In this document: one piece after another, positions 1-10,882 of the stretch
Position numbering within the stretch: the first letter of the stretch is position 1
Layout of the letters: every line of letters begins with the position of its first letter
UHGV virus genome: UHGV-1704817
DNA length: 10,882 nucleotides
Source of the DNA: a virus
Strand: one strand, 5' to 3'
Notes under the pieces: model-generated
What the model was told of the DNA's origin: nothing
Seen by the model: only the letters and a program-made list of their open reading frames with translations
Database searches by the model: none
Program-made: the position numbers and the translations under genes

Positions 1-397
1 CGAAAATATTGTTGAGCCGGGGCACACGTACTACATCAAGCCTGATGCGGTATATCTCGGCATCTACGAAGGATTAGTGCTGGCTGGCGTTCATGAAGTG
101 CGTAACTTCTGGCATAGCGTTGTTGAATGCCATGCGGTGTACGACCCCGGATTCCGTGGTGAATATGCACTGCAAGGGCATCGATTATTCTGCAAATGGC
201 TTCTCGAAAACTCACCATTCCTTAACAGCATCACTATGGTTCCTGACACCACAAAATATGGACGGGCAATTATCCGTTTGCTTGGCGCTACCCGTGTTGG
301 TCACCTTGATGATGCTTATATCAGATGTGGTAAACCCGTCGGCGTAACGCTTTATCAGTTAACTCGGCAACAATATAAGGAATTCAGCGAATGTTAA
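1..397 (+). CDS. Phage virion protein, C-terminal part of a gene that starts upstream of the window (position matches a P22 gp14-type gene; function not established)
   Basis: The reading frame is open from base 2 (ENIVEPGHTYYIKPDAVYLG...) and stops at TAA 395-397. Its stop overlaps the next start (ATGTTAA, ATG at 391), indicating translational coupling. Composition matches the following ejection-protein genes. Confidence 0.55.
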   Translation, partial: ENIVEPGHTYYIKPDAVYLGIYEGLVLAGVHEVRNFWHSVVECHAVYDPGFRGEYALQGHRLFCKWLLENSPFLNSITMVPDTTKYGRAIIRLLGATRVGHLDDAYIRCGKPVGVTLYQLTRQQYKEFSEC

Positions 398-1068
398 TTA
401 CCCATATAGCTCATAAACATCTCAATCGTGCCGTATACGAAAAAGGCGGTGATGGTGGTGCCTCTAAAGCTCAGGCGAAGGCCCAGCAGCAGGCAATTGA
501 TTTGCAGCGCGAGCAGTGGAATACGGTGATGAATAATCTCAAGCCGTATGCAGAAGTCGGATTGCCTGCTTTACAACAACTGCAAGGACTGATGACTCTG
601 GAAGGGCAGAATAAAGCCGCGAATGATTTCTTTGGTTCTGGTTTATATAAAACACAGGCAGATCAGGCCCGTTATCAGAACCTTGTCTCAGCAGAAGCTA
701 CCGGGGGGCTTGGCTCAACAGCTACCAGTAACCAGTTATCTTCCATTGCGCCCATGCTTTATAACAATTGGCTTAGTGGGCAAATGCAAAATTATGGAAA
801 CCTGCTAAATGTCGGGATGAATGCGGCATCAGGGCAGGCAACGGCAGGGCAAAACTACGCCAATAATACCGGACAACTCTTGCAGGGGCTTGGCGCTATT
901 CGTGCAGGTCAGGCGCAGCAGCCATCCAGTCTTGCGCGTGGTATTGGTGGGGCAGCATCAGGCGCTTTAGCGGGTGCGCAACTTGGTTCCGTTGTTCCTG
1001 GAATAGGAACTGCGGCCGGCGCTATTGGTGGTGGGCTTATTGGTCTTGTTGGGGGGCTTGGATTCTAA
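391..1068 (+). CDS. Phage DNA-ejection (internal virion) protein, gp7-like by position and size, with glycine-zipper C-terminus
   Basis: 225-aa ORF with AGGA at 378-381, 9 nt before the ATG. The C-terminal ~45 residues are Gly/Ala-rich (GIGGAASGALAGAQLGSVVPGIGTAAGAIGGGLIGLVGGLGF), typical of membrane-inserting segments. The start overlaps the upstream stop and the stop overlaps the downstream start (TAATG at 1066-1070). Confidence 0.8.
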   Translation: MLITHIAHKHLNRAVYEKGGDGGASKAQAKAQQQAIDLQREQWNTVMNNLKPYAEVGLPALQQLQGLMTLEGQNKAANDFFGSGLYKTQADQARYQNLVSAEATGGLGSTATSNQLSSIAPMLYNNWLSGQMQNYGNLLNVGMNAASGQATAGQNYANNTGQLLQGLGAIRAGQAQQPSSLARGIGGAASGALAGAQLGSVVPGIGTAAGAIGGGLIGLVGGLGF

Positions 1069-2387
1069 TGGCGACATGGCAACTTGGCGGGCTGCCTAGC
1101 ATGGCACCGCAAAATGATAATGCTCCTCGTTCTTCCGTTCCTCAGCCTGTGCAGTATCAGCAGCAGCCAAACGTAGGTTTAATGGCGCTACAGGGGCTAA
1201 GAGGCGTTGCTGAGATTAATCAGCAGGCGCAAATTTCCCAGCAGTTAAAAGAATATCAGGCACGGTTGGGTAGTGCGGTAGCTAATAATGATCGTGTTGG
1301 CGTGCAGAAGTTAATGGCCCAGTATCCCCAGTTTATGGCTGATTCTCAAAAACAGATGGGATTCATTGATGCTGAGCAAAATCGACAGACCGCTGACGCT
1401 GCCATGAATCTGCGTCTTGCGTCACAAACTGGAGATCCACTGACCATGCAGAAGGCCATTCAGCAGGCAAATCCAGTATTACAGCGATTTGGTCTTCCTG
1501 CTGAAGAGGTTTATCAGTCTTGGCAGAATGACCCACAGGAATTCAACAGAATCACTGACCTCATCCACCTCCATGCTGATCCAAATAGTTACTTTAGTGT
1601 TCAAGAGAAGCAGCAAGGGCAGAGCATTGCACAGCAGAACGCAGATACATCCGCATATAATGCTCAGGTTAATGCGGAACAGGGTAATCGACGTCTCGAT
1701 ATGGAGCAGTTCAAAGTCCTATCCGATAACCAACTACGCACGAGAGAAATGGTTCTGAAAGCACGACTTGGACGTGCTCAAAATGACATCGAGAGAGACA
1801 AGCTCAATGCTGAACTGAGCAAGGTACAGCAGGCGAAAGTGGAGAAGATGAACGATAAAATTAATACTGTTGTAGGTAACATCGACTCCTTGAACTCTGC
1901 GCTTGAAGTGGGTCATGAACTGGCGGGAATTGTAGGGAAACATCCTTCGGCCGTTACCCGCTCGCAGAACTATAACCCCCTGACGCTGGGGTTTGGATTC
2001 CTTCCTGATGTAGCAGAAGACACACGAAGCCTACGCGCCAAAGCTGATGAATACAACCTAAAGGTTATTCTGCCTAGCCTCAAAGGGACTTTTGGCTCTA
2101 ACCCAACCGAAGGGGAAAGGGCTGCCCTTATGCAATCTCAAAATGGCATTAAGTCAGCAACCAGCAATGAGGCATTTTTGCGAGAGTTGAATAAAGCGCA
2201 GGACGTAATTATTCGAATGCAGAAACGACAGATTGCCGGGCTCGGTATTCCTGTAACCAAATCTAAGGACGAAGAAACTGATACCAAAATGCTGTTGCAG
2301 GATCCTTCACTGGTTAAGGATTATGTGACCGCACATGGCTATCTGCCGGAAAGTTACTATCAGGCAAAACTTAAGGGATGGCAATGA
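1068..2387 (+). CDS. Phage DNA-ejection (internal virion) protein, gp20-like by position and size
   Basis: 439-aa ORF, Gln-rich and predicted helical, coupled to both neighbours (TAATG upstream, ATGA overlap downstream). Second gene of a three-gene block matching the gp7/gp20/gp16 order of P22-like podoviruses. Assignment is by synteny and size, not alignment. Confidence 0.75.
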   Translation: MATWQLGGLPSMAPQNDNAPRSSVPQPVQYQQQPNVGLMALQGLRGVAEINQQAQISQQLKEYQARLGSAVANNDRVGVQKLMAQYPQFMADSQKQMGFIDAEQNRQTADAAMNLRLASQTGDPLTMQKAIQQANPVLQRFGLPAEEVYQSWQNDPQEFNRITDLIHLHADPNSYFSVQEKQQGQSIAQQNADTSAYNAQVNAEQGNRRLDMEQFKVLSDNQLRTREMVLKARLGRAQNDIERDKLNAELSKVQQAKVEKMNDKINTVVGNIDSLNSALEVGHELAGIVGKHPSAVTRSQNYNPLTLGFGFLPDVAEDTRSLRAKADEYNLKVILPSLKGTFGSNPTEGERAALMQSQNGIKSATSNEAFLRELNKAQDVIIRMQKRQIAGLGIPVTKSKDEETDTKMLLQDPSLVKDYVTAHGYLPESYYQAKLKGWQ

Positions 2388-5104
2388 TGGCACAACTGAC
2401 AGAAAAACAGAAAGCCTATTCCCGTCATCTCGATGAAAAATATGGTTTCCCATCAGGGACGATGGAAACATTAGTTGGCAATGAATCTAGTGGTAACGGA
2501 AGTGCCGAGTCACCGAAAGGAGCTAGAGGATTTGCTCAACTGATGCCCTCAGTAATGAGTGATGCTGGTTATCGTGGAACAGATCCGCGCTCACTGCCAT
2601 TTGAAAAGCAAATGGATATCGCAGCAAACCATCTCAATAAAGGAATGAAGCGATTTGGTGATATAGGTATGGCATTGGCTGGGTATAATTCTGGCTATGC
2701 TCGTATTAATGCCGTCAGAAACGGTAAATCTACACTGCCAGATGAAACGGCTAATTACGTAAGTAAATTTGCAGATGCCGGAATAATCCCTGATGACAGT
2801 GAAATCTTGCAGTTTGCACAAACCAGTCAACATCGCAATCTTCAGCAGCCTGACTACTCAGAGCTTGATAAAGAAATCTCTCAGGTGGGAGATATTTCTG
2901 CATGGGAAGCAAAACGTCAGCAATTTAAGAACATAGAAGCAGGACTACCAACAGCCAGTTCATGGGAGCAGAAAAGAGCTCAGTTTCTCGCCGATGAAAA
3001 TGCCGGGGAACCGCAGCAGCAAGTAGCCAAGTCTAACCTTAATCCTGAGATGGAATATCTTTCGCCAGGACTGAAAGCTGCGCCAGAGCAGATGGCCAGA
3101 GGGATTGCTAATATACCGTTTGATGTAATGGACGCAGGCGTGGGGGTAGTCAATGCGGCGCAATCAGCCGGAGCATGGGCAGCTCAGAAGCTTGGTGTGG
3201 GTGATGGCACATACACGCCCATATCACCTGTCTTTCGCCCAGTAGACCAACCTACAGATCCATACGCGCAGGCTGGTGAGCAGCTAGCACCTTACCTTAT
3301 TACAGGATTAGGTGCAGGAAAGGCAGCTACCGCAGCTTCTTCAGTTGCCAACGCTCCACGTGCTGAACGTGCGGCCACAAAGGTGGCTAGTATGTTGGCA
3401 GAAAACCTGCCAGGTACATTGGTGAACGCCCAAAAGAACGGGCAGATCAGCCCAGAAGACCTAGCAAAAGAGACAGGTATTGGCCTAGCAGGATCGCTAG
3501 GAGCACGCGCTTTAATAAAGAGCGGACAGACAGCCAGTGACGTAATGCGAGATGTATTGCGGAGTAATACAAATCAATCAGGCCATGTGTTAGGGGCAGC
3601 AAATACTCTGGAAACCGCCAATGATGTATCGAAAGCAGCGCGTTCTGCCGTAGGCCGAGAGCATATCGCATCGCAGGCATCAAACGTCAGAGATGATGTC
3701 GCTAAGGCGGCGAAAATCACTGGTATTAATATCAACACCCTGACGCCTGGAATGCGCTCAGGTAGTCGTGGAATTGCCCAAGCAGAAGGTGTTCTGGCAT
3801 CAACTCCTGGGAATGTTCAGGATGCTCACCTTACGGCCTTCAATGAAATATCCTCAAAGTTGAATAAGCAGTTGTCTGATTTCGGTGCTGAGTCTGGAAG
3901 CGCATCAGAAAAAAGCGCAGCAATTAAAGAGCGCATCATCGCGAGCCTCAGTGATATGAAAACAGCAGAGAATATGGCATGGGCAGAACTGCGAAGCACG
4001 ATGCCACGCGAAAGGATGAAAATGAGTAATGGGATGGCTGTCGTCCAAGCAGAAAAAGCAGCCAATGTTCCACTCAGCCCGGAGATGAAACAGTTTCAGG
4101 CTGCCAACAACCAAGGTGGCGGCATAACCTTCGACGGGATGAAGGCATGGCGTGCTAAGTTTGCTGATGCTGAACAAGCAAACACCCGGGCAGGTAAGGC
4201 CAATGCCGCCCGGATTGCCGGAGAAATGCGCAGAGCTATCACTGATGACATGCGCATCATGGCTGAAAAAGGAAACTTCCTCACAGAATGGCAGAAAGCT
4301 AACGATCTCTCTAAAAGTTACATTATCGCCAAACAAAATGCCGAATCTGTTTTTGGTCGAGATCTCGCATCAGACGCTATGGTAAGAAAAGGTGCCGATA
4401 CGCTTAAGGCATCCGCAAACACTGGAACGGGAGCTTTTCACCGTCTTATCTCCGCGCTGCCGGAAGCAGAACGCCAACCTGCAATAGCATCTATTCTTCA
4501 GCATGCTGTGGCGCAGGGAGAGAAGGGAGGAATCGGTGAAGAGTCAGGTATCCAGTATTTTGCCAAGCTCATGACCCAGCAGAATGTAAACGCCATCAGT
4601 CGTCATGCGCCAGATCTCGGTAGAATGATGAAAGAGTTCGGTGTACTCGCTAAAGCCAGTACCAGACCGCAGCGATACGTAGAGCGCACGGGAAGAACAA
4701 CTGAGGCTCTCAAAACGCTCGATTCAGGCCTTCCAAAGATCGTCGGCGTGATTATGAACGGAGTTCAACAGTCAGGTGCGATCGCTGGAGGCTTTGGCGG
4801 TGGTGTAATTGGTTCGATTAGTGGTTTGGTTGCTGGTGGCGCGCTAAGAAATGCTGTGGCTAAGATTGGGGCGACAAGAAGTGGTCGATATGCGATAGAG
4901 AAAGCCGTTCAGGAAGCTACAAAAGCAGTGCGCGCAGGGGCATCACCAGCAGCGATCGCCGCAGCAGAGAAACGATTTTCGGCCAATAAAATTGCCATGA
5001 AAGCAATTCGTGATGCCGTTGGGGCTGAAGAATTCGTGAAACTGACAAGGGCCGGGATTGTAGCTACCCTCAGTGGCATGAAAGATGTTAGCGAATGGGA
5101 ATAG
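2384..5104 (+). CDS. Phage DNA-ejection / internal virion protein with N-terminal lytic transglycosylase (SLT) domain
   Basis: Long ORF ending at TAG 5102-5104. The SLT motif set is visible in the first ~120 residues: ES catalytic motif (LVGNESSGNG), GFAQLMP (GLMQ-like) and AGYNSGYARI (AYNxG-like). A glycine-zipper hydrophobic segment lies near the C-terminus (GAIAGGFGGGVIGSISGLVAGGAL). Start chosen at ATG 2384 because AAGGGA (2373-2378) sits 5 nt upstream; the six-frame track starts at 2378, which overlaps that SD; ATG 2387 is also possible. Confidence 0.85.
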   Translation: MMAQLTEKQKAYSRHLDEKYGFPSGTMETLVGNESSGNGSAESPKGARGFAQLMPSVMSDAGYRGTDPRSLPFEKQMDIAANHLNKGMKRFGDIGMALAGYNSGYARINAVRNGKSTLPDETANYVSKFADAGIIPDDSEILQFAQTSQHRNLQQPDYSELDKEISQVGDISAWEAKRQQFKNIEAGLPTASSWEQKRAQFLADENAGEPQQQVAKSNLNPEMEYLSPGLKAAPEQMARGIANIPFDVMDAGVGVVNAAQSAGAWAAQKLGVGDGTYTPISPVFRPVDQPTDPYAQAGEQLAPYLITGLGAGKAATAASSVANAPRAERAATKVASMLAENLPGTLVNAQKNGQISPEDLAKETGIGLAGSLGARALIKSGQTASDVMRDVLRSNTNQSGHVLGAANTLETANDVSKAARSAVGREHIASQASNVRDDVAKAAKITGININTLTPGMRSGSRGIAQAEGVLASTPGNVQDAHLTAFNEISSKLNKQLSDFGAESGSASEKSAAIKERIIASLSDMKTAENMAWAELRSTMPRERMKMSNGMAVVQAEKAANVPLSPEMKQFQAANNQGGGITFDGMKAWRAKFADAEQANTRAGKANAARIAGEMRRAITDDMRIMAEKGNFLTEWQKANDLSKSYIIAKQNAESVFGRDLASDAMVRKGADTLKASANTGTGAFHRLISALPEAERQPAIASILQHAVAQGEKGGIGEESGIQYFAKLMTQQNVNAISRHAPDLGRMMKEFGVLAKASTRPQRYVERTGRTTEALKTLDSGLPKIVGVIMNGVQQSGAIAGGFGGGVIGSISGLVAGGALRNAVAKIGATRSGRYAIEKAVQEATKAVRAGASPAAIAAAEKRFSANKIAMKAIRDAVGAEEFVKLTRAGIVATLSGMKDVSEWE

Positions 5105-5254
5105 ACGCTCTAACTAACAAAACCATAATAGCCAAGGACGGCATACTGATATTGAGCCAACTATCAAAATTCCATATCACATTACGAGCCTGTGGCTTAC
5201 ATTCGCTTACAGTGATGATAATTTATAACCACGCAATTCTTAGGTGAGATTATC

Positions 5255-5953
5255 ATGATTAAAAATCTTCTTTTAATATTATCCCTGTCATTATTGGCTG
5301 GATGCGTACAAAAACCGTTAGTAACGGTCAATGCTTTATCTTCCGGGCAATCTGTCGGTAAGAAGTTCTTGATCATCCCCGCAAGCCAAGAACTTTGGAA
5401 CACCAAACAGATTGAATACACTCAAATAGCTACGGTAGTAGCCGCCAGTTTATCAAGCCAAGGATATACACAAGTTAAAGATGAAAAATTGGCTGACCAG
5501 GTAATTCTCTTGAACTTTTTGAGAAGCGGGGCCATTTCAAATACTCGTAATGTAACCATCCCAATATACGGGCAAACTGGTGTGAGCTCAGCAACAACGT
5601 ACGGAAACTCGAACACCCCGTTCAATAGTTATGGTGGTGGCTACGGTACAGCTAATACCACTGGAACGGCAACAACAGTTTATACGCCTACTTATGGAAT
5701 TACTGGCGCGTATAACACAACTGTGACGGACACGTTCTACGGCGCAGGGGTGATACTCCAGTCGTTTGATGCCAAGGCTTATCTCAATAATCGGCAGATT
5801 AATATGTTATGGAAAGTTGGTAGCTCAGTCGTCTCGCAACAGTCTGATGGAATTGCTGATTACAAAGGGTTGGCGAGAATAGCCGCTAGCTATGCCGGGA
5901 AAAATACAGAAGGTGATATAACTTTTAATGTTGACCCTAAAGCACCAAATTAA
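5255..5953 (+). CDS. Putative lipoprotein (prophage cargo / moron), possible surface or superinfection-exclusion factor
   Basis: 232-aa ORF with SD AGGTGAG (5243-5249). N-terminus MIKNLLLILSLSLLAGC is a signal peptide with a lipobox (LLAG-C, Cys17). Central T/G/Y/N-rich low-complexity stretch (SATTYGNSNTPFNSYGGGYGTANTTGTATTVYTPTYGITGAYNTT). Gene is AT-rich relative to the upstream ejection genes and preceded by a 150-bp AT-rich intergenic region. Confidence 0.75.
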   Translation: MIKNLLLILSLSLLAGCVQKPLVTVNALSSGQSVGKKFLIIPASQELWNTKQIEYTQIATVVAASLSSQGYTQVKDEKLADQVILLNFLRSGAISNTRNVTIPIYGQTGVSSATTYGNSNTPFNSYGGGYGTANTTGTATTVYTPTYGITGAYNTTVTDTFYGAGVILQSFDAKAYLNNRQINMLWKVGSSVVSQQSDGIADYKGLARIAASYAGKNTEGDITFNVDPKAPN

Positions 5954-5960
5954 CTAATAA

Positions 5961-5986
5961 GCCCGGTACGCCGGGCATTCATGCCC
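5961..5986 (+). terminator. Putative intrinsic terminator hairpins downstream of the lipoprotein gene
   Basis: GCCCGG-tacg-CCGGGC (5961-5976) overlapping GGGCAT-tc-ATGCCC (5973-5986), 8 nt after the lipoprotein stop. The following U-tract is weak (ATTCAT..TTATTC), so the call is tentative. Confidence 0.35.
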
Positions 5987-6034
5987 CTATTATTCATGAA
6001 TCGCTTTTTCTGGAAGGTATGCGACAAACGTTAA

Positions 6035-6319
6035 GTGACATTGCCTACACATTCGGGCTCAAATCCGCTCCCAGTTGATGGGGCCGTTACAGTACGCGCA
6101 TATCCGCTTTATGTGAAACAGGAAGATTTTTCTGATATCACAGCCACAGCAAAACACCAATTTCGAGACAAGTACGCACACAATGGAGGGGAGTACCATG
6201 AAACTGTTCTCTACACGAGACAGAGTGGTGGTGATGTGTTGATTATCGGCGTATATGCGCACAGGACGCGCTATGACAATGTTTTATGCGGGTACACCAA
6301 TCACATGTATCTGGTGTGA
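6035..6319 (+). CDS. Questionable ORF (94 codons, GTG start only, no SD); overlaps repeat copy 1; probably a gene relic or non-coding
   Basis: No in-frame ATG start; the track's first codon is GTG at 6035 with no upstream Shine-Dalgarno. Contains the conserved GACAAGTACGC element at 6167-6177. Confidence 0.15.
   Translation: MTLPTHSGSNPLPVDGAVTVRAYPLYVKQEDFSDITATAKHQFRDKYAHNGGEYHETVLYTRQSGGDVLIIGVYAHRTRYDNVLCGYTNHMYLV
6159..6181 (+). repeat. Copy 1 of a diverged direct repeat with perfectly conserved 11-mer GACAAGTACGC
   Basis: AATTTCGA-GACAAGTACGC-ACAC, with the 11-mer at 6167-6177. Same orientation as copies at 6400-6410 and 9105-9115. All three share ATTT(C/T)G(N)GACAAGTACGC(R)C(R)C. Confidence 0.7.
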
Positions 6320-6342
6320 TAAATCGCGTTACATGACCTCTC

Positions 6343-6540
6343 ATGTTGTGCTGGTGGTTATCACGACGTTCTGAATCTGGCTTTTGTCTGATATTTTGCG
6401 ACAAGTACGCGCGCGTAACATCGAAATTATCGGATGGCGTATGTTGCTGGCAAGATAAAGCCGGCGTAATACAAAGGCGTTACTTGATAGCAGCAAGATT
6501 ACAACAATGGTTGTTGAATTTGAGCGATGTAAGGAATTGA
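6343..6540 (+). CDS. Questionable ORF (65 codons); overlaps repeat copy 2; probably non-coding
   Basis: No convincing SD, and the ORF is Cys/Trp-rich in an unusual way. Contains GACAAGTACGC at 6400-6410. Confidence 0.12.
   Translation: MLCWWLSRRSESGFCLIFCDKYARVTSKLSDGVCCWQDKAGVIQRRYLIAARLQQWLLNLSDVRN
6391..6419 (+). repeat. Copy 2 of the GACAAGTACGC repeat family
   Basis: ATATTTTGC-GACAAGTACGC-GCGCGTAAC, with the 11-mer at 6400-6410. About 45 bp around the core aligns with copy 3 at roughly 75% identity with one indel (ctggcttttgtctgatattttgc vs ctggcggtttctggtatttcgg upstream of the core). Confidence 0.7.
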
Positions 6541-6751
6541 TTTAGGGAGGCGCTGATGGCTAAAAAGTTCCACTACCAGCGGATGAATGCGCCAGCGATG
6601 GCCGTTTGGTAGTAAAAGAGGAGCCATTCCTCAATCAGTTGAATACATTATGCCAACTAAATGGGTGGGGCACTGTGTGGGTATTCAGCGGTGACGGTAT
6701 TTTTTAAGCCAAGGACTATCCGTAGCAGGGGGACTCATTTTGAAATATTTA

Positions 6752-7189
6752 TCATATGTAACTTATTATTTTAGATAAAGATTTCCAGTTAAAGAAAAAA
6801 GTTATCATTGATATAATCAAATATGCCCCTGCGAGTAGCAGGGCATAATAATCCAGAGGCAGATTGCTGACAACAGGGGCAAACATCGAGATCATTGCTA
6901 ATAGGCAGGCTGTGATCAGCGTAGTTCCTGTATCAAAAAGCCCCTCAATAATGCCTTTTAGTACTCCGTTACTTTTTAGAGCGCCTACAATTCCCTTTGA
7001 ACTATCAAAGCTACTTAGCATGGTGACTGATGCCAAAACAAAACCAAAGAGAACTCCAGAAATAGTTGAAAGAGCACCAGCAGCCGAAATGACAGCATTG
7101 TGATCTAGGTCGTGTAAAAAATGGGCACCAGCAATAGCCATAGCTAGAGCAAACAATGACTTGGCAGCAAACAATTTCCGAGAACTCAT
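6752..7189 (-). CDS. Small multi-pass inner-membrane protein (145 aa, about four TM helices); second gene of a two-gene operon; candidate membrane effector
   Basis: Minus-strand ORF with AGGA 7 nt upstream of its ATG. It starts 12 bp after the TAA stop of the 361-aa gene. Four long hydrophobic segments (about residues 9-24, 32-60, 85-110, 113-135) and an HDLDH motif in the first loop. AT-rich. Confidence 0.75.
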   Translation of the reverse strand: MSSRKLFAAKSLFALAMAIAGAHFLHDLDHNAVISAAGALSTISGVLFGFVLASVTMLSSFDSSKGIVGALKSNGVLKGIIEGLFDTGTTLITACLLAMISMFAPVVSNLPLDYYALLLAGAYLIISMITFFFNWKSLSKIISYI

Positions 7190-7201
7190 AATGTATTCCT
7201 G

Positions 7202-8287
7202 TTACGTTTGACTAACCAAATAGTACTGGGTTAGATACCTAAGGTTGTCATTCTTTGCTTGTAGCATAGCATTTTTAACGTCAGTATCGGTCGGATACCC
7301 ATCTGCTTGGATAGGCACCATCTTCTTTACCGTAAGAACTTCGTCTACAAGACTTTTCTTCTTTTTATCGCCCTGAGCAACAACATTTGCTTTCTCAAAA
7401 GTTAAACGACCATCACCACCAGGGAACTTTTCTAGCATCTCCTTAAGGCTTTTTTTAACGTCATCCTCAAGCCATCCCTTTGCTTTTCTTTTTAATGGAG
7501 AATGTCCGCGTAACGAAATAGTCAGGTGGCTTGAACTGGTGCCTCTGATCATCTCAATCATCTGATTCGCGAACATTCCATCGAGTTGATACTGTGCGGC
7601 ATTGAAGTTTCTTGGGATGGCCACAGAAATCTCGCAGCTTCTTAGATTGGATCCAGTTTCGAGTAGTTCTTTGATGCTTTCTTCTTTCCAAATGGCTTCA
7701 AAAGAAACAGGGACTCCGCGATCACTGGAGTTGAAAAGAAGGAAGGCTAAGTCACTATGGCGTGGACCTAAATGATTTAAAGACAATACTAGAATGTCTG
7801 TCTGAGGATAATAAATAAAGTATGTACGTTCTGAAAGAGTCTTTGCCCCGGCTAGAGGGATTTTCTCTTCCACCCACTCTTTATCTGTAATATATGCCAG
7901 TGTTGCGCTTTTTCTTCTTCGAGACATGAATCCGAAGTAGGAGCCATCCTCGGGTGAGATGTCTAGAAAATGAATTTTAAGTTCTCTTTCACCAAAGTCT
8001 GCATAGTGGGTCATCTTGAAGTCTTTAGAACACCGATCATACAGATTTTTAAAGGCCTCTGCGGTTAACCCCTTGTTACTAGTGCGAATATTCTCAGAGC
8101 TTGTGTAAAAGCCCACCCTTACAGATTTCAAACTTTGATCTTTTGGTGCCACAGTCATTTGAGCTCCATTGTACTCTGCGATAGTTTTTGCACACCTTGA
8201 AATCAAAATCTCCATGTCAGTCACGAGAAAATAACTATGGATGAAACCCATCAAAGGCATTGAATACAGGTGGCTTTTGAGAATCAT
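7202..8287 (-). CDS. Hypothetical soluble protein (361 aa), first gene of a two-gene operon with the downstream membrane protein; candidate sensor/enzymatic component of a defence or abortive-infection module
   Basis: Long minus-strand ORF with AGG(T) about 5 nt upstream of ATG 8287. A sampled 60-bp stretch (7441-7500) is 38% GC, against roughly 50% by eye for the phage late genes. No Walker A or other catalytic motif recognised by eye. Preceded by a 487-bp AT-rich divergent control region. Confidence 0.8.
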   Translation of the reverse strand: MILKSHLYSMPLMGFIHSYFLVTDMEILISRCAKTIAEYNGAQMTVAPKDQSLKSVRVGFYTSSENIRTSNKGLTAEAFKNLYDRCSKDFKMTHYADFGERELKIHFLDISPEDGSYFGFMSRRRKSATLAYITDKEWVEEKIPLAGAKTLSERTYFIYYPQTDILVLSLNHLGPRHSDLAFLLFNSSDRGVPVSFEAIWKEESIKELLETGSNLRSCEISVAIPRNFNAAQYQLDGMFANQMIEMIRGTSSSHLTISLRGHSPLKRKAKGWLEDDVKKSLKEMLEKFPGGDGRLTFEKANVVAQGDKKKKSLVDEVLTVKKMVPIQADGYPTDTDVKNAMLQAKNDNLRYLTQYYLVSQT

Positions 8288-8637
8288 CCTAACCTGGTGA
8301 CGGTGGTTCGCATATCCTGATGGATGATCAGTGATTAATCAATGCGCCAAGCAGATGTGTCTATGTGTTTGTTAATCATTGCATGACAGTAGATCGACAT
8401 GGGAGATCACGTTATATAGTTGAATTGTTAGGATATCCATGCACCGATCAACTGACTAGGCTGATGTGCTTTTTAGCAGGTGCCATATAGTAGTTAGGCG
8501 GTTCTGTGAAATGATTACTGTTCCAGCATAACTGCGGCATAAAGCGGTGCTATATAAGCTATTTGCTGGCGGATTTAGTCTTCACCGTTAATATATGTAG
8601 TGACTATTTGACAGAGTGTTAGTTCACGGACACTTTT

Positions 8638-8670
8638 TGTTGGTTCAAAATGAGTTGATGTTGGTTCAAT
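8638..8670. repeat. Two copies of TGTTGGTTCAA (reverse complement of TTGAACCAACA) spaced 21 bp apart; putative regulator-binding sites
   Basis: TGTTGGTTCAA at 8638-8648 and 8659-8669, start-to-start spacing 21 bp (two helical turns). Inverted relative to the tandem array at 8712-8738. Confidence 0.65.
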
Positions 8671-8711
8671 ATTTTAGAAAAAACACAATAAAAACAACGC
8701 TCTTTACAAAT

Positions 8712-8738
8712 TGAACCAACTGAACCAACTGAACCAAC
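8712..8738. repeat. Three perfect tandem copies of TGAACCAAC (iteron/operator-like) immediately upstream of the PerC-like gene promoter region
   Basis: TGAACCAAC at 8712-8720, 8721-8729 and 8730-8738 with no spacer, ending 17 bp before TATAAT (8756-8761). Confidence 0.7.
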
Positions 8739-8774
8739 ACCTTTTTGCTTATCTATATAATCTGAGAGGCAGAA

Positions 8775-9056
8775 ATGATAAGGGACAGGAAAGCTGAAGA
8801 GCTGGAGTCAAAAGGGCTATACCGGAGAGCTGCCGCACGATGGATGGAAGTCATGCTGTTATGCACCGAGGACGATGATCGGGAATGGATAAAGCGCCGC
8901 CGTGAAACGTGTCTGGAGAACGTGAAGCGCCCGCCCGTGAAGGTTGAGGAATTTGGCGACCTGCATAAAGCTGTTACCGAAACGCAACACCGCATGGGGA
9001 TAGCGCAACCGAACGGTAACGCCTTCCGGTTAAATGGCGGCAAGAGGCAAAGGTAG
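8775..9056 (+). CDS. PerC-family-like small transcriptional regulator (prophage-encoded, Pch/PerC-type)
   Basis: 93-aa ORF with SD GAGAGG 5 nt upstream. The N-terminal motif AEELESKGLYRRAAARWMEVMLL matches the LE..G(L/W).RRAA.RW signature I recall for PerC/Pch proteins; this is from memory, not alignment. Basic C-terminus. GC is higher than in the flanking cargo. Confidence 0.6.
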   Translation: MIRDRKAEELESKGLYRRAAARWMEVMLLCTEDDDREWIKRRRETCLENVKRPPVKVEEFGDLHKAVTETQHRMGIAQPNGNAFRLNGGKRQR

Positions 9057-9094
9057 ACCACCAGAGGGAAATCATCCTCTGGCTGGCGGTTTCT

Positions 9095-9123
9095 GGTATT
9101 TCGGGACAAGTACGCGCACGCGT
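9095..9123 (+). repeat. Copy 3 of the GACAAGTACGC repeat family
   Basis: GGTATTTCGG-GACAAGTACGC-GCACGCGT, with the 11-mer at 9105-9115, 49 bp downstream of the PerC-like stop and in the same reading frame as that gene. Confidence 0.7.
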
Positions 9124-9228
9124 AGCACCCAATCGGTGAGGAAATAGCGGCGACCTGAATGGTCAAAATCACAACGCAGCTATCCCCGTAAGCATCGCTT
9201 AACGGAATAGCAGTAACCTGAATCCAGT

Positions 9229-9293
9229 GGGGAGGGGGTAGTCAAATCTCTACAGGCCTGACTATCCGGGACTGCCCGCCCCATCGTTTTTTT
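9229..9293 (+). terminator. Putative Rho-independent terminator (GC-rich imperfect stem plus T7 tract)
   Basis: GGGGAGGG (9229-9236) can pair with CCCGCCCC (9275-9282), giving 7 GC pairs and one mismatch around an internal CGGG-actg-CCCG hairpin (9267-9278). It is followed by ATCG and TTTTTTT (9287-9293). The structure is non-canonical, hence low confidence. Confidence 0.35.
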
Positions 9294-9353
9294 ATACCCG
9301 CGAAAAATGAAATTTAATCCGGGCGTGTTTCATCCTTCCAGAGGGTATGACGT

Positions 9354-9539
9354 ATGACACCACGCGAAATAGCCTTATTGACCATCGCCAAACTTGAGCA
9401 CGGAGGCCACCAGCTTACACAGGCAGATCAACGGGAGATAGAACGATCAGTTAATGCCGATATAGCCCGGCGCGACAGGTTCCGCGAAATGATGCGAGCA
9501 CCTGCCTACCAGTGGAAGAAGCCAGCGCCGCGCAGGTAG
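9354..9539 (+). CDS. Small hypothetical protein (61 aa), predicted helical and basic
   Basis: ATG preceded by GAGGG with 8-nt spacing, located just after the putative terminator, suggesting its own transcription unit. No recognisable family motif. Confidence 0.45.
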   Translation: MTPREIALLTIAKLEHGGHQLTQADQREIERSVNADIARRDRFREMMRAPAYQWKKPAPRR

Positions 9540-9659
9540 ATATGGGATTATTCCACATGTAACTTATGCGTATTAAGCAAATTTCCTTTATTCACCTTTA
9601 CAGAATTGTGAGTACGTCAGTATCGTTATCCTTCCGATTCGCATTTATTCAGGATTTGC

Positions 9660-10202
9660 ATGTACCAGCTAAAGATAACCATCCGAGACAGCAAACCACC
9701 TATATGGCGGCGTGTGCTGGTTCCAGAGCAAATCCCCTTTAGTAAACTTCATGCCGTGATCCAGTTAGCTTTTGGCTGGAATGACGAACACCTGTATATG
9801 TTCGAGAAAGGGCGTAAAGGTGATCCAGGTAGCGAGTATCGCGTATGGGGTGAGGATGAAAGCATGGGTAACGCGGCAATCACGCCACTATGGGCGGCGC
9901 TCCAGAATGAGGGTGACAAGCTGGTTTACACGTATGACTTTGGCGACTGGTGGGATTGCGTCATTGTGCTGGAGAAGCAAACACACGATACGAGTAATCA
10001 GCCCATTAGCTGCCTGCGTGGGAAAGGCACCACCCCGGCGGAAAACTCAGGCGGCTTGCATGGTTACAATGAATTGCTATTACAGGCCAGAGAGTCTGAT
10101 AATCCTGAGCAGGCCGAGATCCACAATTTCCTGATGCTGGATATTGAACGCCGGGTTTACGACCTGAGCCGCATCAACGACAGATTGCAGGCTATTAACT
10201 GA
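9660..10202 (+). CDS. PRiA4_ORF3-like (plasmid pRiA4b ORF-3 / MM3350-like domain) protein
   Basis: 180-aa ORF with AGGA 5 nt upstream. The N-terminus YQLKITIRDSKPPIWRRVLVPEQIPFSKLHAVIQLAFGW matches the hallmark of this family (YQLK..L....PPIWRR..VP......LH..IQ...GW) from memory. Confidence 0.7.
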   Translation: MYQLKITIRDSKPPIWRRVLVPEQIPFSKLHAVIQLAFGWNDEHLYMFEKGRKGDPGSEYRVWGEDESMGNAAITPLWAALQNEGDKLVYTYDFGDWWDCVIVLEKQTHDTSNQPISCLRGKGTTPAENSGGLHGYNELLLQARESDNPEQAEIHNFLMLDIERRVYDLSRINDRLQAIN

Positions 10203-10554
10203 CCCGCATGTATTCACCTGATATTGAGTTATCAGCGCCGCCAGTATCGCGCATAACAGCACAATGACCGGGTAAACCGTAACGCACGACCGTTGCGTTA
10301 GTCTCACCGCCGCGCCGTATCTGGCGCGATTCATACACTGTCACCCGCTCAAGCAGTCCACCAGCAACCATGCTTTCCAGTGTGCGCCGGGTTGATTCGA
10401 GCTGGTGACGCTTATCGAACGACACCATGCCATGAAGCAGGTAGGCCACACCCGACACATCGAACGGCGGCGCACCACTCTCACCAGTCACCCATTCGAG
10501 GTTATCCGGTTCAAAGTAGCTAAGTATCTCTTTTTTGCGGCTGGTCATTCTCAT
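10195..10554 (-). CDS. Hypothetical protein, putative winged-helix DNA-binding protein; convergent with and overlapping the 3' end of the PRiA4_ORF3-like gene by 8 bp
   Basis: 119-aa minus-strand ORF with AAGGAA 13 nt upstream of the ATG. Segment RRTLESMVAGGLLERVTVYESRQIRRGG resembles a recognition helix plus wing (GLLER followed by a beta-hairpin) of wHTH regulators. GC-rich relative to the cargo. Confidence 0.5.
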   Translation of the reverse strand: MRMTSRKKEILSYFEPDNLEWVTGESGAPPFDVSGVAYLLHGMVSFDKRHQLESTRRTLESMVAGGLLERVTVYESRQIRRGGETNATVVRYGLPGHCAVMRDTGGADNSISGEYMRVS

Positions 10555-10703
10555 GGCTGGTTGATTCCTTATTGTGGGATAGCACTATCATACAATAAGT
10601 GGGTTAAAGGGAGAGCGTTACCGCCTGATATGCTGTATGAATAACAACCAAATTTCAGGGGCGGAAAAAGATATGGGGGTACTTTTGGGGGTATCTATAA
10701 AAA

Positions 10704-10882
10704 ATGAACAATAAAAAAGGCAACAAAAACAAAGCTTATCGCCTATGTGTATTGTTCCTATTATCGCACCATTTAAATCAAGTAGTTACCCCATATTTAA
10801 ATACACCACGTTTCCTCCTGTGCCGTATTTGTGCCATTGTAACCCTGGCAATTAATCAAAATACTGTTCTGACATCAGGCAA
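10704..10882 (+). CDS. Possible 5' end of a gene running off the window (59 codons open, Lys/Asn-rich N-terminus then a hydrophobic stretch); very tentative
   Basis: ATG at 10704 is open to the window end in frame (MNNKKGNKNKAYRLCVLFLLSHHL...). There is no good SD and the region is AT-rich, so this may simply be open frame in intergenic DNA. Confidence 0.15.
   Translation, partial: MNNKKGNKNKAYRLCVLFLLSHHLNQVVTPYLNTPRFLLCRICAIVTLAINQNTVLTSG

What the first reader, a model, noticed from the sequence alone, without database searches (positions are those of the whole stretch)
6159..6419. Diverged direct repeat family sharing a perfectly conserved 11-mer GACAAGTACGC (copies 1 and 2 in the degenerate region after the lipoprotein gene)
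Seen in sequence: GACAAGTACGC occurs at 6167-6177, 6400-6410 and 9105-9115, all on the same strand and all preceded by ATTT(C/T)G and followed by alternating purine-C. A specific 11-mer is expected about 0.003 times in 10.9 kb by chance, so three copies is highly non-random. Copies 2 and 3 align over about 45 bp with one indel. Copy 1 shares the upstream TCTGATAT block with copy 2 but has a roughly 24-bp insertion, and both are followed by a related ATTATCGG..GCGTAT segment at different distances. Inference: these are paralogous diverged copies of a sequence unit, possibly module-boundary or recombination sequences marking cargo insertion joints, a shared regulator-binding element, or the 5' part of a small-RNA family. 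The surrounding 94- and 65-codon ORFs lack credible starts, so I regard the region as degenerate rather than coding.
Basis: partly seen in the sequence, partly recalled or inferred. Interest (0 to 1): 0.6.

Follow-up and report, generated by a model that had tools for sequence, protein, structure and literature searches.

The report
Helper-phage packaging-site mimics in a satellite
The repeated 11-mer is real, and it copies a short DNA sequence otherwise found inside the small-terminase gene of the phage that mobilises this chromosomal island, so it is probably the signal that gets the island packed into that phage's capsids.

Summary
GACAAGTACGC occurs at 6167, 6400 and 9105, all on the + strand (0 of 200 shuffles reach 3 copies). 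There is also a partial copy at 6091.

The window is 98% identical to EcCIMP1. This is an E. coli phage-inducible chromosomal island that phage Kapi1 transduces. It has no terminase genes, and how it is packaged is unknown (PMC11773190).

The repeat core TTYGNGACAAGTACGC(G) matches the single exact copy in the Kapi1 genome. That copy lies in its Sf6-type terS gene, at the codons for F-R-D-K-Y-A.

In 39 diverse Sf6-type terS genes these codons are under strong synonymous constraint (GCG p=1e-12, GAC p=5e-8). The gene therefore carries a DNA-level element at this spot.

A pattern scan found at least 74 untranslated copies of the extended motif GAGTTTYGNGACCAGTACGCGCGCG(CG)AGG in mobile elements of many phyla. 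Extra copies nearby are mostly direct repeats.

Best explanation (about 0.55): these are TerS-recognition (pac-type) site mimics that let the satellite use the helper's terminase. TerS binding itself is inferred, not shown.

Rfam scans, RNA folding and ORF tests gave no support for an sRNA or coding reading. The "cargo junction" idea is only partly supported: copy 2 abuts a variable-cargo junction, copy 3 does not.

The parts
6086..6101 (+). Partial copy (core ACAGTACGCGCA; lacks the TTTYGNG prefix)
   Evidence: Pattern scan. Conserved in L001, L002, L004, L021 and EcCIMP1.
6160..6182 (+). Copy 1: ATTTCGAGACAAGTACGCacaca. In the window it is a fusion of two ancestral copies (ACAAGTACGC...ACCAGTACGC) after a 53-nt deletion that removed a GTTGCAAAAAATTTTGCAAC hairpin.
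   Evidence: alignment.
6387..6419 (+). Copy 2: TCTGATATTTTGCGACAAGTACGCGCGCGTAAC. It contains the 12-bp palindrome TACGCGCGCGTA. It lies 24-60 nt left of the junction with variable cargo.
9092..9126 (+). Copy 3: TCTGGTATTTCGGGACAAGTACGCGCACGCGTAGC, 36 nt after the stop of the PerC-family gene and 10 nt after a CCAGAGG/CCTCTGG hairpin (9061-9082).
   Evidence: Identical or nearly identical in 13 related loci.
6461..8615 (-). Variable cargo slot. Here it holds two minus-strand genes of unknown function (6752-7189, phrog_8552; 7202-8287, phrog_7651). EcCIMP1 has alpA_1 here, and other relatives have other DNA.
   Evidence: No PADLOC match.
2..5104 (+). Satellite-borne homologues of P22-type virion genes: DUF2824 (gp14-like, cut at the window start), gp7 (391-1068), gp20-like (1068-2387), gp16-like with an SLT domain (2378-5104). 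This is the module downstream of the primase in EcCIMP1-like islands.
   Evidence: 90% nt identity to Kapi1 over window 29-424. Gene order in L030, L317 and L321.
8775..9056 (+). PerC-family regulator gene (the EcCIMP1_025 homologue), part of the conserved right-hand block that carries copy 3.
   Evidence: Pfam PF06069, E=3.7e-30. Function in EcCIMP1 is described in PMC11773190.

Best explanation
The repeats are noncoding copies of a short DNA element (core TTYGNGAC[A/C]AGTACGCG, extended consensus GAGTTTYGNGACCAGTACGCGCGCG(CG)AGG). Its other known location is inside the terS gene of Sf6-type small terminases (Pfam PF20901), where it encodes E-F-R-D-(K/Q)-Y-A-R-A-R-E just after the N-terminal DNA-binding domain.

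The window is an EcCIMP1-like phage-inducible chromosomal island. It has no terminase genes, and the P22-like phage Kapi1 transduces it. Kapi1's terS carries the same sequence.

Most likely mechanism: the terS-internal element is the recognition (pac-type) site of the Sf6-type TerS. The satellite carries three to five same-strand copies, so that after excision and replication the helper's TerS/TerL complex recognises satellite DNA and starts directional headful packaging on it. This would be packaging-signal mimicry.

Shown:
- the sequence identity with the helper's terS;
- that the element is single-copy in the helper genome;
- synonymous-site constraint at this spot in terS genes;
- that the satellite copies are noncoding;
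- that no terS is present in the sampled parts of the satellite;
- the wide distribution of noncoding copies.

Taken from the literature: satellite status and mobilisation by Kapi1.

Inferred: that TerS binds this element, and that the copies drive packaging.
For: 1. Identity of the element. Window 1-6460 and 8616-10773 are 98% identical to EcCIMP1 of E. coli MP1. EcCIMP1 is excised and transduced only with Kapi1, has no identifiable terminase or capsid genes, and its packaging mechanism is stated to be unknown (PMC11773190).

2. Link to the helper. Kapi1, Sf6 and HK620 share an Sf6-type terS. The 39.4-kb Kapi1 genome has exactly one exact match to TTYGNGACMARTACGC, at 18876-18891 inside terS. 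The window and the island in L317 each have three exact matches, all on the + strand. EcCIMP1 carries the same three copies on one strand. An alignment with Sf6 and Kapi1 terS shows 14 invariant columns: TTT, G, GAC and AGTACGC.

3. A DNA-level function inside terS. In 39 terS genes below 85% amino-acid identity (GC3 from 0.32 to 0.81), codon choice at this spot is far from background. GAC 21/21 against 44% (p=5e-8). TAC 37/39 against 61% (p=3e-5). GCG 26/30 against 23% (p=1e-12). TTT p=3e-4 and CAA p=3e-4. Most control columns show no such bias. The bias holds in the 30 genes that lack the D[KQ]YA.. peptide pattern.

4. The satellite copies are not translated and are not terS pseudogenes. Stops lie within a few codons in all frames. 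A TerS HMM finds nothing in six-frame translations of the window and relatives at E<=10.

5. Generality. The genome scan returned 100 loci against about 17 expected by chance (my arithmetic). In the 73 distinct noncoding copies, flanking positions that were not part of the search pattern are conserved (GAGT before, CG.G after). Some of these loci also hold primases, integrases, int-alpA RNA or C4/isrK RNAs. None of the noncoding loci has an Sf6-type terS within its 8 kb. Extra copies within 600 bp are direct (17) rather than inverted (3), with about 2 expected per strand.

6. Precedent. The satellite PLE mimics 14 bp of the pac site of its helper ICP1 and needs those 14 bp for transduction (10.1101/2024.04.22.590561).

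7. From memory, not verifiable here. The abstract of Leavitt, Gilcrease, Wilson and Casjens (2013, Virology 440:117) states that the Sf6 pac site lies within the part of terS that encodes the TerS DNA-binding domain.
Against: - No binding or packaging data exist for this sequence.
- EcCIMP1 is transduced by Kapi1 at a very low rate (PMC11773190). That is not what three good pac sites would predict.
- A review reports that Sf6 TerS binds pac DNA weakly and mostly without sequence specificity in vitro (PMC9611059).
- The motif (codons 55-63 of Sf6 gene 1) lies at the very end of, or just after, the DNA-binding-domain coding part. I could not read the paper that mapped the Sf6 pac site.
- Identity with the helper is limited to 17-19 nt.
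- Only 2 of 21 EcCIMP1-bearing strains carry a Kapi1-like prophage.
- Many noncoding copies in other phyla are single, and I did not verify that their host elements are satellites.
- terS genes mostly use CAA where my noncoding set has CAG. The search pattern forced the CAG or AAG reading, so this comparison is not clean.
Confidence: 0.55

Rival explanations
1. TerS decoy or interference sites. The copies do bind the helper's TerS, but their role is to titrate or misdirect the terminase. That could contribute to the superinfection immunity reported for EcCIMP1, rather than packaging the island.
For: The sequence evidence is the same as for the best explanation. EcCIMP1 adds to superinfection immunity against Kapi1 and is transduced only rarely (PMC11773190).
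Against: EcCIMP1 does not reduce Kapi1 titres from induced lysogens or Kapi1 infection of non-lysogens. Transduction, though rare, is specific to the island. The two roles are not mutually exclusive.
Confidence: 0.12
2. Recombination or module-boundary sequences. Short conserved stretches act as homology patches through which cargo modules are exchanged between islands, and perhaps with phage terS genes.
For: Cargo differs among relatives directly to the right of copy 2, with breakpoints 24 or 60 nt after the 11-mer. The window itself lost 53 nt by recombination or slippage between two copies. terS genes of P22-like phages are mosaic (CUS-3-type genes match only query positions 338-423).
Against: The right-hand cargo junction (8616-8757) has no copy, and copy 3 lies 350-490 bp further in. 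Copy 1 and the partial copy flank nothing variable. A passive homology patch explains neither the synonymous constraint in terS across genes of 40-50% amino-acid identity nor a sharply bounded 30-nt motif in many phyla.
Confidence: 0.09
3. Binding sites (operators or iterons) for an island-encoded protein such as the TOPRIM/DUF927 primase-helicase, AlpA or the PerC-family regulator. They would control replication or transcription of the island.
For: The copies are direct repeats in clusters. In 11 of the scanned loci a homologous 600-920-aa protein, the primase in the annotated ones, lies within about 5 kb. Copy 3 directly follows the PerC gene. In other island variants the copies lie upstream of the isrK/C4 immunity RNAs.
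Against: This does not explain why the same sequence lies under synonymous constraint inside phage terS genes. In the window the copies are 5-8 kb from the primase gene and are not next to an AT-rich region. No single island protein family accompanies the motif across phyla. No sigma-70-like promoter lies nearby on the + strand.
Confidence: 0.08
4. An RNA-level element: either the 5' part of a small-RNA family, or a transcript (a promoter-like site lies on the minus strand at 6453-6426) that pairs with the helper's terS mRNA.
For: A minus-strand promoter-like site (TTGCCA-16-GATAAT) would read through the complement of copy 2. 17-19 nt of complementarity to terS mRNA would be enough for antisense pairing.
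Against: No Rfam match. Folding z-scores from -0.41 to +2.1 on both strands. No conserved flanks or terminator. The promoter-like count is at chance level (9 found against 7.6 expected). An antisense role would select for divergence in terS, not for conservation of its synonymous sites.
Confidence: 0.05
5. Functionless relics: decayed fragments of a former terS gene, or local duplications.
For: The motif reads as a terS peptide. The region is noncoding and prone to indels.
Against: Only about 30 nt are retained, with sharp edges, in 73 distinct noncoding copies from many phyla. There are several copies per element. There is no residual protein similarity. The three copies are conserved among hundreds of E. 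coli genomes.
Confidence: 0.03

Closest known systems
pac-site mimicry by the Vibrio cholerae satellite PLE (helper ICP1)
   Same: A satellite carries a short stretch identical to part of its helper's packaging site (14 bp in PLE; 17-19 nt here), with little other similarity to the helper. In PLE the stretch is needed for transduction.
   Different: ICP1's pac lies in an intergenic region and PLE has one copy. Here the model sequence lies inside the helper's terS coding sequence and the satellite has 3-5 direct copies. PLE also encodes its own packaging specifiers and a TerL inhibitor. Function is shown for PLE and only inferred here.
cos-site carriage by satellites: P4 (helper P2), SaPIbov5, and E. 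coli PICIs such as EcCICFT073 with Rpp
   Same: These satellites lack a terminase and carry the helper's packaging signal so that the helper terminase packages them (general knowledge; referred to).
   Different: Those are cos (cohesive-end) signals for lambda-, P2- or HK97-type terminases. The present helper is a headful (pac) packager of the P22/Sf6 type. EcCIMP1 lacks similarity to the packaging modules of those PICIs.
EcCIMP1, the Kapi1-dependent PICI of E. coli MP1 (Pick, Stadel and Raivio 2025)
   Same: The window is 98% identical over 8.6 kb, has the same gene order, and has the same three repeat copies.
   Different: The cargo between copy 2 and the PerC gene differs: two unknown genes here, alpA_1 in EcCIMP1. 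The window has a 53-nt deletion in copy 1. The paper does not mention the repeats (no use of 'intergenic' or 'noncoding') and leaves the packaging mechanism open.
Intragenic pac sites of headful phages (P22 pac, 22 bp inside gene 3; Sf6 pac inside gene 1)
   Same: The recognition site of the small terminase lies inside the terS gene itself (P22; Sf6: my memory of the Leavitt 2013 abstract). The synonymous constraint found here fits such a site.
   Different: The P22 pac sequence (AGAGAAGATTTATCTGAAGTCG) and the P22 TerS family are unrelated to this motif. For Sf6 no minimal sequence is known to me. That the motif is the Sf6 pac site is my inference.

Membership tests
Satellite packaging-signal mimic (pac/cos mimicry) | The host element is a phage satellite mobilised by a defined helper. 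| tested here: met
   98% nt identity to EcCIMP1. Kapi1-dependent excision and transduction of EcCIMP1 are shown experimentally in PMC11773190.
Satellite packaging-signal mimic (pac/cos mimicry) | The satellite lacks its own small terminase. | tested here: met
   A TerS HMM finds nothing at E<=10 in six-frame translations of the window, L001 and L002. No terminase gene is annotated within EcCIMP1 or within the island in L317. The authors report no identifiable terminase genes.
Satellite packaging-signal mimic (pac/cos mimicry) | Sequence identity to the helper's packaging recognition site. | tested here: inconclusive
   Identity to a unique 16-19-nt stretch in Kapi1/Sf6 terS is shown. That this stretch is the pac site is inferred from synonymous constraint and from my memory of Leavitt 2013. 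The paper could not be read.
Satellite packaging-signal mimic (pac/cos mimicry) | The sequence is required in cis for helper-dependent transduction. | not testable with these tools
   Needs deletion and plasmid-transduction experiments.
Known RNA families (Rfam, including isrK, C4 and c4-a1b1, which neighbour the motif in other islands) | A match to a covariance model over the repeat. | tested here: not met
   No match in the window at E<=1. In L019, L022, L064 and L104, isrK and C4 lie 100-300 nt downstream of the motif and do not cover it. A gathering-threshold scan of 18 loci gave no family over the motif.
Sf6-type small terminase gene or pseudogene (PF20901) | An open reading frame, or residual protein similarity beyond the 10-residue motif. 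| tested here: not met
   Stops lie within a few codons in all frames. No HMM hit. No Pfam or PHROG hit for the two ORFs.
Replication-origin iterons | Clustered direct repeats next to the initiator (primase/helicase) gene and an AT-rich stretch. | tested here: inconclusive
   Direct repeats are present. In EcCIMP1-like islands they lie 5-8 kb downstream of the primase gene. AT-richness and initiator binding were not tested.
Module-junction or recombination sequences flanking cargo | Copies at both ends of the variable segment. | tested here: not met
   The left junction is 24-60 nt from copy 2. The right junction at 8616-8757 has no copy, and copy 3 is at 9105.

The most novel reading that the evidence does not exclude
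The roughly 30-nt sequence GAGTTTYGNGAC(C/A)AGTACGCGCGCG(CG)AGG is the recognition site of the whole Sf6-type small-terminase family. It is written into the family's own coding sequence, which would explain why EFRDQYARARE is among its most conserved peptides. Hitch-hiking elements in many bacterial phyla copy it as a portable packaging tag. If so, helper-satellite pairs could be predicted from sequence alone, and many 'defective' islands that lack packaging genes (for example the Type C PICIs of SatelliteFinder) would be explained.
Probability: 0.3. Interest if true: 0.85.

Novelty: new variant of a known kind. Interest (0 to 1): 0.66.

Why it matters
EcCIMP1-like islands are common: the repeat region is found in 545 of 5426 complete E. 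coli genomes. The one studied member is known to be transduced by a P22-like phage, but nobody knows how it is packaged.

The repeats give a concrete candidate cis-signal that can be tested with a few deletions.

The same analysis points to a specific 20-30-nt candidate for the pac site of Sf6-type terminases. As far as I could establish, that site has been located only to a region of the gene.

It also suggests that islands without any packaging genes, in many phyla, may carry the same tag. If confirmed, this would be a general sequence-based way to link satellites and other hitchers to the terminase family of their helpers.

Tried and rejected
- Rfam scans of the window (E<=1), of five related loci and of 18 loci from other phyla found isrK, C4, int-alpA and tRNAs nearby, but nothing over the motif.
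- RNA folding of all three copies on both strands gave no stability signal.
- The promoter and terminator scan was at chance level.
- Searching the 94-codon ORF against the protein database returned only short hypothetical ORFs of differing extent.
- blastn of window 6000-6760 against the phage collection gave no match.
- A full-text search for the sequence string found only unrelated papers.
- Idea: the motif marks the upstream region of P27-type terS genes. I saw this in only two or three loci.
- Idea: Sf6-type phages have extra copies around terS. Counts were at chance level.
- Idea: the cargo genes are a known defence system. There was no PADLOC hit.
- An oriT/nic-site resemblance (MOBQ TAAGTGCGCCCT), a LexA-box-like reading, an Ogr/Delta-site reading and Z-DNA potential were considered from memory. 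I dropped them for lack of any supporting test.
- A hairpin UUUCGCG/CGCGAGG around the core was considered. The variable position N does not covary, because its proposed partner is invariant.
- Leavitt 2013, Zhao 2010 and Zhao 2012 could not be read in the library.
- My first loose pattern scan of viral contigs mostly returned unrelated coding hits.

Full report
**Observation.** GACAAGTACGC occurs at 6167, 6400 and 9105, all on the + strand. With one mismatch allowed, chance expects 0.13 matches, and none of 200 shuffles reaches three. The repeat finder groups the three sites as one 29-nt family, with 66-86% identity to copy 2. A scan for the shorter core AGTACGCRCR adds a partial copy at 6091. 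In relatives, copy 1 is followed by gcgcgaggggtatcaGTTGCAAAAAATTTTGCAACtgcgtccGACCAGTACGCacaca. The window therefore lost 53 nt by a deletion between two AGTACGC repeats. This 53-nt indel and a 2-nt indel in EcCIMP1 shift the frame of the 94-codon ORF. EcCIMP1 also has TGA in the motif frame. The ORF's only database relatives are short hypothetical ORFs of differing extent, and neither ORF has a Pfam or PHROG match.

**What the window is.** The + strand encodes homologues of P22-type virion proteins:
- DUF2824 (gp14-like);
- gp7;
- gp20-like;
- a gp16-like protein with an SLT domain.

These are followed by a 232-aa protein with no family match, the repeat region, two minus-strand genes of unknown function, a PerC-family regulator, a 61-aa ORF and a pRiA4b-ORF3 protein. 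Annotated E. coli genomes place this block at the far end of an integrative island of about 18-20 kb. The island begins with an integrase and continues with an AlpA-type regulator, an antirepressor, an Icd-like gene and a TOPRIM/DUF927 primase. In strain 510016 the island is inserted in a DNA-methyltransferase gene of a lambdoid prophage.

A literature search led to EcCIMP1 of E. coli MP1. Window 1-6460 and 8616-10773 are 98% identical to it, and EcCIMP1 has the same three copies. Pick, Stadel and Raivio (PMC11773190) showed the following:
- EcCIMP1 excises only when the P22-like phage Kapi1 is present.
- Kapi1 transduces it specifically, though at a very low rate.
- It has no identifiable terminase or capsid genes.
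- They state that the packaging mechanism is hard to characterise.
- They do not mention the repeats.

**Where else the motif occurs.** A scan of viral contigs found the same three copies in many E. coli prophage-type contigs. It also found further copies in related islands, 100-300 nt upstream of the isrK and C4 RNAs. The hosts include Proteobacteria of all classes, Acidobacteriota, Planctomycetota (Phycisphaeraceae), Nitrospinota (Nitrospinaceae), Saccharibacteria, Bacteroidota (Rhodothermaceae) and others.

About a quarter of the hits are ordinary coding hits. In the 73 distinct noncoding copies, positions that were not in the search pattern are conserved: GAGT before the pattern (T in 66 of 73 at position -1) and CG.G after it. 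Nothing further out is conserved. No frame is open around these copies.

The neighbouring genes vary. Recurring neighbours include primases (11 loci), integrases (9 loci), int-alpA RNA, C4 and isrK RNAs, and tRNA genes, so these look like integrative mobile elements. Extra copies within 600 bp are direct (17) rather than inverted (3), with about 2 expected by chance per strand.

**Link to the small terminase.** Read in one frame, the consensus spells E-F-R-D-Q-Y-A-R-A-R-(E). The coding hits with this peptide are small terminase subunits of the Sf6 type (PF20901, phrog_1482). Sf6, HK620 and Kapi1 carry such a terS. In Sf6 gene 1 the sequence GAT TTT CGC GAC AAG TAC GCG covers codons 55-61. It shares TTT.G.GAC.AGTACGC with every window copy. 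The E. coli satellites and the E. coli phages share the minority K variant (GACAAG). Kapi1's 39.4-kb genome has one exact match to TTYGNGACMARTACGC, inside terS. The window and the island in L317 have three each.

**Is there a DNA-level element inside terS?** I collected terS genes by protein homology and kept 39 with less than 85% amino-acid identity to one another (GC3 from 0.32 to 0.81). I compared codon choice in each conserved column with the rest of the same genes.

| Codon at the motif | Observed | Background | p |
|---|---|---|---|
| GAC (Asp) | 21/21 | 44% | 5e-8 |
| TAC (Tyr) | 37/39 | 61% | 3e-5 |
| GCG (Ala) | 26/30 | 23% | 1e-12 |
| TTT (Phe) | 27/37 | 37% | 3e-4 |
| CAA (Gln) | 23/31 | 39% | 3e-4 |

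- Of 40 control columns, only one reaches p<1e-4.
- When Ala is replaced by Thr the codon is ACG in 6 of 6 cases. Every Asn or His codon in the Asp column ends in C (5 of 5).
- The bias persists in the 30 genes that lack the motif peptide pattern and so must have been found through the other pattern.

These genes are related by descent, so the p-values overstate independence. At 40-50% protein identity, however, synonymous sites should be saturated. The phages do not have extra copies around terS.

**Mechanism.** The simplest reading is that the terS-internal element is a cis-acting site for the terminase, and that the satellite copies mimic it. This fits four points:
- pac sites of headful phages can lie inside terS (P22);
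- my memory of the Leavitt et al. 2013 abstract, which places the Sf6 pac site in the part of terS that encodes the DNA-binding domain (I could not read the paper);
- the island has no terminase of its own;
- PLE provides a precedent, since it needs a 14-bp mimic of the ICP1 pac site.

The same-strand arrangement suits a directional headful start. An island of about 20 kb would have to be packed as a multimer in a head holding about 40 kb. That step is inference.

**Points against.**
- EcCIMP1 transfer is rare.
- Sf6 TerS shows weak, largely non-specific DNA binding in vitro.
- The motif lies at the edge of the domain-coding region.
- Identity with the helper is only 17-19 nt.
- Few EcCIMP1-bearing strains carry Kapi1-like prophages.

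I put this explanation at about 0.55.

**Rivals.** A decoy role for the same TerS-binding sites is possible and could coexist with packaging. The junction or recombination idea fits copy 2 and the 53-nt deletion, but not copy 3, the constraint in terS, or the sharply bounded motif across phyla. Sites for an island protein are not excluded, but they do not explain the terS link. RNA readings lack any support. Functionless relics are unlikely.

**Novelty.** Packaging-signal mimicry by satellites is known, and EcCIMP1 itself was described in 2025. Three things appear to be new:
- these repeats;
- their identity with a constrained sequence inside the helper's terS;
- the wide spread of untranslated copies of that sequence.

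I found no mention of these in the library.

Noticed in passing
L019 (- strand, about 6610), L022 68-87, L064, L156, L186 7115-7134, L194, L202, L212; also L002 3554-3573, L011, L021, L030. Not in the window.: A second conserved noncoding motif, CCTGTCAAAACCTGACAT, made of two 10-bp direct repeats AAACCTG(T/A)CA. In 8 loci it lies 30-70 nt from the main motif, in islands of Enterobacteriaceae, Haemophilus and Rhizobium. In L002, L011, L021 and L030 it has no main-motif copy within 400 nt; in L002 it lies just downstream of the primase gene.
   Followed up: partly
window 8706-8738: Three tandem 9-bp units (ACAAATTGA/ACCAACTGA ACCAACTGA ACC...) about 40 bp upstream of the PerC-family gene. They lie within the zone where homology to relatives resumes after the variable cargo. 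They could be an operator or promoter element.
   Followed up: no
window 6350-6357: A Chi site (GCTGGTGG, + strand) lies 43 nt upstream of copy 2. It is conserved in most relatives, and a few have tACTGGTGG instead. Chi next to a putative packaging start could matter for RecBCD protection.
   Followed up: no
window 2-5104; L030 5140-9798; L321 5481-10649: The satellite carries its own homologues of P22-type gp14-like, gp7, gp20 and gp16 ejection proteins, while having no capsid, portal, tail or terminase genes. Window 29-424 is about 90% identical in DNA to Kapi1. Why a satellite would supply ejection proteins is unexplained.
   Followed up: partly
window 6461-8615 versus L321, L004, L021 and L025: This is a cargo hotspot. 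Start-to-start distance from copy 2 to copy 3 is 1390, 1743, 2297 or 2705 bp in different relatives. The window's cargo is two unknown genes (phrog_8552, phrog_7651) with no PADLOC hit. EcCIMP1 has alpA_1 in this slot.
   Followed up: partly
L317 15057-15161 (- strand): PGAP annotates a 35-codon pseudogene fragment as 'DNA-packaging protein' in the leader upstream of the Icd-like gene and the isrK/C4 region of the island in strain 510016. It is on the opposite strand to the operon. I did not establish what it resembles.
   Followed up: no
L317 10811-11221 and 29661-30297: In E. coli 510016 the island is inserted inside a DNA-methyltransferase gene of a lambdoid prophage, between Q and the tRNA/lysis genes. 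A satellite is thus nested in a prophage. In strain PK8276 a shorter version without the primase module lies next to paoD, with a retron Ec67-type reverse transcriptase beside its integrase.
   Followed up: no
L173 (proteobacterial metagenome-assembled genome), around 1845-1890: Here two copies of the motif form a near-perfect 35-nt palindrome (ACCAGTACGCGCGCGCGTGCGCGCGCGTACTGGT), unlike the direct arrangement seen elsewhere.
   Followed up: no
L138, labelled Chryseobacterium sp. 18061: This contig region carries an enterobacterial-type island (isrK/C4-type leader, primase) nearly identical in layout to those of Enterobacter and Kosakonia. That suggests contamination or misbinning in the assembly.
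   Followed up: no

Follow-up and report, generated by a model that had tools for sequence, protein, structure and literature searches.

The two SD-like motifs and the short open reading frame found at 6543-6623 of UHGV virus genome UHGV-1704817 (10,882 nucleotides, one strand, called the window here) are probably chance products of drift, located beside the left junction of a cargo slot in DNA that is decaying and presumably without function. The original prediction, which took these elements for relics of a deleted gene or conceivably for a leader-peptide element, gave the coordinates of both motifs, the ATG, the 18 codons and the stops, and all of these are exact on direct reading and translation:

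6543-6550, plus strand: first SD-like motif (SD1), TAGGGAGG, with the GGAGG core at 6546-6550, from direct reading
6556-6615, plus strand: mini-ORF MAKKFHYQRMNAPAMAVW, 18 codons followed by TAG TAA, from direct reading and translation
6616-6623, plus strand: second SD-like motif (SD2), AAGAGGAG, which overlaps the left arm of a hairpin at 6618-6632

The ATG at 6556-6558 is placed 5 nt past the GGAGG core of SD1, and the tandem stops of the mini-ORF are TAG at 6610-6612 and TAA at 6613-6615. The starts nearest to SD2 are TTG at 6639, which is 15 nt off, and ATG at 6650, which is 26 nt off, so SD2 is without a usable start codon, as had been proposed. Both motifs and the mini-ORF are contained in an unannotated gap of about 800 bp (5954-6751), for which no RefSeq annotation is present in any sister genome inspected. 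Another orphan SD with an ATG is found in the same gap at 6185-6242 (GGAGG at 6185-6189, ATG at 6198, 14 codons), and this ATG 6198 is ATA in several sister loci.

The SD-like motifs and the SD plus ATG pairs occur at or below chance frequency. GGAGG is found 8 times in the window against 15.3 +/- 4.0 expected from dinucleotide shuffles, and AGGAG 9 times against 16.8 +/- 4.1 expected from the same type of shuffles. GGAGG or AGGAG followed after 4-9 nt by ATG occurs twice, against 3.8 +/- 2.2 in mononucleotide shuffles. These two pairs, with ATG 6198 and ATG 6556, are both inside the unannotated interval and neither of them precedes an annotated gene. An 18-codon ORF with two adjacent stops is without statistical weight.

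The window matches E. coli chromosomes and has no match in a phage collection of 50,697 records. Judged from the annotation of sister genomes only, it is a chromosomal island of E. coli similar to a Gram-negative PICI. RefSeq annotation of near-identical sister loci gives tRNA-Thr, an integrase, an HTH regulator and a TOPRIM/DUF927 primase on the upstream side, with a PerC-family regulator and a pRiA4b-ORF3 protein on the downstream side. Several sister genomes have the primase as a pseudogene, and in sister locus L001 DUF927 is intact together with TOPRIM. The late zone contains a contiguous P22-like DUF2824(gp14)-gp7-gp20-gp16 ejection-protein module, and no other virion genes are seen in the window. 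The genes and anchors around the motifs are:

391-1068: P22 gp7 (Pfam)
1068-2387: gp20-type injectosome protein (Pfam)
2378-5104: SLT-domain gp16-like protein (Pfam)
6059-6424: conserved block without annotation (about 365 bp), serving as left anchor of the slot, outside the motif interval
6752-7189, minus strand: 145-aa cargo gene WP_000098670.1, matching phrog_8552 at 3.6e-54, a function-unassigned PHROG
7202-8287, minus strand: 361-aa cargo ORF (318 aa, 7202-8158, in RefSeq), matching phrog_7651 at 3.6e-139, a function-unassigned PHROG
8616-8858: right anchor of the slot, upstream of PerC, with homology restored from 8616, 8638 or 8757
8775-9056, plus strand: PerC-family gene, annotated in sister loci

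The gp16-like gene is followed by a gene for a 232-aa protein (5255-5953), which has a lipoprotein-type N-terminus, MIKNLLLILSLSLLAGC, and matches the profiles of DUF4136, TraT and spanin only weakly. The other island lineage has a gene for a convergent 141-aa membrane protein in its place.

The slot between the two anchors is variable. A comparison with nine complete-genome loci and twelve IMG/VR loci puts the left edge of the slot at 6424, 6460 or 6594 and the right edge at about 8616-8757. Homology with sister islands ends at 6424, 6460/6463 or 6594, and past each of these breaks there is different cargo, which bears out the proposal that the interval is a recombination scar zone. One further island type breaks at about 6474 in the alignment, and in some lineages the part derived from a small terminase gene (terS), which is described below, is wholly gone beyond 6424. 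The cargo of the various islands includes an Abi protein, ImmA/IrrE with a small protein, HTH regulators, small hypothetical proteins, and the pair of 145 and 361 aa found in the window. This pair has no PADLOC, Pfam or NCBIfam match, and its 145-aa member is apparently a hydrophobic, membrane-type protein, as judged by eye from its sequence. Since the pair fills a slot that elsewhere holds Abi, ImmA/IrrE and HTH genes, it may have an uncharacterised role in defence or exclusion. A 501-nt probe covering 6300-6800 matches 537 E. coli chromosome records, with full cover in only 41. Along the left side of the slot, identity to the PA45B island type is distributed as follows:

6059-6424: 97%
6425-6463: 87%
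6464-6542: 71%
6543-6594: 81%
beyond 6594: random

The PA45B type, in which homology ends at 6594, is present in 68 of 5426 complete E. coli genomes and the window type in 41 of them. The segment that matters for the mini-ORF is:

6526-6594: stretch common only to PA45B-type islands, which holds SD1 and codons 1-13 of the mini-ORF

In this comparison 42 of the 52 positions of 6543-6594 are identical, and past 6594 the similarity is random. Islands of the PA45B/G749 type have GCG where the window has ATG 6556, and a weaker SD, CAGAGAGG, where the window has TAGGGAGG. Codons 14-18 and the stops are beyond 6594, in cassette-specific DNA, and since the mini-ORF crosses the 6594/6595 junction it is a lineage-specific chimera. 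It is identical in four sister loci (L001, L003, L023 and L024), and an 801-nt query that includes it (6500-7300) is found at 99.6-99.9% identity in 41 of the 5426 complete E. coli genomes. These 41 genomes are essentially identical, so that selection is not measurable within that group.

Upstream of the motifs there is a decayed fragment of a phage packaging gene, found in these pieces:

about 6396-6525, plus strand: frameshifted 5' relic of a Terminase_2-type terS, from tblastn, PHROGs and HMM
6396-6419, plus strand: relic piece FCDKYARV
6425-6466, plus strand: relic piece NYRMAYVAGKIKPA
6465-6518, plus strand: relic piece RNTKALLDSSKITTMVVE

The relic in the window has an 11-nt deletion after 6463, further frameshifts, stops and many substitutions. 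The PA45B/G749 type keeps a 36-aa ORF, MAYAAGNMKTDSINRKAKELLDNGKIAARVAEFEQM, at the equivalent of window 6434-6540 (L004 6135-6245), which is named phage terminase small subunit by JGI and whose sole PHROG match is phrog_51 terS (E=0.022). By tblastn against phages this ORF retrieves 100 records; among the 25 listed, 21 bear a terS annotation and four are hypothetical or without annotation. Its best match has 67.6% identity over 37 aa (E=5e-9) and covers residues 31-67 of a 148-aa TerS. An HMM built from 120 PF03592 homologues, with a profile length of 140, gives the sister copy in L004 a score of 45-52 bits (profile positions 10/22-60), and scores the frameshift-corrected relic of the window at 16.5-17.9 bits. 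The identity as terS comes solely from PHROGs, tblastn and this custom HMM, and Pfam and NCBIfam give zero matches for the conceptual relic peptides, which are short fragments. The relic corresponds to the N-terminal helix-turn-helix (DNA-binding) region of Terminase_2, with profile positions 10/23-60 of 140 aligned and nothing recognisable past about position 60. An intact terS is absent from all 20 related loci, and no large terminase gene (terL) is found next to the relic, which is adjoined by the convergent cargo genes instead. Being fragmentary, frameshifted and without an intact copy, it is a pseudogene fragment and not a member gene of Terminase_2. The lineages retain terS fragments of differing length, which we read, from the sequence comparison, as the probable result of repeated truncation from the cargo side. 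A second terS N-terminus, considered at 6127-6177 (direct repeats D1/D2), scores 2.2 bits with the HMM, which is not significant.

The gene relic that had been proposed is present as this decayed 5' fragment of terS at about 6396-6525, but neither SD-like motif is left over from the 5' end of a gene. SD1 is not the start of the former gene: the relic's own 5' end is about 130-160 nt upstream of it, and the mini-ORF starts about 30 nt past the last detectable terS residue and in another frame. The mini-ORF frame (REALMAKKFHYQRMNAPA; REALAAKKRHYQRINVPI in the sister type) was also considered as a continuation of terS via a KRH motif, and was rejected as unsupported, since it gives no gain in HMM score. 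SD2 fares no better as a former gene start, being part of a hairpin arm that flanks a convergent gene on its 3' side, within cassette-specific DNA. A search for an intact ancestral gene, in which a six-frame pseudo-protein of 6520-6765 was compared with 5.8 billion proteins, gives zero matches at E<=10 in any frame.

The phage TerS closest to the relic is found in records labelled as cyanobacterial phages, represented by L012 (PP438408.1, 'Leptolyngbya phage Lbo-JY16') at 208-1463. Those records carry a tRNA Ile-Thr-Gly trio, which is also found in the E. coli 510016 prophage region beside the island (L001 12164-12473), and close homologues of this TerS protein occur in Citrobacter, Klebsiella, Enterobacter and Raoultella. 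It may be worth verifying the hosts given for these phage records.

The block at 6059-6424 is placed directly 5' of the terS relic and is far better conserved than the coding sequence beside it: island lineages share it at 97% identity even where blastn fails to align their neighbouring ejection-protein genes. About 545 of the 5426 complete E. coli genomes (about 10%) carry the block. It contains a pair of 18-24-nt direct repeats. No conserved ORF is found in it, and the ORFs across the block are lineage-specific chimeras. No lambda-type cosN is found in the block, searches of the DNA of 5900-7300 and 5950-6760 against the 50,697 phage records give zero matches, and the block is not similar to the proteins that three phages encode upstream of their terS. 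A 22-mer from the block is absent from a collection of species-representative genomes, and in IMG/VR it retrieves only junction types already seen.

An ORF of 94 aa at 6035-6319 was rejected as a real gene, since the common undeleted form of the locus splits it into ORFs of 52 and 34 aa. A HMMER search with this ORF against 1.84 billion representatives retrieves 16 proteins, nearly all of them short ORFs with high identity, and the five taken for inspection run through different frames of the same locus. The window and L011 are without a segment of about 53 nt (deletion point about 6171-6177) that is found in most sister loci (L003 9177-9230). This segment contains a perfect palindrome, GTTGCAAAA-AA-TTTTGCAAC, and has AGTACGC repeats at its flanks. 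Its deletion fuses two frames into ORFs of 94 aa in the window and 143 aa in W284, the latter annotated by PGAP, and both therefore look spurious. The right part of the block, from 6307/6308, is fused in two genomes (L005 4001-4154, L006 4001-4117) directly to lambdoid prophage genes, which encode an HTH protein and a truncated RusA. These fusions indicate deletions that join a prophage to the island tail.

On the other side of the 6594/6595 junction, the cassette DNA contains or adjoins these features:

6595-6751: cassette-specific 3' flank of the convergent 145-aa gene, present only in the 41 cassette-bearing genomes
6618-6632, minus strand: hairpin GAGGA-gccat-TCCTC with a 5-bp stem, -7.4 kcal/mol, z = -2.1
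6561-6600, minus strand: second, weak terminator-like hairpin, -10.3 kcal/mol, z = -1.3 (not significant), followed by UUUUU

Neither E. coli genomes nor phages have the 6595-6751 segment in any other context, and its six-frame protein search is empty. Past the hairpin at 6618-6632 the minus strand reads UUUUACUACC (UUUU), while the U-run of the hairpin at 6561-6600 is the complement of AAAAAG in the mini-ORF. Both hairpins are 3' of the convergent cargo operon and may be weak terminators, a reading that is only suggestive.

SD2, and possibly the A-run of the mini-ORF, could be the plus-strand image of intrinsic terminators that end the convergent 361/145-aa operon. This is unlikely, and it is compatible with a chance origin of the mini-ORF. 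A consensus scan of the minus strand gives two terminator-like sites, 6632..6618 and 6583..6569, both downstream of the 145-aa stop at 6752, and the first of them is the hairpin with z = -2.1 that is followed by UUUU. The sites are, however, separated from the stop codon by 120-170 nt, with short stems of 5-7 bp that contain few G-C pairs, and each U-tract is short or broken up. Shuffled sequences fold as well as 6520-6760 does on either strand (z = -0.7 and -0.1), the hairpin at 6618-6632 is lost in the minimum-energy fold of 241 nt, the second hairpin does not reach significance, and there is no sequence variation with which hairpin conservation could be assessed. It is very improbable that the mini-ORF is a true coding element, translated as a micro-protein or as a leader peptide with a regulatory effect on an adjacent gene. 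The near-consensus SD, the 5-nt spacing to the ATG and the tandem stops speak for it; a core and spacing so near the optimum mean that any plus-strand transcript would probably be translated to some extent. This near-optimal spacing, together with the 81% conservation of 6526-6594 between two island types, counts against the chance reading. Translation as a function is opposed by the start codon and the SD, which are not conserved in the only diverged homologous sequence, and by the ORF itself, which spans a recombination junction, has zero homologues in protein databases and encodes a peptide that is not hydrophobic, unlike type I toxins. The plus-strand consensus scan gives no promoter-like site upstream of the mini-ORF and a terminator-like hairpin at about 5961-5986, 3' of the preceding 232-aa gene. 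The next plus-strand gene past the mini-ORF is PerC at 8775, 2.1 kb on and beyond two convergent genes, and Rfam gives zero matches over the whole window up to E=1. A leader peptide had been offered as the other possible origin of the motifs, and it is not supported: neither a conserved start and SD, nor a co-oriented downstream gene before PerC, nor significant or alternative RNA structures are found. The bolder reading, in which the 18-aa peptide is a lineage-specific micro-protein, has no support.

A third explanation is concerned with the DNA upstream, and states that the terS fragment and the block at 6059-6424 are kept in cis, as a packaging signal of the pac/cos type for a helper terminase or as a homology arm for cassette exchange. 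The pac and cos sites usually lie directly before the start of terS, and this is the place that the block occupies. The 97% identity between lineages with unalignable flanks, the presence in about 10% of E. coli genomes without a conserved ORF and the pair of 18-24-nt direct repeats agree with such a function. Nevertheless it is quite unlikely: the block has neither DNA similarity to the 50,697 phage records nor a lambda-like cosN, the terS part is eroding and is wholly removed beyond 6424 in some lineages, and the high identity could reflect recent recombination. It also gives no function to 6544-6623, and if it were true the SD-like motifs would be incidental sequence at an unconstrained, decaying edge.

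The origin of the motifs and the mini-ORF by drift, which is the preferred reading, can be described as a putative series of events. An ancestor of the island would have taken up a piece of phage late-gene DNA, and with it the 5' part of a Terminase_2 terS. Repeated replacement or deletion from the cargo side would then have truncated terS at 6424, about 6474, 6460 or 6594, depending on the lineage, and left a remainder that is now frameshifted and diverging. In the lineage of the window, point changes in the purine-rich stretch 3' of the relic would have given GGAGG and an ATG 5 nt on, where the sister type reads AGAGAGG and GCG, in a comparison that is without an outgroup and unpolarised. 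The new reading frame would run over the 6594 junction into cassette DNA up to the first stops, as an 18-codon chimera presumably not maintained by selection. SD2 would belong to the cassette's own 3' flank and would at most help to terminate the convergent 361/145-aa operon. The coordinates, the terS homology, the nested breakpoints, the unconserved ATG and SD and the lack of a protein homologue are observed, whereas we infer the succession of these events and the absence of translation from the motifs.

Gene decay beside an accessory-gene hotspot in the late zone of a satellite is already known and is ordinary. The lesson for annotation is that decaying DNA yields near-perfect SD and ATG pairs by chance, and that such pairs should be annotated only with evidence of conservation. 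The comparison places the cargo-slot junction within about 170 nt (6424-6594) in a widespread family of PICI-like islands of E. coli. It also adds a previously unannotated terS pseudogene fragment, which is a record of captured phage packaging DNA, and flags the conserved non-coding block at 6059-6424 as a possible packaging or recombination element.

Compared with Terminase_2 (PF03592) genes, which encode about 130-200 aa, the relic keeps about 40-50 codons and is without the C-terminal oligomerisation part. The mini-ORF is similar to leader-peptide attenuators and upstream small ORFs in that it is short, has a strong SD and is located between genes, but a downstream co-oriented gene, a conserved peptide and alternative hairpins are all missing. 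Gram-negative PICIs have a layout of Integration, Replication and Late zones, and their dynamic late zone captures late-gene clusters of helper prophages (Tommasini, Mageeney & Williams 2023, PMC10111431). E. coli PICIs that encode PerC have been described (Fillol-Salom et al. 2018, PMC6092414), as have the cos sites of PICIs (PMC6092414, PMC6739421). The island shares with these elements the gene order, which runs from the integrase, an HTH/AlpA-type regulator and the DUF927 primase to captured late genes and on to accessory genes including PerC. It differs from the published PICIs in its captured module, which consists of ejection proteins, and in carrying in the window a relic of terS and not a working terS or Rpp gene. 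Rousset and colleagues are said to have described, in 2022, hotspots of accessory and defence genes with conserved anchors in P2 and P4. The cargo of the window differs from that of such hotspots in having no known defence match, and its left anchor is non-coding or pseudogenic and not a core gene, while the arrangement itself is like theirs, with conserved flanks at 6059-6424 and about 8616-8858 around differing cargo.

What the first reader, a model, noticed from the sequence alone, without database searches (positions are those of the whole stretch)
6752..8287. AT-rich two-gene operon (361-aa soluble protein plus 145-aa four-helix membrane protein) in the prophage cargo slot: candidate undescribed anti-phage / abortive-infection module
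Seen in sequence: two minus-strand genes separated by only 12 bp, the second with a good SD, so almost certainly co-transcribed. The first is a 361-aa soluble protein with no motif I can assign to a known family (no Walker A, no obvious nuclease, kinase or nucleotidyltransferase signature). The second is a 145-aa protein that is almost entirely four hydrophobic helices. The pair is markedly AT-rich (one 60-bp stretch at 7441-7500 is 38% GC; the phage late genes look near 50% by eye) and sits behind a 487-bp AT-rich control region. Established knowledge: the slot between ejection-protein genes and the tail-fibre/tailspike position in P22-like and lambdoid prophages is a recognised hotspot for superinfection-exclusion and defence cargo, and many abortive-infection systems pair a cytoplasmic sensor with a small membrane-disrupting effector. 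Lambda RexA/RexB has the same gene order, with RexB about 144 aa and four TM helices. Inference: this is a defence or exclusion module, possibly new; I see no sequence similarity to RexA/RexB and claim only architectural analogy.
Basis: partly seen in the sequence, partly recalled or inferred. Interest (0 to 1): 0.82.

Follow-up and report, generated by a model that had tools for sequence, protein, structure and literature searches.

The report
Divergent RexA/RexB-type phage exclusion gene pair
The two genes are remote but genuine relatives of phage lambda's RexA/RexB exclusion system (a DNA-binding sensor and a four-helix membrane effector), carried as a swappable cassette in a small E. coli island, so this is an unannotated branch of a known defence type, not a new one.

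Summary
The gene pair is real: minus strand, 12-nt spacer, Shine-Dalgarno sites, 41% GC against 49-52% in the flanks. The first gene is 318 aa (ATG at 8158), not 361 aa.

No Pfam, NCBIfam or PADLOC model hits either protein. PHROGs places both in families of unknown function.

**145-aa partner.** It has four helices and an N-in/C-in charge pattern. Its widened family profile matches RexB (89-93%; controls at most 2%).

**Linkage.** Both genes are adjacent in 87/87 related loci and in 14/15 distant DUF6731 loci. Two distant loci show the lambda order, cI-like repressor then the pair.

**Setting.** The pair fills a variable cassette (window 6461-8637). AbiD replaces it in another E. coli strain.

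**Verdict.** This is a new, unannotated member of the RexAB-type abortive-infection/exclusion kind. Function is inferred and was not tested. Interest is moderate.

The parts
7202..8158 (-). rexA-like gene, 318 aa. Predicted cytoplasmic two-domain RexA/RdgC-fold protein, a divergent relative of Pfam DUF6731.
8159..8287 (-). The 43-codon 5' extension of the largest ORF. Most likely untranslated leader, not part of the protein.
   Evidence: No homologue has this extension and PGAP omits it. ATG 8287 has a poor Shine-Dalgarno context. The region is about 74% conserved as DNA in the Klebsiella-type variants.
7190..7201 (-). 12-nt spacer between the two genes, holding the AGGA ribosome-binding site for the second gene. 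This supports co-transcription.
   Evidence: Sequence. Short same-strand spacing is seen in 87/87 related loci.
6752..7189 (-). rexB-like gene, 145 aa. Four-helix inner-membrane protein with predicted N-in/C-in topology and a conserved central cytoplasmic loop.
   Evidence: The ORF is. It hits phrog_8552 at E 4e-54. The AF2 model has four long helices. K/R residues lie in the N-terminus, the central loop and the C-terminus, and D/E residues lie in the other two loops. hhalign of the widened family against RexB gives 88.8%, E 2.5e-6, with reversed controls at most 2%. The rank-2 Foldseek BFVD hit is a 165-aa Sbash protein, the length of gp31.
8281..8337 (-). Conserved 57-nt upstream element (CACTGATCATCCATCAGGATATGCGAAC...AGGTTAGGATGATTC), 123-179 nt before the start codon. 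Candidate operator or leader.
   Evidence: It is shared with Klebsiella-type variants and with the upstream regions of canonical RexA-family genes L113, L117 and L118. In IMG/VR the extended motif occurs 13 times. In nine of these it precedes rex-type genes, in two a HipA-like two-gene operon (shown for L195, inferred for L247), and two loci end too early to tell.
6461..8637 (.). Variable cargo cassette that contains the pair, its leader and its downstream region. It is flanked by sequence conserved in islands that carry other cargo.
   Evidence: blastn of the window against L145 and L146 gives shared flanks 1-6460 (L145) or 1-6424 (L146) and 8638-10881. The alternative cargo is AbiD plus a 147-aa protein in L145, or 73-aa plus 147-aa proteins in L146.
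6618..6632 (-). Terminator-like hairpin followed by a T-run, 120 nt downstream of the rexB-like stop codon. Candidate operon terminator, with weak support.
   Evidence: Pattern scan. The number of such sites found does not exceed the shuffle expectation.
8638..8739 (.). Cluster of GTTGGTTCA / TGAACCAAC repeats (three tandem copies facing two inverted copies) at the right edge of the cassette, upstream of perC.
   Evidence: the repeat finder. The cassette boundary falls at 8638. A second, inverted copy at 78% identity lies upstream of the ejection-gene block in the same island.

Best explanation
The pair is a RexAB-type two-component phage exclusion (abortive-infection) module carried as mobile cargo.

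**Proposed mechanism**
- The 318-aa cytoplasmic protein is a remote homologue of lambda RexA, with the RexA/RdgC fold. It is probably a dimeric, non-specific DNA-binding sensor.
- On infection by a sensitive phage it would detect a phage product or a phage DNA-protein intermediate.
- It would then activate the co-expressed 145-aa four-helix inner-membrane RexB homologue through that protein's central cytoplasmic loop.
- The membrane protein would permeabilise or depolarise the membrane. ATP would fall, growth would arrest and the infection would abort.

**Shown here**
- Homology of both proteins to RexA and RexB, by fold and by profile.
- Four-helix architecture of the small protein.
- Strict gene linkage and gene order.
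- Cassette behaviour in a slot that alternatively holds AbiD.

**Inferred from the published Rex-type systems**
- DNA binding and dimerisation.
- Activation of the membrane protein by the soluble protein.
- Membrane depolarisation.
- An anti-phage phenotype.
For: **Large protein**
- The AF2 model has pLDDT 75 and pTM 0.65.
- In Foldseek against PDB, RexA is the only hit with E <= 1e-3 (7.3e-7, prob 1.0). RdgC comes next.
- hhalign of a 139-sequence family profile against the RexA family gives 93.8% local (E 1.8e-7; 254 columns; query 14-313 against RexA 2-270) and 96.9% global. Reversed and cross controls give 0.1-0.3%.
- Pairwise BLASTP is collinear at 27% identity over 128 columns and shares the GFY and GP..SDL motifs.

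**Small protein**
- The model has four helices and the charge distribution fits N-in/C-in topology.
- hhalign of the widened family against RexB gives 88.8%. Distant partners against RexB give 93.1%, and small against distant partners gives 98.6%. Reversed controls give 0.5-2%.

**Linkage and context**
- The two genes are adjacent in 87/87 related loci and in 14/15 distant DUF6731 loci. In L129 and L142 a CI-like repressor gene lies directly upstream on the same strand, as in lambda cI-rexA-rexB.
- The module occurs in unrelated elements: the Q-to-lysis slot of lambdoid phages including phage cdtI, a Vibrio Vinavirales prophage, and this island.
- The same slot holds AbiD in strain EH01-18-02.

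**Published precedent**
Against: - No phenotype exists for this pair or for any DUF6731 member; a full-text search for DUF6731 and PF20505 found no paper.
- Pfam RexA and RexB, and the PADLOC models, do not hit either protein.
- A narrow profile against RexA fails, at about 1%. HMM-to-sequence search of PDB does not find RexA.
- The RexB link rests on transitive profile matches over about 80 columns of a hydrophobic protein. Composition can inflate such scores, although the reversed controls argue against that here.
- Foldseek TM-scores to RexA are low (0.34-0.37), because the two domains are oriented differently in model and crystal.
- The pair is not next to an immunity repressor in this window.
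- No sigma-70 consensus promoter was found upstream.
- Even for lambda, the authors of the RexA structure question whether exclusion is the primary function (PMC11077077).
Confidence: 0.7

Rival explanations
1. The pair has Rex-type proteins but Butters-type reversed logic. The soluble RexA-like protein would be the toxic or antiviral effector. The membrane protein would only sequester it until infection releases it.
For: The mycobacteriophage Butters gp30/gp31 system works this way, as summarised in PMC12894663. Nothing in my data tells the two wirings apart. The large protein carries about 40 residues more than lambda RexA.
Against: According to PMC12894663, lambda RexAB, RexABpp, Sbash gp30/31 and CarolAnn gp44/43 use the membrane protein as effector. 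The most conserved part of the small protein is TM2, the central loop and TM3. That corresponds to the cytoplasmic loop in which R70A and D73A abolish defence in Sbash gp31. This suits an activatable channel.
Confidence: 0.1
2. The main role is regulation of a mobile element's own life cycle, not defence. Lambda RexA biases the CI/Cro switch towards lytic growth, and exclusion might be a by-product.
For: Lambda RexA has this activity independently of RexB (PMC11077077). Some distant DUF6731 pairs sit directly after a CI-like repressor gene.
Against: - In this island, and in the lambdoid Q-to-lysis slot, the pair is far from any repressor/Cro switch.
- The island has no lytic genes of its own.
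- The pair behaves as interchangeable cargo with AbiD.
- The pair also occurs in unrelated element types.
Confidence: 0.1
3. The pair is a different membrane-plus-soluble defence system (for example Kiwa KwaA/KwaB), or a holin-like or lysis-accessory pair, or a toxin-antitoxin-like addiction module that stabilises the island.
For: A small four-TM protein next to a soluble protein of about 300 aa also describes Kiwa (from my own knowledge). In lambdoid phages the distant homologues lie next to lysis genes.
Against: - PADLOC, which I expect to include Kiwa models, gives no hit.
- Gene order here is soluble protein first, as in Rex.
- In lambdoid phages the pair is transcribed opposite to the late and lysis operon.
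Confidence: 0.04
4. The pair is decaying cargo with no current function.
For: The host island is partly degraded in some strains, with primase or injection-protein pseudogenes. No consensus promoter was found.
Against: - Both ORFs are intact and the 1651-nt query is at least 99% identical in all 42 E. coli genomes that carry it, 100% in the 25 listed.
- Both proteins show family-wide conservation with many invariant positions.
- Linkage is kept down to about 25% identity.
- A conserved upstream element travels with the module.
Confidence: 0.06

Closest known systems
Phage lambda RexA/RexB (Pfam PF15969 / PF15968; RexA structure PDB 8TWQ)
   Same: - The gene order is the same: soluble protein first, then a roughly 145-aa four-TM protein. 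The spacer is short in both: 12 nt here and 15 nt in lambda.
- The small protein matches RexB over TM1 to TM3 and has the same predicted N-in/C-in topology.
- Some distant family members keep the cI-rexA-rexB arrangement.
   Different: - Neither protein reaches the Pfam RexA or RexB models, nor any PADLOC model.
- Structure-based identity to RexA is about 13-15%.
- The large protein is about 40 aa longer, and its relatives fall in a separate Pfam family, DUF6731.
- Here the pair is a stand-alone cassette with its own upstream region, not part of the immunity operon driven by P_RM.
- The phage target spectrum is unknown.
Pseudomonas putida prophage P1 RexABpp (PP_5643/PP_5644; Rosendahl et al. 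2026, PMC12894663)
   Same: - It is a prophage-borne pair comprising a soluble protein (37.5 kDa with its His tag) and a four-TM protein.
- It gives experimental precedent that such remote pairs do defend against phage, bind DNA and damage membranes.
   Different: The host and the element differ. I could not obtain the PP_5643 sequence, so I do not know whether it belongs to DUF6731 or how close it is to this protein. Its RexB-like partner had no HHpred link to RexB, whereas the partner here does have a profile link.
Actinophage Rex-like systems: Sbash gp30/gp31, CarolAnn gp44/gp43 and Butters gp30/gp31
   Same: - Each is a prophage-expressed two-gene module with a soluble protein and a four-TM protein.
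- The central cytoplasmic loop of the membrane protein is functionally critical in Sbash gp31.
- The rank-2 BFVD structural match of my small-protein model is a 165-aa Sbash protein, the length of gp31.
   Different: No profile-to-sequence similarity was detectable between Sbash gp30/gp31 and either my families or the lambda families (hhalign <= 0.2%). The soluble proteins are larger (337-372 aa). Butters uses reversed logic.
E. coli RdgC and kinetochore IML3/CHL4/CENP-N (same fold superfamily)
   Different: They score far below RexA, have no membrane partner, and serve housekeeping recombination or kinetochore roles.

Membership tests
RexAB-type two-component exclusion systems (broad sense, as used in PMC11077077 and PMC12894663) | Soluble component with the RexA/RdgC two-domain fold | tested here: met
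RexAB-type two-component exclusion systems (broad sense) | Sequence-level homology of the soluble component to RexA | tested here: met
   Wide-profile hhalign gives 93.8% local and 96.9% global over a full-length collinear alignment, with reversed and cross controls at 0.1-0.3%. This holds only with a wide profile; the narrow profile fails.
RexAB-type two-component exclusion systems (broad sense) | Small four-TM inner-membrane partner encoded immediately downstream on the same strand | tested here: met
   The partner is 145 aa, has four helices, shows an N-in/C-in charge pattern and follows a 12-nt spacer. It is adjacent in 87/87 and 14/15 loci.
RexAB-type two-component exclusion systems (broad sense) | Homology of the membrane partner to RexB | tested here: inconclusive
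   hhalign gives 88.8-93.1% (E 2.5e-6 to 3e-7) over about 80 columns through intermediate sequences, with reversed controls at 0.5-2%. The narrow profile gives only 24% and BLASTP finds nothing. No RexB structure exists for comparison. This is supportive, but the protein is short and hydrophobic.
RexAB-type two-component exclusion systems (broad sense) | Carried by a prophage or mobile element and expressed in the lysogen | tested here: inconclusive
   Carriage on mobile elements is shown. Expression was not testable, and no consensus promoter was found.
RexAB-type two-component exclusion systems (broad sense) | Both genes required for exclusion of superinfecting phage; activation causes membrane depolarisation or permeabilisation | not testable with these tools
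   This needs plating assays, membrane-potential dyes and RexA-like over-expression tests.
RexAB-type two-component exclusion systems (broad sense) | Soluble component is a dimeric non-specific DNA-binding protein | not testable with these tools
   There is only an indirect hint. A conserved basic patch (GDKKKKS, residues 263-269) aligns next to RexA R219/K221, the residues required for DNA binding.
Pfam RexA (PF15969) / RexB (PF15968), i.e. lambda Rex in the strict sense | Score above the Pfam gathering threshold for the RexA and RexB models | tested here: not met
   Neither model hits at E <= 1, whereas lambda RexA and RexB score 327 and 305 bits. The pair is therefore not a member of these Pfam families.
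Pfam RexA (PF15969) / RexB (PF15968), i.e. lambda Rex in the strict sense | Location directly downstream of the cI immunity repressor, co-transcribed from P_RM | tested here: not met
   In the window and in L144 the neighbours are a lipoprotein gene and perC. The feature is met only in some distant DUF6731 loci, L129 and L142.
Pfam DUF6731 (PF20505) | Score above the gathering threshold for PF20505 | tested here: not met
   The window protein gives no hit at E <= 1. Homologues at 43-49% identity do carry PF20505. More distant relatives found with the family profile also score on PF20505. The protein is best described as a divergent sister clade of DUF6731.
Kiwa (KwaA/KwaB) | KwaB DUF4868 domain and KwaA membrane protein detected by PADLOC or Pfam models | tested here: not met
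   There are no PADLOC or Pfam hits, and no Kiwa chain appears among the structural hits.

The most novel reading that the evidence does not exclude
The conserved 57-nt element upstream of the pair (8281-8337) may be a shared regulatory switch. In IMG/VR it precedes three different cargo types: this DUF6731-type rex pair, canonical RexA-family pairs, and a two-gene operon with a HipA-like kinase. It could be an operator or leader that couples expression of interchangeable defence cassettes to one signal from the host or from an infecting phage. Under this reading the DUF6731/four-TM clade would be a stand-alone Rex lineage, uncoupled from the immunity region, with its own trigger specificity. 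One possible trigger is the ejection proteins of P22-like phages, whose homologues sit beside it in this island.
Probability: 0.12. Interest if true: 0.7.

Novelty: new member of a known kind. Interest (0 to 1): 0.5.

Why it matters
[quoted passage not shown] Seventy years after Benzer, how Rex senses infection is still unknown.
- This analysis links a whole unannotated family to RexAB: Pfam DUF6731 and its divergent enterobacterial sister clade, together with their obligate four-TM partner. The profile search found 133 cluster representatives of the large protein across Enterobacterales, Vibrio, Shewanella and Pseudoalteromonas.
- PADLOC currently misses these loci. In two phage records the large protein is even mis-annotated as a portal protein.
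- The link provides many natural RexA and RexB variants for comparative and mutational work. The conserved GFY and GP..SDL motifs, the basic patch and the central loop of the membrane protein are obvious starting points.
- It also provides an E. coli-native Rex-type system that is not entangled with the lambda CI/Cro switch. That would make it easier to separate sensing and exclusion from lysogeny control.
- The pair is present in the asymptomatic-bacteriuria strain ABU 83972 and in other E. coli from human hosts, which is relevant to predicting phage susceptibility.

Tried and rejected
- **Direct family scans.** Pfam, NCBIfam and PADLOC gave nothing for either protein. Weak hits to TubZ_C and DUF2649 were dismissed as noise.
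- **DNA search.** Megablast against 50,697 phage records found no match.
- **Narrow profile.** hhalign of the 26-sequence alignment A1 against lambda RexA or the RexA family failed, at 0.3-0.9%. Only the widened profile worked.
- **BLASTP.** The small protein against RexB gave nothing.
- **HMM-to-sequence search of PDB.** The distant DUF6731 profile did not find RexA; the only hits were chance matches to eIF2-alpha.
- **Sbash.** hhalign against Sbash gp30 and gp31 as single sequences found no similarity.
- **GTDB species-representative scan.** It returned only 3 loci.
- **The look-up of encoding contigs.** I used an IMG/VR scan with alignment A3 instead.
- **Promoter and terminator scan.** No minus-strand sigma-70 consensus site lies in 8159-8774, and the number of sites found did not exceed the shuffle expectation.
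- **Rfam.** No hit anywhere in the window.
- **Accession guess.** My first guess for phage Sbash (KP027195) was wrong; that record is phage Cosmo. KP027201 is correct.
- **Readings considered and rejected.** Kiwa, a holin or lysis accessory, and a housekeeping RdgC paralogue; see the rival explanations.
Full report
**1. Observation**

The window contains two adjacent minus-strand ORFs, 6752-7189 (145 aa) and 7202-8287 (largest ORF 361 aa), 12 nt apart. An AGGA lies 8 nt before the second start codon.

The pair is 40.8% GC. The upstream ejection-protein genes are 49.2% and the right flank is 51.9%. These parts of the finding are confirmed.

The length of the first gene needs correcting:
- All 25 homologues aligned with it begin at the position of Met44.
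- PGAP annotates 957 nt in two complete genomes.
- phrog_7651 aligns from residue 46.
- ATG 8158 has a GGAG 6 nt upstream, whereas ATG 8287 has only an abutting AGG.

The protein is therefore 318 aa (7202-8158), and the upstream non-coding stretch is 616 nt (8159-8774).

**2. Direct annotation fails**

Pfam, NCBIfam and PADLOC give no significant hit for either protein. PHROGs places them in phrog_7651 and phrog_8552, both of unknown function.

A word-indexed search of 5.8 billion proteins finds 36 relatives of the large protein in Enterobacterales. Those at 43-49% identity carry Pfam DUF6731. No paper in the library mentions DUF6731 or PF20505.

**3. The large protein is a RexA homologue**

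An AlphaFold2 model built on the 26-sequence alignment has pLDDT 75 and pTM 0.65.

| Test | Result |
|---|---|
| Foldseek vs PDB | RexA the only hit with E <= 1e-3 (7.3e-7, prob 1.0); RdgC next |
| BLASTP vs lambda RexA | 27% identity over a collinear 128-column alignment; shared GFY and GP..SDL motifs |
| hhalign, narrow profile (A1) | about 1% |
| hhalign, wide profile, local | 93.8%, E 1.8e-7, 254 columns, query 14-313 vs RexA 2-270 |
| hhalign, wide profile, global | 96.9% |
| Reversed-template and cross-family controls | 0.1-0.3% |

The wide profile combines alignment A1 with 113 distant relatives. These came from an exhaustive hmmsearch of 1.84 billion representatives, which gave 133 hits; nine of the ten hits I scanned against Pfam (eight of them distant, 284-306 aa) score on DUF6731. 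The RexA-side profile holds 29 sequences.

In that alignment the conserved basic patch GDKKKKS (263-269) lies next to RexA R219/K221, the residues needed for DNA binding.

**4. The small protein is RexB-like**

The AF2 model has four long helices, at 3-24, 30-63, 76-103 and 112-144 (pLDDT 69). Lys and Arg cluster in the N-terminus, the central loop and the C-terminus. Asp and Glu cluster in the other two loops. This predicts N-in/C-in topology with a central cytoplasmic loop, as described for Sbash gp31; RexB is likewise a four-TM protein.

Profile comparison is transitive:

| Comparison | Probability | E-value |
|---|---|---|
| Close family (32 sequences) vs RexB family (16 sequences) | 24% | 8e-4 |
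| Close family plus 13 partners of distant DUF6731 genes vs RexB | 88.8% | 2.5e-6 (columns 19-101 vs 24-105) |
| Distant partners alone vs RexB | 93.1% | 3.2e-7 |
| Close family vs distant partners | 98.6% | 5e-16 |
| Reversed RexB controls | 0.5-2% | - |

The matched region is TM2, the central loop and TM3. This is the most conserved part of the family. It corresponds to the loop in which R70A and D73A abolish defence in Sbash gp31.

No RexB structure exists in PDB. Foldseek against BFVD gives only weak hits. The rank-2 hit is a 165-aa uncharacterised protein of phage Sbash. Gene 31 of Sbash, the RexB-like partner, encodes 165 aa. Identity of the two entries is likely but not proven.

I rate RexB homology as supported but weaker than RexA homology.

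**5. Linkage and mobility**

- In all 87 loci carrying a relative of the large gene, a homologue of the small gene follows on the same strand (gaps between the tblastn matches 16-125 nt). The loci come from E. coli genomes, IMG/VR and GTDB representatives.
- In 14 of 15 IMG/VR loci carrying distant DUF6731 genes (25-30% identical to the Shewanella-type reference in 13 loci, 59-61% in two), a 138-154-aa multi-helix hydrophobic protein homologous to the small protein follows immediately.
- In L129 and L142 a CI-like S24 repressor gene lies directly upstream on the same strand, which is the lambda cI-rexA-rexB order.

Relatives at 42-45% identity occur in different kinds of element. In lambdoid prophages and in phage cdtI they sit between the Q antiterminator and the lysis genes, transcribed against the late operon. 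One also occurs in a 14.6-kb Vibrio Vinavirales prophage, next to the integrase gene.

**6. Setting of this copy**

The window is 99% identical to E. coli TUM17668. The 1651-nt query spanning the pair (window 6700-8350) is present at 99% identity or more in 42 of 5,426 complete E. coli genomes (100% in the 25 listed), including ABU 83972, where the island begins just after the tRNA-Thr gene downstream of proA.

The element is a roughly 15-kb island. In order it carries an integrase, an HTH regulator, a TOPRIM/DUF927 primase, a DUF2824 gene, three P22-type ejection-protein genes, a lipoprotein gene, the variable slot, PerC, a 61-aa gene, a PRiA4b-ORF3 gene and a 119-aa gene. It has no capsid, terminase or tail genes.

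Comparison with islands that share both flanks defines the cassette as window 6461-8637. In strain EH01-18-02 the cassette is replaced by AbiD (PADLOC E 3e-57; Pfam Abi_2) plus a 147-aa protein. In strain LF4-1 it is replaced by two small genes. The slot is therefore a cargo and defence hotspot.

**7. Mechanism**

By homology, I propose that the 318-aa protein is a dimeric DNA-binding sensor. On infection it would activate the 145-aa membrane protein through that protein's central loop. Depolarisation or permeabilisation, ATP loss and aborted infection would follow.

This matches what is proposed for lambda RexAB and what was shown in part for P. putida RexABpp, Sbash gp30/31 and CarolAnn gp44/43.

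Shown here are fold, profile homology, architecture, linkage and hotspot context. DNA binding, activation, depolarisation and phenotype are inferred.

The alternatives are Butters-type reversed logic, a role in lysogeny control, or decayed cargo. None is excluded, but each is less likely; see the rival explanations.

**8. Comparison and novelty**

By single-sequence hhalign, the accepted actinophage Rex-like proteins (Sbash gp30/gp31) show no detectable similarity to lambda Rex or to this pair.

The finding is therefore a new, unannotated member (a sister clade of DUF6731) of a known kind of system. It is not a categorically new one. Interest is moderate. The value lies in linking a whole DUF family and its partner to Rex, and in offering an E. 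coli-native Rex-type module that is uncoupled from the CI/Cro switch.

**9. Side observation**

A 57-nt element at 8281-8337 is conserved upstream of this module and its Klebsiella-type variants. It is also conserved upstream of canonical RexA-family genes in L113, L117 and L118.

In IMG/VR the extended motif occurs 13 times:
- nine copies precede one of the two rex-type genes;
- two (L195, L247) share a different downstream sequence, which in L195 is a two-gene operon with a HipA-like kinase (PADLOC PDC-M66A, weak hit);
- two loci end too early to tell.

Its function is unknown. No sigma-70 consensus promoter was found in the region.

Noticed in passing
window 8281-8337 (minus strand); also L010-L015, L113, L114, L117, L118, L195, L247: A 57-nt element (CACTGATCATCCATCAGGAT..GCGAAC..AGGTTAGGATGATTC) lies 100-180 nt upstream of three different cargo operons: this pair, canonical RexA-family pairs, and a HipA-like kinase pair. 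It may be a shared operator or leader for swappable cassettes. It contains short inverted repeats (CTGAT-N5-ATCAG). No sigma-70 consensus promoter was found nearby.
   Followed up: partly
window 8638-8739: Three tandem TGAACCAAC repeats face two inverted GTTGGTTCA copies, exactly at the right edge of the variable cassette and upstream of perC. A second, inverted copy at 78% identity lies between the primase gene and the ejection-gene block of the same island (L144 18192-18317). These may be regulator or recombinase binding sites.
   Followed up: partly
window 1-5104 and L144 14666-29900: The host element is a roughly 15-kb island with an integrase and a primase. It carries intact P22-type ejection-protein genes (225, 439 and 908 aa; the 908-aa protein has a lytic transglycosylase domain) but no capsid, terminase or tail genes. 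It is either a decayed prophage or a satellite-like element that supplies ejection proteins.
   Followed up: partly
window 5255-5953 (+): A 232-aa lipoprotein (lipobox LLAGC) is conserved in all island variants, just before the variable slot. It has weak similarity to DUF4136 and TraT (E 0.02-0.1). It may be a surface or superinfection-exclusion factor.
   Followed up: no
L145 7848-9256 and L146 6996-7740 (same slot in other E. coli strains): Alternative cargo occupies the identical slot: AbiD (320 aa) plus a 147-aa protein in L145, or a 73-aa protein plus the same 147-aa protein in L146. By eye the 147-aa protein looks ribbon-helix-helix-like at its N-terminus; this was not tested.
   Followed up: partly
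phage records ON470608.1 (30253-31170) and ON470622.1 (15482-16399): The DUF6731/RexA-like homologue is annotated as 'portal (connector) protein' in two Escherichia phage genomes. This is almost certainly a mis-annotation.
   Followed up: no
L148 (Vibrio phage 10N.286.54.F4_PE001, genes 2-3, 1389-2896): A 351-aa protein whose C-terminal ~240 residues match the large protein (35% identity), followed directly by a 150-aa gene (not examined further), lies next to the integrase gene of a 14.6-kb Vinavirales (PM2-like) temperate element. This points to a rex-type module outside tailed phages.
   Followed up: partly
window 8775-9056, 9354-9539, 9660-10202 (+) and 10195-10554 (-): The conserved right arm of the island encodes a PerC-family regulator, a 61-aa protein, a PRiA4b ORF-3-like protein (PF07929, E 1e-42) and a convergent, slightly overlapping 119-aa gene that matches no family. 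Their functions are unknown.
   Followed up: no
window 6035-6319 (+): A 94-aa GTG-start ORF lies between the lipoprotein gene and the cassette. PGAP does not annotate it in TUM17668, and in ABU 83972 a 129-aa CDS is called on the opposite strand of the corresponding region. It is probably not a gene. It gives a weak PADLOC HamA hit (E 0.009), judged to be noise.
   Followed up: no
L144 9604-14125 (E. coli TUM17668, left of the island): A DUF262 protein gene and a retron Ec67-family reverse transcriptase/endonuclease gene lie directly beside the island's integrase gene. The neighbourhood is therefore a defence island.
   Followed up: no

What the first reader, a model, noticed from the sequence alone, without database searches (positions are those of the whole stretch)
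8638..8738. Five-copy operator/iteron-like array of the 9-mer TGAACCAAC (3 tandem direct plus 2 inverted at helical phasing) in the divergent control region
Seen in sequence: three perfect head-to-tail copies of TGAACCAAC (8712-8738) lie 17 bp upstream of a TATAAT hexamer and the RBS of the PerC-like gene. Two further copies in the opposite orientation (TGTTGGTTCAA at 8638 and 8659) are spaced exactly 21 bp apart, about 44 bp upstream of the tandem block. Inference: perfect conservation and helical phasing point to a cooperative binding-site array for a dedicated DNA-binding protein (candidates in this window are the PerC-like protein or the 119-aa putative wHTH protein), possibly coordinating the PerC-like gene and the divergent two-gene operon. 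The array is far too short and spacer-less to be CRISPR.
Basis: partly seen in the sequence, partly recalled or inferred. Interest (0 to 1): 0.55.

Follow-up and report, generated by a model that had tools for sequence, protein, structure and literature searches.

The report
Second replication-origin module of a phage satellite
The repeat array is most likely a set of binding sites for the replication initiator (primase-helicase) of an EcCIMP1-type phage satellite island of E. coli, forming a second, inverted copy of the island's replication origin; it is probably not an operator for the neighbouring PerC-like gene.

Summary
Three copies of GTTGGTTCA (one degenerate) sit 21 bp apart, then a 43-nt AT-rich spacer, then three head-to-tail TGAACCAAC.

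The window is the right ~10.7 kb of an EcCIMP1-like phage-inducible chromosomal island at tRNA-Thr. In complete islands an inverted twin of this module lies 26 bp after the stop codon of the island's primase-helicase, a Zn-ribbon/Toprim/DUF927 protein related to SaPI Rep. The window's module lies 7-9.6 kb further on.

Across 63 primase loci from Enterobacterales, 61 carry such arrays directly 3' of the gene, using at least 8 different repeat words. The word tracks a basic motif in the wing of a predicted C-terminal winged helix: 41/41 loci with TGAACCAAC have the motif, and 21/21 loci without the motif lack the word. It does not track PerC or the 119-aa protein, which stay 88-93% identical in islands that use TGAGACAAC.

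This is the published PICI origin layout, iteron sets flanking an AT-rich melting region. The new points are the split, inverted, two-module arrangement around variable cargo, which resembles P4 ori/crr, and the motif-to-word correspondence. Binding and origin firing are inferred, not shown.

The parts
8618..8626 (-). Outer spaced iteron. Degenerate here (TGAACTAAC on the - strand, one mismatch); perfect in other E. coli islands.
8639..8647 (-). Spaced iteron TGAACCAAC (- strand), 21 bp from its neighbours.
   Evidence: Invariant in 11 islands from 9 genera.
8660..8668 (-). Spaced iteron TGAACCAAC (- strand), 21 bp from the previous copy.
8669..8711 (.). 43-nt AT-rich spacer (21% G+C), the putative melting region. 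It ends in the invariant TTTACAAAT (8703-8711).
   Evidence: composition; length fixed at 43 nt, 72-88% A+T in all 11 islands, TTTACAAAT column identity 0.99.
8712..8738 (+). Three head-to-tail iterons TGAACCAAC.
   Evidence: Column identity 0.97 across genera. Copy number 2-4 among E. coli strains, modal 3.
8739..8761 (+). Role unknown: possibly a weak promoter or an extra easily melted stretch.
   Evidence: column identity 0.75 across genera, and present even where perC is not the next gene; no promoter called.
8775..9056 (+). PerC-family gene immediately downstream. It is a neighbour, not the binder. The product is identical to WP_000617443.1, the PerC-family protein annotated in EcCIMP1 of strain MP1.
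   Evidence: PMC11773190 (EcCIMP1_025 silences LEE1-lux).
10756..10765 (+). att core TCCTATTATC, the right end of the island.
   Evidence: Core sequence from PMC11773190.

Best explanation
The array is 'module B' of the replication origin of an EcCIMP1-type phage-inducible chromosomal island (PICI).

Proposed mechanism:
1. A P22-like helper phage induces the island, and the island's fused primase-helicase (Pri-Rep: Zn-ribbon + Toprim + DUF927 helicase + C-terminal winged helix) is made.
2. The wing of its C-terminal domain reads the 9-mer TGAACCAAC.
3. Rep oligomers assemble on the oppositely oriented iteron sets on each side of the 43-nt AT-rich spacer, melt it, load themselves as helicase and prime DNA synthesis, as SaPI Rep does.

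The canonical copy (module A) lies 26 bp after the pri-rep stop codon, outside the window. The window's copy is its inverted paralogue, 7-9.6 kb downstream and just before perC. The two modules bracket the variable cargo (ejection-protein genes and small accessory cassettes). Module B would act either as a second origin or as a Rep-bound partner site that pairs with module A, like ori and crr of satellite P4.

Shown: the architecture, the duplication, conservation across genera, co-variation of the word with the Rep wing motif, and the fold of the Rep C-terminal domain.
Inferred: binding, melting, firing, and any A-B pairing.
For: (1) Context. The window is an EcCIMP1-like PICI at tRNA-Thr. 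It is 99-100% identical to E. coli islands carrying int, alpA, antA/B, ash and a primase, and it has the gene set of EcCIMP1 of strain MP1. That island excises, circularises and is transduced by phage Kapi1 (PMC11773190).

(2) Twin module. The same 9-mer forms a mirror-image module starting 26 bp after the pri-rep stop in L001, L002, L081, L084 and L085. Both modules have a 43-nt AT-rich spacer, and they share a 46-nt identical stretch, CTCTTTACAAAT + 3 iterons + ACACCTTTT.

(3) Family rule. In 61 of 63 primase loci from Enterobacterales, an array in both orientations starts 26-100 bp after the stop codon, using at least 8 different words.

(4) Specificity.
- 41/41 loci with at least 3 exact TGAACCAAC have RG[YF]QRKSPR[IV] near the Rep C-terminus. 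21/21 loci without that motif have at most one copy.
- Islands 93-94% identical in the helicase body switch to TGAGACAAC together with QGRV-RE.
- A single S-to-T change accompanies TGAACCGAC in L022.
- Both modules switch together in the split island L063, which uses TGGGAYAAGT.

(5) Protein.
- The DUF927 part matches SaPI Rep 8tch by sequence (E = 1e-11).
- The AlphaFold2 model of the C-terminal domain has pLDDT 92.4.
- The co-varying motif is the first strand of the wing hairpin.

(6) Literature. [quoted passage not shown] (7) Spacings are quantised at 9, 11 and 21 bp.
Against: - No experiment links this Rep to this DNA.
- The window's module is not next to pri-rep, which is where PICI origins are defined. 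Module A may therefore be the only firing origin, and module B something else, such as copy control, a regulatory site or a recombination anchor.
- Orphan copies exist. Island L083 has a P4-alpha-type primase with different iterons yet keeps module B. Strain 8E keeps module B after losing pri-rep.
- In the closest whole-window relative, pri-rep is an N-terminally truncated pseudogene, so the array may be inert in some hosts.
- The tandem copy number varies from 2 to 4.
- Many islands of the family manage with the two modules adjacent, or with one module only, so a distal module is not obligatory.
Confidence: 0.75

Rival explanations
1. Rep-bound control site rather than a firing origin. Module B binds Pri-Rep but mainly limits copy number by pairing with module A (handcuffing or titration, as with incA of P1 or incC of F). 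Alternatively it gates rightward transcription of perC and the right-end genes through the conserved TATA-rich flank. This is not exclusive with the main explanation.
For: - Module B is distal to pri-rep, while module A occupies the canonical origin position.
- A conserved T-rich/TATA-rich element follows the tandem block in all genera.
- The last iteron covers the -35 position relative to the TATAAT.
- perC or other right-end genes always follow module B.
Against: - Module B has the complete origin anatomy, including a fixed 43-nt AT-rich spacer between opposed iteron sets. A pure titration or operator site would not need that.
- No sigma-70 promoter was called.
- The TATAAT lies 13 nt from the ATG, so a transcript from it would lack the ribosome-binding site.
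Confidence: 0.25
2. One reading: an operator array for the PerC-like protein or the 119-aa protein, coordinating perC with the divergent two-gene operon.
For: The array lies between divergent genes and just upstream of perC. PerC-family proteins are transcription regulators (PMC11773190).
Against: - PerC (92-93% identical) and the 119-aa protein (88-93% identical) are present in islands L008 and L012, whose arrays use TGAGACAAC and which have no TGAACCAAC anywhere.
- In L013, L020 and L026, perC follows module A and other genes follow module B.
- An identical module sits 3' of pri-rep, where there is no perC.
- The divergent operon (6752-8287) is variable cargo that is absent from MP1, 042 and 8E, while the array stays.
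Confidence: 0.05
3. Recombination anchor. The two inverted modules serve mainly as conserved homology (or recombinase sites) that lets islands exchange the cargo lying between them. This is not exclusive with the main explanation.
For: - Cargo between modules A and B differs between otherwise near-identical islands.
- Many E. coli hits begin to match exactly at the second spaced iteron (query position 39), and the sequence to the left of it differs.
- Mosaic island L083 joins a foreign replication module to module B.
Against: - No cargo-associated recombinase was seen.
- The shared identical stretch is only about 46 nt.
- Exchange at conserved sequence is expected as a by-product of any conserved functional site.
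- This model does not explain the AT-rich spacer, the phasing or the co-variation with Rep.
Confidence: 0.1
4. Neutral relic or simple-sequence expansion: a decaying duplicate of the origin with slippage-prone 9-mers and no present function.
For: Copy number of the tandem block is 2-4 among E. coli strains. Orphan modules exist without the cognate Rep. The outermost copy is degenerate in this window.
Against: - The module is kept in E. coli, Leclercia, Cedecea, Lonsdalea, Chimaeribacter, Rosenbergiella, Pantoea, Serratia and Erwinia, with iterons near-invariant and inter-iteron DNA divergent.
- Three tandem copies occur in 38 of 43 cases.
- Module B switches word together with Rep in L063.
Confidence: 0.05

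Closest known systems
PICI / SaPI replication origins (SaPIbov1, SaPI1, SaPI5; Gram-negative EcCICFT073)
   Same: - Short iterons in two oppositely oriented sets flank an AT-rich region.
- The initiator is a self-loading helicase, here fused to a primase, whose C-terminal winged helix reads the iterons.
- The ori - (ssb) - perC gene order is also seen in EcCICFT073.
   Different: - The window's module is not adjacent to pri-rep. It is a second, inverted copy 7-9.6 kb away, with cargo genes between the two.
- The iterons are 9-mers, not the penta- or hexamers of SaPIs.
- The tested E. coli PICI (EcCICFT073) uses another Rep family (D5_N/DUF5906/Pox_D5) and another word, CTGTCTACC.
- No origin has been described for EcCIMP1.
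Satellite phage P4 bipartite origin (ori + crr, bound by the alpha protein)
   Same: - Two clusters of the same short iteron, in both orientations, lie kilobases apart. One (crr) is directly 3' of the primase-helicase gene and the other is 4.7 kb away (P4 record).
- The N-terminal Zn-ribbon/Toprim primase is homologous (33% identity, E = 2e-41).
- The adjacent-module form found in other islands of this family (about 250 bp) recalls the two 120-bp repeats of crr.
   Different: - The helicase and origin-binding parts are not homologous: P4 alpha has D5_N/DUF5906/Pox_D5, this protein has DUF927 plus a SaPI-Rep-like C-terminal domain.
- The word differs: TGTTCAC(C/A) against TGAACCAAC.
- The rest of the element is not P4-like (no sid, psu or delta).
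- Whether both modules are required in cis is unknown here.
Iteron plasmids with auxiliary iteron clusters (P1 incC/incA, F incB/incC, R6K gamma with alpha/beta)
   Same: A second cluster of initiator-binding repeats lies at a distance from the origin. In those plasmids it acts by pairing, looping or titration (my own knowledge, not tested here).
   Different: - Those initiators are RepA/pi-type winged-helix dimers that need host DnaA, DnaB and DnaC, not self-loading helicases.
- Their auxiliary clusters lack their own AT-rich spacer flanked by opposed repeats.

Membership tests
PICI/SaPI-type replication origin | [quoted passage not shown] | tested here: met
   Three copies at 8618-8668 and three at 8712-8738, around a 43-nt spacer with 21% G+C. 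Definition from PMC6092414 Fig. 2 legend.
PICI/SaPI-type replication origin | At least two iterons on each side, pointing in opposite directions | tested here: met
   Left set on the - strand, right set on the + strand. Criterion from PMC9371898.
PICI/SaPI-type replication origin | Located immediately 3' of the rep (pri-rep) gene | tested here: not met
   The window's module is 7.3-9.5 kb from the pri-rep stop. Its inverted twin (module A) does sit 26 bp after the stop.
PICI/SaPI-type replication origin | Cognate Rep with a C-terminal winged-helix domain whose specificity matches the iteron word | tested here: met
PICI/SaPI-type replication origin | Supports Rep-dependent autonomous replication | not testable with these tools
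   Needs a pri-rep + module plasmid assay, as done for EcCICFT073 (PMC6092414).
P4 ori/crr bipartite origin | Two iteron clusters kilobases apart, one directly 3' of the primase-helicase gene | tested here: met
   L001, L002, L081, L084, L085 and nine other genera. P4 layout from record NC_001609.
P4 ori/crr bipartite origin | Initiator is a P4 alpha-type protein (D5_N/DUF5906 helicase + Pox_D5 origin-binding domain) recognising TGTTCACC | tested here: not met
   Only the primase part is homologous. The helicase is DUF927 and the word differs.
P4 ori/crr bipartite origin | Both clusters required in cis for replication | not testable with these tools
   Needs deletion analysis.
Transcriptional operator of PerC or of the 119-aa protein | Site sequence follows the regulator across relatives | tested here: not met
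   PerC is 92-93% and the 119-aa protein 88-93% identical in L008 and L012, where the word is TGAGACAAC and TGAACCAAC is absent.
Transcriptional operator of PerC or of the 119-aa protein | Overlaps a functional promoter | tested here: inconclusive
   The consensus scan found no promoter. The TATAAT is 17 nt after the array but 13 nt from the ATG. A TATA-rich flank is conserved.
CRISPR array | Repeats of 25-40 nt separated by unique spacers of similar length | tested here: not met
   The repeats are 9-mers, head-to-tail or 21 bp apart, in both orientations.

The most novel reading that the evidence does not exclude
EcCIMP1-type satellites have a truly bipartite origin. Two complete, inverted Rep-loading modules sit on roughly opposite sides of the excised ~20-kb circle. 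They must pair through Rep, as P4 ori and crr do, or fire together. The interval they bracket is a dedicated exchange site for cargo, so replication-origin DNA doubles as the boundary of an accessory-gene cassette. In addition, a few residues in one strand of the Rep wing act as a readable code for the iteron word.
Probability: 0.2. Interest if true: 0.6.

Novelty: new variant of a known kind. Interest (0 to 1): 0.42.

Why it matters
PICIs spread virulence and defence genes, and EcCIMP1-like islands or their remnants occur in about a tenth of complete E. coli genomes (537 of 5426 hold this module). The origin of EcCIMP1 has not been described.

This analysis:
- assigns the origin and its initiator;
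- shows that the family keeps a second, inverted origin module that brackets the variable cargo;
- gives a simple, testable correspondence between a short wing motif and the 9-mer (QRKSPRI with TGAACCAAC, QGRV-RE with TGAGACAAC, QRKTPRI with TGAACCGAC, and so on).

The correspondence could be used to predict incompatibility or cross-replication between co-resident satellites, and to engineer orthogonal replicons. It also corrects a tempting misreading: PerC-family genes in satellites sit next to origins by synteny, not because PerC binds there.

Tried and rejected
- **Phage collection:** no match for the region.
- **Promoter and terminator scan of 8200-9400:** nothing found.
- **Rfam and tRNA scans of the window:** nothing found.
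- **PADLOC on seven ORFs flanking the array (window 5255-10554):** no hits.
- **Full-text search for the 9-mer:** only unrelated primers and similar.
- **Sequence-profile searches of the Rep C-terminal domain against the PDB:** no significant hit.
- **First AlphaFold2 run, with 8 close sequences:** pLDDT 42.6, discarded. It was rerun with 40 diverse sequences from the representative search.
- **P4-alpha-type initiator:** considered and rejected, because only the primase domain is shared.
- **PerC or the 119-aa protein as binder:** rejected on co-occurrence.
- **CRISPR and simple satellite DNA:** rejected.
- **Pac site for the P22-like helper:** considered but not tested. Nothing in the anatomy suggests it.
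- **Not done:** a count of tandem copy number across all 537 E. coli genomes, and a search for inversion of the cargo between the two inverted modules.

Full report
**1. The observation**

The sequence is as described. Three perfect head-to-tail TGAACCAAC lie at 8712-8738 (Tandem Repeats Finder: period 9, 3.0 copies, 100% matches). Two perfect reverse-orientation copies lie at 8639-8647 and 8660-8668, 21 bp apart. TATAAT is at 8756-8761 and the ATG of a PerC-family ORF is at 8775.

A one-mismatch search adds a sixth copy, GTTAGTTCA at 8618-8626, again 21 bp upstream. That copy is perfect in other E. coli strains. The unit is therefore three copies 21 bp apart on one strand, a 43-nt spacer with 21% G+C (window mean 47%), then three tandem copies on the other strand. 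Five exact copies of one 9-mer within 101 bp are far beyond chance; about 0.08 exact hits are expected in the whole window (my own calculation).

**2. Where the window comes from**

- The region is 99.8-100% identical to chromosomal DNA of many E. coli strains and has no match among deposited phages.
- In complete genomes it lies in an island inserted at tRNA-Thr between proA and yagU. The island carries an integrase, an AlpA-family regulator, an AntA/B antirepressor, an Ash-family protein, a 918-aa 'TOPRIM and DUF927' primase, P22-type ejection-protein genes, perC, a pRiA4b-ORF3-like gene and a 119-aa ORF.
- This is the gene set of EcCIMP1 of E. coli MP1. Pick et al. showed that this phage-inducible chromosomal island excises, circularises and is transduced by the P22-like phage Kapi1. 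They also showed that its PerC-like protein silences LEE1 (PMC11773190).
- Their att core, TCCTATTATC, is at window 10756-10765, so the window is the right ~10.7 kb of such an island.
- That paper does not mention an origin or iterons.

**3. A twin next to the primase gene**

In L001 the same 9-mer forms a second cluster that starts 26 bp after the primase stop codon. It has three tandem copies on the - strand, a 43-nt spacer with 16% G+C, then three + strand copies spaced 11 and 21 bp apart.

Read on the opposite strand it has the same layout as the window's module (in the tandem block and spacer). The two share a 46-nt identical stretch: CTCTTTACAAAT, three iterons, ACACCTTTT. The same pair is present in L002, L081, L084 (strain 042) and in EcCIMP1 itself, 7.3-9.5 kb apart and inverted. 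I call the primase-proximal copy module A and the window's copy module B.

**4. The family rule**

A scan of one genome per species returned 77 loci encoding relatives of the primase.

- In 61 of the 63 loci with enough downstream sequence, a short word repeated in both orientations starts 26-100 bp after the stop codon.
- At least eight words are used: TGAACCAAC, TGAGACAAC, TGAACCGAC, ACGGGTTA, GTGGGTTA, GTCGGGTA, AACCGACC and TGGGAYAAGT.
- Two layouts exist. In the first, both modules are adjacent (about 250 bp) between pri-rep and the next gene, for example L004. In the second, module A is followed by 1-9.6 kb of other genes and then module B. This split layout occurs in E. coli, Leclercia, Cedecea, Lonsdalea, Chimaeribacter, Rosenbergiella, Pantoea, Serratia and Erwinia.
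- In an alignment of module B from 11 islands, the inner iterons and the tandem block are nearly invariant (column identity 0.97-1.0; 0.81 for the outermost copy). The DNA between iterons is not (0.58-0.74). The spacer is always 43 nt and 72-88% A+T, and TTTACAAAT abutting the tandem block is invariant.
- Same-strand spacings are quantised: 9 bp (86 cases), 11 bp (39), 21 bp (76), and 18 bp (23, where the middle tandem copy has a mismatch).

**5. Who reads the word**

The word co-varies with a short basic motif about 25 residues from the primase C-terminus.

| Motif near the Rep C-terminus | Iteron word |
|---|---|
| SGRGYQRKSPRI | TGAACCAAC |
| SGRGYQGRV-RE | TGAGACAAC |
| DGRGYQRKTPRI | TGAACCGAC (L022) |
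| KGVTRKTLRI | TGAACCGAC (L043, L045, L056, L059) |
| DRLKKKALKKM | ACGGGTTA |
| SGKNWQIRTPRLKH | TGGGAYAAGT |

(Table.)

- All 41 loci with at least three exact TGAACCAAC copies have RG[YF]QRKSPR[IV]. All 21 loci without the motif have at most one copy.
- This is not just overall divergence. L008, L010 and L011 are 93-94% identical to the E. coli protein in the helicase body, the same as L004-L006, yet they carry the other motif and the other word.
- In L008 and L012 every position of the two-module architecture carries TGAGACAAC.
- In the split island L063 both module A and module B, 7.7 kb apart, carry TGGGAYAAGT.

PerC is 92-93% identical and the 119-aa protein 88-93% identical in L008 and L012, which contain no TGAACCAAC at all. 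In several genera perC follows module A and other genes follow module B.

**6. The protein**

- Pfam finds Zn_Ribbon_Prim, Toprim_3 and DUF927.
- The first 360 residues are 33% identical to the primase part of P4 alpha (E = 2e-41). The rest is not related to P4 alpha, which has D5_N, DUF5906 and Pox_D5.
- The DUF927 part matches the SaPI Rep structure 8tch (E = 1e-11) and the SCCmec helicase Cch 5dgk by sequence.
- The last 175 residues have no sequence match in the PDB. They do have about 1500 relatives in the representative library.
- With 40 of those relatives, AlphaFold2 gives a confident model (pLDDT 92.4): a three-helix bundle followed by a strand, two helices and a beta-hairpin.
- The co-varying motif (residues 142-153 of the fragment) is the first strand of the wing hairpin.

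**7. Comparison with what is known**

[quoted passage not shown] They showed that the EcCICFT073 pri-rep-ori segment drives plasmid replication (PMC6092414). Qiao et al. describe SaPI Reps as self-loading helicases whose C-terminal winged helix binds iterons that point in opposite directions on each side of an AT-rich region (PMC9371898).

The window's module meets these anatomical criteria, and its presumptive initiator is a SaPI-Rep homologue. I therefore file it as a PICI-type origin module.

It fails one defining feature: it is not adjacent to rep. The nearest precedent for two iteron clusters kilobases apart is satellite P4. There, crr (two 120-bp repeats carrying type-1 iterons) lies directly 3' of alpha, and ori lies 4.7 kb away (record NC_001609). 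That system's helicase and origin-binding domains are not homologous to this one, and its word is different. The resemblance is in how it works, not in family membership.

EcCICFT073 itself uses yet another Rep type (D5_N/DUF5906/Pox_D5) and the word CTGTCTACC. It has the order ori - hyp - ssb - perC. This shows that perC lying next to an origin is ordinary PICI synteny.

**8. What remains uncertain**

Binding, melting and firing are all inferred. Module A may be the only firing origin. Module B may instead be a partner or copy-control site, or may gate rightward transcription through the semi-conserved T-rich/TATA-rich flank at 8739-8761. However, no sigma-70 promoter is called, and the TATAAT is only 13 nt from the ATG.

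Points that weaken the case for a required function:
- Orphan module B copies exist. Island L083 has a P4-alpha-type primase with its own iterons (CCTGTACCACCTATACC). Strain 8E has lost pri-rep.
- In the closest whole-window relative, pri-rep is truncated.
- The tandem block has 2, 3 or 4 copies in different E. coli strains, although 38 of 43 occurrences in viral contigs have three.

Homology between many E. coli islands and the window starts exactly at the second spaced iteron, and the cargo between the modules differs between near-identical islands. The modules therefore also behave as recombination boundaries. That is expected for any conserved site and is not exclusive with an origin role.

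**9. Verdict**

The array is real, strongly non-random and conserved. It is best explained as the iteron set of a second, inverted origin-type module of an EcCIMP1-like PICI, read by the wing of the island's Pri-Rep.

- Neither PerC nor the 119-aa protein is the likely binder.
- Control of perC is at most a side effect.
- The kind of element is known. The split, inverted two-module arrangement and the wing-motif-to-word correspondence are, as far as the searched literature shows, undescribed.

Noticed in passing
window 391-5104: Three P22-type ejection-protein genes are carried by a satellite whose helper is P22-like: phrog_598 'DNA ejection', phrog_917/2534, and phrog_770 fused to a lytic transglycosylase. 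Sister islands carry different alleles or sets (a 449-aa plus a 701-aa protein in L001). The EcCIMP1 paper labels them only as 'DNA transfer'.
   Followed up: partly
window 6752-8287 (- strand): A two-gene cassette: a 145-aa membrane protein (phrog_8552) and a 361/318-aa protein (phrog_7651). It has no Pfam or PADLOC hit. It is present in L001, L002 and L081 but replaced by other small genes in MP1, 042, 8E and E1648. It is variable cargo abutting module B and a candidate exclusion or defence function.
   Followed up: partly
window 5255-5953: A 232-aa ORF with a lipoprotein-like N-terminus (LLAGC) and no hit in Pfam, PHROGs or PADLOC. It is conserved in EcCIMP1 of strain MP1.
   Followed up: no
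window 10697-10765: The att core TCCTATTATC (10756-10765) marks the right end of the island. A 15-nt tandem repeat (about 2.6 copies, consensus ATAAAAAAGGAACA) lies just inside it at 10697-10734 and may be integrase arm-type sites.
   Followed up: no
L083 (E. coli E1648) 1754-4300 and 11981-12092: A mosaic island. Its primase is of the P4-alpha type (Zn-ribbon/Toprim/DUF5906) with its own downstream repeats (CCTGTACCACCTATACC). It nevertheless keeps an orphan TGAACCAAC module B (3 spaced + 2 tandem copies) in front of perC.
   Followed up: partly
L002 (E. coli TUM17668) 12475-14173: In the genome closest to the whole window (99.3%), pri-rep is an N-terminally truncated pseudogene, and a retron Ec67-type RT and a DUF262 gene lie just outside the integrase end. 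The island there is probably replication-defective.
   Followed up: no
L087 (E. coli CFT073) 12997-13284: The experimentally tested EcCICFT073 origin carries CTGTCTACC/GGTAGACAG iterons 3' of a D5_N/DUF5906/Pox_D5 Pri-Rep. It is followed by hyp - ssb - perC, so the same ori-perC synteny occurs with an unrelated initiator.
   Followed up: partly
L008 13130-13570, L012 6668-7125: In islands with adjacent origin modules, an SSB gene sits between the origin and perC, where the E. coli islands have kilobases of cargo.
   Followed up: no
window 9354-10554: The right-end trio is conserved across genera downstream of module B, whichever cargo is present: a 61-aa ORF, a pRiA4b-ORF3-like gene, and the 119-aa ORF on the opposite strand, which overlaps the end of the pRiA4b-like gene by 8 nt.
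   Followed up: no
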